From assembly GCA_963674965.2 (NCBI GenBank), contig CAXXFL010000002.1, positions 224,001 through 288,000 of the forward strand: a DNA stretch of 64,000 bases, written 5' to 3'. Under the pieces are notes generated by a model. That model saw nothing but the letters and a program-made list of their open reading frames with translations. It did not search any database and was not told where the DNA came from. Both the position numbers and the translations under genes were made by a program. Source of the DNA: a bacterium (GTDB lineage: Bacteria > RBG-13-61-14 > DATKZS01). Positions 1 through 64,000 of the stretch are shown piece after piece (within the stretch, counting starts at the first letter, position 1; every line of letters begins with the position of its first letter).

Positions 1-662
1 GCGGCGTGGACGTTATTATCAACAACGCGGGCGTGGCCATAGGCAACGATATCGAGAACGCGAGCTTCGAGGACCTCGAGTGGGTCATCAACGTCAACTT
101 GTGGGGAGTTATACACGGGACCAAGGCGTTCCTTCCTCACCTCCGGAGGAGGCCGTGGGGTCACATAGTCAACGTCTCCAGCATCAACGGCATCGTGCCC
201 TTTCCCAACAACGGGCCTTATAATATAGCCAAGTACGGGGTGAGGGGCCTTAACGAGACGCTCATGCAGGAGCTCAGGAAGGACAACGTGCGCGTTTCGT
301 CGGTCCATCCCGGCGGCATCCAGACCAACATCGTGAGGAACATGCGCTTTACCGAGTTCGTCTCCGACGAGATGAATCATAACCAAATGGCGGCCATGTT
401 CCAGGCTATCGCCCTGACCACGGCCGAGGACGCCGCCCGGATTATCGTGCGGGGCGTCAGGAAGAACAAGAAAAGGATCATGGTGGGAATCGACTCCCGG
501 GTGATGGAGTTCTTCTCCCGCCTGGTCCCCATTACCAACGTGGTGGTCACCGGGATGGTAACGGAGCTCCTGGTGCTTCCCCGGACCCGCGCCATTATCG
601 ATCGCGTAGCCGGGCTGAGGGATAAAATAAAGGGAAAAGACAAGGAAGAAAAAAATGGATAA
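1..662 (+). CDS. SDR family oxidoreductase (5' partial)
   Basis: INNAG, VNVSS and catalytic YNIAK (YxxxK) motifs; the N-terminal TGxxxGxG is not in the window. Confidence 0.9.
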   Translation, partial: GVDVIINNAGVAIGNDIENASFEDLEWVINVNLWGVIHGTKAFLPHLRRRPWGHIVNVSSINGIVPFPNNGPYNIAKYGVRGLNETLMQELRKDNVRVSSVHPGGIQTNIVRNMRFTEFVSDEMNHNQMAAMFQAIALTTAEDAARIIVRGVRKNKKRIMVGIDSRVMEFFSRLVPITNVVVTGMVTELLVLPRTRAIIDRVAGLRDKIKGKDKEEKNG

Positions 663-937
663 TACCAACTTCCGTTCGACGCTTTTTCCGCGAAACTGAT
701 GGATACCATGGATATTGCCGCCGCCTCCTTTCCGTGCCGCGGGCAAGACTCCAGCGTGGGGGAGCGCCTATTCGGAGCCAAATCTTTTTGTTCGCTCTAG
801 AATATTTCCGCCAAGCTCGATCTGCCGAAATACTCCGCTTTCTAATTTTTGTTTCGGCCGACGTCTTTTAATGGTAATATTTCCAATGATCCGGCGCTCG
901 CCGCCGGGGCCAAAGCCAAGCCGGACGCGAAAGGGGA

Positions 938-1810
938 TTGATGGAAGGAACAGGGCTAATTTACGACGGCCTTTTGATGATGCAGGCGAAAGGCATCCTT
1001 TACGTCTTTTCCTTTTTATTCGGGGCCTCGGTGGGAAGCTTCCTCAACGTCTTCATCTACCGCTGGCCGGAGGGGCTCTCGCTCGTGTCCCCCGGCAGCC
1101 GCTGTCCAAGCTGCGAGACGCCCATTCCCTTTTACTGGAACGTTCCCGTGTTGAGTTGGCTCCTCTTGCGGGGAAAGTGCAAATGGTGCGGGACCGGGAT
1201 ATCCCCCCAGTACGTGCTGATCGAGCTTGCCATGGGGGTCTGGTGCTCTTTCCTCCTTTGGCGGTTCGGCCCGACCGTAACCTTCCTGGCCTATTTCGTC
1301 TTCAGCGCGGCCTTGTTCGGCGCCAGTATAATCGATCTTCGCCACCGCCTGCTGCCGGACGCGGTCACTTTGGGCTCGATACCGCTGGGGCTGGCCCTGG
1401 CCTACTTTTACCGGCCCCTCGATCCCGCGTATCCGGTCACGATTTGGGAGTCCGTCTCGGGCGCCGCGGTTGGAGCGGGCCTTTTTTTCGTGGTCCAGGT
1501 CGTATTCAAGCTGGCCTCGGGCAAGGATGGGCTGGGAACGGGCGACGTGAAGCTGATGGGCGGCTTCGGGGCCATGTTCGGAGTGACCGCCGTTCCTTTA
1601 ATAATCCTGCTCGGCTCGACCTCGGGCATCATAGCCTGGCTCATCCTCCATTGGAGGGGCAAGGTGGGCCGGGATTATCTTATACCCTTCGGTCCCTTCC
1701 TGGCGGGGGCGGCGGTCATGGTTATGCTTTTCAGACAGTGGTTCGAGAAGAATTGGTTCATGCTCAAATGGCCGGCGGTGCTGGACATTTTTTACTTTTT
1801 CAAATATTAA
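938..1810 (+). CDS. pilD: Type IV prepilin peptidase/N-methyltransferase
   Basis: GSFLNVFIYRWP, two CxxC pairs, IIDLRHRLLPD, GTGDVKL and IPFGPFL; true start may be the Met at 977. Confidence 0.95.
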   Translation: MMEGTGLIYDGLLMMQAKGILYVFSFLFGASVGSFLNVFIYRWPEGLSLVSPGSRCPSCETPIPFYWNVPVLSWLLLRGKCKWCGTGISPQYVLIELAMGVWCSFLLWRFGPTVTFLAYFVFSAALFGASIIDLRHRLLPDAVTLGSIPLGLALAYFYRPLDPAYPVTIWESVSGAAVGAGLFFVVQVVFKLASGKDGLGTGDVKLMGGFGAMFGVTAVPLIILLGSTSGIIAWLILHWRGKVGRDYLIPFGPFLAGAAVMVMLFRQWFEKNWFMLKWPAVLDIFYFFKY

Positions 1811-1843
1811 TCTTTATGGCGGCTTGGCGACGAAGGCCCATGG

Positions 1844-3079
1844 ATGGAAGAACGTGAAAACAAAGAGTTGACGGAGGCCGAGACGGAGGAGGGGGACTCG
1901 AGCGGGGCTTTTTCCTTCCTGCTTCGCTCTCGGCGCGACAACTCGGTGGTTACGGAGATAGTGGCGAACATGACCGTGCTCATGTTCGCGGCCGTGATCA
2001 TGATCGCCCTGGTGCTGGGATGGACGAGGGAACTTCTCGAGCACGAGGAATACTCCCGTTACGGCGTTTTTATCCAGGTGACCTACATAGTGATCTTCGG
2101 CCTGACCGTGGCCGTTTTCGGGTGGCGGCTTATCTCGAGGGTAATAGTCAAGCCCATCCGGGTACTGGTGGAAGCGACCAATAAAGTGGCCGGCGGCGAT
2201 CTGTCCTGCCGGGTCGAGGACCTGGACGACAACGAGATCGGAGACCTGGCCCAGGCCTTTAACAACATGACCTCCCGCCTCGAGCGAAACAGGCTCGAGC
2301 TCGAGTCCAACCTTACCCAGATGAAAGACATGAACGAGAGCCTGGCAAGGGCCCAGAGGGAAGTGCTCAGCTCGGAGAAGCTGGCCTCCATTGGCCGGTT
2401 GGCCGCGGGCGTGGCCCACGAGATCGGCAATCCCCTGGCCGCCATAACGGGCTATCTCGAGATAATCTCGAAAAGGGAATATCTCCCGGAAGGCGACCGG
2501 GAGATGGTCGAGCGGGTCCAAAGCGAGGTCTTCCGGATTAACCTGATTATCAGGGAGCTTCTAGACTACAGCCGGCCTCAGGACGAGTCCCTGGCCAAGG
2601 TCAGCCTCAACGAGGCCATAGCCTCGACCCTCACGCTGATGAAGGCGCAAAAGGACTTCGGCCGGGTCGAGGTCACCCTGGAATTGAATGACGTGCCCGA
2701 CCTTTTGTCCAACGGGTCATCTCTTCAGCAGCTTATAATGAACCTCGTCCTTAACTCGGCCCAGGCCATGGACAATGGAGGCAAGCTCTCCATTTCGACT
2801 TCCCGGGAAGAAAGGGTTGGCAAGGACGGAGTATTGCTGATAATATCCGATACTGGTCCGGGCATACCCGAGGAAATTCAGGACAGGATTTTCGACCCCT
2901 TTTTCACCACCAAGGAGCCCGGAAAAGGGACGGGGCTAGGACTCTCGATATGCCAGCGGATCGTGGAGAACATGAAAGGCAAAATCGATCTGGAAAACAA
3001 AGAACAAGGAGGAAGCCTGTTTCGAATCTGGTTTCCTCTTGATCGACGGTCGTCAAAGGATCACCCTGAGACGACGTGA
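1844..3079 (+). CDS. HAMP-domain sensor histidine kinase, PilS-like
   Basis: Two TM segments, HAMP, H-box AHEIGNPL, G-boxes DTGPGI and GTGLGL; sits between pilD and a sigma54 response regulator. Confidence 0.9.
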   Translation: MEERENKELTEAETEEGDSSGAFSFLLRSRRDNSVVTEIVANMTVLMFAAVIMIALVLGWTRELLEHEEYSRYGVFIQVTYIVIFGLTVAVFGWRLISRVIVKPIRVLVEATNKVAGGDLSCRVEDLDDNEIGDLAQAFNNMTSRLERNRLELESNLTQMKDMNESLARAQREVLSSEKLASIGRLAAGVAHEIGNPLAAITGYLEIISKREYLPEGDREMVERVQSEVFRINLIIRELLDYSRPQDESLAKVSLNEAIASTLTLMKAQKDFGRVEVTLELNDVPDLLSNGSSLQQLIMNLVLNSAQAMDNGGKLSISTSREERVGKDGVLLIISDTGPGIPEEIQDRIFDPFFTTKEPGKGTGLGLSICQRIVENMKGKIDLENKEQGGSLFRIWFPLDRRSSKDHPETT

Positions 3080-3099
3080 TCTCGCGTAAATGGAGCGTT

Positions 3100-4488
3100 A
3101 TGAGCCCCAGGATACTTATAGTTGACGACGAAGAGAACATGCGGCATATGCTTAGCGTTCTTTTATCCGAACATGGCTACCACTGCGAGTTGGCCCAGGA
3201 CGGGGCCGAGGCCATCGAGAAGATCAGAGAAAACAATTTCGACTTTGTTCTCAGCGATATACGCATGCCGCGCATGGACGGGCCCGAGCTTTTGCGGGAG
3301 ATCAAAAACCTTGAATATGGCCCTCCCGTCATCATGATGAGCGCCTACGGCACCATCGACACGGCCATCGAGACCATGAAGCAGGGGGCCTACGACTACA
3401 TAACCAAACCTTTCAGGACCGACGAGATACTGCTGACCATCAAAAAAGCCGAAGAGAGAGAGGGCCTGGTCAAGGAAAATCTCCGTCTTAAAAGCGCCTT
3501 GCACGGGGAATCGGCCACTTCCGGAATCATTACCAACAACAAGCGCATGAAAGGGGTTATTGAGGTTATTCAAAAGGTCTCGGTGTATAAATCCACCGTC
3601 CTTATTACGGGGGAAAGCGGCACGGGAAAGGAACTGGTGGCCCGGGCTATCCACGACTTGAGTCCCAGGGCGTCCAAGCCTTTCATCCCCGTCAACTGCG
3701 GCGCCATACCCGAGAACCTGCTCGAGACGGAACTCTTCGGACACGTAAAGGGGGCCTTTACCGACGCGTCTCATACCAAGACGGGCCTTTTCGAGGAAGC
3801 GGACGGTGGGACCATACTGCTCGACGAGATAGGCGAGTTGCCCCTGTCTTTGCAGGTCAAGCTTCTTCGGGTGCTGGAGGAGGAGGCGGTAAGAAAAGTC
3901 GGCGCCACCGAGAACGTCAGGATAGACGTCCGGGTCATCGCGGCCACATTGAAGGACCTCGCCGAGGAAGTAAAAAGGAAAAAGTTCAGGGCCGACCTTT
4001 ATTACAGGCTGAACGTTTTGACCGTTCACGTGCCTCCTTTAAGGGAAAGAAAGGACGATATACCGCTTCTGGTGGATTTTTTCGTGAAACGGATGAACGA
4101 AAGGCTCGGGAAAAACGTCAAGGGATTCTCGAGAAAGGCCATGGCCGATTTCATGACCAAGGAGTGGGAAGGAAACGTAAGAGAGCTCGAGAACTCGGTC
4201 GAGCGGGCCATGGCCATGGCCGACGGCGACATGATCGGGGAGGAACTCCTTCCCCCCGACGCGGACCATGAAATGGATCAAAGCATGTTTTGCATCTCTG
4301 ACGACGATTTGAGCATCAAAAACATGACCAGGAACGTCGAGGAGATGATGATACGCCGGGCCCTTGTAAAAACGGGGGGCAACAGGACCAAGGCGGCCAA
4401 GTTGCTTCAGATCAGTCACCGTACCTTGCTGTACAAGATAAAAGAATACGGCGTAAAGGTCGAAACGGGACATGAAAAGGATGAATAA
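3100..4488 (+). CDS. pilR: Sigma54-dependent response regulator (NtrC/PilR family)
   Basis: Receiver domain, GESGTGKE, GAFTDA loop and C-terminal Fis HTH; the pilR name rests on context. Confidence 0.85.
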   Translation: MSPRILIVDDEENMRHMLSVLLSEHGYHCELAQDGAEAIEKIRENNFDFVLSDIRMPRMDGPELLREIKNLEYGPPVIMMSAYGTIDTAIETMKQGAYDYITKPFRTDEILLTIKKAEEREGLVKENLRLKSALHGESATSGIITNNKRMKGVIEVIQKVSVYKSTVLITGESGTGKELVARAIHDLSPRASKPFIPVNCGAIPENLLETELFGHVKGAFTDASHTKTGLFEEADGGTILLDEIGELPLSLQVKLLRVLEEEAVRKVGATENVRIDVRVIAATLKDLAEEVKRKKFRADLYYRLNVLTVHVPPLRERKDDIPLLVDFFVKRMNERLGKNVKGFSRKAMADFMTKEWEGNVRELENSVERAMAMADGDMIGEELLPPDADHEMDQSMFCISDDDLSIKNMTRNVEEMMIRRALVKTGGNRTKAAKLLQISHRTLLYKIKEYGVKVETGHEKDE

Positions 4489-4615
4489 GACGATATTTTT
4501 ATTGAGCTAACGCTTCATTTATGCTAAGATAAATATGGGCCGAAATAAGGGCCCGGGGGAACGGACAGGGAGACGACGAACCACCGTCCTTTTTGGACGG
4601 ACGAGGAGACCTGAA

Positions 4616-5275
4616 ATGCCATTACGCGGCAAAGGCGGAAAATCTGGGTTTACGCTGATCGAGTTGATGATAGTCCTCGTTATCATCATGGTCCTGGCCA
4701 GCGTGGCCACTTTCACCTACATATCGCAGATTGAACAAATCACCTTACGAAGCGACGTGAGAGAGCTGATAGGGGCCCTCGAGATGGCAAAAATGCGGGC
4801 CATAGCCAGCGGCGAGCCTCATGGAGTGGTCTTTATAAGAGGAACGGGAGACGAGCCCGACGCCTTCTTCGTATACCGGGACTGTACGCCCGGTGACCAG
4901 AGGTTCACCGACCCCGATGGAAACCCCCGCAACAACATTTGGAGCGACGATTGCTCGGCAATCACCTACGACCCCAAGCTAAGAGAGGGGGGATTAATCG
5001 AGCTTCAACGGGACGACCATTTCACAACCGTCTTTGGCGGGGAAGACGCCTCCAACTCCGTCATTTGGGGCACGGGGGCCACTCACGAATACGTACAGTT
5101 CAACAACCTGGGTCAGGCTTTTAAGAACGGTAATCTGATCAACGGTGAGTTCATTTTCATGCAGAACCAAAATAACACCGGCGGCGGCGACAAAGTCGAT
5201 CAGGTCGGCGTGCGTATATTCGGGGCCACCGGGTCCATCGAGTACGTGCCTTTGACCGTCGCCGACCCCGTATAA
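4616..5275 (+). CDS. Type IV minor pilin/pseudopilin (FimT/GspH-like)
   Basis: G|FTLIELMIVLVII prepilin cleavage motif; LEMAKMRAI resembles GspH/FimT; RBS GAGGAG before ATG 4616. Confidence 0.85.
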   Translation: MPLRGKGGKSGFTLIELMIVLVIIMVLASVATFTYISQIEQITLRSDVRELIGALEMAKMRAIASGEPHGVVFIRGTGDEPDAFFVYRDCTPGDQRFTDPDGNPRNNIWSDDCSAITYDPKLREGGLIELQRDDHFTTVFGGEDASNSVIWGTGATHEYVQFNNLGQAFKNGNLINGEFIFMQNQNNTGGGDKVDQVGVRIFGATGSIEYVPLTVADPV

Positions 5276-5306
5276 TAAGTAATTCAACTTCTCAAGCGTC
5301 CACAAA

Positions 5307-5348
5307 TAAAACTATCCATCAGCCGCGGGGCCGGGGGATAGTTTTTTC
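5307..5348. terminator. Probable intrinsic terminator after the pilin gene
   Basis: AAAACTATCC...GGATAGTTTTTT inverted repeat ending in a T-tract. Confidence 0.55.
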
Positions 5349-5486
5349 TCGCCTCTCGGGAAAGATGTTTCGGGCTTTATTTACGCCCGCCTTGCCGGCG
5401 CGCGATGGCCAATCAATTGACTTTGCCCGCATAATCGCGCTATATCAGTATCTTCACGGCTTATTCATTTTACCGGGAGTATATTA

Positions 5487-7493
5487 ATGCAAGTGAAAGC
5501 GACTGGCGCGGGGTTCGATCTGGGAGGAAAATTCCTGCCCGCCATCAGCGGAGCGGTCCATTACTGGCGCATAGAACGCGACAAATGGGGACGGGTCCTT
5601 GACGCCGTCGCCGAGCTCGGCTTCAACGTTGTCGAGACCTACGTGCCCTGGAGCGTGCACGAGCTTGCCCGGGGGTCCTTCGATTTCGGGGAGAGGGACC
5701 CGTCCAAATCCCTGGACGAGTTCATCGAGGCCTGCAAGGCGCGCGGCCTTTACCTGATACTTCGGCCCGGGCCGCATATCAACGCGGAGATCACCCTGTT
5801 CGGTTACCCCGAAAGGGTCCTGAGAGATGATAAGTGCCTGGCCGTCAGCGTTGACGGAGACAAGGTCTGGCTGCCCGCCCCTCCCAAGATGTTCCCTGTC
5901 CCGAGCTACGCCTCCGAGGCCTTTCTCGCGGAGGTGGGGACCTGGTTCGACGCCCTGGCCCCTCGCCTGAAGGGACGCCTGGCCTCGGAGGGCGGAAACG
6001 TGGTCGCCATCCAGATCGACAATGAATTCTCCAATTTTTTCAGGAACTCCGCCTTTGATCACGACTATCATGAAGACTCGATCAAGCTCTGGCGTGAGTT
6101 CATGGTTCAAAAGCACGGGTCCGACGCGCCCACCGGCGATCCGCCGCGGGAGTTCCGAGCCTCGAAAAAGGAGGACCTTCCCCAATACCTGGACCTGGTG
6201 GAGTTCAAGGAATTCTACATGCAGCGCGCCCTGACCCGACTGAAAACCATGTGGGAGGACAGGAAGATAACCGGCGTGCCCTTCTTTCACAACTACTGCT
6301 GCGGGCACGACGTTCCTCCCAACAACTTGGCCCAAATCGAGACAACGCTTGATTTTCAGGGGGCCGACTCCTATCCCACCCGCAAGCAATATATCGGCCT
6401 CAAAGCCCTTGCCTGCCATCTCAGCGGTGAATCCAGGTTCCCTTACATTCCCGAGTTCAGCTCGGGGGCCTTTTTCTGGACCTCGCCGGTCTCGGCCAGG
6501 GACCAGGAATTTACCACGCCCGTCTGTTTCATGCACGGCGTGAAAGGGATAAATTTCTACATGCTCGTCGAGCGGGAGCGCTGGTACGGCTCTCCCATTA
6601 CCCGCGACGGAAACAAAAGGGAAAAGCACTGGGCCCTTTTCGAGGACTTCCACCGCTGGATGAAGAGGACGAAGGTCTACAACCTCAAGAAAAAGGCCGA
6701 CGTACTCCTCCTGGCCCAGCGCGACTATCAGAGGCTGTCCATTGCCTCGACCCTGCTCGATCCACTACCTCCCCTGTTGCCCGATCTCATACCAGCCGAG
6801 ATGCACTGCGCGGACGAGGACTTCGGGCTGGGAGACGTGATCCAGATCGACTCGGAAAATCAGTGGTACGCCATGTTCCACGGCCTTTCAACGGCCAAGG
6901 TCCCTTTCAATTGCGGAAATACCAGCCAGTCCCTCCAGGATTTGTGCAAATACAAGATGGTCCTTTGCCCCTCATACGCCTTCATGGCCGCCGAGGTCCA
7001 GAAAAAACTGGCCGACTACGCCCGCCAGGGAGGCGCCCTGGTAATAGGCCCGAGACTGCCGGACCTTGACGAAAAAATGAACCCCCATGATGAACTCAAG
7101 CGGGAATTCGACAAGGGCATGGTCTTCGAGGACCAAACGGCGGTTTCCGTGAAGGTCGCCAAGGGCAGTATCACCTTTTTGAAGGACCCGCTGCCTCGCG
7201 CCTCGGCGAGAAAAAGACCGGAGGGGTTGGAGGAACTTTTCCAGACCCTGGCTCAAAGGTTTGGCGTGGCTCGGCCCTATCCGGCGGAGGACCCGGCCGT
7301 CGAGACCACCCTCCACGAGGGGGAAGGAAGGAAAATCCTCTTCGTGGCCAACCCCACCAAGAAAGCAAGGACCGCGTCCATCTCCCTTGACGGAGAAAAA
7401 CTGGTGGACGTAAAAACCGACCGGGCCTACGAGCCGCCTATCGCCCAAATCGAAATGGAGGCCTACACGGTCGGGATATTCGAGGTCGTCTAA
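5487..7493 (+). CDS. Beta-galactosidase-like glycoside hydrolase (GH35/GH42-like)
   Basis: ISGAVHYWR, VETYVPWSVHE, LRPGPHINAE and QIDNE motifs; C-terminal trimerisation-like domain. Confidence 0.85.
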   Translation: MQVKATGAGFDLGGKFLPAISGAVHYWRIERDKWGRVLDAVAELGFNVVETYVPWSVHELARGSFDFGERDPSKSLDEFIEACKARGLYLILRPGPHINAEITLFGYPERVLRDDKCLAVSVDGDKVWLPAPPKMFPVPSYASEAFLAEVGTWFDALAPRLKGRLASEGGNVVAIQIDNEFSNFFRNSAFDHDYHEDSIKLWREFMVQKHGSDAPTGDPPREFRASKKEDLPQYLDLVEFKEFYMQRALTRLKTMWEDRKITGVPFFHNYCCGHDVPPNNLAQIETTLDFQGADSYPTRKQYIGLKALACHLSGESRFPYIPEFSSGAFFWTSPVSARDQEFTTPVCFMHGVKGINFYMLVERERWYGSPITRDGNKREKHWALFEDFHRWMKRTKVYNLKKKADVLLLAQRDYQRLSIASTLLDPLPPLLPDLIPAEMHCADEDFGLGDVIQIDSENQWYAMFHGLSTAKVPFNCGNTSQSLQDLCKYKMVLCPSYAFMAAEVQKKLADYARQGGALVIGPRLPDLDEKMNPHDELKREFDKGMVFEDQTAVSVKVAKGSITFLKDPLPRASARKRPEGLEELFQTLAQRFGVARPYPAEDPAVETTLHEGEGRKILFVANPTKKARTASISLDGEKLVDVKTDRAYEPPIAQIEMEAYTVGIFEVV

Positions 7494-8812
7494 GATATTT
7501 TGCCTCTGGCCATGGCCTTCAGGCGGGACAGCTCCCGAACCGTGAGCTCGGGCGCGGCGCACGGCGTGAGGGTGTTGTTGTGAAACAGCGGCTCGGACTC
7601 GATATCGTAGCGGCTCGCCTGGACGGCCCGCTTCCACATGGGACTCCTGGGCACGGGCGAGTACTCGCTGACGATGGGACGCGCGCCCGCCTTGATGACC
7701 TCCTTAACGCCTCGCTCGATTTCCTCCGGCGGCTGGCCGGGAAGGCCCGCCAAGAGATACACCCCGATCTCGTCTCGCCCGTAGCCGGCGCGGGAGAGCT
7801 TTTCCACGGCCTGGTAGAGGTCGTCAAGATCGGCTTTGCCTCCCAGTTCCCTGGCGCGCTCGGGGTCGGCGGTCTCGAGGCCGAACCGCAAGGTGGACAC
7901 CTTGGCCCTCTTTAAAAGGAAAGCCAGCTCGGAGGTCATGCCCTTTAAATGAAGCGCGTTGATCGCGTGAAGCCGAAGGTCCAGCCCCGCCTTGATCACT
8001 CCCTCCAGTATGGCCGAGATATGATCGTCCCCTCCCGCCCTTAAGGCGTCGTCGTAAAAGGCCGCGTCACGGACCCCGAAGTCGGCGGCAAGCCTGGCTA
8101 TCTCCACCACCACCAGGCCGGGATCGCGGCGCTTTAACTGGGGCTTCATTACGTGGGCCGCGCAATAAGGGCAACGGTAAGTGCATCCCCTCCCGGTGAT
8201 GACGGCGGCGGCTTCCAGTCTTTTATAAAGGTCCCAGGCGGGAAAGACCTCGCCCCGATGGAAGTCCGAGGGAAGGGACAGTCCGTCAAGCAAAGGTGGA
8301 AGAGCGTCGCGGTAATCGCCCGGGGCCACGTAGTCGGCGCCGCATGACACGGCCGCGTGACCGGGCATGAGCGTGGCGTACACCCCGCCCAGGATGACGG
8401 GAGTATCGGGAAAGGCCGACCGGACGACGGCTATGGTCTCGGCCACTCCCGTGTACCAGTAGGTCATGACCGAGCCGACCAGGACCGCGTCCGGCCGCTC
8501 GGAGGCCTCGAGGGCGTCTCGCAGGCGGGCCTCGGAGATTCCGTAACGCTTGAACTTCCGGGGCACGCCCGCCAGCGCCGGCGGCTTATTGATGACGGAT
8601 TTGAAAAAACGGCCCGTGCCGTTGTCCTTCCTCTTGGGGAAGGACCGCCCCGAGGTCTCCCCGTAAACGTCCAGACAGTCTATGAGCGAGACGGCGTAAC
8701 CAGCGGTCCGAAGGCTCGCCGCCATTTCCAGGAGAGCCAGGGGCCTGGACCAGAAGTCATAGGCCGCGAAATCGTGTATCCAGGGATTTATTAATAATAC
8801 GCGTGGTTTCAT
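7490..8812 (-). CDS. B12-binding radical SAM protein
   Basis: N-terminal cobalamin-binding domain (ILGGVYAT) and RGCTYRCPYC (CxxxCxxC). Confidence 0.9.
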   Translation of the reverse strand: MKPRVLLINPWIHDFAAYDFWSRPLALLEMAASLRTAGYAVSLIDCLDVYGETSGRSFPKRKDNGTGRFFKSVINKPPALAGVPRKFKRYGISEARLRDALEASERPDAVLVGSVMTYWYTGVAETIAVVRSAFPDTPVILGGVYATLMPGHAAVSCGADYVAPGDYRDALPPLLDGLSLPSDFHRGEVFPAWDLYKRLEAAAVITGRGCTYRCPYCAAHVMKPQLKRRDPGLVVVEIARLAADFGVRDAAFYDDALRAGGDDHISAILEGVIKAGLDLRLHAINALHLKGMTSELAFLLKRAKVSTLRFGLETADPERARELGGKADLDDLYQAVEKLSRAGYGRDEIGVYLLAGLPGQPPEEIERGVKEVIKAGARPIVSEYSPVPRSPMWKRAVQASRYDIESEPLFHNNTLTPCAAPELTVRELSRLKAMARGKIS

Positions 8813-9040
8813 TCGCCGCTCTTATTATGCCGAATTACCAGATAATACTACATTCGATCCGAATTCGTACAAGTCGGGGACGATATTTATAAACTGCAAC
8901 TTTTAGCACTGACGTCTATATCGGGCGTTTGGCTCCCAACTCCGTTAATCGAATTTTCCCTTGGATATGAAAACGCTAAACGTATATAATGAGGATAGGG
9001 AGATCGCCGGGGAGGATAAACCGGCGGTGGAGGTTCGCGA

Positions 9041-9592
9041 ATGGGATACAACGTGAAGGGCGTTCTTTTCCAGGATTACGTCCGCATGATTCGCAAGTAC
9101 AAGGACGTCGACTGGGGCGCTCATCTTAAGCCGGTTGACTTCGAGATTCTTGACCAGATCGTCTTAAGCTCGAGGTGGTATCCTCGAGAGTCTTATATCC
9201 GGCTGGGCCTGGCCGTGTTCAAGGAGCTCGGCAAGGAGGACCTCGAGGCGGCCCGTGCCTGGGGCCGTAACTCGGTCGACCAGATACTCAAAACCTACAA
9301 GGACCTTATCGAGGAGAACGATCCGGAAAAGACCCTGGAGAAGCTGATGGCCCTGAGGCGAAGGCTTATAGACTTCGACATGGTCGAGGTGCAAAAACTG
9401 GAGGAGGGCCGGTTCAGGATATCGCTCGATATAGCTTTTATCGGGGAGGGGCAAGAGCCCTACGCCCACCAACTGGCCGGCATATTCGAGAGGGTCCTCG
9501 AAATGGCCGGGGCCGAGGAAGTGGTCTCCGAGATCGCGGCCAAAAGCTGGGAAGCGGACCCCTTGACCGTCATCGAGCTAAGCTGGAAATGA
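9041..9592 (+). CDS. Hypothetical protein (DUF2378/V4R-like)
   Basis: RBS GGAGG, host-like codon use; VKG...WYP...W pattern recalled from myxobacterial DUF2378 proteins. Confidence 0.6.
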   Translation: MGYNVKGVLFQDYVRMIRKYKDVDWGAHLKPVDFEILDQIVLSSRWYPRESYIRLGLAVFKELGKEDLEAARAWGRNSVDQILKTYKDLIEENDPEKTLEKLMALRRRLIDFDMVEVQKLEEGRFRISLDIAFIGEGQEPYAHQLAGIFERVLEMAGAEEVVSEIAAKSWEADPLTVIELSWK

Positions 9593-9720
9593 ATAAATCT
9601 CCGCTCGAATATATATAAAGGAAGGTCCATAAGGGCCCTGACCGAGGCGTCTTGACTTTTCTTGTCATTCCGATGGATACTTCCATTCACGAAACACGCG
9701 CTCGCGCTGGAGGGTAATCA

Positions 9721-10551
9721 ATGAACTTAAGAATCACCATCGGCATTTTACTATTGGCTCTCCTGGCCATGGCTCCCTTTTCTTCCCGGGCCTTTGAGCC
9801 GGAAAAACCCGTCAGCCAGGTCCCCGAGGCGTCCGCCTTGATCGAGGAGGTCTGGAACGGGCTGGGAGGAAACCTCGGGGTGCCCGAGTTGGACGACTCC
9901 ATCGCCAAGCTTGAAAAGGCCGAGCGCCTCGACCCCTCCAATCACGACCTGTTAATTATCCTCTGCGACCTTTACTGGGAAAGAGGCGAGCGCGTAAAGG
10001 ACGCCTCCGAGCAAGGCAAAAAGGAAGCGGAGTGTTTCTTCCTGAAATGCCACGAGACGGCCAAGCGGGCGCTCGAGATCGAGGATAGCGCCGCGGCCCA
10101 CTACTACGCGGCCATCGGCCTGGGCGCCGTCGCCGAGAACCAGAGCATCTTAAAGCAGGTCTCCAGTTTCCCCGAGGTCCGGTCCCACATGGAGTGGATC
10201 GGCGAGAACGACCGCCACTATGGGGACGGAGCCTACGCCAGGTTCTGGTGCGACTGCTACGTCAACGCGCCCAAGCCGATTATCAAGGTAATCGGACACG
10301 GCCAGGACGAGGTGTGCGACATGCTCGACGAGGCCATCGAGCATAACCCGGAAGACGTGTCCAATTACATGTACCGCATAAGGTGCTGCCACGACGAGAC
10401 CATGAAGGAAAAAAGCGTGAGCCTTCTGGAAAAGGCCCTCAAAGCCGACGAAAAATCAGCGCCAAAGCAAAGACAATATAACGCCTACTTCCGCGAGAAG
10501 GCCCTTAAATACTGGAAGGAACTGACCGGCAAGGAATATCCCGCCAGATAA
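9721..10551 (+). CDS. Secreted TPR-like helical protein
   Basis: Signal peptide; TPR-like segments (AERLDPSN, AAAHYYAA, AIEHNPED). Confidence 0.7.
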   Translation: MNLRITIGILLLALLAMAPFSSRAFEPEKPVSQVPEASALIEEVWNGLGGNLGVPELDDSIAKLEKAERLDPSNHDLLIILCDLYWERGERVKDASEQGKKEAECFFLKCHETAKRALEIEDSAAAHYYAAIGLGAVAENQSILKQVSSFPEVRSHMEWIGENDRHYGDGAYARFWCDCYVNAPKPIIKVIGHGQDEVCDMLDEAIEHNPEDVSNYMYRIRCCHDETMKEKSVSLLEKALKADEKSAPKQRQYNAYFREKALKYWKELTGKEYPAR

Positions 10552-10716
10552 TTTCGCCTCGCGCGGCCCCAACCGGACCGCGAATGGCAACCTGCCGGAC
10601 ATGCTGATACAATGGACTTGTCAGTCGCGAGCGGGAAAACGCGTTCCCCTCGCGCCCGTTTTTTTACGGTCCTTTTCAGGCCCGAAATCATTATAAAGTT
10701 ACAAGAGGGCGGCTTT

Positions 10717-11865
10717 ATGTCTGACGATCATTTAACGCCTCCGGGCAACAAGCCGATGGTTACCCCCATCGTCAACTCGGTCAACTACCAGTACGGGTCC
10801 TTCGAGGTACTCAGAAAAATCAGCGCCAAAGAAATCGAGGGCTTCGCCTATCACCGCGACGACAACCCCACGGTGAAAAAGGTGGAGGGCGAACTGGCCC
10901 GCCTCGAGAACGCTCCCGAATGCTTGCTTTGCACCACGGGCATGGCGGCCTGCGCCATGATTTTCTTTACTTATCTTTCGGCGGGAGATCATCTTCTAAC
11001 CTTCCACGACGTGTACGGCGCCAACTACAAGGTCAGCCTGATCCTGGAGCGGATGGGGATCGAGATCACCTGGCTCGACGCCTCCCATCCGGAAAAGGTA
11101 CCGGAAAACATTCGGGAAAACACCAAGCTGATCTTTATGGAAACGCCCACCAACCCGCTCCTCAAGGTCCTCGATATCAAGTGGCTGGCCGACCTGGCCC
11201 ATGAAGCGGGGGCAAAGCTGGCGGTGGACAACACCTTTGCCACGCCCCTCCACCAAAGGCCGCTCGAGCTGGGGGCCGACTTCGTGGTCCACAGCGCCAC
11301 CAAGGCCCTGGCCGGGCACAACGACGTTATGGCCGGGGCCATAGCCTGCTCCGAGTCGGACTACGAAAAGCTATGGTACACACGGCAGGCCATCGGGACC
11401 ACACTCGACCCCAACTCCGCTTTCCTTCTCGAGCGGGGGCTTAAAACATTCGAGATACGCGCCGCCAGGATGAGCGAGAACGCCATGGCCATGGCCGAGT
11501 TCCTTGACGGGCAAAGCGCCATATCGAGGGTATACTACCCGGGCCTTATCGATTCGCCCGGCCACGAGGTCGCGAGCGAGCAGATGACCGGCGGCTACGG
11601 CGGCGTCCTGGCCTTCGACGCGGGGCAAAGCGCGGAGGACGCCAAGAAGTTTATCGGCGGCCTCAAAAGGATATATCACGCCGTCAGTCTCGGGGCCACC
11701 GAGAGCCTGATCTGCATCCCTTACCTGACCACCATGCTCTACCTGCCGCCGGAAAGAAGGACCGAGTTCGGCGTCAAGCAAAACACCGTCCGCCTATCAG
11801 CCGGCATCGAGAACATCGACCTCCTGATCGAGGACCTCGAAGCCGGCCTGGCCGCTCTCGGGTAA
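10717..11865 (+). CDS. Cys/Met metabolism PLP enzyme (cystathionine gamma-synthase/lyase family)
   Basis: METPTNP, VDNTFATP, HSATK (PLP lysine), SLGATESL and VRLSAGIE. Confidence 0.92.
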   Translation: MSDDHLTPPGNKPMVTPIVNSVNYQYGSFEVLRKISAKEIEGFAYHRDDNPTVKKVEGELARLENAPECLLCTTGMAACAMIFFTYLSAGDHLLTFHDVYGANYKVSLILERMGIEITWLDASHPEKVPENIRENTKLIFMETPTNPLLKVLDIKWLADLAHEAGAKLAVDNTFATPLHQRPLELGADFVVHSATKALAGHNDVMAGAIACSESDYEKLWYTRQAIGTTLDPNSAFLLERGLKTFEIRAARMSENAMAMAEFLDGQSAISRVYYPGLIDSPGHEVASEQMTGGYGGVLAFDAGQSAEDAKKFIGGLKRIYHAVSLGATESLICIPYLTTMLYLPPERRTEFGVKQNTVRLSAGIENIDLLIEDLEAGLAALG

Positions 11866-12060
11866 CGCGAACAAACGGGCCGCCGAGCCTCAATCAAAAT
11901 GGAAGAGGGTGTCGGCGCGCCCACCAGTTACGACGCGTCCTTCTCCCCCTGAGGATCGGTCGCCACGCGTCCACGCTCGAATTCGGGCAAGCGTTGAGGT
12001 GGCAAAACAGACGGCGCCAAAGGCCGCCCTCATCGCGCTTCCGGGCAAGGAAAAGTATAT

Positions 12061-12248
12061 AGAGCCTCTTGCAAAATTCCCGCTTTGGAGTGCGGCGGCT
12101 CGACGCCGCTTTTCTTCCGAGCGGCTTGACGCGAGGCAAGCCGGTGTATAAATAGGCCTTGTCAAGCCAAGGCCATCGAAAGCGGTCTCAAGCGACCGCA
12201 CTCCAAAGTGGCTATGCCGCAAAGAAAAGGACTTTTGCAAGAAGCTCT
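12061..12248 (+). mobile_element. Non-autonomous MITE/REPIN-like element, copy 1
   Basis: 16-bp terminal inverted repeats AGAGCCTCTTGCAAAA / TTTTGCAAGAAGCTCT; internal inverted REP-like pair; second copy at 17137-17323. Confidence 0.8.
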
Positions 12249-12334
12249 ATAGAATAGGCGATTGTTTTCCGTTCCCTTCGACCGGAAAAAAGGGCGCCCC
12301 CGCTGATTTGCCGTCACATGCCGGTGATTTTCTA

Positions 12335-12363
12335 TTGACAAGTCTGATCGAAAAAGCTAGATT
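12335..12363 (+). promoter_or_regulatory. Sigma70-type promoter upstream of the lipoprotein gene
   Basis: TTGACA-N17-TAGATT. Confidence 0.55.
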
Positions 12364-12542
12364 AAACGCACAAAGCATGCCGGAGCACCCCGGCGTTTTT
12401 TTGAGCCGCAAAACAAAGTTGACGGCGTAATTCGCGATTTCACCAAAATATGGAGACAAGGTTGTTCATCCGCAAGACGGACTTTTTCATTTAATGCACG
12501 TGGCGCCACGAACGGGGCGCGTATCAACAACTTCCGGGAGGT

Positions 12543-14951
12543 ATGTCCATGAAAAAGTATTCCATTGGTCCGCTTTGTTTTTCGATCGCCCTTCTTCTTT
12601 CCCTTTGCCTGTCCTTCGCCTGCGGCGGCGGCGGGGGAGGAGACGACGGAGGCGGCAGTCCCGCGGACGTTTGGATTTCCGGCGACAGGTCGTGCTTGCC
12701 GGGGGAGAGGATCGTGTTAACCGTCAGGACCGGCAAAAGCTGCGACGTTTTCCAGTTCATGCTCGAAAGCGACGGCGGGGAAAAGACGGTATGGCAAGAC
12801 GATCCTGCATTCGCCCTTTACCTGGATGACGCGGGTTCCTTCAATTTCATGGGGCATCTCATGTGCGACGGCGAGAGGTTCTCCAGTTCCTGGTTCCAGG
12901 TCAAGAACAACGCGGCCGATTACGTCCTTATATCGAGCGAGAGCGACCTGGCCGCCAACGTTCCTACCGGCGTCGTTTTCCAGATAGACTCGGGCGGGGT
13001 GGACCACGCCTCGATCACGCTTAACAACGTTACCAACGGTCAATCCTACTTGATGTACGACGACGGCGCGGCGTTCAACGGCGACGCCGTGGCCGGCGAC
13101 GGCATTTACTCTTGCCTTTTAAGCCTTAGCCTTCCCGAGGGCGTTTACTCCTTCCAGGGCGCGGCCGGCAAAAGGAGGACCAATTTTCTCAACGTCTATT
13201 CCATCGCCAGGCCCACCGACGACGTGCTCGAGGCTGAAGTGGACGACGTGGCCCTGGCCGAGCAATACGTGATGGACAACGCCGTGGGCAAGACCATCCA
13301 GGAGTTCATCGACTCTTTTCCCTCCACCCTGGGCGGGTCGGAGCAGATATCCGCCATACGAAAGAGCGACGACTATATCGCCGTCCTTTTCAATTCCGGC
13401 GCTTATCACCTGATCGAGTTCACCGCCGAGGACCAGGACCAGGCCCCGGGGACCATGCTGAAGAACAACCTCATTGACGGCCACGTGATCGGCTCGGTCC
13501 TCCCCCAATACGCCGGCCGAGCGGACGCGAGGACCATTTTCGACGGCGAGGCCTATATCAAGGATTACAGCGGCCTTTTATATTCGGCCAATTACAGGAA
13601 CAGGCACGGAAGAGACGCGGGCGAAAGGATATCCGGCCTGCTTGGAGCGGACCCCGACTTTTCCGGCAACGTGACCTGGCTGACCGACAGGGACGTCACC
13701 GTGGACAGCATGACCAGGGCGCACGGACAAGACTGGTCCGATTTCGGAGTGATCGCGATTCACGCTCATGGTAATTCGAGGGTTTTTCAACTTGGCGAGT
13801 TGGTTAACGACGAAACCGATAAAAAATACGCCGAGCAGCGACAGAAAAACACGGTCTACACCAGCACTAACGGCGACGCCACCACGACTTCGCCCGATGG
13901 TACCATTACCCACGTCGAGGAGAGCGTTTATGCCATCCAGACGCAGTTTATCGCGGACGAGAACGAGTTCAACCTTAACGGCAGCTTCTTCTACGCCGCC
14001 GCCTGCAGCGGCGGTCTCGCCATGCAACACATCATTCCATCCGAGTACAGGCGCGAGACCACGGAGATAGGCTCGGCCCTTTTCGGTTTTGACGCCACCG
14101 TCACCTCGCCCAGGGTGGTGGACCTGGCCGAGACCCTGTTCAACAACCTCCTGAACGGCAACCTCTTGAAGGACTCCTTCAGCTCCGATTGGGACGGCAA
14201 TGAAAATGACGGAGACGACAAGGTGGCCCGCCCAGTGGTGTGCGGCAATAACAACCTCAAGCTGGAAGTCCTTAACGTGGTCTTTTCCGAGGATTTCGAG
14301 TCCTACCCCCTGGACCAGCCCCTGGCCACGGCCAACTGGACCATCGAGAACTCCGGCTCGGGAACGACCTATATCAAGAAGCCCCTGGTCAACGAGGACC
14401 AGTCAGTGGTTTTTCTCGACCCGGACGAGACCTCCTATTCCCACATCCGCAAGACCTTCGCCCAGGACGTAAGACAGGGTACCCTGGACTTTTACGTCCG
14501 GCCCAACCAGGCCACCTGCACGGGGGTCCGGCTGGAGGGAAGCCTGGGTGACGACTACTGGGACATGCTCGGGCCCTACGCCTTTGTATGCGACTATTAC
14601 GGGACCTTCGGAGTGTACGCCTACGACGTGCCCTCAAGGTCATTCGTCCTGGCCCAAAGTATCTCGCCTTACCAGGAATACAGGATCACGCTCAATTTCG
14701 ACCTGGACGCCGGGACATACAACCTGGACGTGAACGGCCAGCAAAAGCTCTCCAATATTCCCGTACAGGACATAGCAAGGGCGTATTACATGCGAGCCGG
14801 CACGTTCTCCGACGCCGAGTCCAGCGCCAACGTCTATTTCGACGACTTCACGTACGTGGATAAAAGCGACGCCTCGGCCCCCGTCGCCGTCCGAGCGCCC
14901 GAGGATTCTTACGTGTCGCCTTACTCGGACCTCTACGCCTCGCCCCAATAG
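12543..14951 (+). CDS. Large surface lipoprotein with choice-of-anchor-X-like motif and C-terminal beta-sandwich domain
   Basis: Lipobox SFAC followed by poly-Gly; MYDDG...GDAVAGDGIYS motif; C-terminal VFSEDFE...YFDDF. Confidence 0.75.
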   Translation: MSMKKYSIGPLCFSIALLLSLCLSFACGGGGGGDDGGGSPADVWISGDRSCLPGERIVLTVRTGKSCDVFQFMLESDGGEKTVWQDDPAFALYLDDAGSFNFMGHLMCDGERFSSSWFQVKNNAADYVLISSESDLAANVPTGVVFQIDSGGVDHASITLNNVTNGQSYLMYDDGAAFNGDAVAGDGIYSCLLSLSLPEGVYSFQGAAGKRRTNFLNVYSIARPTDDVLEAEVDDVALAEQYVMDNAVGKTIQEFIDSFPSTLGGSEQISAIRKSDDYIAVLFNSGAYHLIEFTAEDQDQAPGTMLKNNLIDGHVIGSVLPQYAGRADARTIFDGEAYIKDYSGLLYSANYRNRHGRDAGERISGLLGADPDFSGNVTWLTDRDVTVDSMTRAHGQDWSDFGVIAIHAHGNSRVFQLGELVNDETDKKYAEQRQKNTVYTSTNGDATTTSPDGTITHVEESVYAIQTQFIADENEFNLNGSFFYAAACSGGLAMQHIIPSEYRRETTEIGSALFGFDATVTSPRVVDLAETLFNNLLNGNLLKDSFSSDWDGNENDGDDKVARPVVCGNNNLKLEVLNVVFSEDFESYPLDQPLATANWTIENSGSGTTYIKKPLVNEDQSVVFLDPDETSYSHIRKTFAQDVRQGTLDFYVRPNQATCTGVRLEGSLGDDYWDMLGPYAFVCDYYGTFGVYAYDVPSRSFVLAQSISPYQEYRITLNFDLDAGTYNLDVNGQQKLSNIPVQDIARAYYMRAGTFSDAESSANVYFDDFTYVDKSDASAPVAVRAPEDSYVSPYSDLYASPQ

Positions 14952-14969
14952 GCCTTCTTCAACCCGCTC

Positions 14970-15330
14970 CCATGGTCCCGGACGAATATCGGTCCTCCGG
15001 GACCATGGGGCGGAAATAGGGCGCCTTGCTTGCCATAGACTCCGCATGGGGTCACGCCCCCGTGGGCAATGGGTTGCCCGCCGAGTCCCGAGGGACGGCG
15101 CAAACGTACAAGGCCCGGGAAAATACTGCAGTCTTCCTGGATGGTAAATCCGCGCCGCGCTCGATTATTTTTCTTGACCTCATACCCAGGGTTACGGACG
15201 CGGAGCGCTTCCTCCACGCCTGGGCTATAGACCTTCGCCCCGTTCTTGGCTTTGCGGGAGCGACAAGGGCGGGGTGGCCCCGATAGCTTGCCTATCGGGG
15301 CGCCGAAGGCGCGGGAAGGGTAAATAAAAG
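14970..15330. repeat. Palindrome-rich intergenic REP-like element between convergent genes
   Basis: Hairpin CCATGGTCCCGGA...TCCGGGACCATGG (14971-15008); CCCAGG...CCTGGG and GCGCCGAAGGCGC palindromes. Confidence 0.45.
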
Positions 15331-15483
15331 GGCACGGGCCATGTTCATTTTCAATCCAGCGGCTCGCGCCGCGCGGATAGGCTATCCGCGCCATCCATGA
15401 TCCAAGTCAGAGCCCGGCGGCTTGATCCGCCTTGCTTTTCAAAAATCGAATTTCTCCCGGCCGCGGATAACTTTAGGAGCCGG

Positions 15484-17106
15484 CTAAAGCAGCCCCGTAA
15501 TCAGGTCGTTCATATAGGGGAGGTATTCCTTCCCATAGTCTCGCCAGAACTCGCATTTTTGCTCGACCCCGGCCGGTTCTTGCCTGGTGACCTCGTCGAT
15601 CACGATGACCTGGGCGTCTTCCACCTGGAAAGGCTCCCATTGTGGAAGTCCGGGGCCGTTGGGGTCGCCGGTTTTGGCGAAGTTAGTCCAGTATCCCTGC
15701 ATGACCTCGGTGATGACCCGGGTGGCGTCCTCCTGTTTCTTGCCGTAGAGCATGGCCGCGGGAGGGCGGTCAAAGGAGTCGAAAATAAAGGGCAGCTCGG
15801 CCGTGTGGAAGGAACCAAGATACTTGCCGAACTTCATGCCCTTGTAATCGAAGCGATAGAAATAGGCCTGGCCTCCCCAACCTTTCACCGCCTCGAGCAG
15901 CCTGTAGGTCGGGCAGCGCATGGCGGCGTCGGCGCCGAGCATCTGGCCCATGGCCTCGACGGGCCGGTCCTTGTACTCGGACGGGGGGTAGAGCGCGGCA
16001 AGCTCGGAAGCCTGCTCGTCGGTCATGTCGAAGCTCTTGGTCAGACGCTTCTCGTATCCGGCGGGCCGGGTGTAATAGTAGGAAGGATTCAGCTTGACCA
16101 TCTTTCCGAACTCGTCCAGGACCGTGCCCGCCATGATCTCGACCTTCGAGCAGTCGCCGCTCTCGATCATTTTCAAGGGCGTGTCCTTTAAGAAGTAGCC
16201 GTCGTGGTGGGGAGTATAGTTGAACCCGTCCATCAAGGTGCCGCCTATTTTATTTACCAGCCTGGCCGCGGGTATCTTTCTCATGCACTCGATATCGTGA
16301 TAATCGCATCCCATTTGTTTCATTAAATCGCGGGCTTGATCGTATCCATCCGTGAGGTCCTGGCTTAGCTCGCAAGTCCCGCTCTGCATGATGGCCCGCG
16401 CGAAAAGCCCCCGCGTAAGGGGAGTGGCCACCATGGAGCAGACGCTGATACCGCCGGCGGATTCTCCGAATATGGTTATATTGTCGGGGTCGCCGCCAAA
16501 GGCCGCGATGTTTTCATGGACCCATCTCAGGGCCTGGGCCTGATCGAGGGAGCCGTAGCTTCCAGTGGACCCGTTGGGGTCCTCGTCCCGAAGGTCCGGA
16601 TGGGTGAGGAAGCCGATCACCGAAAGCCGGTAGTTGATCGTCACCACGATCACGTCACCCGCCTCGGCCAGCCGGTCTCCCAAGTACTGGGGCTCGCTGC
16701 CCGCGCCCACGTAGTAGCCGCCGCCGTGAATCCAGACCATGACCGGAAATACGCCCGATTTCCTCGGCTTCCAGATATTCAGGAACAGGCAGTCCTCCGA
16801 GGTGGGATCGCTTTTCCTGCCGCCCATCATGTCCTTGCCCTGGACGCACTGGTCGCCGAACTCGAGGGCCTCCCGGACCCCCGACCACTCCGGCATGGGC
16901 TGGGGCGCTCGCCAGCGCAAATCGCCAAGAGGCGGCGCGGCGTAGGGGATGCCCTTCCACACGCAGGTGTTGGTGGCCAGGTCTTCGGACCCGCTGACAA
17001 GACCCGATTCGGTCTTTACCGGCTCGTCGCAATCGACGCCGGCATGGGCGGACAAGGAAAGGGCAAGCAAAGAGACGGCAAAAATAAAGGCGACGATCTT
17101 TTTCAT
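15484..17106 (-). CDS. Secreted type-B carboxylesterase/lipase
   Basis: Signal peptide, GIPYAAPP, SEDCLFLN, WIHGGG and catalytic FGESAG; RBS GGAGGA before ATG 17106. Confidence 0.93.
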   Translation of the reverse strand: MKKIVAFIFAVSLLALSLSAHAGVDCDEPVKTESGLVSGSEDLATNTCVWKGIPYAAPPLGDLRWRAPQPMPEWSGVREALEFGDQCVQGKDMMGGRKSDPTSEDCLFLNIWKPRKSGVFPVMVWIHGGGYYVGAGSEPQYLGDRLAEAGDVIVVTINYRLSVIGFLTHPDLRDEDPNGSTGSYGSLDQAQALRWVHENIAAFGGDPDNITIFGESAGGISVCSMVATPLTRGLFARAIMQSGTCELSQDLTDGYDQARDLMKQMGCDYHDIECMRKIPAARLVNKIGGTLMDGFNYTPHHDGYFLKDTPLKMIESGDCSKVEIMAGTVLDEFGKMVKLNPSYYYTRPAGYEKRLTKSFDMTDEQASELAALYPPSEYKDRPVEAMGQMLGADAAMRCPTYRLLEAVKGWGGQAYFYRFDYKGMKFGKYLGSFHTAELPFIFDSFDRPPAAMLYGKKQEDATRVITEVMQGYWTNFAKTGDPNGPGLPQWEPFQVEDAQVIVIDEVTRQEPAGVEQKCEFWRDYGKEYLPYMNDLITGLL

Positions 17107-17136
17107 AAATATCCTCCGGAAAGTAAGGCTATTGTT

Positions 17137-17323
17137 AGAGCTTCTTGCAAAAGTACTTTTCTTTGCGGCATAGCCGCTTTGGAGTGCGGTCGCTTGAGAC
17201 CGCTTTCGAGGGCCTTGGCTTGACAAGGCCTATTAATACACCGGCTTGCCTCGCGTCAAGCCGCTCGGAAGAAAAGCGGCGTCGAGCCGCCGCACTCCAA
17301 AGCGGGAATTTTGCAAGAGGCTC
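17137..17323 (-). mobile_element. Non-autonomous MITE/REPIN-like element, copy 2 (inverted)
   Basis: Reverse complement matches 12062-12248 with 4 mismatches by manual alignment. Confidence 0.8.
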
Positions 17324-17861
17324 GTTATTCTACCCCGCTCGAACAATATAGCACACTATCGCGTCGGCAAAAAACAATCAAGGATAAAAAAAGACAATTG
17401 ACCGGAATTGTGGCGGCTCGGAGCTTAACCGGGACGCCTTCCTTTGCCGATTCCCGTCTTAACCTTACGAGTAGCGGCTTTGAATGAGAATAATGAAAGG
17501 GAGCCGAATAGACCAAGAATGGCGGCTCTTATTTTATAATAAGTTTATATATTAGTCATATCAGATAATTAGCCGTTTCTTATTAATCTATTTTATAGTT
17601 CCATCTATTTATATATCTATATTATTGAAATTATCTTGCGATGAAGCCAAAAGGACATATCCTTATTTTCTGACTTTGCCATAAGGTTTTGCTTACCGGC
17701 GGGTAAAATTCGTTTTGCCGCCAATTCCTTGGAAGATTAGTTATTCATCTGTTATATAAGGCGAAAAGTATTGCCGCGATTTATAAAGATGTAAATAATT
17801 CTTGATTTTTCAAGCTTTTTTGATACAATGGGCAAGGATTGACGTGGAAGGAGCGTTCTAT

Positions 17862-18704
17862 ATGCGGAAGCTCAACGATCTTACCTGCCTTTCCGGACGG
17901 ATTGCGGCCATTACCGGCGGAGCCGGCGAGCTTTGCGGGAAGATGGCCGAGGCCCTCTCTGAACTCGACGTAACCACGGTAATAATCGACATTAACGAAA
18001 AAAGGGCCCAGGAAAAAGCGGAAAGCATTGTAAGAAACGGACATAAGTCCATCGGTCTTTCGGCGGACGTAACGTCCCGGGAAAGCCTGGAAAAAGCGCG
18101 TGATCGAATAAGGAACGAGTTCGACGGCCTGGATATTCTTATTAACGGGGCCGGTGGAAATCATCCCGAGGCGACCACCTCGGACAAGTTGCGCTTTTTC
18201 GACCTGCCCCCCGAGGCCGTCAGAAAGGTTTTCGACCTGAACTTTCTGGGGACACTGCTTCCGTGTCAAATACTTGGAGAACTCATACTGGATACGGTAT
18301 TGAAAAACGAAAGCCATGGCAACATCGTCAACCTGAGCTCGATGAACTCGTTTCGGCCCCTTACCCGTATTCCCGCCTACAGCGCGGCAAAGGCGGCCGT
18401 GTCGAACTTCACCCAGTGGCTCGCCGTGCATATGGCTCAAAATTACACGCCCCGGATCAGGGTCAACGCCCTGGCCCCCGGGTTTTTTCTGACGGAGCAA
18501 AACAGGTTCCTCCTGATCGACGAGTCGGGCAAAGACTTCACCGCCCGGGGCCGGACCATACTGGACCATACCCCCGCGGGCGAGCTCGGCCGGGCGGAGG
18601 ACCTGATATCGACTCTACTTTGGCTATTAAACCCGGCCAGTAGATTTGTAAGCGGCGTCGTGGTCCCTGTTGACGGCGGATTCAGCGCGTTCAGCGGCGT
18701 GTGA
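17862..18704 (+). CDS. SDR oxidoreductase, D-mannonate oxidoreductase (UxuB)-like
   Basis: TGGAGELCG, LINGAGGN, PLTRIPAYSAAK and APGFFLTEQNR match the Bacillus-type UxuB SDR; overlaps uxaE. Confidence 0.8.
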   Translation: MRKLNDLTCLSGRIAAITGGAGELCGKMAEALSELDVTTVIIDINEKRAQEKAESIVRNGHKSIGLSADVTSRESLEKARDRIRNEFDGLDILINGAGGNHPEATTSDKLRFFDLPPEAVRKVFDLNFLGTLLPCQILGELILDTVLKNESHGNIVNLSSMNSFRPLTRIPAYSAAKAAVSNFTQWLAVHMAQNYTPRIRVNALAPGFFLTEQNRFLLIDESGKDFTARGRTILDHTPAGELGRAEDLISTLLWLLNPASRFVSGVVVPVDGGFSAFSGV

Positions 18705-20194
18705 CGAGTGGAGGATGGAAATTGGAAGCCGAAACTAAAATAATCGAGGAAAATCCCGTTGATCTGAAGATCGGGTCCAACTACCTGGGAAAGAAACACC
18801 ACCCGGCCATCGGCATCCGAATCCCGGAGATTTTCCTTACCGGCATCGTCAACTCCCTGCAAAAACACAAGTGCGCCGCCGGGCTGATGCTCAGCTTCGG
18901 TCGCGAGACCGCGCCGGACGAGATCATCAACGCGCCGCCCGGCCGCTACGAGATCACCCTCGGCCACACGGGCACCTCCATCCGCAAGTACCTGGTCGCC
19001 GGATCGAGGGCCGCCAGAAGCGCGGCCATACCCGTCGAGATGGAGGCGGACCACCTCATTATCACCGAGTCGTCCGCCATCGCCGTCAAAAGGATCGAGG
19101 GCATCAAAACGCCCAAGCTGATCGGGAACGCGGCCCTCGAGAAAGCCATCAAGTACAACGTCCAGGCCGTGGAGGAGGCCGTCAGCACCGGGCTGGTGCG
19201 GGCCTATACCACCGACGCCTCCGACCTCTTCGACGAGGACGTGACCAAGTTCAAGATGACCGCCCTCAGGAAAAGGCTCAACGAGTACTTCACCGAGGAG
19301 GAGCGCGAGTACATCTCCAAGAACCTGGTGGGAAAACACCGCCTGCGCGGCGCGGACAACAAGGTGGTGAGACTCGAGATCAACAAGGAAAGGGCCATCA
19401 AGCTGGCCCTCAAGTACCGCCACTCGGTGAATATCAACGCCCGCCTCTTCGAGGAGATTAGCTCGAGGATGAAGCACCCCTTCGCCTGGGAGATATCACT
19501 GGACGAGACGGAAAAACCCACGCCGCCGGCCGACCTTTTCATCTTCCTGGGCCTTTGGAAGATGAAGGGGCTGCCCTGCGACTACGTGGCCCCCAACGTG
19601 GGCTTCCAAAAGCGCGAGGACTTCACCGGCGACATGGAGATGTTCAGAAACCGGGTCCGGGCCCTCAACGCCGTGGCCGACCTTTACGGCTCCATGCTCA
19701 GCTTCCACTCCGGCTCCGGGGCGACCCCCTATTCCGGCAAGGGACAGGGCGTGTACGAGACCATCCTCGAGGCCACGGGCGGGAAACTCAAGTATAAAAT
19801 CTCCGGCGTCTACTACGAGCTCCTAATCGAGCTGCTGGCCGGCCATAAGAAAGGCACCGACGCCAGGATCCTCTACGAGCTCATCCACAAGGAGGTCATG
19901 GACTTCCTCCGCAAACAGATCGAGACCAAGGGCCCGCTTCACTCGGAACTCCTCAAAAAACAGATATCCACATACGACCAGGCCAAGCAGGAATTCGACC
20001 CCCGCGCCGAGTGCTTCAGGTACAACTCCTTCCTCGCCCTCAACTTCAGGGACCAGAAGGGAAGAAGATACTACAGGGAAAGACTCATAAGGCTCTACCT
20101 GGACGACCTGAAACTCAAAAAACAAGTCGACCAGGAAGTCGAGGCCCTCACCTCGAGACTCATCGAGGGACTTAAGTTCGCGAATAATTATTGA
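18701..20194 (+). CDS. uxaE: Tagaturonate/fructuronate epimerase family
   Basis: EADH, EISLDETEKPT, APNVGFQKREDF and LSFHSGS; coupled to the uxuB-like gene; start may be TTG 18722. Confidence 0.75.
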   Translation: MTSGGWKLEAETKIIEENPVDLKIGSNYLGKKHHPAIGIRIPEIFLTGIVNSLQKHKCAAGLMLSFGRETAPDEIINAPPGRYEITLGHTGTSIRKYLVAGSRAARSAAIPVEMEADHLIITESSAIAVKRIEGIKTPKLIGNAALEKAIKYNVQAVEEAVSTGLVRAYTTDASDLFDEDVTKFKMTALRKRLNEYFTEEEREYISKNLVGKHRLRGADNKVVRLEINKERAIKLALKYRHSVNINARLFEEISSRMKHPFAWEISLDETEKPTPPADLFIFLGLWKMKGLPCDYVAPNVGFQKREDFTGDMEMFRNRVRALNAVADLYGSMLSFHSGSGATPYSGKGQGVYETILEATGGKLKYKISGVYYELLIELLAGHKKGTDARILYELIHKEVMDFLRKQIETKGPLHSELLKKQISTYDQAKQEFDPRAECFRYNSFLALNFRDQKGRRYYRERLIRLYLDDLKLKKQVDQEVEALTSRLIEGLKFANNY

Positions 20195-20327
20195 CGCGAA
20201 AAAGGGCTTTCGTCTTGGGTGTCCTATCCGGATACCTCACGCGTTCCGCGCGTGTGAGCCATGCGAACGGGCTGATGACGAAAGGATAAAGGGACGTCAT
20301 CAGCATGCCCTTATAATACGGAGGTCG

Positions 20328-20597
20328 ATGAGTATGAAGGTAAAGAAAATATTTATTATTATTTTCACATCCATGGCCGCAATGGCGGCCGCCGCGCCAA
20401 TTCATGACCCTGATGATAATTTTACCAAAGAAGAAATGATAAATACCATCTATGAATTGCAGGGCCTTCTCAATCAGGCAAGTGATCCCGCCATGGAAGA
20501 TTATACTGGGTTGTTTGCCTATATTGAGGGGCCGGAGCATATAGCGCATAGCTTGTATTTTAATACCGACTTACTAATGAGGTCTCTAAATAGATGA
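20328..20597 (+). CDS. Short secreted hypothetical protein, possibly truncated
   Basis: RBS GGAGG, signal peptide, low GC. Confidence 0.45.
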   Translation: MSMKVKKIFIIIFTSMAAMAAAAPIHDPDDNFTKEEMINTIYELQGLLNQASDPAMEDYTGLFAYIEGPEHIAHSLYFNTDLLMRSLNR

Positions 20598-20779
20598 CAC
20601 TTGGGATTGTTCACACAGCGAAACCCTCTTTGTTAGACGTGCAAATAACTTGGGGCTTTCAATAGTGTCACCTACAAATTGATCTGAGTAATATAAGGCG
20701 GTATAACCGCCATGGGTAACTTGTGGTTGGAAAATGGCCTTTAAGTGAATATCCGCCAATAAAGGAGTATTGAGAAATC

Positions 20780-21349
20780 ATGCAATATTCGAACGTCTAC
20801 CTATTGGCCATGGGTATAGCGATACTTATTCTTACGGGATGTAATCAAGTCAAGCACGAACAGAATAATGAGGCACGGATATCGCTTTCAATGGCTGAAA
20901 GCGTCCTTGTGAAGGAATCACTAGTTGGAGTGTCACTCGGTGAAGAGTATGAAACGATCATAAACAATTTTGGGGAGCCTGATGAAACGGTTTGTGAAGG
21001 TCAATGTATAAACAACGGCTGTACCTACTTCATTCACACATTCGCGTCACGGAATTTGAGGATATTCGAGTGTCGTTACGGAAAGTCAAAGGAGCCAGGA
21101 CATGTATCAGATATAATTGTATCAGGGGACTCCAAGGCTGAAACGGCGCGGGGCATAAGCATAGGCTCAAACAGGTCCCAAATATTGCAGGCTTACGGCC
21201 ATTTGGTTTCTTGCGAGGAAGACCACTGCAGCGTCCAAGATGATAATAAACTGAATCTTCCATGGAAGAAATCCAGGATTCTGTTGTCTTTTGATATGAT
21301 AGGAGACAAGGTGGCAACAATAGCTCTTCGAGATAATCTTTGTCTTTGA
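20780..21349 (+). CDS. Low-GC hypothetical lipoprotein
   Basis: RBS AAGGAG, lipobox LTGC, two GVSLG/GISIG...YG repeats. Confidence 0.7.
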   Translation: MQYSNVYLLAMGIAILILTGCNQVKHEQNNEARISLSMAESVLVKESLVGVSLGEEYETIINNFGEPDETVCEGQCINNGCTYFIHTFASRNLRIFECRYGKSKEPGHVSDIIVSGDSKAETARGISIGSNRSQILQAYGHLVSCEEDHCSVQDDNKLNLPWKKSRILLSFDMIGDKVATIALRDNLCL

Positions 21350-21927
21350 AATATTTTTTTTGACAATAAGATTTGTCTAGAAACCGAACTGGGAGTAGAT
21401 GTAGATTAGAGGCCTGGATACTCCTACCAAGATTATGCTTTACTGCCATGCGATAATCTCAAGTCACTCTTGTCCAAGATAGCTTTTAATTAATATTGTT
21501 ATCAAAACGCGTCATTTGCAGACATTCGACTTCAAAGGGGAGATTTTGCATTTGATTGCAATGTACGCGGGTTCACTCCCGTGTAAATTTTTACATAGCC
21601 GTTCCTTGTTTTGCACATTGTCGGTTTTTAACGGATGACTCGTCCGTTTTCGAAGAAACCGGGCGGGACCCTCAGCCGCGAAAGCCGTATGGCTCTCTGA
21701 TATAAGGACTCGGGCGGAGGTTGTAAAGGACTCACGCGATTTCCGTTTCACTTATTCAACCGCTTTTTTGCCCTTGCGTTGGATTTTGTTTGACCTTATG
21801 ATAATCGGTTAAATTCGGCCGCCTTCCAGCCGGGAGGCGAGGCGTGGAATCCGGACAAATCCACATATACGCGAGGCGCGATCAATAAAGAAAAGAACGG
21901 CAATGGTCCGTTCAGAGGGAGGAGTTT

Positions 21928-23442
21928 ATGGCGAGTTTCGACAACGAACGGTATTTAAAGGCCCAGACCGAGGCCATCAGGAAACGCATCGACCTTTTCA
22001 AGGGCAAGCTCTACCTGGAGTTCGGCGGGAAGATGATCCTGGACATGCACGCCTCGAGGGTCCTTCCCGGGTACGACCCCAACGTGAAGATCAAGCTCCT
22101 CACCCGGCTCAAGGACATACTCGAGATAATCTACTGCATCCACGCCGGCGACATCGAGAAGGGCCGCATACGCGGCGACTTTGGTCTTCCCTACGACACG
22201 GCCACCCTTCGCACCTTCGACGACCTTGAGGACTTCGGCTTCAAAATCTCCGCCGTCATCGTGAACCGCTACCGGGGGGAAAGGAGCGCGGAGAAGTTCA
22301 TCGGTTTCCTTAACAGGAGGGGCATTCGCGTTTACACCCAGCCCTCGATAGACGGCTACCCCTCGGACGTTGAGAAGATAGTCAGCCCGGAGGGATACGG
22401 CAAGAACCCCTTCGTGGAGACGATAAAACCCCTGGTGATCGTTACGGGCGCCGGTCCCGGCAGCGGCAAGATGTCCACCTGCCTCTCCCAGGTTTACCAC
22501 CATCATCTGATGGGGGAATGCGCTGGTTTCGCCAAGTTCGAGACTTTTCCCATTTGGGACCTTCCACTCAAGCACCCCGTCAACATCGCCTACGAGGCGG
22601 CCACCGCCGACCTGCAGGACGTGAACATGGTTGACCCCTTCCACCTTTCCGAGTACAACGTGACCGCCATCAACTACAACCGGGACGTGGAGAACTTCCC
22701 CATTTTGAAGAAGATCATCACCCGGATCAGCGACGAGAACTCGCCCATGAACTCCTATAAGTCTCCCACCGACATGGGCGTCAACATGGCCCGGCAGGGG
22801 ATAGTGGACGACGAGGGCGTGGCCGAGGCGGCCAGGCAGGAGATAGTACGGCGATATTTTCGCTACTCCCGCGAGTTCAAGCAGGGCCTGGAGAAAAAGG
22901 AGACCGTGGACATAGCCGAGAAACTGATGCAGGAGGTGGGGATCAAGCCCGCGGACCGGCCCACCGTTCCCGCCGCCCGCGAGGCCGCCGAGAAGGCCAG
23001 GGAACTGGGCAAGGGCAACCGGGGCGTATACTGCGGGGCCGCGCTCCAGTTAAAGGACGGCCGCGTTATCGTGGGCATGAACACCCCTCTCATGCGCTCG
23101 GAGTCGGCGGCCATCCTGAACGCCGTCAAGGTCCTGGCCGGCATTCCCCGCGAGATAGACCTCTTGCCCGAGCTCATCATCCAGAAAATAGCGACCTTGA
23201 AAAAGAACATCATGGGTCGAAAGTCGGAGAGCCTGAACGTGCAGGAGGTCATTATCGCCCTGACCATCAGCGCGGCCCTCAGCCCCGCCAGCGAGGTCTG
23301 CCTGCACAAGCTCGAGGAGCTTGACGGCTGCGAGTTCCACTCGAGCCACGTTCTCGGCAAGGGAGATGAGGACGGCCTCAGGCGCCTCAAGCTCAACGTG
23401 ACCACCGACGGACTGCCCACCTCGAGGGGCTTTTATTACTGA
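21928..23442 (+). CDS. DUF1846 (UPF0371) P-loop protein
   Basis: FDNERYL, KLYLEFGGK, GPGSGKMSTCLSQ, AKFETFPIW and YKSPTDMGVN. Confidence 0.9.
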   Translation: MASFDNERYLKAQTEAIRKRIDLFKGKLYLEFGGKMILDMHASRVLPGYDPNVKIKLLTRLKDILEIIYCIHAGDIEKGRIRGDFGLPYDTATLRTFDDLEDFGFKISAVIVNRYRGERSAEKFIGFLNRRGIRVYTQPSIDGYPSDVEKIVSPEGYGKNPFVETIKPLVIVTGAGPGSGKMSTCLSQVYHHHLMGECAGFAKFETFPIWDLPLKHPVNIAYEAATADLQDVNMVDPFHLSEYNVTAINYNRDVENFPILKKIITRISDENSPMNSYKSPTDMGVNMARQGIVDDEGVAEAARQEIVRRYFRYSREFKQGLEKKETVDIAEKLMQEVGIKPADRPTVPAAREAAEKARELGKGNRGVYCGAALQLKDGRVIVGMNTPLMRSESAAILNAVKVLAGIPREIDLLPELIIQKIATLKKNIMGRKSESLNVQEVIIALTISAALSPASEVCLHKLEELDGCEFHSSHVLGKGDEDGLRRLKLNVTTDGLPTSRGFYY

Positions 23443-23458
23443 AGCGCGGCCATCAGGG

Positions 23459-24145
23459 TCAGTACGGGGTCCTCCCGAAAAGGAACTCGTGGCCCCAGAA
23501 AATCATGGCGAAATAAATCAGCGAGGCGACCACCAGAAGCGATACGCTGATCTCGGTGGGATCGAGTCTGGTCTTTCCCCTGACCACGGCGGCGAAGGGG
23601 AAGACGGAGGTCTTTCTCGCGTACTCGGCAAAGGCCTCGCCTTTTTCCCGGGCCTTCCTGGCGTCCTGATGATACGCGCCGATGAAGCCGACCACGAAGA
23701 GGGAGCCGAAAAAGAAGACCGGTCCCACCGAGCCGTTGGTCAGCAAATGAGCGACGCCCAGGCAGGCAAAGCCCATGTTCATGGGATGCCGCGTGATCCT
23801 GGTCATGCCCAGGGGCTCGAGCTTGGCCGGCGCCATGCCCGTGGGACTGGGCTGGGCCGCGGCGAAGACTATCAAGACGATGGCCGCGAACATGAGGATG
23901 TACGCGGCCGGATAGGCCGCCCAGCCGGGAAGGGCCCACAATACCGATCCCATCGAGGCCTCGTCGGCCGTAACGAGCATGTACCCGGCGCCCACCAGCG
24001 TGACCAGGCTGATAATGGAATAGATGGCCCGAAATCCCATCAACCCGAACTTCTTAACCTGCATTTCCCGAATGCCGCCGTGCGAGAGCAGGATATGGGT
24101 CGCCGCGAAGAAAACGCTCAGTACCACCACTAAAACGAGTTTCAT
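23459..24145 (-). CDS. NnrU family membrane protein
   Basis: FFAATH, RITRHPM and TSVFPFAA with several TM helices. Confidence 0.85.
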   Translation of the reverse strand: MKLVLVVVLSVFFAATHILLSHGGIREMQVKKFGLMGFRAIYSIISLVTLVGAGYMLVTADEASMGSVLWALPGWAAYPAAYILMFAAIVLIVFAAAQPSPTGMAPAKLEPLGMTRITRHPMNMGFACLGVAHLLTNGSVGPVFFFGSLFVVGFIGAYHQDARKAREKGEAFAEYARKTSVFPFAAVVRGKTRLDPTEISVSLLVVASLIYFAMIFWGHEFLFGRTPY

Positions 24146-24267
24146 TGCCATTCCTCCTTGTTCCCTTTTGGAAACGGATTCAAGGCTAAGTTTCCAACTT
24201 ACGGAAACTCTTGTCAATAGAAGAAGACCACTTTGTTGACTTGCCTTGGACCCTTCATTAAATTGGT

Positions 24268-25761
24268 ATGATGCCAAGTTCAAGTCGCGAGGGCGGCCGC
24301 TCTTTAATCTTGCCGGCCGCCTTGGTCCTTACCATCGCCTACCTGGCGGCCCTGTCCTTTACTCCGGATTTCCTTATCGGGACTCCCGAGTACAAGTGGC
24401 CCGTGCTGAAACACGGCCAGCTCTCGCGTCTTCCCCTCGCCGCCCTGGTCATGGCCCTGGCCTCCGCCGCGTCGCTTCTTCTGTTCCGCGAGGTCAAGGA
24501 GATAGCCGCCGCCAAATGGGGACGGGCTAAAATATTCGCGGCGCTTTTCCTTATCGGCGCAGGCTTCCAGACCGGGCCGGCCCTGGTCCATAAGATGGGC
24601 GCCATCGAGCTTCCGCTTCGGGTCTATCTTCCCGACCACACCTCATATTTCACCGACGCGGCCAAGATCGGGGACGCGGGGGAATGGGCCAGAAACTTCC
24701 CGAAAAACGTGAAGAACATGGCCACCCATACCAGGACCCATCCTCCCGGCGCCACCCTTCTTTTCCTGGCGGTCCAGAGAATGATGGAGCGGACGCCAGC
24801 GCTTTCCGAGGCCTACGTGGACCACGCGCCCAGGAGCGCCGAGGCCATGAAGAGGTTCGGGCTATCGCCCAGCCAGGTAACGGCCGGGGCCTTTAGCGCC
24901 TTGCTGCTTTTCCTGGCGTCGGCCTCCGCGGCGCCCCTTACCTTCGCCATCGCCAGGATCATGATGGACGATAAATCGGCGTTACTCGCGACGGCGCTAT
25001 TCGCGGCCGGACCGGTTTTCGCCCACAAGACGCCCGTGCTCGACCACTTGTTGGGAGTTATTATCCTCCTCTCCCTCTGGCTATGCCTTTCGGCGGTCAG
25101 GCATAAGCACATGTGGCGCATCGGGTTGGCCGGGCTGTTGATGGGAACTGGGGTATGGATGGGCACGGCGGTCCTGGCGGCTTTACCCCTTTGCGCGGCC
25201 TATCTGGCGGCGGCCTTTTTCGTCTTCGCCAAAAAGGACGTAAGCTACGCGAGACTCGCCGTTCTTCTCGCCTGCTGCATACTTGTATTGATGGGGGCGG
25301 CCTTGTTTTCGATCACGCTCGTGGGCGTCGTCCTGGGCGTGGGCTTTCCCGAGGTTTACGCCGCCATCACCGAGACGGGCTGGTATAACAACAACACCGT
25401 CTCCGGCAGGGTCCACTCATGGATGTGGATAGCCTTCAACCATTACGAGGTCCTGGCCTGGGCGGGCGTCCCGGTCGCCATTATGTTCATCGTCGCGGTC
25501 GTCAGGACCGTAAACGCCGCTCGGCAGAAGAGGTTTTCCAGCGTCGATCCCTTCCTCGTGGCCCTGGTGGTATTCCTTTTAGCCCTCAACTTCTCGGGCA
25601 AGGTCTGCTACGAGGCCGCTCGCCTGACCTGGTTCTGCTTTCCCCTGATAGCCATGGCCGGGGCCAGGGAGGCCGCGGCGGAAAAAAGCGGCTGGAAGCT
25701 CCCGGCCGCCCTGGTGGCCATGCAGTCCGCGTCCACCCTGGTCTTCCGAATGATATTCTGA
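24268..25761 (+). CDS. Polytopic membrane protein, GT-C glycosyltransferase-like
   Basis: Many TM helices and THTRTHPPG loop motif. Confidence 0.65.
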   Translation: MMPSSSREGGRSLILPAALVLTIAYLAALSFTPDFLIGTPEYKWPVLKHGQLSRLPLAALVMALASAASLLLFREVKEIAAAKWGRAKIFAALFLIGAGFQTGPALVHKMGAIELPLRVYLPDHTSYFTDAAKIGDAGEWARNFPKNVKNMATHTRTHPPGATLLFLAVQRMMERTPALSEAYVDHAPRSAEAMKRFGLSPSQVTAGAFSALLLFLASASAAPLTFAIARIMMDDKSALLATALFAAGPVFAHKTPVLDHLLGVIILLSLWLCLSAVRHKHMWRIGLAGLLMGTGVWMGTAVLAALPLCAAYLAAAFFVFAKKDVSYARLAVLLACCILVLMGAALFSITLVGVVLGVGFPEVYAAITETGWYNNNTVSGRVHSWMWIAFNHYEVLAWAGVPVAIMFIVAVVRTVNAARQKRFSSVDPFLVALVVFLLALNFSGKVCYEAARLTWFCFPLIAMAGAREAAAEKSGWKLPAALVAMQSASTLVFRMIF

Positions 25762-25770
25762 TGGTCCTCG

Positions 25771-26190
25771 TCAGGAGAGGGTCTTCTTGAGGTAATCCGC
25801 CAACAGGTCGTCCTCGCTGGACTCCCCGGTCTCGTCGGCTTTTTTCGCGGCCGCTTCTTCGGCCTTGGGGGAAGGAGCGCCGGCCCCCGCGATCATAACG
25901 GCCATGTAGCCGGGCTCGACGTCATAAGGGGTCTCCCCGAAGATGCAGGAATCGAGGTAGAGGTCGGCGCCCTTTTGGGCCAGTTCCTCCTCGGTGAGCA
26001 CCATGCCCACCACGCCGTGGGGGTCCTCGCCCCCGCCGCTGACGCCGAGCACCCGGCAGGCGGGCTCGAGGCTGTATTCGCGTTTCCCCTTGGGCGTGTT
26101 TATCTCGAGGGCGTCTCCTCCCATCTTGACCTTTTCATCGTCATGCCACGAGTCGATGAGGGTCTGGGAAAAAAAGTACTTGTCGCTCAT
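25771..26190 (-). CDS. Hypothetical protein
   Basis: Overlaps the upstream gene stop (translational coupling); host-like codon use. Confidence 0.7.
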   Translation of the reverse strand: MSDKYFFSQTLIDSWHDDEKVKMGGDALEINTPKGKREYSLEPACRVLGVSGGGEDPHGVVGMVLTEEELAQKGADLYLDSCIFGETPYDVEPGYMAVMIAGAGAPSPKAEEAAAKKADETGESSEDDLLADYLKKTLS

Positions 26191-27149
26191 CCCTGTCTTC
26201 TCCGCTCCCTCTCCTCGGCCACGGCCATCATGAGGAGGGGGAACATTATCTCGTGGTGTCCGGTCAGCCTGTACCCTTTTCCTCCCGTGCGGGTAGGCCG
26301 TCCCACCACGTTGACGTTAGGCCGGTAGTGCTGGATAAAATCCATGTTGACGGTGGTGAAGGTAAGAGGACCGCTGGTCTTGTTGCGCGAGAGGCTGATG
26401 GCCTTGAGGAAAACCTCGGGCAACACCACCGCCGAGCCCAGGTTGATATACACCCCGCCCTCGAGATCGGATACCATGGACGTGAAGATGAGGAAATCCC
26501 TGAGCGATCCCTTGCCGATGGCGGCCCCGTCGGCGGCCGGGTGCATGTGTATTATGTCCGAGCCCATCGAGACGTGGACCGTGACCGGCGCCTCCAGCCT
26601 CGCCGCCTGGGCCAGGAGGCTCATGTCCTTGTAAGCCGCCTCCGAGCCCAAAATGGCCTCCCCCACGGCCCGGCCCAGGCCCACGTCCTCGGCGCCGCAG
26701 CGAGAGATCACCCGGTTGAGCCAGTCGCCCGTCTCCCGCGTCATGCCGAACATGCCCGTGTCCAGCACCTCGGCCACGTCCTCGCTGGTGTTGCCCGCGA
26801 AGGCTATCTCGAAGTCGTGGATTATACACGAGCCGTTCATGGCCAGGCCCGTGATCACGCCCCGCTCCATCATCCCGATAATGAGGGGAGACAGGCCCAC
26901 CTTGATCACGTGTCCGCCCATGCCCAGGATCACGGGGCAGTTGTTCTCCCGGGCGTCGGCGATGGCCCTGGCTATGTCTCGCACGTCCTTGGCCGCCAGT
27001 ATCTGGGGCAGGGAGTCGAACCACTCGCCAAAGGTCATGCCCTGGAAAATCTTTCCCGCGAAGGCCCTCTCGTTCACCTTGCTCGGGCGCTCGGTGATGG
27101 ACACCGTGCGGATGCCGGCGGGGTTGAAGGGGTTTTTCGGATCAGCCAT
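26187..27149 (-). CDS. Deoxyhypusine-synthase-like conserved protein
   Basis: GMGGHVIKVG, IIHDFEIA, GSAVVLPEVFLKA and GHHEIM; coupled to gmhA. Confidence 0.7.
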   Translation of the reverse strand: MADPKNPFNPAGIRTVSITERPSKVNERAFAGKIFQGMTFGEWFDSLPQILAAKDVRDIARAIADARENNCPVILGMGGHVIKVGLSPLIIGMMERGVITGLAMNGSCIIHDFEIAFAGNTSEDVAEVLDTGMFGMTRETGDWLNRVISRCGAEDVGLGRAVGEAILGSEAAYKDMSLLAQAARLEAPVTVHVSMGSDIIHMHPAADGAAIGKGSLRDFLIFTSMVSDLEGGVYINLGSAVVLPEVFLKAISLSRNKTSGPLTFTTVNMDFIQHYRPNVNVVGRPTRTGGKGYRLTGHHEIMFPLLMMAVAEERERRRQG

Positions 27150-27732
27150 CCGCCTTGCCCCCGAATAGCTCCCGCTCGACCGCCTCGCAAATTATATGGG
27201 ACGCCATGAGGTGAATCTCCTGGACCACGGCGGTCACGTCGTCGTCCACCCACAGGCAGTGGTCGCAAATCTCGCCGATCTTCGAGCCGGGCCTTCCAGC
27301 CATGCCCAGGGTTTTAAGGCCCATCTGCCTGGCGGCCTCGAGGGCGAGGATCACGTTTTTCGAGGTCCCGCTGGTGGACAGGCCCCAGGCCAGGTCGCCG
27401 GGCCGTCCCAGGGCCTTGACCTGCTTGACGTAGACCTCGTCGAAGCTGTAGTCGTTGGCGATGCTGGTCAGGTTCGAGGTGTCCGTGGTCAGCGCGATGG
27501 CGCCGAGCGGCTCGCGGTCGAGCACCATGCGGTTCACGAACTCGGCCGCTATGTGCTGGGCCTCGGCGGCGGACCCGCCGTTGCCGAAGAGGAGGACCTT
27601 GCCCCCGTTCCGATAGGTATCCAGAACCATGTCGATGGCCCTGGCCAGGTCCTCGGCCCTTTTCTCGGCGTAGAGCCGCGCCGCGTCGCTGGTCCGGATG
27701 ACGCGCGTTTTAATCGATTCCAGGTTGGCCAT
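27142..27732 (-). CDS. gmhA: Phosphoheptose isomerase
   Basis: GNGGSAAEAQHIAAEF, IANDYSF, STSGTS and QEIH. Confidence 0.95.
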   Translation of the reverse strand: MANLESIKTRVIRTSDAARLYAEKRAEDLARAIDMVLDTYRNGGKVLLFGNGGSAAEAQHIAAEFVNRMVLDREPLGAIALTTDTSNLTSIANDYSFDEVYVKQVKALGRPGDLAWGLSTSGTSKNVILALEAARQMGLKTLGMAGRPGSKIGEICDHCLWVDDDVTAVVQEIHLMASHIICEAVERELFGGKADG

Positions 27733-27848
27733 GTAATTCCCCTTGATTAATTTATCCTGAAAGGCCGGCGGCGGTCAAGAAGGCCGCCTCAAAAGAATCC
27801 CGCCGGAGACTGGATGGTCCCCGGCGGGTTGTTAGGACGCGTTACGAG

Positions 27849-29945
<2,097 letters not shown>

Positions 29946-29959
29946 TTACCAATACCTCC

Positions 29960-30532
29960 TTACTCTTTTTTACTCGAATTGAACTTATTCATGGCCGGTT
30001 CGATCCCCTCGCTCATGGCGAAGAGGGCCGCCTCGGCCCCAATCTCGATAGCCTCTTTTATCTTTTCCAAATCTTCCGGCCCGAAGGTCTCGAGAACGTG
30101 GTCTATGGTGTCCCCTTCTCTTCCGGGCTTTCCGATCCCGATCCTGACCCTGGCGAACTGGTTGGTACCCAGTTTTTCCATGATGGAGGCGAGTCCCTTA
30201 TGGCCTCCGGTTCCTCCTCCCCTTTTCACCTTGACCCTGCCGGGCGCAAGGTCGAGGTCGTCGTGAACGACCAGGAGATTATCTTTCTTAATCCGGAGCG
30301 AGTCAAGCGCGGCTTTGACGCTTACGCCGCTCAGGTTCATATAGGTGCGGGGCTTAATAAGGACCAGGTCTTGTCCCTTGTATTTCCCCTTGCCAACCCT
30401 TGCCTTGTAATTGAATCCTCTTATCTTGATCCCGGCCAGCTCGGCTATCCGGTCCACGACCATGAACCCGGCGTTATGCCTGGTGAGCCGGTATTTCCGG
30501 CCGGGGTTTCCAAGTCCCACGATAAGGTACAA
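29960..30532 (-). CDS. pth: Peptidyl-tRNA hydrolase
   Basis: LIVGLGNPG, TRHNAGF, HDDLDL and GGHKGL. Confidence 0.97.
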   Translation of the reverse strand: MYLIVGLGNPGRKYRLTRHNAGFMVVDRIAELAGIKIRGFNYKARVGKGKYKGQDLVLIKPRTYMNLSGVSVKAALDSLRIKKDNLLVVHDDLDLAPGRVKVKRGGGTGGHKGLASIMEKLGTNQFARVRIGIGKPGREGDTIDHVLETFGPEDLEKIKEAIEIGAEAALFAMSEGIEPAMNKFNSSKKE

Positions 30533-30573
30533 TTAGCGTCCCATGAGCCAGGAGTCGGAGAAAATCCTCGTTC

Positions 30574-31242
30574 CTAGTTCTCCTCCGCCTTTTTATCCTC
30601 GGCGGCCTCTCCCTCGGCCTCGCCTTCCTCTCCCTCGGCGCCCACTCCGGCGGCCCGCTCAGCCACACGGGGAGCGGCGATGGAAACGACGGATGCCTGC
30701 ATCTCGCCGAGTATCTCGATGCCCTCGCCCACCTCGAGCTCGCTGGTCTTGAGGGCGTCGCCGATTTTCATCTTGGCCACGTCGATGACGATCTCGACGG
30801 GTATCTTCTCGGGCACGCACTTGATCTCGAGGTGGCGGAGGTGCTGGTCGAGCGTCCCGCCCAGGTCCACGCCGATGGCGTGTCCCTTAACCGTGATGGG
30901 GATCACGGTCCTGACCACGCGGTCGGAGTAAACCTCCATGAAGTCCACGTGGAGGAACTCGCGCGTAAGAGGATGGCGCTGGATTTCCTTGACCATCGCC
31001 TTCTTGCCGTCGAGGCCCTCGTGGTCCGCCGTCAAAACGATAATGGTGTTCTTGAGCTTGGGAGTGTCAAGGGCGTCCACCAGGTCGTCCGGGTCCACGC
31101 TGAGGGCCACCGCCTCGGACTTGGAGCCGTAAAACACGCCGGGGATGCGCCCGGATTTCCTGAGTTTTCTCGCCACGCCCTTTCCCTTGGCCGAGCGATA
31201 CTCGACTTTCATTTCCCTTATGCCTTCCGCGTTGTTGTTCAC
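30574..31242 (-). CDS. rplY: 50S ribosomal protein L25/Ctc
   Basis: GKGVARKLR, IPGVFYG and HVDF; between prs and pth. Confidence 0.96.
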   Translation of the reverse strand: MNNNAEGIREMKVEYRSAKGKGVARKLRKSGRIPGVFYGSKSEAVALSVDPDDLVDALDTPKLKNTIIVLTADHEGLDGKKAMVKEIQRHPLTREFLHVDFMEVYSDRVVRTVIPITVKGHAIGVDLGGTLDQHLRHLEIKCVPEKIPVEIVIDVAKMKIGDALKTSELEVGEGIEILGEMQASVVSIAAPRVAERAAGVGAEGEEGEAEGEAAEDKKAEEN

Positions 31243-31322
31243 TTTTTCAAACCTTCCTTGTAGTGAAGTAAGGCGTCCTTTGTTCCCGCGCTCTTGTAAC
31301 GGGAACGAGTAATATCTTGGCT

Positions 31323-32264
31323 TTAAACGAAAAGCGAAGACACGGAGTCGCCTTTATGGATCCTTTTTATGGTCTCGCCCAATATGGACGCGACCGAGAG
31401 CACTTTAAACTTGTCTATCATCTTCTCCGGCGGAATGGGCACGGTGTCGGTGACCGTGACCTCGATCAGGTCGCTCTTGGCCAGCCTTTCCCTGGCCGGT
31501 CCCGAGAGCACGGCGTGGGCGCCCATGGCCCGGACTTCCCTGGCGCCCTTGTCCAGGAGAATGCGGGCCGCCTGGGTGATGCTTCCGGCCGTGTCGATGA
31601 TGTCGTCAACCAGGACGCAGCATTTGCCGCGCACGTCGCCGATGACGTTGAACATCTCCGTGGCGTCCCTGTTGCCCACCCGCCTCTTGTCCACGATGGC
31701 CAGGTCGGCGCCCATCCTCTTGCCGTAGGCCCTGGCCCGGGCCACGCCGCCCGCGTCGGGGCTGACGATCACCAGGTCTTTGAAGTCCCTCTCCTGGAGG
31801 TACTTGATGAAGATGGGCAGGGCGTACAGATGGTCCACGGGAATGTTGAAGAACCCCTGGATGGCCTCGGCGTGGAGGTCCATGCAGATGATGCGGTCGG
31901 CGCCCGCGGCCGAGATTATATCCGCGATGAGCTTGGCCGTGATGGGCACTCGGGGCTGGTCCTTTTTGTCCGACCGGGCGTAGGCGTAATAGGGCAGCAC
32001 CGCGGTGATCGAGTTGGCGCTGGCCCTTTTGCAGGCGTCGAGCACGATAAGGAGTTCCATGATGTTGTCGTTCACCGGCCTGCAGGTGGGCTGGATAACG
32101 AAAACGTCCCTTTTCCTTATGTTCTCGTTGATCTTGCAAAAGGTGTTGTCGTTGGCGAACTTGAATATTTCCAGGTCCGCCAGGGGCACGCCTATGTAGG
32201 CGCTTATTTTTTGCGCCAACTCGGGGTGGGCCGTGCCCGCAAGCAGTATCAAGCCGTTTTCCAT
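31323..32264 (-). CDS. prs: Ribose-phosphate pyrophosphokinase
   Basis: PYYAYARSDKK, DLHA, VSPDAGG and VDDIIDTAGS. Confidence 0.97.
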   Translation of the reverse strand: MENGLILLAGTAHPELAQKISAYIGVPLADLEIFKFANDNTFCKINENIRKRDVFVIQPTCRPVNDNIMELLIVLDACKRASANSITAVLPYYAYARSDKKDQPRVPITAKLIADIISAAGADRIICMDLHAEAIQGFFNIPVDHLYALPIFIKYLQERDFKDLVIVSPDAGGVARARAYGKRMGADLAIVDKRRVGNRDATEMFNVIGDVRGKCCVLVDDIIDTAGSITQAARILLDKGAREVRAMGAHAVLSGPARERLAKSDLIEVTVTDTVPIPPEKMIDKFKVLSVASILGETIKRIHKGDSVSSLFV

Positions 32265-32290
32265 CAGACACCTCTCGTCTGAGACCATTT

Positions 32291-32364
32291 TGGCTGGGGC
32301 GGCAGGATTCGAACCTGCAGTGCGGGATCCAAAGTCCCGTGTCTTGCCATTTGACGACGCCCCA
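32291..32364 (-). tRNA. tRNA-Gln(TTG)
   Basis: TGGGGCG acceptor stem, anticodon loop CT-TTG-GA, GGTTCGAATCC T-loop, encoded CCA; canonical ispE-tRNA-Gln-prs position. Confidence 0.95.
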
Positions 32365-32398
32365 ATCGGGATGGTCGCCCCTTAAAACGCCCTGGGCG

Positions 32399-32734
32399 TT
32401 ATTTAGCCGGAGCTTCCTCCGGCCGATTGGCGTTTTCCTTTTCCTCGCCGGAAGGCCGGGATTTTTTCGCCCGCCTTTTCTCCTCCGATTTTCTATAGGC
32501 CTTCAGCACGGCCGCTTCCAGTTCATCCCTGGCCTCCCGGTTGATCGGGTGCGCCACGTCCCGGAAGGAACCGTCTCTTCGTCTCTTGCTGGGCATGGCG
32601 ACGAAGAGACCGCTTGGCCCCATTATAACTTTAACGTCGCGAACCACGAAGCTCTGATCGAGCACGATGGTCACGTACGCCTTAAGTTGCTCTTTATCGT
32701 CCACCGGCGTCACTTTTACTTCAGTGATCTTCAT
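32399..32734 (-). CDS. spoVG: SpoVG family RNA/DNA-binding protein
   Basis: MKITEVKV, GLFVAMPSK and FRDVAHPIN. Confidence 0.93.
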   Translation of the reverse strand: MKITEVKVTPVDDKEQLKAYVTIVLDQSFVVRDVKVIMGPSGLFVAMPSKRRRDGSFRDVAHPINREARDELEAAVLKAYRKSEEKRRAKKSRPSGEEKENANRPEEAPAK

Positions 32735-32770
32735 AACCCTACTCCTTAACCGGGCCCAGGGAAAAATTCT

Positions 32771-33655
32771 TCAATGAAACTCCTCTATGATTTTTCCCTT
32801 TATTGTCCCGGCAACGCGCGAGAGAAGGCCGTGTTCCATTTCAAACGCGAGCGCCGCCGCCTCGGCGTTTCTCAGATCGTCGAAGACCCCGAAAACCGTG
32901 GGTCCCGACCCGCTCATCATAGCGCCAAGGCCGCCGTTTTCAATCAACAATTTCTTTGCTTTTAATACCTCCGGACGCCGAGCCGTCACCACCGGCTCGA
33001 GATCGTTCCTGAACTCCTTTAGCGAAATGAAATTTCCCGCGTTGCCTGAATGATTTAGGGTATCCCTTTTGGGCGGGGAAGTCAAATCGAAATTCTCGTA
33101 AGCCCAGGAGGCGCTGACGCCGAAGGGGAAACCGACGATCAAAAAGGTCCAGTCCGGGATCGGTCCCGCGGGGGACAGGATTTCTCCCACTCCCTCGGCC
33201 CAGGCCGGCGAATGGAAAAGAAAAAATGGCACGTCCGCCCCGATTTTTGCCGCGGCGCGAATAAGCTCTCCTCCCGGGTCCTCGAAACCGGTGAGCCGAG
33301 CCAGGGCCGCCAGGGTGGCGGCGGCGTTGGACGACCCGCCTCCCAGGCCCCCCGCCACGGGGATATGCTTGTCGATTTTGATCCGGACCCCCCTCGGGGG
33401 GGCGAAGCCGAGGTCGAAGAAAAGCCTGGCCGCCTTATGGCAAAGGTTGCCTTCATCCTCCGGCACGCCGGGGTGGCCGCACTCGATGGATATCTCCTTG
33501 CCGCCAAGCTCGACCTCGACCGAGTCGCAAAGGTCCACGGCCACGTTTAAAAGCTTGACCTCGTGGTATCCGTCCTCGCGTTTCCCCTTGACCTCGAGGT
33601 AAAGGTTGAGCTTGGCCGGAGAGCGCATCCGGACCGGGCCTTTGTCCATCGCCAT
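32771..33655 (-). CDS. ispE: 4-(CDP)-2-C-methyl-D-erythritol kinase
   Basis: SPAKLNLYL, IPVAGGLGGGSSNAA and MSGSGPTVF. Confidence 0.96.
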   Translation of the reverse strand: MAMDKGPVRMRSPAKLNLYLEVKGKREDGYHEVKLLNVAVDLCDSVEVELGGKEISIECGHPGVPEDEGNLCHKAARLFFDLGFAPPRGVRIKIDKHIPVAGGLGGGSSNAAATLAALARLTGFEDPGGELIRAAAKIGADVPFFLFHSPAWAEGVGEILSPAGPIPDWTFLIVGFPFGVSASWAYENFDLTSPPKRDTLNHSGNAGNFISLKEFRNDLEPVVTARRPEVLKAKKLLIENGGLGAMMSGSGPTVFGVFDDLRNAEAAALAFEMEHGLLSRVAGTIKGKIIEEFH

Positions 33656-33832
33656 GTTGCTTCCTTCAAACAAGCCCCGACCGGGGCGGGAATTACTTCA
33701 CCCGTCAAGTCCTCTCGCGGAAGTCTTTATAAAGCGGCGAAGCCACTCAGGACCGCGAAAGCTTGCCTTCGTCTTGGGTCCGGAAACCCGCTTCCGGTAA
33801 AGGATTCACGCGAGGGCAAGCCCACGCCAGGA

Positions 33833-33861
33833 AAAGCGGCGGCAAGCCGCCGCACTCCAAA
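33833..33861. repeat. REP-like palindrome of the same family as inside the MITEs
   Basis: AAAGCGGCGGCAAGCCGCCGCACTCCAAA resembles the MITE-internal AAAGCGGCGTCGAGCCGCCGCACTCCAAA. Confidence 0.65.
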
Positions 33862-33888
33862 TCAAGCCCCTTTCAAGGGACTCGAATC

Positions 33889-35376
33889 TCAGCTCTTTCC
33901 AATCCTCTCCTCGAGGGCCCGGAAGACCGAGGCGTTTCTGGCCTTGAATTCATCCACCCGCCGGGCGATGTCCTCCTTGGTCCTCTCCCAGGTCAGGTTC
34001 ATGCGGTCGGCCGTCTCGGTCTTCATCTGCTTGACCACGTCGTAGTAGTAGCGGTTCCTGGAGGTCCAGTTGCTCTCGAGGCGGTGGGCGTAGCTTTTGA
34101 GGAAGACGCCGAGGAGGTCCAGCTTGGAAAGCCCCTTCAGTATCTGTGGGATCGAGTAGAAGCTTCTCAGGGCCTTGAAGTTCTCGACCTGCAGCTCGAG
34201 GGGCGTCATGTTTTTGGGCTCGAACACCACGTGGTGGGCGTCGTACAGTCCCCAGTCCCTGGTGAGGAGCCGGTTCTCGCGCTCGAAGGTATCGTACTGG
34301 TCCGAGCCGGGAAGCGGGGTCAGGATCATGAACTGGACCGTGTCGATCCTGTTCTTCTTGGCGAACTTGGCCGTGTCCCTTACCGTCTGCACCGTGTCCT
34401 CGTCGCACCCGAGCACGAACATGCCGTGGACACGTATGTCGTACTCGTGGAACTTGGCGATCGATTCCTCGATCTGCTCGACGGTGATCTTTTTATTGTA
34501 GGCGTCCAGGCTTTCCTGGTTGACGCTCTCGATGCCCACGTAAACGTAGAGGCAGTTCGAGCGCTTGAACAGTTCCATCATCTCCTCGTCCCTTGTGATA
34601 TCGGCCCGGACCTGGGCGGTCCACCGGGGGGTGATATCCTCCGAGATCATCATCTCCAGGAGTTCCTTGGTCCTGTTCTTGTTGGCCGCGAAGTGGTCGT
34701 CGTAGAAGAACAGGACCTGCTTGGGGTCCACGGTCCTCATCTCCCGGATCACGTTCTCCTTGGACCTGTAGCGGTACTTCCTTCCGAACATCTTGGTGAC
34801 CGTGCAAAAGGAGCAGTCGTATGGACATCCCCTGCTGGTCATGATGGGCCTTACGCTGCCCTGTGGCTCCCGGATGAGGCTGAAGTCGGGGAAGGGAAGG
34901 GAGTCAAGGTCCATGGCGGGCTTTCCCATTTCATTGTGATAGCAGTGGTCGCCCACCCGGAATGACAGACCCGGTACCTCGCCCAGTCCGTGTCCGCTCT
35001 CGATGGCCCTCACGAACTGAACGATCGAGTTTTCCGCCTCCCCCCGGATGACGTAGTCCGCGTACTGGAGGGCCTCCTCGGGCGTGAAGGTCACGTGGGG
35101 ACCGCCCAGCACCACGGGGATGCCGTGGTTCTTGATCTGGGCCGCCAGGGCATAGCAGCGGGGCGCCGTCGAGGTAATGGTGGATATCCCCACCAGGTCC
35201 GCCTGGAATACGGCCTTGAAGTCGATGTCGCCCATGTCCTCGACGTAGACCTTGACGAAATAGCCGTGGCGCTCGAGCAGGGCCCCCAAAATGAGGGTCC
35301 CCAGGCGGGGCAGTTTGTAACGGCTGAAAATATGATAATCGGGCGAACGAGGTTCGATAAGCACGATGTTCTTCAT
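33889..35376 (-). CDS. B12-binding radical SAM protein
   Basis: VLGGPHVT, SRGCPYDCSFC, FFYDDHF and ILTPLPGS. Confidence 0.92.
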   Translation of the reverse strand: MKNIVLIEPRSPDYHIFSRYKLPRLGTLILGALLERHGYFVKVYVEDMGDIDFKAVFQADLVGISTITSTAPRCYALAAQIKNHGIPVVLGGPHVTFTPEEALQYADYVIRGEAENSIVQFVRAIESGHGLGEVPGLSFRVGDHCYHNEMGKPAMDLDSLPFPDFSLIREPQGSVRPIMTSRGCPYDCSFCTVTKMFGRKYRYRSKENVIREMRTVDPKQVLFFYDDHFAANKNRTKELLEMMISEDITPRWTAQVRADITRDEEMMELFKRSNCLYVYVGIESVNQESLDAYNKKITVEQIEESIAKFHEYDIRVHGMFVLGCDEDTVQTVRDTAKFAKKNRIDTVQFMILTPLPGSDQYDTFERENRLLTRDWGLYDAHHVVFEPKNMTPLELQVENFKALRSFYSIPQILKGLSKLDLLGVFLKSYAHRLESNWTSRNRYYYDVVKQMKTETADRMNLTWERTKEDIARRVDEFKARNASVFRALEERIGKS

Positions 35377-35537
35377 TGGTGGCTCCCTTGGTCCTTGACC
35401 GCCGGCCGTGAAGGCGCGGCTGATTTGCGGAGGTTCCGGCGCGACGATGGCCATCGCGCCTCGCGATCGATTTTCCCTTTTCCCTGTTTCTTTTTTCGCC
35501 CGCGCCATTTCCCCCAGGCGCGGAGTTGGCGAAAAAA

Positions 35538-35629
35538 TGGCGGAGAGCGAGGGATTCGAACCCTCGGGGCAGTTTTACCCACCCACACGATTAGCAATCG
35601 TGCGCCTTCAGCCTCTCGGCCAGCTCTCC
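35538..35629 (-). tRNA. tRNA-Ser(GCT)
   Basis: GGAGAGC stem, anticodon loop TT-GCT-AA, long variable arm, GGTTCGAATCC, encoded CCA. Confidence 0.93.
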
Positions 35630-35688
35630 GTCAGTCGGTGATTTTCAATCTATCCGGATACTCTACCCGACTTATTCCCGTTCGTCAA

Positions 35689-35780
35689 TGGCGGAGGAGG
35701 TAGGATTCGAACCCACGGAACGAGTCGCCCCGCCCAACGGTTTTCAAGACCGCCGCCTTCGACCACTCGGCCACTCCTCC
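35689..35780 (-). tRNA. tRNA-Ser(TGA)
   Basis: GGAGGAG stem, anticodon loop CT-TGA-AA, long variable arm, encoded CCA. Confidence 0.93.
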
Positions 35781-35959
35781 CCGACCCCTTTGGTCAAGAC
35801 TATTTTAGTGAATAATACTTTGCTGTCAAGGCCCCAAAAGCCCGATCCGCCCGGTTTTACATTAGTTTCACAATGGGACGGGCGGGCTCGATTTGGCGGC
35901 CCGATTGCGCCCCGGGCCATTGGCGGCTATTATCCTTGCCGTTAAAAGGAGAAGTTGTA

Positions 35960-36568
35960 ATGGATACAAAGCCCGGATTTTCCGATTATTTCAGGGCCCT
36001 TTTTCTTCACCAGCCCGAGGACGTGGACCGGATCAGCGTGGGCGGCCGGGCCCTGGTTTTCGTCCTGCTGGCCGTTTGGGGTTTTCTATTTATTATTCAT
36101 CCGGTTGACGCCCATTACATCTACGGCTCCTTCTTGCATAAACCAAACCTTGTTTTCCACGAGGCGGGTCATATAATATTCTCCCCCTTTGGCCAGTTCA
36201 TAAAAGTGCTGGGAGGCTCGCTTTTTCAGGTCCTTTTGCCACTCATCATCATGGCGGCTTTTATCCTTAAAAACCGCGACGGCTTCGGGGCCTCGGTGGG
36301 ACTGTGGTGGTCCGCGCAGAACCTGATGGACGTGGCCCCTTACCTTTACGACGCCAGGGACCTGAACCTTGTACTATTAGGCGGGGTCACGGGAAAGGAC
36401 GTGGTGGACTATCACGACTGGGAGTTTCTGTTAAGGAAGCTGGGGCTCGTTCAGCAGGCCCATTTCCTGGGCCAGACCCTGCACTGGGTGGGGGCGCTCC
36501 TTATGCTGCTGGCCCTGGTCTGGGGCGGCTACATGATCATGGGCCAGTACGCGAGGTTGAAAAAATGA
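35960..36568 (+). CDS. Conserved membrane protein with HExxH motif (M50B-like)
   Basis: NLVFHEAGH, GGSLFQ and HDW with TM helices. Confidence 0.75.
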   Translation: MDTKPGFSDYFRALFLHQPEDVDRISVGGRALVFVLLAVWGFLFIIHPVDAHYIYGSFLHKPNLVFHEAGHIIFSPFGQFIKVLGGSLFQVLLPLIIMAAFILKNRDGFGASVGLWWSAQNLMDVAPYLYDARDLNLVLLGGVTGKDVVDYHDWEFLLRKLGLVQQAHFLGQTLHWVGALLMLLALVWGGYMIMGQYARLKK

Positions 36569-36829
36569 TACGCTCACGGCGCTCCGGCCGTCGTCACCCA
36601 CCGCGCGAGATCAATCCGATCGCCTCGCCCAGGCCCGCTGATAAAGATCATTTTCAGGATAAATTTCTTGGACCGGGCGCGCAATAAGCGGCTGGATACA
36701 GGGAAAGAGGGCGTCTTTTATGGGGATTGGATTTGTATCACTCCCCCCCATGGGCCTATAATGGACCATGAGCGAAAGACTGACGGGACGATATTGGCTC
36801 GCGCCTCCCCCCGTTTTGAAAGAATACCC

Positions 36830-37828
36830 ATGGAAGACATGAACGATCTCAGTCTACTCGGACCCGCCGGCAGGGACCTCGTCGAAAGGATGCTAAACGG
36901 AGACCGCCGGGCCTTGGCCCGTCTCATGACCCTGGTCGAGAGCCGGCCGGATGACATTTACCGGATCATGGCCATAGTCACGTCCCGGTCGAGGGGCGCT
37001 CATCGGCTGGGCATAACCGGTCCTCCCGGCGCGGGCAAGTCCACCCTGATCGACCTTCTGATCCACGAGTGGCGGGCTCGGAAGCGGACCGTGGGAGCCG
37101 TGGCGGTTGACCCCTCGAGTCCCTTCTCGGGAGGGGCCGTGCTGGGCGACCGCATCCGCATGCAGGAGCACGCTCTGGACGAGGGCGTGTTCATCCGGTC
37201 CCTCGGCTCGAGGGGAAGCTACGGCGGCATCTCGAGGGCGACCATGGAGATAGCGTCCCTCCTCGACGCCTTCGGCATGGACCAGGTGGTGGTCGAGACG
37301 GTGGGCGTGGGACAGACCGAACTGGACATCATCGGACTGGCCGACACCACGGCCGTGGTGCTGGTGCCCGAGGCGGGTGATACCATCCAGACCCTGAAGG
37401 CCGGCCTCATGGAGATAGGCGACGTGTTCGTGGTGAACAAGGCCGACCGGGACGGGGCCGACCGCATGGCCGTCGAGGTGAGGGCCATGCTCCAGATGAC
37501 GGCCGGCCGCGGCGGCTGGGAGGTTCCGGTCATCATGACCTCGGCCCGTGAGGGCAAGGGCGTGACCGAGTTCGTGGACGCGGTGGACGCGCACCGGGAA
37601 TACTGCCGCGACAATCCCCAGCGCGAGGTCTTCAGGCGGGGCTATTATAAGCGGTGGCTGACCGAGCTTATTCTTTCCGAGCTCAGCCGCAGGATCAGGC
37701 GGTCGGCCCAGGACGTTGGCAAGGACCTTTTCGAGATGGTGGGAAAAGGAGAGAAGGACCCCTACTCAGCCGCCGCCGCCGTGCTGGCCGACCCCGAGCT
37801 TTTGAAGAAGTTCCTTTCCCTGAAATAA
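36830..37828 (+). CDS. meaB: Methylmalonyl-CoA mutase-associated GTPase
   Basis: GITGPPGAGKST, AVDPSSPFSGGAVLGDRIRM, ETVGVGQ and VNKAD. Confidence 0.94.
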   Translation: MEDMNDLSLLGPAGRDLVERMLNGDRRALARLMTLVESRPDDIYRIMAIVTSRSRGAHRLGITGPPGAGKSTLIDLLIHEWRARKRTVGAVAVDPSSPFSGGAVLGDRIRMQEHALDEGVFIRSLGSRGSYGGISRATMEIASLLDAFGMDQVVVETVGVGQTELDIIGLADTTAVVLVPEAGDTIQTLKAGLMEIGDVFVVNKADRDGADRMAVEVRAMLQMTAGRGGWEVPVIMTSAREGKGVTEFVDAVDAHREYCRDNPQREVFRRGYYKRWLTELILSELSRRIRRSAQDVGKDLFEMVGKGEKDPYSAAAAVLADPELLKKFLSLK

Positions 37829-37844
37829 AGACGCTTTTCCGAGA

Positions 37845-39044
37845 TTACCCGGCCGGCTCGAATATACCGGGCAGGTCTTTTATTCCCCGGCAGACGAGGT
37901 CGTTGATATTCACGAACACCACTCCCCGGTCCTCCCCCAGGTGGTCGGCCACGGCCGCCAGGGGCCAGTGGTTCATGCGCACGTAGACATGGGTGGCGTC
38001 GGCCTTTCCCGCCAGCATCATGGCGGCGGTTAGGTTGCCCAGGTCGTCGTCGGTGCAGAGGAAAAAGGCGTGGTCCACCTCGTCGACCAGTTCCATGTGG
38101 TGGATGTCGGCCTGCAAAAAGGACGTCCGCTCTTCTATCCCCAGTTCGCCGGCCAGCTTGCGGACCTCCTCGGACCGGTCGGCGCGGTCGGCGATCTTGA
38201 CGATCATCATCTCCTCGGGACCCAGGTCCCGGGCCAGGACCTCGAAGAGGTCCCGGCCGAACTTGCCAAACCCCAGTATGGTTACCTCGGTCACGCCCTC
38301 CCTGATGGACCGGGAAAAGTGTTTGGCTATCATCTTGGCCGCGGCTATGTGATAGGTGTCGAAAAAACGGATGTCCACGGGGCCATCGCACTTGACCACG
38401 CCCCGGGCGGTCTCGGCCAGCTTTTCCGTCGAGATATGGGTCCAGATGATCTTGGGGCCCGCGCCCTCTTCCTCCAGCCACTCGTAAAGGCCCACGGCCC
38501 CCTCCAGGTTGGCCAGGTCGTCGCCGCAGGCGAAAACTATCGAGCGCGCCCGCTTGGCCCCCGCCCTCTCGAGAATGGAGCGGGAGTGGAAGTTGCCGTA
38601 CACCATGGGGACCTTGTGCTCGGCCCTCCATTCCTCGAACTCGTCCTCCGAGCAAAGGTCCACTCCCACCACCTTGACTCCCTTGTCGTGGAGGGTGGAC
38701 GCCAAAAGTTTTCCCGTCCGGCCCACTCCGCACACGATCACGTGGTCCGAGAACCATCGGGCCCGGATGGCGGGAGAGAGCCTGAAAAGATAGCTGATGG
38801 CCGTTCCCAGGGCGGAAAGCGCGATGGCCGGGGCGGCGAAGTAAATCAATATTAAAGGCCACGCCCTGGGGAAGGGCTCTAAGTCCCGCTCGAACACGAA
38901 GAGCCGAAGGGTCGAGTAAAAGGCCTCCCAGAAGGTGATGCCCTTATATTCGCGGGGGAAAAAGACAAGGCCCACAACCAGGACGGCTACAATGGACAGC
39001 ACCCATAAAGCCAGCCGGATGGTCGTTCGATAGCCCCGTCTCAT
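37845..39044 (-). CDS. Potassium-channel/TrkA-like protein with two RCK (NAD-binding) domains
   Basis: N-terminal TM/pore-like segment; HVIVCGVGRTG and ILGFGKFG. Confidence 0.75.
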   Translation of the reverse strand: MRRGYRTTIRLALWVLSIVAVLVVGLVFFPREYKGITFWEAFYSTLRLFVFERDLEPFPRAWPLILIYFAAPAIALSALGTAISYLFRLSPAIRARWFSDHVIVCGVGRTGKLLASTLHDKGVKVVGVDLCSEDEFEEWRAEHKVPMVYGNFHSRSILERAGAKRARSIVFACGDDLANLEGAVGLYEWLEEEGAGPKIIWTHISTEKLAETARGVVKCDGPVDIRFFDTYHIAAAKMIAKHFSRSIREGVTEVTILGFGKFGRDLFEVLARDLGPEEMMIVKIADRADRSEEVRKLAGELGIEERTSFLQADIHHMELVDEVDHAFFLCTDDDLGNLTAAMMLAGKADATHVYVRMNHWPLAAVADHLGEDRGVVFVNINDLVCRGIKDLPGIFEPAG

Positions 39045-39048
39045 AAGG

Positions 39049-39879
39049 TCACCTCGATTCCGCGAGGATTTTTTTCACCCTCTCCCGGCTGATCTCGGCG
39101 GGTGACGGATCGACGCCGACCTTGATGACCTCGAGGGTGACTATCCCGTCGAAAGATTTGATGAAATCCAGGATCGGCGAGTAGTCGAAGTTGCCTTCGC
39201 CGATAATGAGATGGTCGTCGCGCTCCCCGAAGTTGTCCGTGAAATGCACGTGCCCCGCGTAAGGTCCCATTTTCTCGATGGCCAAGTCAAGTTCATTGTT
39301 CAGGCGAGCGTGCCCGATATCGATGCAAAAACGCATGGACTCGAACCCGACCTGTTCCCTGATCTTCAGCATGTGCTCGACCGAGTCGTCTATTAAGTCC
39401 GGCTCGAAGCCCACGTTCTCGAGGCAGAGCATGACCCCCCTTTCCTCGGCGCGGGCCGCGACTTTTTTAAGGGAATCCACGTTCATGTCCCACTGGATTT
39501 TAAAGGCCTCGGGCGCCTTGTCCTCATCGAACCGGGGCAGGATGTAGGAGCCGTTATGCACCACCACCACGCGTCCGCCCAGGTCGGCCAAAAGGTCCAC
39601 GGCGTCCATGTACTGCTTGATGGACTCGGCCCTGATGCCCGAGTTGAGGGCCGCGATATTGACGCTGGAAAAGGGCGCGTGCAGGGCCAGGGCCATTCCG
39701 GAGGACTCGGCCAGGCGCCTGGCGTCCTTTCTCTGGCTCCCGGTCACGTCCGCGCAGGAGCACTGGGGGAAATCCCCGAAGATTTCAAAGGCCTCGAACT
39801 CTCGCTCGACGGCGAGCTTGAGGGCGGAAAAGGCCGGCAGTCTCATGACGGTCGAGCCCGCCATTCCGATAAGGGGCAT
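39049..39879 (-). CDS. Sugar phosphate isomerase/epimerase (AP endonuclease 2 TIM barrel)
   Basis: LHAPF, CLENV, DIGHA and HFTDN...DDHL..GEG. Confidence 0.85.
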   Translation of the reverse strand: MPLIGMAGSTVMRLPAFSALKLAVEREFEAFEIFGDFPQCSCADVTGSQRKDARRLAESSGMALALHAPFSSVNIAALNSGIRAESIKQYMDAVDLLADLGGRVVVVHNGSYILPRFDEDKAPEAFKIQWDMNVDSLKKVAARAEERGVMLCLENVGFEPDLIDDSVEHMLKIREQVGFESMRFCIDIGHARLNNELDLAIEKMGPYAGHVHFTDNFGERDDHLIIGEGNFDYSPILDFIKSFDGIVTLEVIKVGVDPSPAEISRERVKKILAESR

Positions 39880-39893
39880 GATAACTCTCCGGT

Positions 39894-41258
39894 TCAGGTC
39901 TGTTCCTGGTTTTCCATCTCTTTCCCGAGTTTTTCAAGATACTTCACGGCCAGTCCGGCGGCTTGAATGGCGGAGGCGGCGGCGACCCCGGAAAGGACCC
40001 CCTCCGCGGCCACCTCGTCTCCGGCCAGGAAGAGGTTCTTAACGCCCTTGACCGCCACCTTGGGCCTGGCGCTCCGCGGCTGCCTGGGAAGGGGCGCGGC
40101 CCCGGATATGTTCGGTATGGTGCGCAGCCTCTCCCACTTGACCTTGTCCGCAATCTCGGGGAACTGTTTCTTGACAATCCTTTTTAGCCGCTTGATATGG
40201 GCGCGGGCCACCTTTTTATCGATCAGGTCTTCCTCGTTCACCAGGGCCATCCAGCTCGAGAGCTGCCCTCCCTCGGGGGCCAGGCCGGGATCGAGGTTAC
40301 TGGGGAACCTGCCTATGACCGACTCCCTGGGGTCGATCATGACGCCCATCACGTCGCTCACGGGACCGGCCAGTCCGAACTCGAGGGCGATGCCCGAGAC
40401 GGGCGTGAGCTTGGCGCATTTCCGGGCCAGGGTCGCGTTGATCCCTTCCCCGACCGCGACCTCGGGCAGGTACTGCAAAGGCCCGGAATAAATCACCGTT
40501 TTAGGCGTGTATTCCTCGGACGAGGTCTTGACCCGTATGACGGACCCCTCCTCGATCACTATCTCGTGGACCTTGGACCCTAAAACGATCATGGCCTCAC
40601 GCTCGGAGATCACCCGGGCCAGGGCCTCGACCAGGCGGGAGGCTCCCCCCTCGATCACGGAAAGATGGAACCCCGAATGGCCCACCGCCTTGACGTGGGA
40701 TATCAAAAGCTCGGCCGAGACGCCGGCCCCGTTCATGCCCAAAACGGTCATGGAGAGGGCGGAGGCATAGTCCGAAATAAGCTCGTCCTCCCCGAAGCCG
40801 CTCTCGCTCACGAAGTCAGCCACGCTCTTCTTGGCCCAGGCGGCGGGATCGGCCTCGGACAGAGCGGCAAAGAGTTTCTTTATCCGGGCCGCCTCGTCCT
40901 CGCTGAAGCCGGGCACCTGGCTGAAGTCCACGTCGTCTCCAGCCGGGACCGGCAGGCGGTCCTTGCCCCGCAAAAGGTAGCCCGAGTTACGGTTCTCGAT
41001 GAACTTGAGGCCAAGGCCAAGACGCGAGTTCAGCTCGCCGATGGGTCCCGAGTCGCCGTAGTGAAAACAATGGAGACCCGCGTCAAGGCTGAAGCCGTCC
41101 CGCGTGAGGCCCGCCAGTTTGCCGCCCACGTCCTCCGCCTGCTCGACCAGCGTCACCTTTACGCCGTCCCTGGCCAATAAAGCGCCGGCGGCCAGACCCG
41201 AAAGTCCGGCCCCCACTATCAATACCTCGGGTGTGTCCAACCCGTCCCTCCCGTTCAT
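39894..41258 (-). CDS. FAD-dependent oxidoreductase (phytoene desaturase-like)
   Basis: IVGAGLSGL...VEQ...GG, DAGLH and NLFLAGD. Confidence 0.85.
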   Translation of the reverse strand: MNGRDGLDTPEVLIVGAGLSGLAAGALLARDGVKVTLVEQAEDVGGKLAGLTRDGFSLDAGLHCFHYGDSGPIGELNSRLGLGLKFIENRNSGYLLRGKDRLPVPAGDDVDFSQVPGFSEDEAARIKKLFAALSEADPAAWAKKSVADFVSESGFGEDELISDYASALSMTVLGMNGAGVSAELLISHVKAVGHSGFHLSVIEGGASRLVEALARVISEREAMIVLGSKVHEIVIEEGSVIRVKTSSEEYTPKTVIYSGPLQYLPEVAVGEGINATLARKCAKLTPVSGIALEFGLAGPVSDVMGVMIDPRESVIGRFPSNLDPGLAPEGGQLSSWMALVNEEDLIDKKVARAHIKRLKRIVKKQFPEIADKVKWERLRTIPNISGAAPLPRQPRSARPKVAVKGVKNLFLAGDEVAAEGVLSGVAAASAIQAAGLAVKYLEKLGKEMENQEQT

Positions 41259-41475
41259 GGCTTATAAGTCACGATAGTTTAGCCCATTTTGACCCTTTTC
41301 AAAAGACCGGGGCCAAACCCGGGCCGCGCCGCCTCGAGGCCGCCCCAAATTCCGCCGTCTTTTCACCCACATGAAAAATGGGCTATAATTTTTACCTCGG
41401 CCGGGCCGAGGCGCCGCAGGTCCCCGCCCGTCGGGCGACCGGATCAAGAACTATAAGACCAGGAAGGAAAAGGAT

Positions 41476-42750
41476 ATGGAAGACGTTATCGACGTCCTTG
41501 AAAAAAGGGGCTTTGTGGGACAAATGACCGATCCCGCTCTTCAGGAAATCTGCAAAACCAAGATGGTCACCTATTACGTCGGGTTCGATCCCACGGCCAA
41601 CAGTCTCCATATCGGAAACTTGAAGCAGATCATGATGATGTCCCAGCTCCAGCGGCACGGGCACCGGCCCATCGCCCTGGCCGGCGGCGGCACGGGCATG
41701 ATCGGCGACCCCTCCGGCAAGTCCAAGGAAAGGGTGCTCCTGTCAAAGGAAATCCTCCAGGAAAACCTGGTGGGAATCAAGGGCCAGCTCATGAGGTTCC
41801 TCGATTTCGATAGCGGCGAAAACTCGGCCGTTATCGTCAACAACGCGGACTGGCTGGAGAAATTCTGCCTTATCGACTTCCTTCGCGACGTGGGCAAGTA
41901 CTTCCGGGTGGGCGAGATGCTGGGCAAGGAAAGCGTGCGTCTTCGCATCAACAGCGAGGAGGGAATGAGCTTTACCGAGTTCTGTTACCAGCTTCTCCAG
42001 GCTTACGACTTCCTCCACCTTTTCGATCAGTTCGGCTGTACCCTGCAAATGGGCGGGTCCGACCAGTGGGGCAACATCACCGCCGGCATCGAGCTGATAA
42101 GGAAGCTGCGCCAGAGTAGCGCCTACGGCCTGACCTCTCCCCTGGTGGTCACCGCCTCGGGCCAGAAGTTCGGCAAGACCGAGGCGGGGGCCATCTGGCT
42201 GGACGCCGAGCGGACCTCGCCCTACGAGTTCTACCAGTACTGGGTCCGAGCCGACGACCGGGACGTCGTGTCCTGGCTCAAGACCTTCACCTACCTCTCG
42301 TTCGAGGAAATCGGCGAGCTGGCCCGGACCATGGAGGAGCGCCCCGAGGAGCGGGCGGCCCAGAAGAAGCTGGCCTTCGAGGTCACGGCCCTGGTGCACG
42401 GTAAGGACGAGGCCCAAAAGGCCATCCGCGCCAGCCGGGTGCTGTTCGGCGAGGAAATCCGGGACCTTAGCGACAAGGACCTTAGCGCCATCTTCGCCGA
42501 CGTTCCCAGCGCCGAGATATCCAAAGACAGGATATCCGGGGGCATTGGCATACTGGACCTCCTGGTCGAGTCGGGCATGGTCAAGTCCAAGTCCGAGGCC
42601 AAAAGACTGGTCAAGCAGGGAGGGGCCTACATAAACAACCTCCGTATCGAGGGCGAGGAAAAAACCGTCACCACCTCCGACCTCGCCTCCGAGACCATGC
42701 TCGTCTTAAGGAGCGGAAAGAAGAAATATCTGCTGGTCAAGGCGGGATGA
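41476..42750 (+). CDS. tyrS: Tyrosine-tRNA ligase
   Basis: GFDPTANSLHIGN, QMGGSDQWGNI, KFGKT and C-terminal S4 domain. Confidence 0.97.
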   Translation: MEDVIDVLEKRGFVGQMTDPALQEICKTKMVTYYVGFDPTANSLHIGNLKQIMMMSQLQRHGHRPIALAGGGTGMIGDPSGKSKERVLLSKEILQENLVGIKGQLMRFLDFDSGENSAVIVNNADWLEKFCLIDFLRDVGKYFRVGEMLGKESVRLRINSEEGMSFTEFCYQLLQAYDFLHLFDQFGCTLQMGGSDQWGNITAGIELIRKLRQSSAYGLTSPLVVTASGQKFGKTEAGAIWLDAERTSPYEFYQYWVRADDRDVVSWLKTFTYLSFEEIGELARTMEERPEERAAQKKLAFEVTALVHGKDEAQKAIRASRVLFGEEIRDLSDKDLSAIFADVPSAEISKDRISGGIGILDLLVESGMVKSKSEAKRLVKQGGAYINNLRIEGEEKTVTTSDLASETMLVLRSGKKKYLLVKAG

Positions 42751-42923
42751 GCCGCAGAGGATAAACCCAACTGGGGTGCCTGACTGAAGGAACGGGATGG
42801 ACTGTCTTCCCCCGAAAGGGGGAAAATATGAATACTGGCCTACGAAAAACTACGGAAATTGTTACCGGCCCCGCAGGGGTCGGACCCCTTTTTTGTCCGT
42901 CCCAGCGGAGCCGTAAAAGCTGA

Positions 42924-43913
42924 TTAATTGTCATACTTCTTTTGTAACTTGTCGAGAATTTCCTCTTTGGTAAATCTTGATATATTTTCTGCGGAAAAAA
43001 TGATCTCCGTTGAGCCACTTATTACGTCCACTGGCTTTTCCCATGGTTTATGGAAGTCTTCTGAATTTTTAATAAACTTGAATAAACAAGTGGTCGGATC
43101 TTCACCATTCAATATCTTCAAGTAAGAAAGAACGTTATTTATAGACATTGAAATCAAAACAAGCCCGTTGACAAGATTTTCAGGAACCCAATTGATAGAC
43201 TTTCTGACTACACGGAAGTGAGGGTGGCTTCTCGAACAAGGGGCTCCATCAATATCCTTGACTGTTAAAAATGATGATCCGAACTCACTTCTGCCTACTA
43301 TATGCATTTTTTCAGGAGGGGCCTGAACTCCCGGTGTACTTTCCAATCCCACCGCAAATCCAAAACCTCCTGGAGATGCCCTGAAACCATGCTTGATGCT
43401 GTTATACTCACTTACCTGCATCTCATCTATAAAATCTCCACAGAATCTCGACCAAAGATCGCTAAACGACCTTGCCGTTTCTTCTTCATCTTTTGCTTTG
43501 CCCTTCAGGTAGGCATGAATCCTCTTTGATACTTCGTACCAAGAGATATATTTCATTCCTAGCATGTTAAAAATGTCTCTACTTCCACCTTCGATTTTTT
43601 CAACCAAGTTCCTCACTTGGTGAGGACGGCTTTTTAATATCCAGCCGTAGACGCAGTTAGGCGCTTGTATTGTTGAGCACAGCAGACTGAATAGAGTCTC
43701 GAGACCATGATAGTAGGCCGTTTTGAGAGCCATTGATGCAAGCAACTTGTCATCGCCCTCAATGTGTTCAATATGGGCTTGGGCGAGGTATTTAAAATAA
43801 TTGGGGTTTACCGAGTTAATGAATTCCATATTGTTTTCATGAAGGTCCAAATCCCATACACAATAAGGAGTCGAGTCGACTTTAAACATGACGCATTGAA
43901 GCTGAAGGGTCAT
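42924..43913 (-). CDS. Low-GC hypothetical protein with HEPN-like motif
   Basis: 329-aa ORF with RBS AAGGAGG; AT-rich relative to flanks; EYNSIKHG motif. Confidence 0.75.
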   Translation of the reverse strand: MTLQLQCVMFKVDSTPYCVWDLDLHENNMEFINSVNPNYFKYLAQAHIEHIEGDDKLLASMALKTAYYHGLETLFSLLCSTIQAPNCVYGWILKSRPHQVRNLVEKIEGGSRDIFNMLGMKYISWYEVSKRIHAYLKGKAKDEEETARSFSDLWSRFCGDFIDEMQVSEYNSIKHGFRASPGGFGFAVGLESTPGVQAPPEKMHIVGRSEFGSSFLTVKDIDGAPCSRSHPHFRVVRKSINWVPENLVNGLVLISMSINNVLSYLKILNGEDPTTCLFKFIKNSEDFHKPWEKPVDVISGSTEIIFSAENISRFTKEEILDKLQKKYDN

Positions 43914-43983
43914 AAGGGCCTCCTTAACGGGTTAAATAAATTTCACGAGGTCTCTAATCATAATAAGGTATGTAAGGTTTTAC

Positions 43984-44203
43984 TCATAACGGGTAACCCA
44001 TAGCTCATCTATGTGGGCGACCGAAGGGAGCAGGTCGGCGCGTATAACTTTAATACCCAACCCGCGACTTTATATTTTCCAAGCATCACCGCGGGTGATG
44101 CGGCGCCCCCATTCTTGGTACCACTCGACCTGCTCGCTATGCTCGCCCACATAGCAAAAGCTATGTGGGTTACCGGCCGGGCCATACTTTATGTCGTTTA
44201 GGC
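43984..44203. repeat. Long imperfect inverted repeat, attC-like
   Basis: ~45-bp arms at about 43992-44037 and 44126-44174; on the minus strand bounded by GCCTAAAC and GTTATGA. Confidence 0.5.
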
Positions 44204-44292
44204 TTATCTTTCCGTCTGGGTCCTCCACCAGTTTTTGTCGTGCTTGACGTAAAGCTCGAGGAAGACCTTTTGTCCCCAGAAGTTCTCCAGGA
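44204..44292 (-). pseudogene. era: 3' remnant of an Era-like GTPase gene (KH-domain end)
   Basis: LENFWGQKVFLELYVKHDKNW resembles the Era C-terminal pattern xExxxGxKVxLELxVKVxxxW; no 5' part present. Confidence 0.55.
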
Positions 44293-44300
44293 TCTGGGCA

Positions 44301-44499
44301 GGATCTGGGGACAGCATACTTATCTCGCTCATATTGCAGGGCAGAGAGGCGTTTATGAATATTCCATCAATATCCACTGTAAGAGAACGCAGATGATTTA
44401 CAATAATTTGGTATACTGCCACCATATCTTCAAAAAATATTTCCGATGGGGGCTTACGCCCCCATCAAATGGTAAAAGGGATAAAGAACTAAAGTGTAA
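44301..44499. repeat. Conserved 3' flank module of lectin gene A
   Basis: Colinear with 46287-46485; about 10 mismatches in 200 nt by manual alignment. Confidence 0.9.
44445..44466 (-). other. GC-rich hairpin/cruciform downstream of variable region A (candidate DGR target-recognition element)
   Basis: GATGGGGGC-GTAA-GCCCCCATC, perfect 9-bp stem, 33 nt after the stop codon. Confidence 0.7.
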
Positions 44500-45819
44500 T
44501 CAGTCCCCGGCGCAACGGAACCCCCTGGAGTTGAACTGGAGAGAAGGCACATAGCCGTTCCGGCCTGCTACGCGCAGGTGGTTCGTAGGGAAGTCCCAAC
44601 TACCGCCGCGCACAACGCGATGCGTACCTGACGGAGGACCGGGAGGATCGTTGGTCGGACTTGAGCTGTAATACGTTGATGAATACCAATCATTGACCCA
44701 TTCCCGAACGTTGCCCGCCATGTCGTAAAGCCCGTAGCCGTTGCCCCCGTAATACGCAACAGTCGAAGTATCGTTGTCCCAGGGATCGCCCGAGTCCAAG
44801 TAATTGGCGTCCGTCCCGCTGATGCTGTCGCCCCAGGGATAGCGTTTGCCGGTAAGGCCGCCTCTGGCCGCATACTCCCATTCCGCTTCGGTCGGAAGCC
44901 TCTTGCCCGCCCAAGTACAGTAGGCCGTGGCCTGGTCCCAACTGACGTAGATTACCGGGAAGTGGTTATAGTCCGGGTTGCCGTAGTAAGAGGGGCGGGT
45001 ATAGCTCGAAGAATTACCCGGCGGGGTGCATCCCCCGCAGCTCACGCAGGTTGCGTACTGCTCGTTGTTCACCTCCCAGATGTCCATGTAGAAGTCCGAG
45101 GTGATGCAGACGTTATGGACCGGGCATTCAAAGGGATATCCGCAGGAATCGCTTGAGTCTCCCATGTTGAAGCAGCCCGCGGGGATAAATGCCATTTGTG
45201 ATACAATTCCACAACTCAATTCCTGGTAGTCAGTTTTGCCATTACAATTATTGTCGATTCCGTCCCAGCATTCTTCGTTTGCTTCGGTTGCGCCTGGATT
45301 GATTGATGCATTTCCATCATGACAGTCATTGCCTCCAACAAGAGTGGATTTGTATCCATCGCCATCTTGATCTGGGTTAGAAAAGGCTATTGAATAGATG
45401 CTGTCCATATCAACACTCAGCGCATACGGCACGCTCGCAATCCTCGCCCTCGGCGTCATCTCCGCGTCCGCGTCAACCTTTACCCCCATCCAGACTTCCT
45501 TGTGCTTCTGGAACACCGCGGCCAGGCTGCTCTCCGTGCCCGGCGTGATCGTGCCCGAACCGATGAGCAGGTTATAAATCCCGCCCGTGACCACCACGTC
45601 CTCCTGTAACACCGTGAGGTACGGCGTCCCGCCCGACTCCACTCCATAGAACGCAAAGGTCAAGTCCACGGTAGTCCCGTCCGCAAGAGGCTGGCCCGCA
45701 GCGTTCGTGAGTCTCCCCTGATAGTTGATAAGCTGCGGAGCGGACTGCGCCCAGGCAATGCCCACCACCACGGCCAGTACTAAAACCCCAACCAAAGCCG
45801 TCCCGATCTTAGCCCTCAT
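44500..45819 (-). CDS. Secreted FGE-sulfatase/C-type-lectin fold protein A, putative DGR target
   Basis: Signal peptide, YQGRL N-domain, [18 protein letters not shown] motif, [29 protein letters not shown]...GFRC C-terminus. Confidence 0.9.
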
Positions 45820-45919
45820 TACTTAATTCTCCCTCTTCGAAATTTGTCAGCAATTCATCCATACGTTACCACGCTGTAAAATACAATACCACCCCCCCCA
45901 TCTCGATCGTCAACAGCAA

Positions 45920-46271
45920 TATCCTTGCTCTCGGCGTCATCTCCGCGTCCGCGTCAACCTTCACGCCCATCCACACGTCCTGGTGGTTCTGGAAGACAGC
46001 GGAGAGGCTTGGCTCGGTACCGGGCGTTACCGTGCCCGAACCGATGAGCAGGTTATAAATCCCGCCCGTGACCACCACGTCCTCCTGTAGCACCGTGAGG
46101 TAAGAGGTCCCGCCCGACTCCACGCCATAGAACGCAAAGGTCAAATCAACGGTAGTCCCGTCCGCAAGAGGCTGGCCCGCCGCGTTCGTAAGCCGCCCCT
46201 GGTAATTGACAAGCTGCGGAGCGGACTGCGTCCAGGCAATCCCCACCACCACGGCCAGTACTAAAACCCCA
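45920..46271 (-). pseudogene. Truncated paralogue: N-terminal domain only of the lectin-protein family
   Basis: [13 protein letters not shown]...EMTPRARI nearly identical to both neighbours; lacks the start and the whole lectin domain. Confidence 0.85.
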
Positions 46272-46286
46272 AGGGATCTGGGGACG

Positions 46287-46485
46287 GGATCTGGGGACAG
46301 CATACTTATCTCGCTCATATTGCAGGGCAGAGAGGCGTTTATGAATATTCCATCAATATCCACAGTAAGAGAACGCAGATGATTTTCAATAATTTGGTAT
46401 ACTGTCATTATATCTTCAAAAAATATTTCCGGTGGGGGCTTACGCCCCCATCAAAGGGTAAAAGGGAAAAAGAATCAAAGTGTAA
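46287..46485. repeat. Conserved 3' flank module of lectin gene B
   Basis: About 95% identical to 44301-44499. Confidence 0.9.
46433..46450 (-). other. GC-rich hairpin/cruciform downstream of variable region B
   Basis: TGGGGGC-GTAA-GCCCCCA at the same offset from the stop as in copy A. Confidence 0.7.
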
Positions 46486-47787
46486 TCAGTCCCCAGCGCA
46501 ACGAAATCCAATGTCGTAGTACAGGTCCGAAGGGTCGAAGTAGTCCCGGTAGGCCACGCGCAAGCCGTCCGTACTGCCGCCCCAACCCCCGCCGCGAAAA
46601 ACGCGACACGTACCTGACGGAGGACCGGGAGGATCGTTGGTGGGACTTGAACTGTAATAAGATGATGAATACCTGTCGTTCGTCCATTCCCAGACGTTGC
46701 CCGCCATGTCGTAAAGCCCGTAGCCGTTGGCCGCGTAATACTCTACTTCAGAGGTGTCATTGTCCCAGGGATCGCCCGAATTCCAGTAATTGACGTCCGT
46801 CCCGCTGATTGTATCGCCCCAGGGATAGCGCTTGCCGGAAAGTCCTCCACGGGCCGCATACTCCCACTCAGCCTCCGTCGGCAGCCGCTTGCCCGCCCAT
46901 GCGCAATAGGCCGTGGCCTGGTTCCAGTTTACGTAGATCACCGGGAAATTGTCATAGGTCGGGTTGCCGTAATAAGAGCCCCGGGAATAACTTGAAGAAC
47001 TGTCCGGCGCGGCGCAGACAGCAGCGTCCACGCAGGCCTTGTACTCCGCGTTGGTAACCTCGTGAACGTCCATGTAGAAACTGGAGGTGATGCACACGTT
47101 GTGGACCGGAAGCTCTTCGCTGTAACCCTCGCCGAACGCGTCGCCCATGTTGAAACAACCGGCGGGGATGAGGGCCATGTTAGGCGGAGTTTTAGAGCAA
47201 TCCTCATCATAACGTCCATCACAATCATTATCCAGGCCATCACACTTATCAACGGCCCCAGGATAAATTGAGGCATTATTGTCATTGCAATCGTCATTGG
47301 GAGTGATTGAGCTTTCCGGCTTGTAATGTCCGTCGCCGTCGAGGTCGAGGTTGGCTAAGTTAACGGTTTCGGCTGTTTCCGCCTTTATTGCATATGGGGC
47401 CGAGCTAATCCTGGCCCGCGGCGTCATCTCCGCGTCCGCGTCCACCTTCACCCCCATCCACACCTCCGCGTGTTTCTGGAACACCGCGGCCAAGCTGGTC
47501 TCCGTGCCCGGAGTGATCGTGCCCGAGCCGATGAGCAGGTTATAAATCCCGCCGGTGACCACCACGTCCTCCTGGAGCACGGTGAGGTACGGCGTCCCGC
47601 CCGAGGCCGCGCCATAGAAGGCGAACGACAAATCAACCGTGCTCCCGTCCGCCAGCGGCTGGCCCGCGCCGTCAGTAAGCCGTCCTTGATAATTCACCAA
47701 CTGCGGGACCGACTGCGCCCAGGCAATGCCAACCACCACGGCCATAACCAAAACCCCAACCAACGCCATCCCGATCTTAGCCCTCAT
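46486..47787 (-). CDS. Secreted FGE-sulfatase/C-type-lectin fold protein B, putative DGR target
   Basis: Same architecture as 44500-45819; C-terminus RGGGWGGSTDGLRVAYRDYFDPSDLYYDIGFRC. Confidence 0.9.
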   Translation of the reverse strand: MRAKIGMALVGVLVMAVVVGIAWAQSVPQLVNYQGRLTDGAGQPLADGSTVDLSFAFYGAASGGTPYLTVLQEDVVVTGGIYNLLIGSGTITPGTETSLAAVFQKHAEVWMGVKVDADAEMTPRARISSAPYAIKAETAETVNLANLDLDGDGHYKPESSITPNDDCNDNNASIYPGAVDKCDGLDNDCDGRYDEDCSKTPPNMALIPAGCFNMGDAFGEGYSEELPVHNVCITSSFYMDVHEVTNAEYKACVDAAVCAAPDSSSSYSRGSYYGNPTYDNFPVIYVNWNQATAYCAWAGKRLPTEAEWEYAARGGLSGKRYPWGDTISGTDVNYWNSGDPWDNDTSEVEYYAANGYGLYDMAGNVWEWTNDRYSSSYYSSSPTNDPPGPPSGTCRVFRGGGWGGSTDGLRVAYRDYFDPSDLYYDIGFRCAGD

Positions 47788-47843
47788 GACTTAATTTCCC
47801 TTCCTCGAGATTTGTAGACAATTCATATGTTACCATGCTGTAA

Positions 47844-47872
47844 ATTACAATACTACCCCCCCCCGATGTCAA
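47844..47872 (-). promoter_or_regulatory. Sigma70 promoter with poly-G9 spacer
   Basis: Minus strand TTGACA-TC-GGGGGGGGG-TAGTAT-TGTAAT; 17-nt spacer. Confidence 0.7.
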
Positions 47873-48016
47873 ACTCCGATTAATAAAATGTTTTTTTCAC
47901 TAGTCACTCTAAGGAGATGTTTTGGAGAACAACCTGATAAAAGCCGGGGAGCGGATTTTAACTCCGCGCATGGAACGCCAATCGCCCCCCTTCGAAAAGA
48001 GTCCCGCAAGACCCCC

Positions 48017-48655
48017 TTATCTTCTCCATCCTCCCCCGGGCCAGGCCTTGAGGTAGTCGTTTTGGCCCGTGATCTCGGAGACCGTGTAGTCCACCACCTT
48101 GTCCCAGTTGTCCTCGCGCTGTTTGAGCACGCTCTTCATTTGAGCCAGTTTCTTCTCGAGCTTCTCGATCCTCTCCTCATGCTGCTTCTGCTGGATTTTC
48201 AGTTCCTTGTCCACCAGGGGCCTAAGTTCCTTCTCTATCTTGGCCTTTTTGGCCTTGTCGTCGGTGGCCTTGTACTCCTCGGACAGCTTCTTGATTTTCA
48301 TGAGGTCCTCGTAGCGGGCGGGGTCTTCGCGCTTGATCTTCTCGAGGACCATCCGTCCGCCGCGTCCCCTGCCGCGCCCCATGCCGGCCGCCGGGCCCGT
48401 GCCCTCACCCGCGCCGGAGCCGTCGCGCAGTCTCATGCCCTGGCCCATTGCCTGTCCCATGCCTCGCCTTCCATTGCCATTTCCCGCGCCCTGGCCCATT
48501 CCCTGCCCGTAAGGAGGGCCGTCCTCATCGCCCAGTGACGGCATCCACTCGAGATCGTCGCCGGCGGATTTCTGGGCGTCGAGCTTTAACATGCCCGCGC
48601 TAAAGACAAGGCCTATGGCCAGGGCCGCGATAGTCAGTAAAACCAGTTTCTTCAT
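48017..48655 (-). CDS. Periplasmic Gly-rich/coiled-coil protein (Spy/CpxP-like)
   Basis: Signal peptide, Gly/Met-rich linker, charged helices; third gene of the ECF operon. Confidence 0.7.
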   Translation of the reverse strand: MKKLVLLTIAALAIGLVFSAGMLKLDAQKSAGDDLEWMPSLGDEDGPPYGQGMGQGAGNGNGRRGMGQAMGQGMRLRDGSGAGEGTGPAAGMGRGRGRGGRMVLEKIKREDPARYEDLMKIKKLSEEYKATDDKAKKAKIEKELRPLVDKELKIQQKQHEERIEKLEKKLAQMKSVLKQREDNWDKVVDYTVSEITGQNDYLKAWPGGGWRR

Positions 48656-48711
48656 TTTATTCCTCCCTTTGATTGTTTTTCAGGGACGCGGCCGGCGGGG
48701 ACCGCGCCGGG

Positions 48712-49362
48712 TTATTCCAGGTACCAGTCTAGGGACATGTCGTCCAAGTCCGCGTCATCCTCCGCGAGGCCCATGTCGTACTCCAGATCGATCATGGCCA
48801 GCTCTATCTCATCGATGCCCGAATCGAGCGAGAACTCCTCTTCAACGTAAACTTCCTCCGTCTCGCCGCGGCCGTACTCCTCGTTTACGGCCCTCTCCAC
48901 GTCGGCCAGGGTCTTGGAAACCAGGCCAGCGTCCAGGTAGGTCGGGACGGCCGAGGCGGCGAGTCCTCTCCGGCTCTCTCCCTTATAGGACGCGGTGTAA
49001 AGTCCGATAAAAAAGATCACCACGATCGCCGCCGCCGCGGGGGACAAGCGAAGCACGGGGGACTCGCCGAAGAAATCTCTTAGCCGCTCGCCAAACGATT
49101 CCAGGCGCGAGGTCTTGCCCTTTTCCATCGTCCGCCTCGCCTCCACCTGGAGGGAGAGCGCCAAGCCTCCGTCGGGATAATACATTCCCGCCTGGCCGGC
49201 CAAAAGGTGAAGCTCTTTTACGCCCTCGATATAAGCGCGGCATTGGGGGCAGGTCTTCACGTGCTCGAGAATCTCCGCGTCTTCCCTCTCCCCATAGGCG
49301 ATAAGCAAGAGGTCGTCGTTGGAGACTTTTTCACATCCCGTTTCCATGTCCGATTCCTTCAT
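48712..49362 (-). CDS. Zinc-finger anti-sigma factor
   Basis: HVKTCPQC (HxxxCxxC) plus one TM helix; overlaps the sigma gene. Confidence 0.85.
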   Translation of the reverse strand: MKESDMETGCEKVSNDDLLLIAYGEREDAEILEHVKTCPQCRAYIEGVKELHLLAGQAGMYYPDGGLALSLQVEARRTMEKGKTSRLESFGERLRDFFGESPVLRLSPAAAAIVVIFFIGLYTASYKGESRRGLAASAVPTYLDAGLVSKTLADVERAVNEEYGRGETEEVYVEEEFSLDSGIDEIELAMIDLEYDMGLAEDDADLDDMSLDWYLE

Positions 49363-49937
49363 GCTTCCTCCCCGGCCAACGCCTCGAGGCTCACCCGCAT
49401 CTTCTTCACGGCCAGGTGCATTCTGCCCAGGACCGTGTTGAGCTTCTGGCCCGTGGCCTCGGCGATCTCCTTGAAGCTCATCCCGCCATATTCCCGCATG
49501 ACGAAAACCTCGCGCTGGTCGGGCGGAAGACCGGATATGGCCTCGTCAACCGCTCTTCTCACCTCGGCCAGGTAGGATTCCCTCTCCGGGGTCGAGTTGG
49601 AGACCGGTTCGAGGAAAGTCCCGCCCCCCTGGATGGGGCTTCGTGCGCGGCTCCGGAGATGGTCGCGGCAAAGGTTCGCGGCAATGGCGTAAATCCAGGT
49701 GGAAAATTTCCCGTCCGGATCGAAATTATCTTTATGTTTCAATACTCTCATAAAGGTTTCCTGAAAAATGTCCCGGGCTTTTTCCCTTTGGCCGACCATC
49801 CTCATCGCGACCGTGAACAAGGGTCCTTCATATCTTTTAACCAGCTTGTCAAACCCGTTTTCATCGCCATCCATGAACTTCTGGAACAACTCCTCGTCGG
49901 ACAAGCGGTCATATTTTTCCATCGACTCCGGCATCAA
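49359..49937 (-). CDS. ECF RNA polymerase sigma factor
   Basis: DIFQETF, FSTWIYAIAANLCRDHLR and SFKEIAE...NTV region 4. Confidence 0.93.
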   Translation of the reverse strand: MMPESMEKYDRLSDEELFQKFMDGDENGFDKLVKRYEGPLFTVAMRMVGQREKARDIFQETFMRVLKHKDNFDPDGKFSTWIYAIAANLCRDHLRSRARSPIQGGGTFLEPVSNSTPERESYLAEVRRAVDEAISGLPPDQREVFVMREYGGMSFKEIAEATGQKLNTVLGRMHLAVKKMRVSLEALAGEEA

Positions 49938-50282
49938 CTATCCGTTTATCACGTAATCGGCTTATTTGTAAAGTTAATACGACAAGCAATGGAAATTATT
50001 GTCCATGACCTGGATAATTTCCGAAATCTTGTATCCTTGGCCTGGGAAGGGCGGCAATTCTTCGTTTAAACCATTGTAATTAAATATCTATTTTCAATCG
50101 GCCCTTCGCCGCGCGGATTTTTCAAACTTTACCGATGAAAATGATGAGGATTGAAAGTATTATAAATGTCCAGTGACTTGGCAGTTCGTCTCGTTTCCAG
50201 ACATTTAACTTAACTTGACTGGCAAAGCGAACGATTTATAATAACTCCTGTAGGAAAACTTAAAGGATTGTCTTGTCTCGAG

Positions 50283-51056
50283 ATGGAAGAAGATACCAGA
50301 GTAAAAAACGATTTTGAAAAGACCGAGCCCATCCCGCCGAACCTTCACGTTCAATTATCGGTAATTTCGGGACCGGACATGGGCACGGCTCAAAAGCTTT
50401 GGAAAAGTCACAGCGTTCTCGGGCGGGGCAAGTGCGATATCCGCTTCAGCGACAACTCGGCCTCCAAGGAACATTGCAGCATAGATTTCGAGGAAGGCCG
50501 GTTCGTTCTTCGCGACATGGGCAGCACCAACGGTACCATGCTTAACGGCGGCCAGGTTTGGGAGGCCGATCTTGGCAACCTGGACGAGATAACCATCGGC
50601 GACACGGTCATCCAGTTTTCCATCTTGGAGGAGGAGGCGATAAGCGCCGAGGAACTGGATATCGTGGTGGTCGAGGCGGACCCGGCGTCCCAGACCACTC
50701 GCCCCCAAAAGGCCCGGATAGCCAAGGACCCCAACCAGGGTCCCCTTTTCCCGGGCGTTGACGCCTCTCTCAAGGTGGTCATGGGGGAGGACGCGGGCAA
50801 GGAAATGAAGCTGTTCAACAAGGTCACCTCGATCGGACGCTCCGGCTCCGACCTGGTCATTTCGGACCCCGAGTCTTCCCGAAAGCACGCCACCATCGAG
50901 TTCCTGGCCAAGGACAAGGTAATCGTCAAGGATTTGAATTCCGTAAACGGGACATATCTGAACCGGAAACCCGTCTCCGTGGCGACGATCAAAAATGGGG
51001 ACGCCCTGCAAATAGGGAGCACGGTCATCAACTTTTTCGTTCGTTTCGGCGCCTGA
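50283..51056 (+). CDS. Double FHA-domain protein
   Basis: Two GR...SxxH...D.(G/N)S.NGT motifs. Confidence 0.9.
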   Translation: MEEDTRVKNDFEKTEPIPPNLHVQLSVISGPDMGTAQKLWKSHSVLGRGKCDIRFSDNSASKEHCSIDFEEGRFVLRDMGSTNGTMLNGGQVWEADLGNLDEITIGDTVIQFSILEEEAISAEELDIVVVEADPASQTTRPQKARIAKDPNQGPLFPGVDASLKVVMGEDAGKEMKLFNKVTSIGRSGSDLVISDPESSRKHATIEFLAKDKVIVKDLNSVNGTYLNRKPVSVATIKNGDALQIGSTVINFFVRFGA

Positions 51057-51080
51057 GCCTTTTCAGGGCTTGGAGAATCC

Positions 51081-52673
51081 ATGTCCAATATTCCGGAAAA
51101 AATAGGTCGTTACGAGATAATCGAGGAAATCGGGCGCGGCGGGATGGGGGCCGTGTACAAGGCGCTGGACCCCAATATCGGCAGGATGGTGGCCCTCAAG
51201 GTCATCAAGCTGGCCTTCAACGCCGAGGGCGACCTGGCTCGGGAGATGCACGAGAGGTTCAAGCGCGAGGCCAAGGCCGCCGGTGTCCTCAGCCATCCAA
51301 ACGTGGTGACCGTGTACGACGCCGGGGAAAAGGACGGCACTCCCTACATCGCCATGGAGTACGTCGAGGGGGACACCCTCGAGGACCTGATCGATCCCGA
51401 GGTCCCCCTGCCCATCGAAAAGGTCAACTCGATAATTAAGCAGGTGGCCACGGGCCTCGCCTACGCCCACGAAAAGGGCGTGGTCCACCGCGACGTGAAG
51501 CCCGCCAACGTGATAGTCACCAAAGACGGCTTTGCCAAGATCACCGACTTCGGCATCGCCAGGCTCTCGGACTCCGAGCTGACCCAGCGAGGCACGGTCA
51601 TGGGCTCTCCGAGCTATATGAGCCCCGAGCAGGTGACGGGACGGCCGGTGGACGGAAGAAGCGACGTGTTCAGCCTCGGCGTGATACTTTACCAGCTCCT
51701 CACTGGAGAGAAGCCCTTTCCCGGCGAAAACCCCACGGTGGTTTCCTACAGGATAGTCAGGGAAGAGCCGCCCGAGCCGACCATGGTCAACCCCGTCATC
51801 CCCAAGGGATACGACGCCATAATCAGGAAGGCCCTGGCCAAAAGCCCGGACGACCGGTACGCCGCCGCCTCCGAGATGGCCATGGACATCGAGCGGCTCG
51901 AGACGGGCAAGGCCGTGGCCGGGCCCAAAACCACGGGCGCCACCTTATATACCCGGGTATCCAAACGGCTGGAAAAGCCAGGCTTCAAGCCCCTGGTGGT
52001 GGGCTTTGTAACGGCGCTTTCGCTTATCATACTGGTGATCGTGTCGCTTCGGGTGAGCAACCCCTATATCGAGATACAGGAGCTCATTGACGGCGGCCAG
52101 CACGAACGGGCGGTGATCGCGCTCCACCGCATCCTCACCAACAAGCCCAAGGACCACCGGGCGGCTTTCCTGCTCGGCGGGGAATACGCCGAGCTGAAGG
52201 ATTACGAGTCCTGCGTCAAGGCCTACGCCCACGCCCTCCTTTTAAAGCCCGACTACCGGGACGACGCGGCGTTGCAGGACGACCTGGTCACGGCCCTCAA
52301 GCTGGATGAGGCCGACACGGCCGTCCACCTGGTGGTCTCCAGGATCGGTCCGTCCATAACGGAAAAACTAAGGAACGCCATCTCGGACCAGGAATACGAC
52401 CACACCCAGAACTGGAACGCGGCCAAGGCCCTTCGCGAACTGGGCGAGAAGGTGGACGAGTTCGAGATTCTAAAGCAGGACCTCCAGATGAACCCCGACT
52501 GCGAGGTGAGAAGAACCGCCGTCGAAAGGCTGGGAGAGCTGGGTGACAAAAGGGCCTTGCCCGTGCTCGAGATAGCCAAGCGCGACAAGTGGAACACGCG
52601 CTCCTGCATGGGAAACTCCATCAAGGAGGCCGAGGAGAAAATAAATGGCGAAAACCCCGAACCTCTGGAATAA
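51081..52673 (+). CDS. Membrane Ser/Thr protein kinase with TPR/HEAT C-terminus
   Basis: IGRGGMG, VALK, HRDVKPAN, DFG and YMSPEQ; TM helix; HEAT-like repeats. Confidence 0.93.
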   Translation: MSNIPEKIGRYEIIEEIGRGGMGAVYKALDPNIGRMVALKVIKLAFNAEGDLAREMHERFKREAKAAGVLSHPNVVTVYDAGEKDGTPYIAMEYVEGDTLEDLIDPEVPLPIEKVNSIIKQVATGLAYAHEKGVVHRDVKPANVIVTKDGFAKITDFGIARLSDSELTQRGTVMGSPSYMSPEQVTGRPVDGRSDVFSLGVILYQLLTGEKPFPGENPTVVSYRIVREEPPEPTMVNPVIPKGYDAIIRKALAKSPDDRYAAASEMAMDIERLETGKAVAGPKTTGATLYTRVSKRLEKPGFKPLVVGFVTALSLIILVIVSLRVSNPYIEIQELIDGGQHERAVIALHRILTNKPKDHRAAFLLGGEYAELKDYESCVKAYAHALLLKPDYRDDAALQDDLVTALKLDEADTAVHLVVSRIGPSITEKLRNAISDQEYDHTQNWNAAKALRELGEKVDEFEILKQDLQMNPDCEVRRTAVERLGELGDKRALPVLEIAKRDKWNTRSCMGNSIKEAEEKINGENPEPLE

Positions 52674-53652
52674 CGCGCGGATTTACGCGGCCGTCCTCGC
52701 CCTTTTCGCGGCGGCGCTGGTTTGTTCCGCGTTGGCCTCCGCCGAGACTTATGAGGCGACTGGATCGGTCAACGTCCGGCAGGGACCGGGCGGGAATCAT
52801 CCCGTTTTAACGTCCTTAAAGCAGGGCGAGAGGGTCGAGAAGCTGGGCGCGGAGGGAAGATATATCAAGGTCCGCACGGAATCGGGAATGGAGGGCTACG
52901 TTTGGGAGTCCCTTCTCGCCGGCGTGGACCAGGAGGGAATCGAGGCCCCTCGCTTCGACGCCCTCAGCGAAAGCCTGGCCCAAGGGGCCCTCACCCGCAT
53001 CAAGCCGGGCCCCGACCGCTATTTCTTCGAGTCGACCCTCGAGTTCCTCAGGATCGAGAACCACGGCGTCTTCGTCATGATCCTTCCCCTTATCGTGGCC
53101 GTTGTTCTCGCCGTCCTGGGCGCGTGGCTATTGAAGCTGGCCTATAAGAAGGTCGAGATCATCATTCCCGTGGGCATAGGCCGCAGCAGAAGGATGACGG
53201 CCAAGCTCATCATTATCGTGGCGGGGGCATATCTTATCATTGGGGCGGTTTCTTATTTCCTGGACCTCTCGATGCACTACGCGAGCCTGGAGGAAAACAC
53301 GGTCCTGGTTATTGCCCTCTCCGTTCCCCGCCTTATCCTGGCCGCCCCCATCGCCGTGGTGGACGCCCTGTCCGCTAACTGGGTCGCTGGTCTCGCCTTT
53401 ATCCTTCTTCTCGTGCTCATCGCCAGGCCCGGGCTGGGAGCCGGAGACGAGCCCGCCGAGTTCGACGACGACCTGGCCACCGCGGTCAAGTCGGCCATCG
53501 AGTTCGCGGACGGAGGAGTATCGGACATGCCCGAGCCGGACGAGTCCGACACGGTGATCAAGCCCCGGGTCTCGAGCCTGGAGCCGCGTGAAGATGAAGA
53601 TCGAGACTCGGAAACCCGTATCGTGGCCGACGAAGAGGAAGGTCCCGACTAG
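52645..53652 (+). CDS. SH3b-domain membrane protein
   Basis: VNVRQGPG...EGYVW SH3 domain, TM helices, acidic tail. Confidence 0.8.
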   Translation: MAKTPNLWNNARIYAAVLALFAAALVCSALASAETYEATGSVNVRQGPGGNHPVLTSLKQGERVEKLGAEGRYIKVRTESGMEGYVWESLLAGVDQEGIEAPRFDALSESLAQGALTRIKPGPDRYFFESTLEFLRIENHGVFVMILPLIVAVVLAVLGAWLLKLAYKKVEIIIPVGIGRSRRMTAKLIIIVAGAYLIIGAVSYFLDLSMHYASLEENTVLVIALSVPRLILAAPIAVVDALSANWVAGLAFILLLVLIARPGLGAGDEPAEFDDDLATAVKSAIEFADGGVSDMPEPDESDTVIKPRVSSLEPREDEDRDSETRIVADEEEGPD

Positions 53653-54773
53653 AAACTCACCCTTGACAGGATTATCTCCGTGTTGCCCTCCCTGGCCACG
53701 TCCGACCAGCCGATAACGTAACCCGTCCCGTCGGCGGACATGGATATCTCGTTGTCGATAATGGCGCTCGGACGAGGCTGGGACACGCGAGTCACGGGAG
53801 CGTTGGCCTTGGCCGTCCCGTCCATGGACCGGAAATAAAGGGTCCGACCCGCCGCGTTCACCTCGATCCAGGCCGCCCCAAAGCCGTTCGGACCGGCGGC
53901 CGCGGCGACGCTGGGACGGTCGGCCCCCGGGGTGGTCAGGGGGGCCGGGTCCCTGAGCACCTCTCCCCTCGTTCCCACGGAGGCCGCCATTACCTGTTGT
54001 CCGTTTTCGATCTTCTGAGGCCAGACTGCGGCGTAGGACTTGCCGTTAAAGGCCGCCGCCGGCACTCCCGCGCTCACGCCCTCCAGGCTGAGGCGGGAAG
54101 GAGAGCCTTTGGGATTGCCCAAAGCGTCGATGGCCAGGAACCAGACCGAGTCGTCCGAGGCGTTAAGATAAAAGACTCCGAAGTCCGAGCCGGCCTTGAT
54201 AAGGGACCCCACCACCTTCGTGCCCGCGCCCATGGTCAACCGCGCGGGAGGACCCTGCGAGTTGCCCTCCGCGTCAAGATAACGGAAGGTAAGGTTCCCT
54301 TGCGACTCCCCGCCGAACTCGGTGGTGATCACGCCAAAGCCGTTTCCCGTGCTCATGATGGCCGTGTCTTTGCCCAGGGACCCCTTCTTGATAATCGTCG
54401 AGGTCTTGCCGGCGGGGGCCCCGGCCGCGCTTATTTTCATAAAGAAAAGGTCGAAGCCGTAATTGGTTTCGTGAATCCAGCTAAGCCCGAATTCGCTCCC
54501 GGTCCAGCACAAGTTGGGATGAACGTCCCAGGTGCCCGAGTGAGTCAATCGGGTCTCGGGTCCCAAACCCTTGGTCCCGACCTCGGCCGAGCGGAAGTAT
54601 ATCTCCTGGTTGCCCTCCCTGCCGTCCATCCAGGCGACCCCGAACTCGGTGCCGGTCCAGGCCAGGCAGGGAAACTCGCTCTCCCGGTCGGCGGAAGTCA
54701 CCTGAAGATGATGAAGGTCCGGCGTCCCGCCGATAATAAACAAGGCGATAATAATGATGGCGGTCTTTTTCAT
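53649..54773 (-). CDS. Secreted beta-propeller-like repeat protein
   Basis: Signal peptide; repeated P.L.WTG.EFG..W.D/E...IYF motif. Confidence 0.7.
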   Translation of the reverse strand: MKKTAIIIIALFIIGGTPDLHHLQVTSADRESEFPCLAWTGTEFGVAWMDGREGNQEIYFRSAEVGTKGLGPETRLTHSGTWDVHPNLCWTGSEFGLSWIHETNYGFDLFFMKISAAGAPAGKTSTIIKKGSLGKDTAIMSTGNGFGVITTEFGGESQGNLTFRYLDAEGNSQGPPARLTMGAGTKVVGSLIKAGSDFGVFYLNASDDSVWFLAIDALGNPKGSPSRLSLEGVSAGVPAAAFNGKSYAAVWPQKIENGQQVMAASVGTRGEVLRDPAPLTTPGADRPSVAAAAGPNGFGAAWIEVNAAGRTLYFRSMDGTAKANAPVTRVSQPRPSAIIDNEISMSADGTGYVIGWSDVAREGNTEIILSRVSF

Positions 54774-55022
54774 GGTCGAGTCTCCGTCAAAGGCGATATT
54801 GATAAAAGGTCGTTTCCCTCGCGTCCCCACGTGTATAATCGCAGTCGAGCGGGCGTCTGTCAAGGAAATAATGGCGGGTCCTTACAGAGGCTCAATAATT
54901 ATTTAATGGGAGATTGATTGAAGAATTGTGGTTCGAAGAGGATGATCACTATCGCGGACGAGTCTCGGTCCAAGCCGCGCCTTGCCCTTTTGACGGACGT
55001 CGGGACAAGGCGCGGGTCATTT

Positions 55023-57809
55023 TCAGTCGCAGGTCACTTTCAGGGTGTAGGTCCCGACCGCTCCGTTCCATCCGTCCACCACCACGAAGTAGGTCCCGGC
55101 GGGCACGGAATTGACCGTAACGTGCAAGTCTCCGGCGGCCATGCATTCGTCGGAGCAGGCCTGGCCTCCGTTATTGTCGAGAAGGAAGACGTCCAGGTCT
55201 CCTCCCGAGACGCTTTCCAGGAAGGCGGTGACGTTCTTGGTGGAGGACGTCTGGAGACGGTATATGACGTCGGGTCCGCTTTCGTCCCAGTCGGTGCAGG
55301 AGTAGAAGTTGAGGTCGTTCCCCATGCCGCTGGTGGAACCATTGTCCTGTCCGCCGCAGGAGATGGAGTAGTCGTAGGCGGCGCAGACCCCGGCGTCCAG
55401 GTTGGAGATATAGTCGTCCCAGTGAGTGTCGATCGCGAAGTCCAATCCATTGTACTTGGAGTTGTATCCGCCGAGCGGGTAATAGATCGAAAGACCCTCC
55501 GCCCCTGATATGTAGCTGTAGTTGTAAATGACGGCCGCGTCGAAGGAGGTCTTCACGTAGTCGGCGGCCTCGCGAACTCCGCTGGGAACGGAGGCGCTGT
55601 AAATATTGTCGGCGAAGTCGTAGACGTCCACGTAATCCGGGTCGTCGAATGAAGCCGCGTTCATGCGGGCCGAGCTGATCTGGCTCGAGTAGGTCGGGTA
55701 GCTGACGATCAGTCTCTCCGCCAACAGGTCGAGGTCGTCGGCCAGCCCGTCGATCATGGACAGGTCGACGACCGACTGGGTCTCGTTATAGGAGTCGTCG
55801 TTATAATAGGTCCTCGAGATGGCCTCGCCCAGGGAGCCGCCGTCCATGTCCGGGTCGGCCGCCAGCTCGGCCAGCCATTCGTCGTACACGTAGCCGCCGA
55901 GTGGCTCGGTTTCCTCGGAGCCGACCATGTAAGCCGAGTAATCGGCCATGTAGTAGGCTATCTCCATCATCTGCATGAGACAGGCGTCGAAGCCAACCAG
56001 CTCGAGGTGGCCCGCGCCGGTGGATGAAAGGGCGTTGGACAGGGCGGACTCGAGGTCGTCGTTGCTGAGGAAGTCGTCGCTGGTGTCGTCGTAGGCGACC
56101 CCCTTTACGGCGTGTTTCGGGCTTCGGGCCTTCCATCCGCTTCCGTGGTCCCACAGGATAAGGGCGTATTTCTCGGCGGGAAAGCTCATGATGCCCCACT
56201 CCAGGAAATTCTCGAGCACGGCCGGGTCTCCCATGTTGATCTCGCCGTTGTTGACCAGGAGGGTCGAGTTGATGTTCGAGGTGTCAAGGTCCTTGGTCAC
56301 GTAATAGGTGCGGGCGTCCTTCCAGTCCCCGTTGCTCGAGTTGTAGCCGTCGATCCGGTCCATCAGCACGATCACGTCCACCTCCGGCTGGGAGCCGATC
56401 TTCTCCAACTCGTTCATGTCGCGGACGCCGTATTCCTCGAGGTTGTTGTCTGCGTCCATGTAAACGAAGACGGTCCATTCCTTGCCGCAGTCCGAGTCGA
56501 AGCAAACGCGGGTGGGAACGTCCGAGTTCTGGGTCGAGCCGTCGCCGAGCTGTCCGGCGTCGTTTCGGCCCCAGCAGAAGCCGAAGCTTTCGGCCGGCCT
56601 TACGCAGGAATGGAAGTCTCCCGAGGTCACCGCCGCGTTCGAGACGAGGAAGGACACGGACCTGGGGGTGCTCGAGTCTCCTCCCGGCGATCCGAGCTGG
56701 CCGTAGGTATTGTCGCCCCAGCACCTGACCACGCCGGTGGCCAGGCGGGCGCAGCTATGGTACTTGCCCGCCGAAATGGAGGTGACCGTGGTCAGTCCCG
56801 TGACGTAGACCGGGGAGGATGAGTCGATTATTCCCCCGTTTCCAAGCTGGCCCTCGCCGTTCGCGCCCCAGCAGTTCGCCGCGCCCGTCTCGAGGACCAC
56901 GCAGGTATGATCGCCCCCGGCGGCGATGGCCCGGGCCGAGCCCAGTCCCGAGACCGGGGAGGGCAGGGCCGAGTCGGCCGTGTTTCCCGCGCCCAGTTGC
57001 CCGCTCGAGTTATCGCCCCAGCAGTAGACCCCGCCGCCGCTGACCAGCGCGCAGGCGTGACGGTCGCCGGCGGCCAGGGCGATGGCCGAGCCGAGCCCGC
57101 TTACGGTTACTGGAGAGGGGGAGTCAGTCGTGCTCCCGTCACCTAGCTGTCCCTTCTCATTGTCGCCCGCGCATTTGACCGAGCCGTCGGAAAAGAGCCC
57201 GCATAAATGGGCCGAGCCAGCGGCCAGCTCGATCGCGCCGCTAAGTCCGGAGACCGTATCTCGTGCCTTCAGGGAAAATGGAGCGCTCGAGGTGACGACC
57301 CCTCCCTGGTCCTCGCCCCAGCACTCGACGGCCCCGCCCGCAAGGCCGGCGCAGCTAAGGTCGCCGCCGGCCGACGCGAAAAGGGCCGAGTTCATGGCCG
57401 TCACGTCCGCGGGCAAGGAACTGGGCGCCGTGCCGCCGTCTCCGAGTTGCCCCTCCCCGTTGTCGCCCCAGCATTTTACCCCGCCGCCGGACATGGGAAC
57501 GCAGGAATGGGCCTCCCCCTCGGCGACCAGGAAACCCTCGTCAACCAGGCCGTAGCCCGCGTCACCCGAGCACTGGTTGTCCACGCCGTCCATCTGCTCG
57601 GGAGCGCCCGGGTAAACGGAGGCGTTATTGTCCTTGCAGTCGGTTCCGCTCGAGCAGTTCTGGCCATAGCCGTCGCCGTCCTGGTCCTGGCATTTCGAGA
57701 CGGGTTGGTTGTCGTCGTTGTCGTCGCCCCCGCCTCCGCAGCCGTAAGGATTAATGCCCAGCGAAATTAAAAGGATAAGCAAAAATATCGCCTTGAAAAG
57801 GTGCTTCAT
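55023..57809 (-). CDS. Lipoprotein: metal-binding motif + RCC1 repeats + clostripain (C11) peptidase + C-terminal beta domain
   Basis: Lipobox-like YGC; CWGDN..GQLG RCC1 repeats; WTVFVYMDADNNLE, WDHGSG and GFDACLM. Confidence 0.88.
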   Translation of the reverse strand: MKHLFKAIFLLILLISLGINPYGCGGGGDDNDDNQPVSKCQDQDGDGYGQNCSSGTDCKDNNASVYPGAPEQMDGVDNQCSGDAGYGLVDEGFLVAEGEAHSCVPMSGGGVKCWGDNGEGQLGDGGTAPSSLPADVTAMNSALFASAGGDLSCAGLAGGAVECWGEDQGGVVTSSAPFSLKARDTVSGLSGAIELAAGSAHLCGLFSDGSVKCAGDNEKGQLGDGSTTDSPSPVTVSGLGSAIALAAGDRHACALVSGGGVYCWGDNSSGQLGAGNTADSALPSPVSGLGSARAIAAGGDHTCVVLETGAANCWGANGEGQLGNGGIIDSSSPVYVTGLTTVTSISAGKYHSCARLATGVVRCWGDNTYGQLGSPGGDSSTPRSVSFLVSNAAVTSGDFHSCVRPAESFGFCWGRNDAGQLGDGSTQNSDVPTRVCFDSDCGKEWTVFVYMDADNNLEEYGVRDMNELEKIGSQPEVDVIVLMDRIDGYNSSNGDWKDARTYYVTKDLDTSNINSTLLVNNGEINMGDPAVLENFLEWGIMSFPAEKYALILWDHGSGWKARSPKHAVKGVAYDDTSDDFLSNDDLESALSNALSSTGAGHLELVGFDACLMQMMEIAYYMADYSAYMVGSEETEPLGGYVYDEWLAELAADPDMDGGSLGEAISRTYYNDDSYNETQSVVDLSMIDGLADDLDLLAERLIVSYPTYSSQISSARMNAASFDDPDYVDVYDFADNIYSASVPSGVREAADYVKTSFDAAVIYNYSYISGAEGLSIYYPLGGYNSKYNGLDFAIDTHWDDYISNLDAGVCAAYDYSISCGGQDNGSTSGMGNDLNFYSCTDWDESGPDVIYRLQTSSTKNVTAFLESVSGGDLDVFLLDNNGGQACSDECMAAGDLHVTVNSVPAGTYFVVVDGWNGAVGTYTLKVTCD

Positions 57810-57965
57810 GATTTTCTCCCCATGTAAAGGTACCGTTTTCTTAGATTAGCCAATCTGGAGGCGGGATTCAACAAAATGAGGTTTAAAAGATTTTTCGCGG
57901 AGAAGTGGGAAAAAAGAGGGAGCCCGAATGGACTCCCTCTCGATCGCTTGGAAGGGGGCGACGCG

Positions 57966-58943
57966 TTATTCGGCCAGCATCTTCTTTAGTTCCTCGGTCA
58001 TGACGGGCACGACCTTGAACAGGTCGTCCACGATCCCGTAGTCGGCTTTCTGGAAGATGGGGGCGTCGGGGTCCTTGTTGACCGCGACGATGACCTTGGA
58101 TGAGCGCATTCCGGCGAGGTGCTGGATGGCGCCGGAGATTCCGAAGGCCACGTACAGGGTCGGGTTGACGACCTTGCCGGTCTGTCCGACCTGCTGTGAC
58201 ACGTCGGCGTAGCCCGAGTCGACCGCCGCGCGGGACGCGCCTACCGCCGCTCCCATTACTCCGGCCAGTTCCTCGAGAATCTTGAAGTTGTCTTTTTCCT
58301 TCATGCCCCGGCCGCCGGAGACGATCCTGTCGGCCTCGGTAAGCTCGATCTTGCCGCCGCCGGACTGGGCCATTTCCTTGACCGCCGCCTTGACGGCGCT
58401 CACGCCCGCGTCGACCTTGACCACCTCGCCGGCCGCTCCGACCTCGCCGGCCGCCGGGTAGGTGTTGGGACGGACGCTGCACATGGCGGGAGAGGCCACG
58501 GCCTCGACCTTGGCGAAGCACTTGCCCGAGTACACCGGCCGCTTGGAAACGACCTTGCCGCCGTCAACCTTGACCTCGACGCAGTCGCTGGCAAGGCCCG
58601 TGCCTATCTTGGCGGCGGCCCGAGGCGCCAGGTCCTTGCCCTGGGCCGAGGACCCGAAAAGTATGAGGGCCGGGTCCGCCGACTTGGCGGCGGCCGCGAC
58701 CGCGGAGGCGAAGCCGTCGGGCGAATAGGCGCCCAGCGCGTCGGCCTCGCAAAGCATGACTTTTTCAGCGCCGAACTTTCCCAGCTCGGCGGCCAATCCC
58801 TCGACGCCCTTGCCGATAAGGCAGGCCGAGAGTCCGCCGCCCAGCTCGCCGGCGAGTTGTTTTCCAATTCCCAGAAGCTCGAGGGTAATCTTCCTGAGTT
58901 TACCGTCCCTCTGTTCCGCGACTACCATTACGCCACTAGCCAT
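57966..58943 (-). CDS. etfA: Electron transfer flavoprotein alpha subunit
   Basis: [22 protein letters not shown] and [12 protein letters not shown]. Confidence 0.96.
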
Positions 58944-58999
58944 TTTATATTCTCCTTTTCCCTGGTCCGATTGTCGTTCTCATGAAGCCGTTTTTCGGC

Positions 59000-59818
59000 T
59001 CAGATAACCTTGGCCTCTTCGCGGAGAAGCTTGACCACTTCCTTGACCATGTCGGCGGTCTCCTGCTCCTTGAAGATTTTGCCGGCCGCCCGCTCGGGAA
59101 GGGGCTCGTAACTGGTTATCTTGACCTTGGCCCCGCCGGCGCCGACGTCGTCGCCGGAAAGACCCGTGTCGCCAAGACCCATAACCTTGATCTCTTTCTT
59201 CTTGGCCTTCATGATGCCGGGAAGGCTGGCGTAGCGGGCTTCCTGGATGGGATCGGAACCCTGCACGGTGACGCCCTTGTCGATGGAGATGATCGCGGGA
59301 AGGGAAATCTCGTAGGTTTCCTCGGCCCCCTCGATTTTACGCTTGACCACGGCGCTCTTGCCGTCGTCCGCGATCTGGATGGAACTGCAGGTCGTGCACT
59401 GCGGAAGATCGAGCACCTCGGCCAGCATGGACGGCACCTGGGACATGTCCCAGTCGATCGCCTGCTTGCCGCAAAGGATCACGTCAGCCTCGAGGCTCTT
59501 CACCGCCGCCGCCAGGGCCTTGGCCTCGCCCATGGCGTCCGAGCCCGCGAATGCCTCGTCCTTCAAGTGAACGCCCTTGTCGCAACCCATGGCCAGGGCC
59601 GTTCTCATCGACTCGACCACGCGGTCCTGGCCCATGGTCACCACCCAGGCCTCGCCCCCGAATTTCTCCTTCAGGCGAAGACCGACCTCGACGGCGTACT
59701 CGTCGTAGGGGTTCATGATCCATTTGATGTTCTGCTCGTCGATCCCCTGTCCGTCGCCGGAGATCTTGATCGTCGCTTCCGTGTCAGGTGTTTGTTTCAT
59801 GCATACCGCAATCTTCAC
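59000..59818 (-). CDS. etfB: Electron transfer flavoprotein beta subunit
   Basis: CMKQTPD, NPYDEYAVE, GKQAID and RYASLPGIMKAKKK. Confidence 0.96.
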   Translation of the reverse strand: MKIAVCMKQTPDTEATIKISGDGQGIDEQNIKWIMNPYDEYAVEVGLRLKEKFGGEAWVVTMGQDRVVESMRTALAMGCDKGVHLKDEAFAGSDAMGEAKALAAAVKSLEADVILCGKQAIDWDMSQVPSMLAEVLDLPQCTTCSSIQIADDGKSAVVKRKIEGAEETYEISLPAIISIDKGVTVQGSDPIQEARYASLPGIMKAKKKEIKVMGLGDTGLSGDDVGAGGAKVKITSYEPLPERAAGKIFKEQETADMVKEVVKLLREEAKVI

Positions 59819-59928
59819 TGTTCCTTCCTCCTTTCTGTACTTCCCAATATTTTTTTTAATGTCCGGTTATATTATCCGTTACCCTTGTCTTATATCCTTC
59901 AAGCCGACGCGCGGCCTAATTGCCAACC

Positions 59929-60534
59929 TCAGGAGGACCCGTTACGGGTCGCGACGCCTTCCAGTACCATGCGAGCCAGCTGCTCGGCCGCGGCGTCCAG
60001 ATACTTTTCGTCCTTTTTCGTCAGCACCCAATGCAGGGCTATCTCATCCAGGGCGCCGAAGAGGGCCCGCTTGGTAACGCCCAGGGAAAGGTCCTCGCGG
60101 AACAGTCCCTTCTCCTGTCCCTCCTTGAAAATCCTGGCGATGATGTTCAGGTATTTTATCCAGTGTTTCGGTTCGTACTCCTTCATGAACTTGTAGCTTT
60201 GTCTAAGTTCAACCTGGAGGACCTCCGCCAGCTCGCGATGCTCCTTCATCAGCTTCAGATGGCGCCTGATAAAGAGCTTGACCCGAAGACGGGGGTCGTC
60301 GGTCGCGCCGAGTTCTTTTTCCATGTCCCGGATGATGTCGTCCAGGCTTTCCTCGAAGACGTTTATCAGTATGTCGTCCTTGTTGCGGAAGTAAAGGTAA
60401 ATAGTGCCGCTCGCCACTTCCGCCTCCCTGGCTATCTCGGAAATGCGCGAGTTGTGAAAGCCGTTTTTGGCGAATACCTTTACCGCCGCGCGAAGTATCC
60501 TGAACCGCTTGTCGCCTTGTCTTATCGAGGACAT
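59929..60534 (-). CDS. TetR family regulator (Bacillus FadR/YsiA-like)
   Basis: GTIYLYFRNKDDIL HTH, QVELRQS and FGALDE; upstream of etfBA. Confidence 0.88.
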   Translation of the reverse strand: MSSIRQGDKRFRILRAAVKVFAKNGFHNSRISEIAREAEVASGTIYLYFRNKDDILINVFEESLDDIIRDMEKELGATDDPRLRVKLFIRRHLKLMKEHRELAEVLQVELRQSYKFMKEYEPKHWIKYLNIIARIFKEGQEKGLFREDLSLGVTKRALFGALDEIALHWVLTKKDEKYLDAAAEQLARMVLEGVATRNGSS

Positions 60535-60576
60535 CTTGGACCTTTAAAAACCACCCCCCGAGAGATCGGAACAAAA

Positions 60577-60592
60577 AATGAACACTCATTCA
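60577..60592. promoter_or_regulatory. Candidate TetR/FadR operator
   Basis: AATGA-ACAC-TCATT palindrome adjacent to the -10 region of a TTGACA (60614-60619) promoter on the minus strand. Confidence 0.55.
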
Positions 60593-60879
60593 GTACCACG
60601 AAAAAGGCCCCCTTGTCAAATCCAAAAAAGGCCCGGGCAAGGACTTGTCGGCTCGTTTGACCCCGCGGTATGAAGACGCCCCATTCCATATTAACGCGCG
60701 TTAGAAAAATCGTCCTTTAATTGGCGGCAAGGGAAGTTATACGAGTTGCTGGACCAATATATAACGAACGTTACGACGAGAGGCAAGGCCCGCGACCTCT
60801 ATCCGATTTTTTATCGCGGCCATCTTTTCGGCCTCGTTTGAAAAGACGACCTTTCGCGTAGCATACTGGAAGCCGCGCC

Positions 60880-62808
60880 ATGCAAAAGAAGACTTCTCAA
60901 AACAAACGGCCGGCCGAGGTAAGAAAAGGAAAAGTGGAGAAAACGGCGAGGTCTACTCCCGCCGCCGCCTTGACCTATTTGCCCCCGGCATTCCTCGCGT
61001 TTATCGCGCACCGGCGCTCTCTTGGGCTCGGGCTCCTCTCGGACGACTGGGGATTCTGGTCAAAGGCCTCAAGCCTTTGGGACTCGATCGCCGCGATGAG
61101 TACCATGGGCGGCAGGTTCGTAAGGCCGGCGCCCGCGCTTCTATGGTGGCTCGACCGTCTGGTCTGGGACAAGAACGCCGCCGGATTTCATCTGACCAAT
61201 TTGATCCTCCTTTGCCTTTGCGTCATGTCGCTTGTAAGGCTCGCTCGGGAACTTGGCCTTTCGCGCCTGGCCGCGGCGGGGGGGGGCGCGCTTCTGGCGG
61301 TCCATTTCGCGGGGGTCGGGTCGGTCGCGTGGTGCTCGAGTCGCTTCGATCTGGTCTGCCTTTTGTTTTCATTGCTCAGCCTGATTTTTTACGCGAGGGG
61401 CGGGGCGCTCGCGGCCGCCGCTTTATTTTTCGCGGCCCTCCTCGCCAAGGAGATGGCCATCACTCTTCCCGCCGTTTTCATGGCCCTTAGCGCCCGGGAC
61501 TGGGCCGAGGGCAAGAAAAGGCGCGGCCTTTTCGGATTGGGAATCATTGGAACGGCATTAATACTCTACCTTGTTTCCCGCTTCATCCTGCTCGGCGGCG
61601 TGGGAGGTTATCGAGTGGGAGGGGCCTCTCTATCCACGGCCGAGCCGGCCGGCTTTTTACTGAAGACGTGGCTCGTCTACCCCGCGAACAGGCTCATGGC
61701 TTTTTCCATTCCGGCCAGGGTTGTCTGGTCCGCGCTCATCCTCATCGGTCTCGCGTCTCGCGAGACCAGGCGAAAGGTCGCGCTCGCCCTCGCCATGGTC
61801 TGGGTCTCGGCCGTTCCCGTCGTCCCCATTCTTCCTCACGACTCGCCGGTCATGAACGACAGGCTGCTTTTGTTTCCTCTGGCGTGCCTGGCTCTTGCCG
61901 GCGCCTTTTGCGTTCCCTTTTCGGGAAGGATTAAATGGGCGGCATTGATACTGGTCCTCGCGGCCGGCGTCATGTCTTTCATGCCCTCGGGGAAATTATA
62001 TGCCGATTGGCAAAAGGCCTCTCGGTCCTCGGCCGAGCTCATATCCGCCCTCGAGCCGATGATGGCTCATATCTCGCCTGGAGACGGGGTTTACGTCGGC
62101 GGCCTTCCCGGACGAGAGTCGGGCGTGCTGGTATCGGGCGCGGGCCTGGCCGCGGCGCTCGAGGAATATCAGATGAAGGAATTCCCGGGAGCCAAAAGGT
62201 CCGAGCTGGTAATCGAGACGGCCGGCTTTGACGACGACCTGGCCCTGGCGTCGATTCGGGCCGATTCCTTTCAGGTCTACCTGATATGGGACCCGAGCGC
62301 TCGCGGGTTCATTGACGTCTCGGACCGGATAAGGAACGCGCTCGCGAAGAGGGACGAGATCGAGAGGTCCGGATCGGCCATCCAGAAAATGGAACTGGTT
62401 GATGGCGGGAAAACTTGTCTTCTCCAACCGGAAAGGGACATTAAAGGAAGCTGCCCTTCCTTCCAGGCTTTGGGCCCGGACCCGGTCCTCGTCGGTCCGG
62501 CCATGGAAATCTCCGCCTGGGCCGTAAGCCGCGTGACCCTTACGATGAGCGCCCGTCCCATCGAGGGGCGGGGGGGCCTGACGGCCAAAGCGGAGCTTTA
62601 CTGGACGGGAGACTCCTTTCCCGGTTTTTCCGAGTCGGCCAAGATTTCCATTCCCATCGAGATGGACGGGGTGGCGCGGGAATACGAGTTCCCTCTCGAG
62701 GACTCCATCTCCTGGCTTCGAACGGGCAAGGTGACAAGGATAAGGCTCGATCCCGCGGACCGCCCCTCCAGGATCGAGATATGGGGGATGGCCATAGAGC
62801 CGATTTAA
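60880..62808 (+). CDS. Polytopic membrane protein, GT-C/TMTC-like with C-terminal carbohydrate-binding-like domain
   Basis: SDD, RFVRP, FHLTN and LAKEMA motifs; C-terminal RIRLDP. Confidence 0.7.
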   Translation: MQKKTSQNKRPAEVRKGKVEKTARSTPAAALTYLPPAFLAFIAHRRSLGLGLLSDDWGFWSKASSLWDSIAAMSTMGGRFVRPAPALLWWLDRLVWDKNAAGFHLTNLILLCLCVMSLVRLARELGLSRLAAAGGGALLAVHFAGVGSVAWCSSRFDLVCLLFSLLSLIFYARGGALAAAALFFAALLAKEMAITLPAVFMALSARDWAEGKKRRGLFGLGIIGTALILYLVSRFILLGGVGGYRVGGASLSTAEPAGFLLKTWLVYPANRLMAFSIPARVVWSALILIGLASRETRRKVALALAMVWVSAVPVVPILPHDSPVMNDRLLLFPLACLALAGAFCVPFSGRIKWAALILVLAAGVMSFMPSGKLYADWQKASRSSAELISALEPMMAHISPGDGVYVGGLPGRESGVLVSGAGLAAALEEYQMKEFPGAKRSELVIETAGFDDDLALASIRADSFQVYLIWDPSARGFIDVSDRIRNALAKRDEIERSGSAIQKMELVDGGKTCLLQPERDIKGSCPSFQALGPDPVLVGPAMEISAWAVSRVTLTMSARPIEGRGGLTAKAELYWTGDSFPGFSESAKISIPIEMDGVAREYEFPLEDSISWLRTGKVTRIRLDPADRPSRIEIWGMAIEPI

Positions 62809-62851
62809 TCCCCCGAGCCCGAGGCTATTCGCTTGCGGGGCGGGAGGAGGT

Positions 62852-63349
62852 TCATTTCACGCCCAGTTGCAGCGTTTGCATGGACATGTCCTCCAGGTCG
62901 CAGATCACGGCGGTGGCTTTCTTCCTTAAGTAGCCGCAGCATTCTCCGGGGTTGAGAATAATCGCCTGGCCCCGTTTTCTTTGCTCGAGGTCGTGGGTGT
63001 GGCCGTAGATGATGAGGTCGAAGTGTCCCGAGTCGGCCAGGGCGTCGATGAGGACCGGCTCGTGCATGAGGGCTATCCTTCTTCCGCCCAGCTCGAGTAG
63101 AATGGGACCTTTTTTTATTTCTCCCTGAAAGTTGCCCGCCAGCTTGTCCAGCATCAGCCACTCCCCGTCGTTGTTGCCGAAGACGGCCGTGAAGGGCAGG
63201 GCGAACTCCTTGAAGGGCAGGTAACAAAAGGGCGAGACGACGTCGCCCCCATGCAGGACCCGCTCGACGCCGGCCTCCTTGAATCGGGCGAGGGCCTCGC
63301 GGATGGTGGCAAGGTTGTCGTGCGAGTCGGACATGACTCCTATCTTCAT
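62852..63349 (-). CDS. Metallophosphoesterase (YfcE/MJ0936 family)
   Basis: SDSHDN, HGGD, GNND, GHTH and NPGE. Confidence 0.92.
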   Translation of the reverse strand: MKIGVMSDSHDNLATIREALARFKEAGVERVLHGGDVVSPFCYLPFKEFALPFTAVFGNNDGEWLMLDKLAGNFQGEIKKGPILLELGGRRIALMHEPVLIDALADSGHFDLIIYGHTHDLEQRKRGQAIILNPGECCGYLRKKATAVICDLEDMSMQTLQLGVK

Positions 63350-63521
63350 GGGCGGCCTCCTTGTAAAGGGCGGTTTCACGGGAATTATAACGGCGCGCCG
63401 CCAAACCTTCAACCGCGCTGATTTCATCGCGGCCCGGCGGGTCCGGCGCTTTTGTCCGGGTTGTTTTCCAGGCGGGTTGAAGATTATAATTAGTCCAAAT
63501 CACAAAGTCGGAGGACCTTTG

Positions 63522-64000
63522 ATGCGACGGAATGGATTTTCGCGTTTTATTCCCGGCCGGCCCGCGGCGGCCATCCTGCTGGCGGCGTCGTTTTTTCTCG
63601 TTCACTGCGAGAGGACCAGGGAACTTGAGATAACCTCGGTGACTCCCGCCGAGCAGTTCGTCGGCGACCCGGTCATGGTCGAGGTCTCGGGCCACGCCTT
63701 CGACGCCAAGGCCAGGGTCTGGTTCGGGCTGGTCGAGGCCAGGCAGTCGATCGTGGTCGGTCCCGACAAAATAATTGCCCTTCCCCCCCGCCAGGTTTTC
63801 GCGGGCCCTTGCGACGTGAAGGTCCAGAACCCCGACGGCAAATCGGCCCTCTCCAAGGCGGCCATCAAGTTCGAGAGCCGTCTGGCCGTTACCTCCGCCG
63901 AGCCGTCCTTCAAGCCCCTTAAGCTGGAGGGCCTGTCCGCCCGCCTCATCGGACAGAACTTCATGGAGGGGGCCAGGGTGTTTTTCGGCCAGGCGGAAAG
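63522..64000 (+). CDS. IPT/TIG-domain lipoprotein (3' partial; not in the ORF track)
   Basis: RBS GGAGG; my translation gives ...LVHC, ITSVTP, VSGHAF, RVWFG and DVKVQNPDG; open to the window end. Confidence 0.75.
   Translation, partial: MRRNGFSRFIPGRPAAAILLAASFFLVHCERTRELEITSVTPAEQFVGDPVMVEVSGHAFDAKARVWFGLVEARQSIVVGPDKIIALPPRQVFAGPCDVKVQNPDGKSALSKAAIKFESRLAVTSAEPSFKPLKLEGLSARLIGQNFMEGARVFFGQAE

Follow-up and report, generated by a model that had tools for sequence, protein, structure and literature searches.

Paralogous FGE-fold genes as putative old remote targets of a prophage-borne DGR

Results

Two paralogous genes with variable C-termini

The window, a stretch of 64,000 nucleotides on contig C2 of an assembly of 7 contigs (6.5 Mb, 97.6% complete), holds two paralogous genes on the minus strand. 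Gene A (44500..45819) is an ORF of 439 aa and gene B (46486..47787), which has the same architecture, one of 433 aa. Gene A is predicted to encode an N-terminal hydrophobic leader of 25 residues, together with a MopE-like Cys-rich motif and an FGE-sulfatase/C-type-lectin-fold domain. Pfam family PF03781 was matched by protein A over residues 208-437 (E = 2.9e-60) and by protein B (E = 2.1e-63), and PF11617 by both as well (E = 2.8e-9 and 1.2e-11, respectively). Since PF03781 extends to residue 437 of 439 in A and to residue 431 of 433 in B, the variable regions (VRs), formed by the last 41 codons of each gene including the stop (VR A, 44500..44622; VR B, 46486..46608; both on the minus strand), lie at the C-terminus of the FGE/C-type-lectin fold. 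VR A is homologous to a template (TR) at C6:952199-952321, to which VR B could also be aligned. Between B and A lies the remnant of a third paralog (45933..46272, minus strand), a 5' fragment of about codons 10-123, which in BLASTN is 86.8% identical over 340 nt to the 5' part of gene F, the cis target of the DGR on C6. This remnant is read through within a 180-aa ORF.

Compared with solved structures, protein A matched the FGE 6muj (E = 4.8e-45) and, over residues 268-437, a variable protein of Treponema denticola, 2y3c (E = 1e-21). The catalytic cysteine pair of FGE is presumably that of the C-terminal LCHxSYC segment. Protein A shows no cysteine opposite the 6muj segment 'ylchdsycnr' (aligned 'w---dfptnh'), and this stretch is the VR. 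What the A and B proteins have in common with FGE is the fold, not the enzyme.

DGR reverse transcriptases (RTs) mutate template adenines, AAY codons become NNY, and FGE-type C-type-lectin C-termini are a major target class. A signature of this kind had been proposed for A and B in a first-pass annotation, and all of its observations on the two genes hold. VR A and VR B align without gaps and differ at exactly 39 of 123 nt, the approximate count given before; 27 of the 41 codons differ, and 14 of these are changed at position 1 or 2 only with the third pyrimidine kept, as had been counted. The scaffold RGG.W, LRVA.R and GFRC is fixed, and the stretch of 12 residues just upstream, described as nearly identical, is identical in both proteins. 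At the TR adenine sites 27 of 40 positions differ between A and B, compared with 46/300 in the 300 nt upstream (Fisher p = 1.7e-11); at the TR non-A sites 12/83 differ, a rate as in the flank (p = 1.0). Downstream, 11/200 nt differ, the 94.5% identity agreeing with the earlier estimate of about 95%. To read all of this downstream identity as DGR signal was rejected, as about 125-140 nt of it belong to a dispersed repeat that occurs at least 14 times genome-wide; after the stop, only the first ~65 nt, hairpin included, are common to other VR loci.

A single complete DGR on contig C6

From the two genes an Asn-rich, non-coding template adjoining an RT and an Avd gene had been predicted to lie elsewhere, with no RT or template in the window. 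Both statements are borne out: genome-wide, RVT_1 was matched three times, on C6, C7 and C4, with the window on C2, and the two matches outside C6 are halves of a group II intron RT. Contig C6 holds the one complete DGR of the genome, in the order target F-avd-RT-TR, within the head-gene cluster of a myovirus-like prophage. The avd gene (C6:953410-953754) reached 98.3 bits with NF033474 (cut-off 80) and the RT (C6:952324-953400) 96.9 bits with RVT_1, the YVDD motif being present. The TR (C6:952199-952324; 123 nt) is Asn-rich and non-coding, abuts the RT stop codon and contains 40 A and 14 AAY codons. In a related genome (G002, L028) the TR carries T46, C72 and T105. The best solved relative of the RT was a 328-aa reverse transcriptase, 8ub7 (E = 1.5e-50), which we take to be the RT of BPP-1, followed by a group II intron RT (2e-19). 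All NCBIfam RT models stayed below their cut-offs (best: group II RT, 160.5 bits against 300), and the RT is accordingly assigned to a DGR on the basis of Avd, the TR and the match to 8ub7.

With a VR/TR profile, nhmmer gave 15 matches in the genome, the sole A-rich one on C6. No second template was found in the assembly with BLASTN at word size 7 or with nhmmer --max, and a tblastn search of the genome for a second RT or Avd returned nothing beyond avd stubs and pieces of group II intron RT. If C2 and C6 belong to one replicon, the cassette lies at least about 0.56 Mb from A and B. The template sequence deduced earlier from the two paralogs fitted the real TR in 16 of 18 codons; it failed at TR codons 24-25, where AAC AAC had been guessed and AAT ACG is found, which is exactly where VRs B and C suggest that the template was a variant.

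Outside the genome, relatives of the RT reached 41% identity in viral contigs and 73% in bacterial MAGs, and an exact stretch of 30 nt of the TR had no match in viral contigs. In a search for close relatives, 7 of 41 genomes gave a match (G000 included), none of the same genus; in the two closest relatives examined, out of 80 related loci, the same type of cassette lies amid cellular genes. A metagenome scan with protein A gave no same-population allele of gene A, the best among 80 of 169 relatives being 70% identical.

Eight VRs compared with the template

Eight C-terminal VRs in FGE/C-type-lectin genes (A, B, C, D, E, F, H and I) align to the TR without gaps. The mismatches are biased to adenines, as had been anticipated. 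VR A differs from the TR at 22/40 A sites and 7/83 non-A sites (Fisher p = 4e-8), VR B at 26/40 and 9/83 (Fisher p = 1.3e-9), so that 22 of 29 and 26 of 35 mismatches fall on A sites, which make up 40/123 of the TR. In the changed AAY codons the third base is retained in 11/11 cases in VR A and in 13/14 in VR B. Five non-DGR FGE paralogs of the same genome (N, O, P, L and M) were used as controls; they differ from the TR at 28-37/83 non-A and 23-28/40 A sites, which is a far weaker adenine bias than in VRs A and B, and they retain the third base in just 4-8 of 12-13 changed AAY-equivalent codons. On account of the low number of non-A mismatches compared with these paralogs, together with the A-site bias, we read A and B as DGR-written remote VRs.

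Within the family, non-A divergence is graded, with 0-1, 7-10, 13, 19 and 23 of 83 sites. VRs D, E and F differ from the TR at 23-25/40 A sites and at 0, 0 and 1 of 83 non-A sites, and only D and E, out of the seven non-cis VRs, match it perfectly outside adenines. Pooled, D, E and F carry 1/249 non-A mismatches, A and B 16/166 (p = 3e-6). In the accessible text of Wu et al. 2018 (PMC5758913), non-adjacent targets are required to depart from the TR by A-to-N changes alone, minor exceptions apart, a description that A with 7 and B with 9 non-A differences do not fit; both are within the range catalogued there (maximum 11 in one target), but non-canonical.

Genes E and F reveal the recent history of the element. 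From codon 101 to the VR they differ at 1/891 nt and in the 70 nt after the stop at none (0/70), yet inside the VR at 29/123 nt, 28 of which are TR adenines (28/40 A sites). Near-identity before the VR combined with this divergence inside it shows that the DGR has recently been active in this genome. D and F are just 77% identical upstream of the VR, yet D shows 0/83 non-A mismatches to the TR. Contigs assembled from two runs of one sample, probably the source, covered VR A over 305 nt and VR B over 157 nt with 0 differences, contigs being prone to drop rare variants. One run contig, with genome-like depth, matches both ends of VR B and skips 68 nt (46513 to 46582); it may represent a paralog such as C.

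Signs of a variant template

The earlier caveat that drift or more than one template might be involved is substantiated by the non-A mismatches of A and B. VR C (C2:335647-335769) has six non-A states in common with B (hypergeometric p = 4e-5 for shared positions), and the two differ at 26/40 A sites but at just 6/83 non-A sites. Variation is seen at TR position 74 in A, B, C and I and at position 21 in F, A, B, H and I, the outcome expected of a template with A at those positions. T111 is found in the TR, D, E and F only, with C in all 12 other paralogs. In A and B, non-A differences occur all the way from position 1 to 114, and no tract copied from today's TR is visible. Exactly 70 nt after the stop codons of E and C, truncated avd genes begin, with 52 codons (77% identity) left beside E and 20 codons ahead of a stop beside C. 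From these sequences we infer that the template which last wrote A and B was a variant, or that the two have drifted since then.

Hairpins downstream of the VRs

On the minus strand a GC-rich hairpin with a 9-bp stem and the loop GTAA (44445..44466; DNA fold -11.7 kcal/mol, z = -3.8) starts 33 nt after the stop of A, and one with a 7-bp stem and the same loop (46433..46450; -9.1 kcal/mol, z = -2.8) follows B; the two start 33-35 nt after the stop. The GGGGGC-GTAA-GCCCCC core seen after A also occurs 3' of VRs B, C, E and F and is absent after D, H, I and the TR. According to the portion of Guo 2011 (PMC3240598) at hand, DGR target hairpins have GC-rich stems of 7-10 bp and 4-nt loops with the consensus GRNA, and lie 4-34 bp from the VR. 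The hairpin after A is a candidate for such a target-recognition hairpin or cruciform, although its GTAA loop, like that after B, departs from this consensus. Since D has no GC hairpin and is nevertheless perfect at the TR non-A sites, the hairpin is unreliable as a marker of target competence in this genome. Rfam gave 0 matches over 43900-48000 at E <= 1.

Discussion

The system is of a known kind, a DGR with remote targets, and the eight VRs of the genome descend from one template family. We consider it probable (roughly 0.7) that the VRs of A and B were written by the same DGR mechanism from a variant of the template and are old remote targets, now rewritten rarely or never. By the mechanism established for DGRs and presumed here, TR RNA would be reverse-transcribed with random misincorporation opposite adenines, and the cDNA would replace the VR of any gene whose VR ends match and which has a hairpin downstream. 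In the ligand-binding surface, AAY codons would turn into NNY codons, while the scaffold RGG.W, LRVA.R and GFRC would be copied faithfully. The template variant behind A and B would have had an A at both position 21 and position 74 of the TR and, in the case of B, also T46, C72, C75, G81, T105 and C111. It would most likely have come from an older or second cassette, since decayed, the avd stubs beside C and E being its possible remains, and today's TR would not have overwritten A and B. This variant template is itself deduced, as the 97.6% complete assembly contains no second one. Plain drift after loss of targeting may account equally well for the non-A divergence between A and B (12/83 against 46/300 in the flank), and for A, which has few states in common with other VRs, drift and variant template are inseparable.

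The alternative that today's TR still serves A and B as live remote targets, their 7 and 9 non-A differences stemming from non-canonical misincorporation or from patchy cDNA integration, appears unlikely. Both genes lack nothing that is present in VR D and have the hairpin in addition, and at A sites they mismatch the TR at rates (22 and 26 of 40) like those of D, E and F. The available part of Wu et al. 2018 (PMC5758913) moreover accepts targets with up to 11 non-A differences and suggests that some DGRs mutate non-A sites. However, the same RT leaves 1/249 non-A difference in D, E and F together, the differences in A and B run from position 1 to 114 without a tract of today's TR, and 6 of the 9 non-A states of B are common to C, which random errors would not yield.

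Quite unlikely, too, is a second living DGR or template with states of the B/C type that serves A, B, C and H from the unassembled 2-3% of the genome or from an unbinned phage or plasmid. A distinct template is indicated by the states common to B and C and by positions 21 and 74, the TR of the related genome demonstrates that template variants exist in the family, and completeness of 97.6% leaves room for one. On the other hand, a DGR-type RT, a full avd and an A-rich repeat each turned up just once in 6.5 Mb, the cassettes beside C and E are truncated, and the VRs of A and B have diverged at non-A sites at the rate of the flank, indicating no homogenisation since the duplication. Finally, ordinary diversifying selection on a binding site without any retroelement, which would explain why the variable positions fall on the loops of the fold that bind ligand and why unrelated paralogs also differ most there (A-site mismatches 23-28/40), is refuted by the exact template adjoining RT and Avd and by the controls, both in third bases retained (4-8 of 12-13, against 11/11 and 13/14) and in non-A differences (28-37/83, against 7-9/83), and is thus highly improbable.

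Returning to old targets written from a template variant, a wider scenario can be proposed tentatively, with clearly less than even odds: a prophage-borne DGR cassette of cellular lineage would rewrite in trans the host genes E, at a distance of 220 kb, and D, which lies on another contig, whereas A, B, C and H would derive from a lost predecessor template. The incoming template would have recaptured D from the old target family and not A, B, C or H, and the graded non-A mismatches would form a datable series of VR decay.

Two paralogs alone sufficed to recognise a DGR target and to predict its template almost codon for codon. The eight VRs of one template family provide a natural series for asking what keeps remote targets competent, with the IMH variants TGT/TGC and TTC/TTT and the presence or absence of the hairpin as candidates. 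The locus further offers a prophage-embedded DGR with perfect remote chromosomal targets, and evidence that templates themselves alter or get replaced over time, the known DGR mechanism remaining unchanged. Unusual here are the prophage location in combination with remote targets and the graded, decaying VRs; comparable prophage DGRs may be listed in the supplementary tables of surveys.

Among known systems, a Treponema denticola DGR with TvpA and remote targets is reportedly the subject of work by Nimkulrat and colleagues from 2016. TvpA (2y3c) resembles gene A in its FGE-type C-type-lectin fold and C-terminal VR. Both systems combine one TR with several non-adjacent targets, seven for Treponema in the accessible text of Wu et al. 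2018 (PMC5758913); unlike there, the order avd-RT-TR corresponds here to architecture B2 of that survey, the cassette lies inside a prophage, and two of seven non-cis VRs (D and E) are perfect at non-A sites. Of the ten DGRs for which the same portion of the survey gives targets at distances above 100 kb, only one is such a prophage-embedded case. Thiohalocapsa PB-PSB1, as far as the text of Dore et al. 2024 (PMC10907252) at hand describes it, has one complete locus per class and 'degenerate' loci without machinery, similar to the situation here, and one matching target without diversification. Its targets are putative antigen sensors or conflict systems, whereas the targets here are secreted proteins of the FGE fold and a prophage carries the complete locus; the graded non-A divergence is what the present genome adds. 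Judged by the available part of Guo et al. 2011 (PMC3240598), the DGR of Bordetella phage BPP-1 likewise comprises Avd, RT and TR and mutates adenines specifically; its VR forms the 3' end of a gene for a C-type-lectin fold and is followed downstream by a GC-rich hairpin whose loop has 4 nt. BPP-1 differs in the order target-avd-TR-RT with a single cis target, the tail-fibre protein, as against avd-RT-TR and targets with secretion leaders here, and in the loop consensus GRNA as against GTAA. Unlike in BPP-1, no IMH/IMH* difference is visible in this system, since the perfect VRs and the TR have the same sequence right up to the stop codon.

Sequence and predicted function of genes A and B

In the window (C2:224001-288000), the two paralogous genes A (44500-45819, minus strand, 439 aa) and B (46486-47787, minus strand, 433 aa) stand among chromosomal genes, which include those for TyrRS, an amine oxidase and an ECF sigma factor. 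Both products begin with a hydrophobic leader, contain a MopE-like cysteine motif and end in an FGE-sulfatase domain, which reaches the C-terminus. The last 123 nt, the variable region (VR), give a gapless alignment with 39 differences. Twenty-seven of the 41 codons are changed, 14 of them at positions 1/2 only with the third pyrimidine unchanged, and the flanks carry 11 differences in the 200 nt downstream and 46 in the 300 nt upstream. The difference counts of the first-pass annotation were exact on recount. The 95% identity that it reported for the downstream 200 nt also holds, but is mostly due to a dispersed repeat of about 125-140 nt, present at the same place after A and B (44291-44429 and about 46277-46415) and in at least 14 copies. 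Also downstream of gene A is a second repeat family (43983-44180, about 190 nt), which recurs at least 8 times elsewhere in the genome; neither family gave a match in Rfam. The depth of the metagenome contigs rises 5- to 10-fold across 43870-44450.

The C-terminal domain matches FGE structures (6muj, E = 4.8e-45) and also the variable protein TvpA of a Treponema diversity-generating retroelement (DGR; 2y3c, E = 1e-21). In the structural-database alignment, the two-cysteine segment of FGE, whose cysteines we take to be the catalytic residues, lies opposite a gap and the VR, which argues for binding proteins on an FGE fold rather than enzymes. The N-terminal 100 residues gave sub-threshold matches to the N-domain of a Bdellovibrio mosaic-adhesive-trimer fibre (29.9-37.5 bits, cut-off 60), a possible similarity that is only a lead.

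Template, reverse transcriptase and Avd

BLASTN of both gene ends against the genome returned nine close relatives and located, on contig C6, the template that had been predicted to lie elsewhere next to a reverse transcriptase (RT) and Avd. This template repeat (TR; C6:952199-952321, minus strand) is non-coding and Asn-rich; its 123 nt include 40 A, and 14 of its codons are AAY. Of the template codons, 16 of the 18 written out in the prediction fit this repeat, which begins immediately past the stop codon of a 358-aa RT (RVT_1, 96.9 bits; YVDD present), the best solved relative of which is 8ub7 (E = 1.5e-50), followed by a group II intron RT (2e-19). Upstream of the RT lie the accessory protein Avd (114 aa; NF033474, 98.3 bits, cut-off 80) and the cis target F, which is paralogous to A and B and has 437 aa. 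The order target-avd-RT-TR is that of architecture B2, as outlined by Wu et al. 2018 (PMC5758913).

A VR+TR profile gave 15 matches in nhmmer --max, A-rich only on C6, and in tblastn neither another RT nor another complete avd came up in the genome. The assembly therefore holds a single DGR with a single template. RVT_1 has two further matches in the genome, which together make up one group II intron RT in two halves. The N-terminal 215 aa are on contig C4 (C4:399103-402414) and the C-terminal 284 aa with a maturase domain on contig C7 (C7:617694-621017); they overlap in the motif VARKVGDKRVLRLI, and the intron ORF is split or rearranged.

Comparison of the variable regions with the template

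Eight VRs were compared with TR at its 40 A sites and its 83 non-A sites. The cis target F differs at 23 A sites and 1 non-A site, E (C6:1176064) at 25 and 0, and D (C2:337085) at 23 and 0. For A the numbers were 22 and 7, for B 26 and 9, for C (C2:335647) 24 and 10, for H (C7:109192) 31 and 9, and for I (C4:80648) 20 and 19. Further FGE paralogs provided a scale for the non-A mismatches, with 13 in J, 23 in K and 28-37 in N, O, P, L and M. Of its changed AAY-equivalent codons, A keeps the third base in 11 of 11 and B in 13 of 14, whereas N, O, P, L and M keep it in only 4-8 of 12-13. A and B thus bear a genuine adenine-specific signature, which is not a simple reflection of where the binding loops are placed. 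The DGR origin proposed for these regions in the first-pass annotation is supported and the underlying observation confirmed.

A VR-like stretch in a genome of another genus of the same family (G001:C27, locus L013, about 1518-1638) has 13 A-site mismatches to this TR and only a single non-A mismatch, at position 111, which suggests that nearly the same template is common to several genera, through conservation or transfer.

Recent activity of the element and its remote targets D and E

The element has been active in this genome in the recent past. A duplicated segment of 1612 bp is common to E and F. Between codon 101 and the VR, a single one of 891 nt is different, and in the 70 nt past the stop none; within the 123-nt VR there are 29 differences, 28 of them at TR adenines. 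E, at a distance of ~220 kb from the cassette, has cellular genes as neighbours (MnmA-type tRNA methyltransferase, cNMP-binding protein, Fic, transposase). D is on another contig than the cassette and is 77% identical to F over the 600 nt before the VR, with all 83 non-A sites as in TR. The match of D and E to TR at these sites, away from the cassette, marks them as remote targets in register with today's template.

Stubs of avd begin exactly 70 nt past the stop of C and of E, with the spacing seen in F. The stub after C runs for 20 codons to a stop and that after E for 52 codons (77% identity). Both are remains of further cassettes.

Origin of the differences between A, B and the present template

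Non-A mismatches amount to 1/249 in D, E and F together, versus 16/166 in A and B (p = 3e-6). Those of A and B are scattered from position 1 to 114, and no tract copied from the present TR is visible. T111 occurs in TR, D, E and F only, with C in all 12 other paralogs, which argues that the present template overwrote D, E and F at least to position 111, but not A or B.

The first-pass annotation had allowed for extra drift or more than one template, and the non-A sites of A and B bear this out. B and C have six identical non-A states in common (46, 72, 75, 81, 105 and 111; p = 4e-5 for the shared positions), and differ from each other at 26/40 A sites versus only 6/83 non-A sites. Variation at position 74 is seen in A, B, C and I, and at position 21 in F, A, B, H and I; a template of those VRs with A at the two positions would be expected to give this. 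Together these features point to a different template for A and B rather than to drift alone. The TR of a related genome (G002) carries T46, C72 and T105, so that template variants of this type exist in the family. At position 21 TR itself (C6:952301) has C, and the VRs have G (F, B, I), T (A) or A (H). Since this is the one non-A position at which the cis VR F departs from it, today's TR seems itself to have mutated recently from A to C. On the other hand, A and B differ from each other at 12/83 non-A sites of the VR, the same rate as in the flank (46/300, p = 1.0). The pair has not been homogenised since its duplication, as fits loss of targeting with drift. The sequence data covered were contigs from one sample (two runs), and no near-identical locus was present among the matches listed from the metagenome collection.

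Sequences downstream of the variable regions

A hairpin core GGGGGC GTAA GCCCCC is common to A, B, C, E and F, with stems of 9 bp in A, 7 bp in B and 12 bp in F, starting 33-35 nt past the stop in A and B. Stem, loop size and spacing in A and B fit the hairpins described by Guo et al. 2011 (PMC3240598; 7-10 bp stem, 4-nt loop, 4-34 bp spacing), but the GTAA loop falls outside the GRNA consensus given there. TR departs from every VR one base past the stop codon and has no GC hairpin. D is also without it, despite its perfect non-A match to TR; homing into D seems to have proceeded without a hairpin, or the hairpin was lost afterwards. The sequence downstream of D (C2:337054-337085 on) gives way after ~32 nt to that which precedes the tandem paralog C. 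In their last 21 nt, A (TGC, GCC) and B (TTT, TGC) carry variants absent from TR, D, E and F; these could be either cause or consequence of the lack of rewriting.

The 95 nt downstream of TR (L004 6105-6199, C6:952104-952198) are 85% identical to the 95 nt after I, the VR that has diverged most (L008 6650-6744, C4:80649-80743), and to no other VR locus. In both, the first hairpin has an 8-bp stem 6 nt past the stop; its loop is GAGA in the TR copy and GCAA in that of I. Read by eye, 8/8 pairs are kept, with one two-sided change from A-T to G-C. The stretch could belong to a structured portion of the DGR RNA, it could mark the sequence that TR was copied from, or a cDNA could have taken the spacer along into a target.

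Prophage setting and relation to known systems

On one side of the DGR is the gene for a Mu-F-like head protein and on the other are those for a DNA methyltransferase and the major head protein, all co-oriented with it; the surroundings hold terminase, portal, tail sheath, tape measure and baseplate genes (PHROGs; 8 of 10 ORFs matched). Very large fusion ORFs adjoin it (L004 2025-5900; C6:956041-960612), one of 1291 aa with two D12 adenine-methyltransferase modules (phrog_27806, 1372.8 bits) and one of 1523 aa with a Mu-F head-morphogenesis domain at its start. The nearest relatives of the RT are from bacterial MAGs (up to 73% identity), with viral contigs reaching only 41%, and in both loci inspected (2 of 80 related loci) the order target-avd-RT stands among cellular genes. 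This makes the cassette a possible cargo of the prophage.

Systems of this kind, in which a DGR has remote targets and some loci are degenerate, are known from Treponema and Thiohalocapsa PB-PSB1 (PMC5758913, PMC10907252). Unusual in this member are its prophage location and the graded series of VRs.
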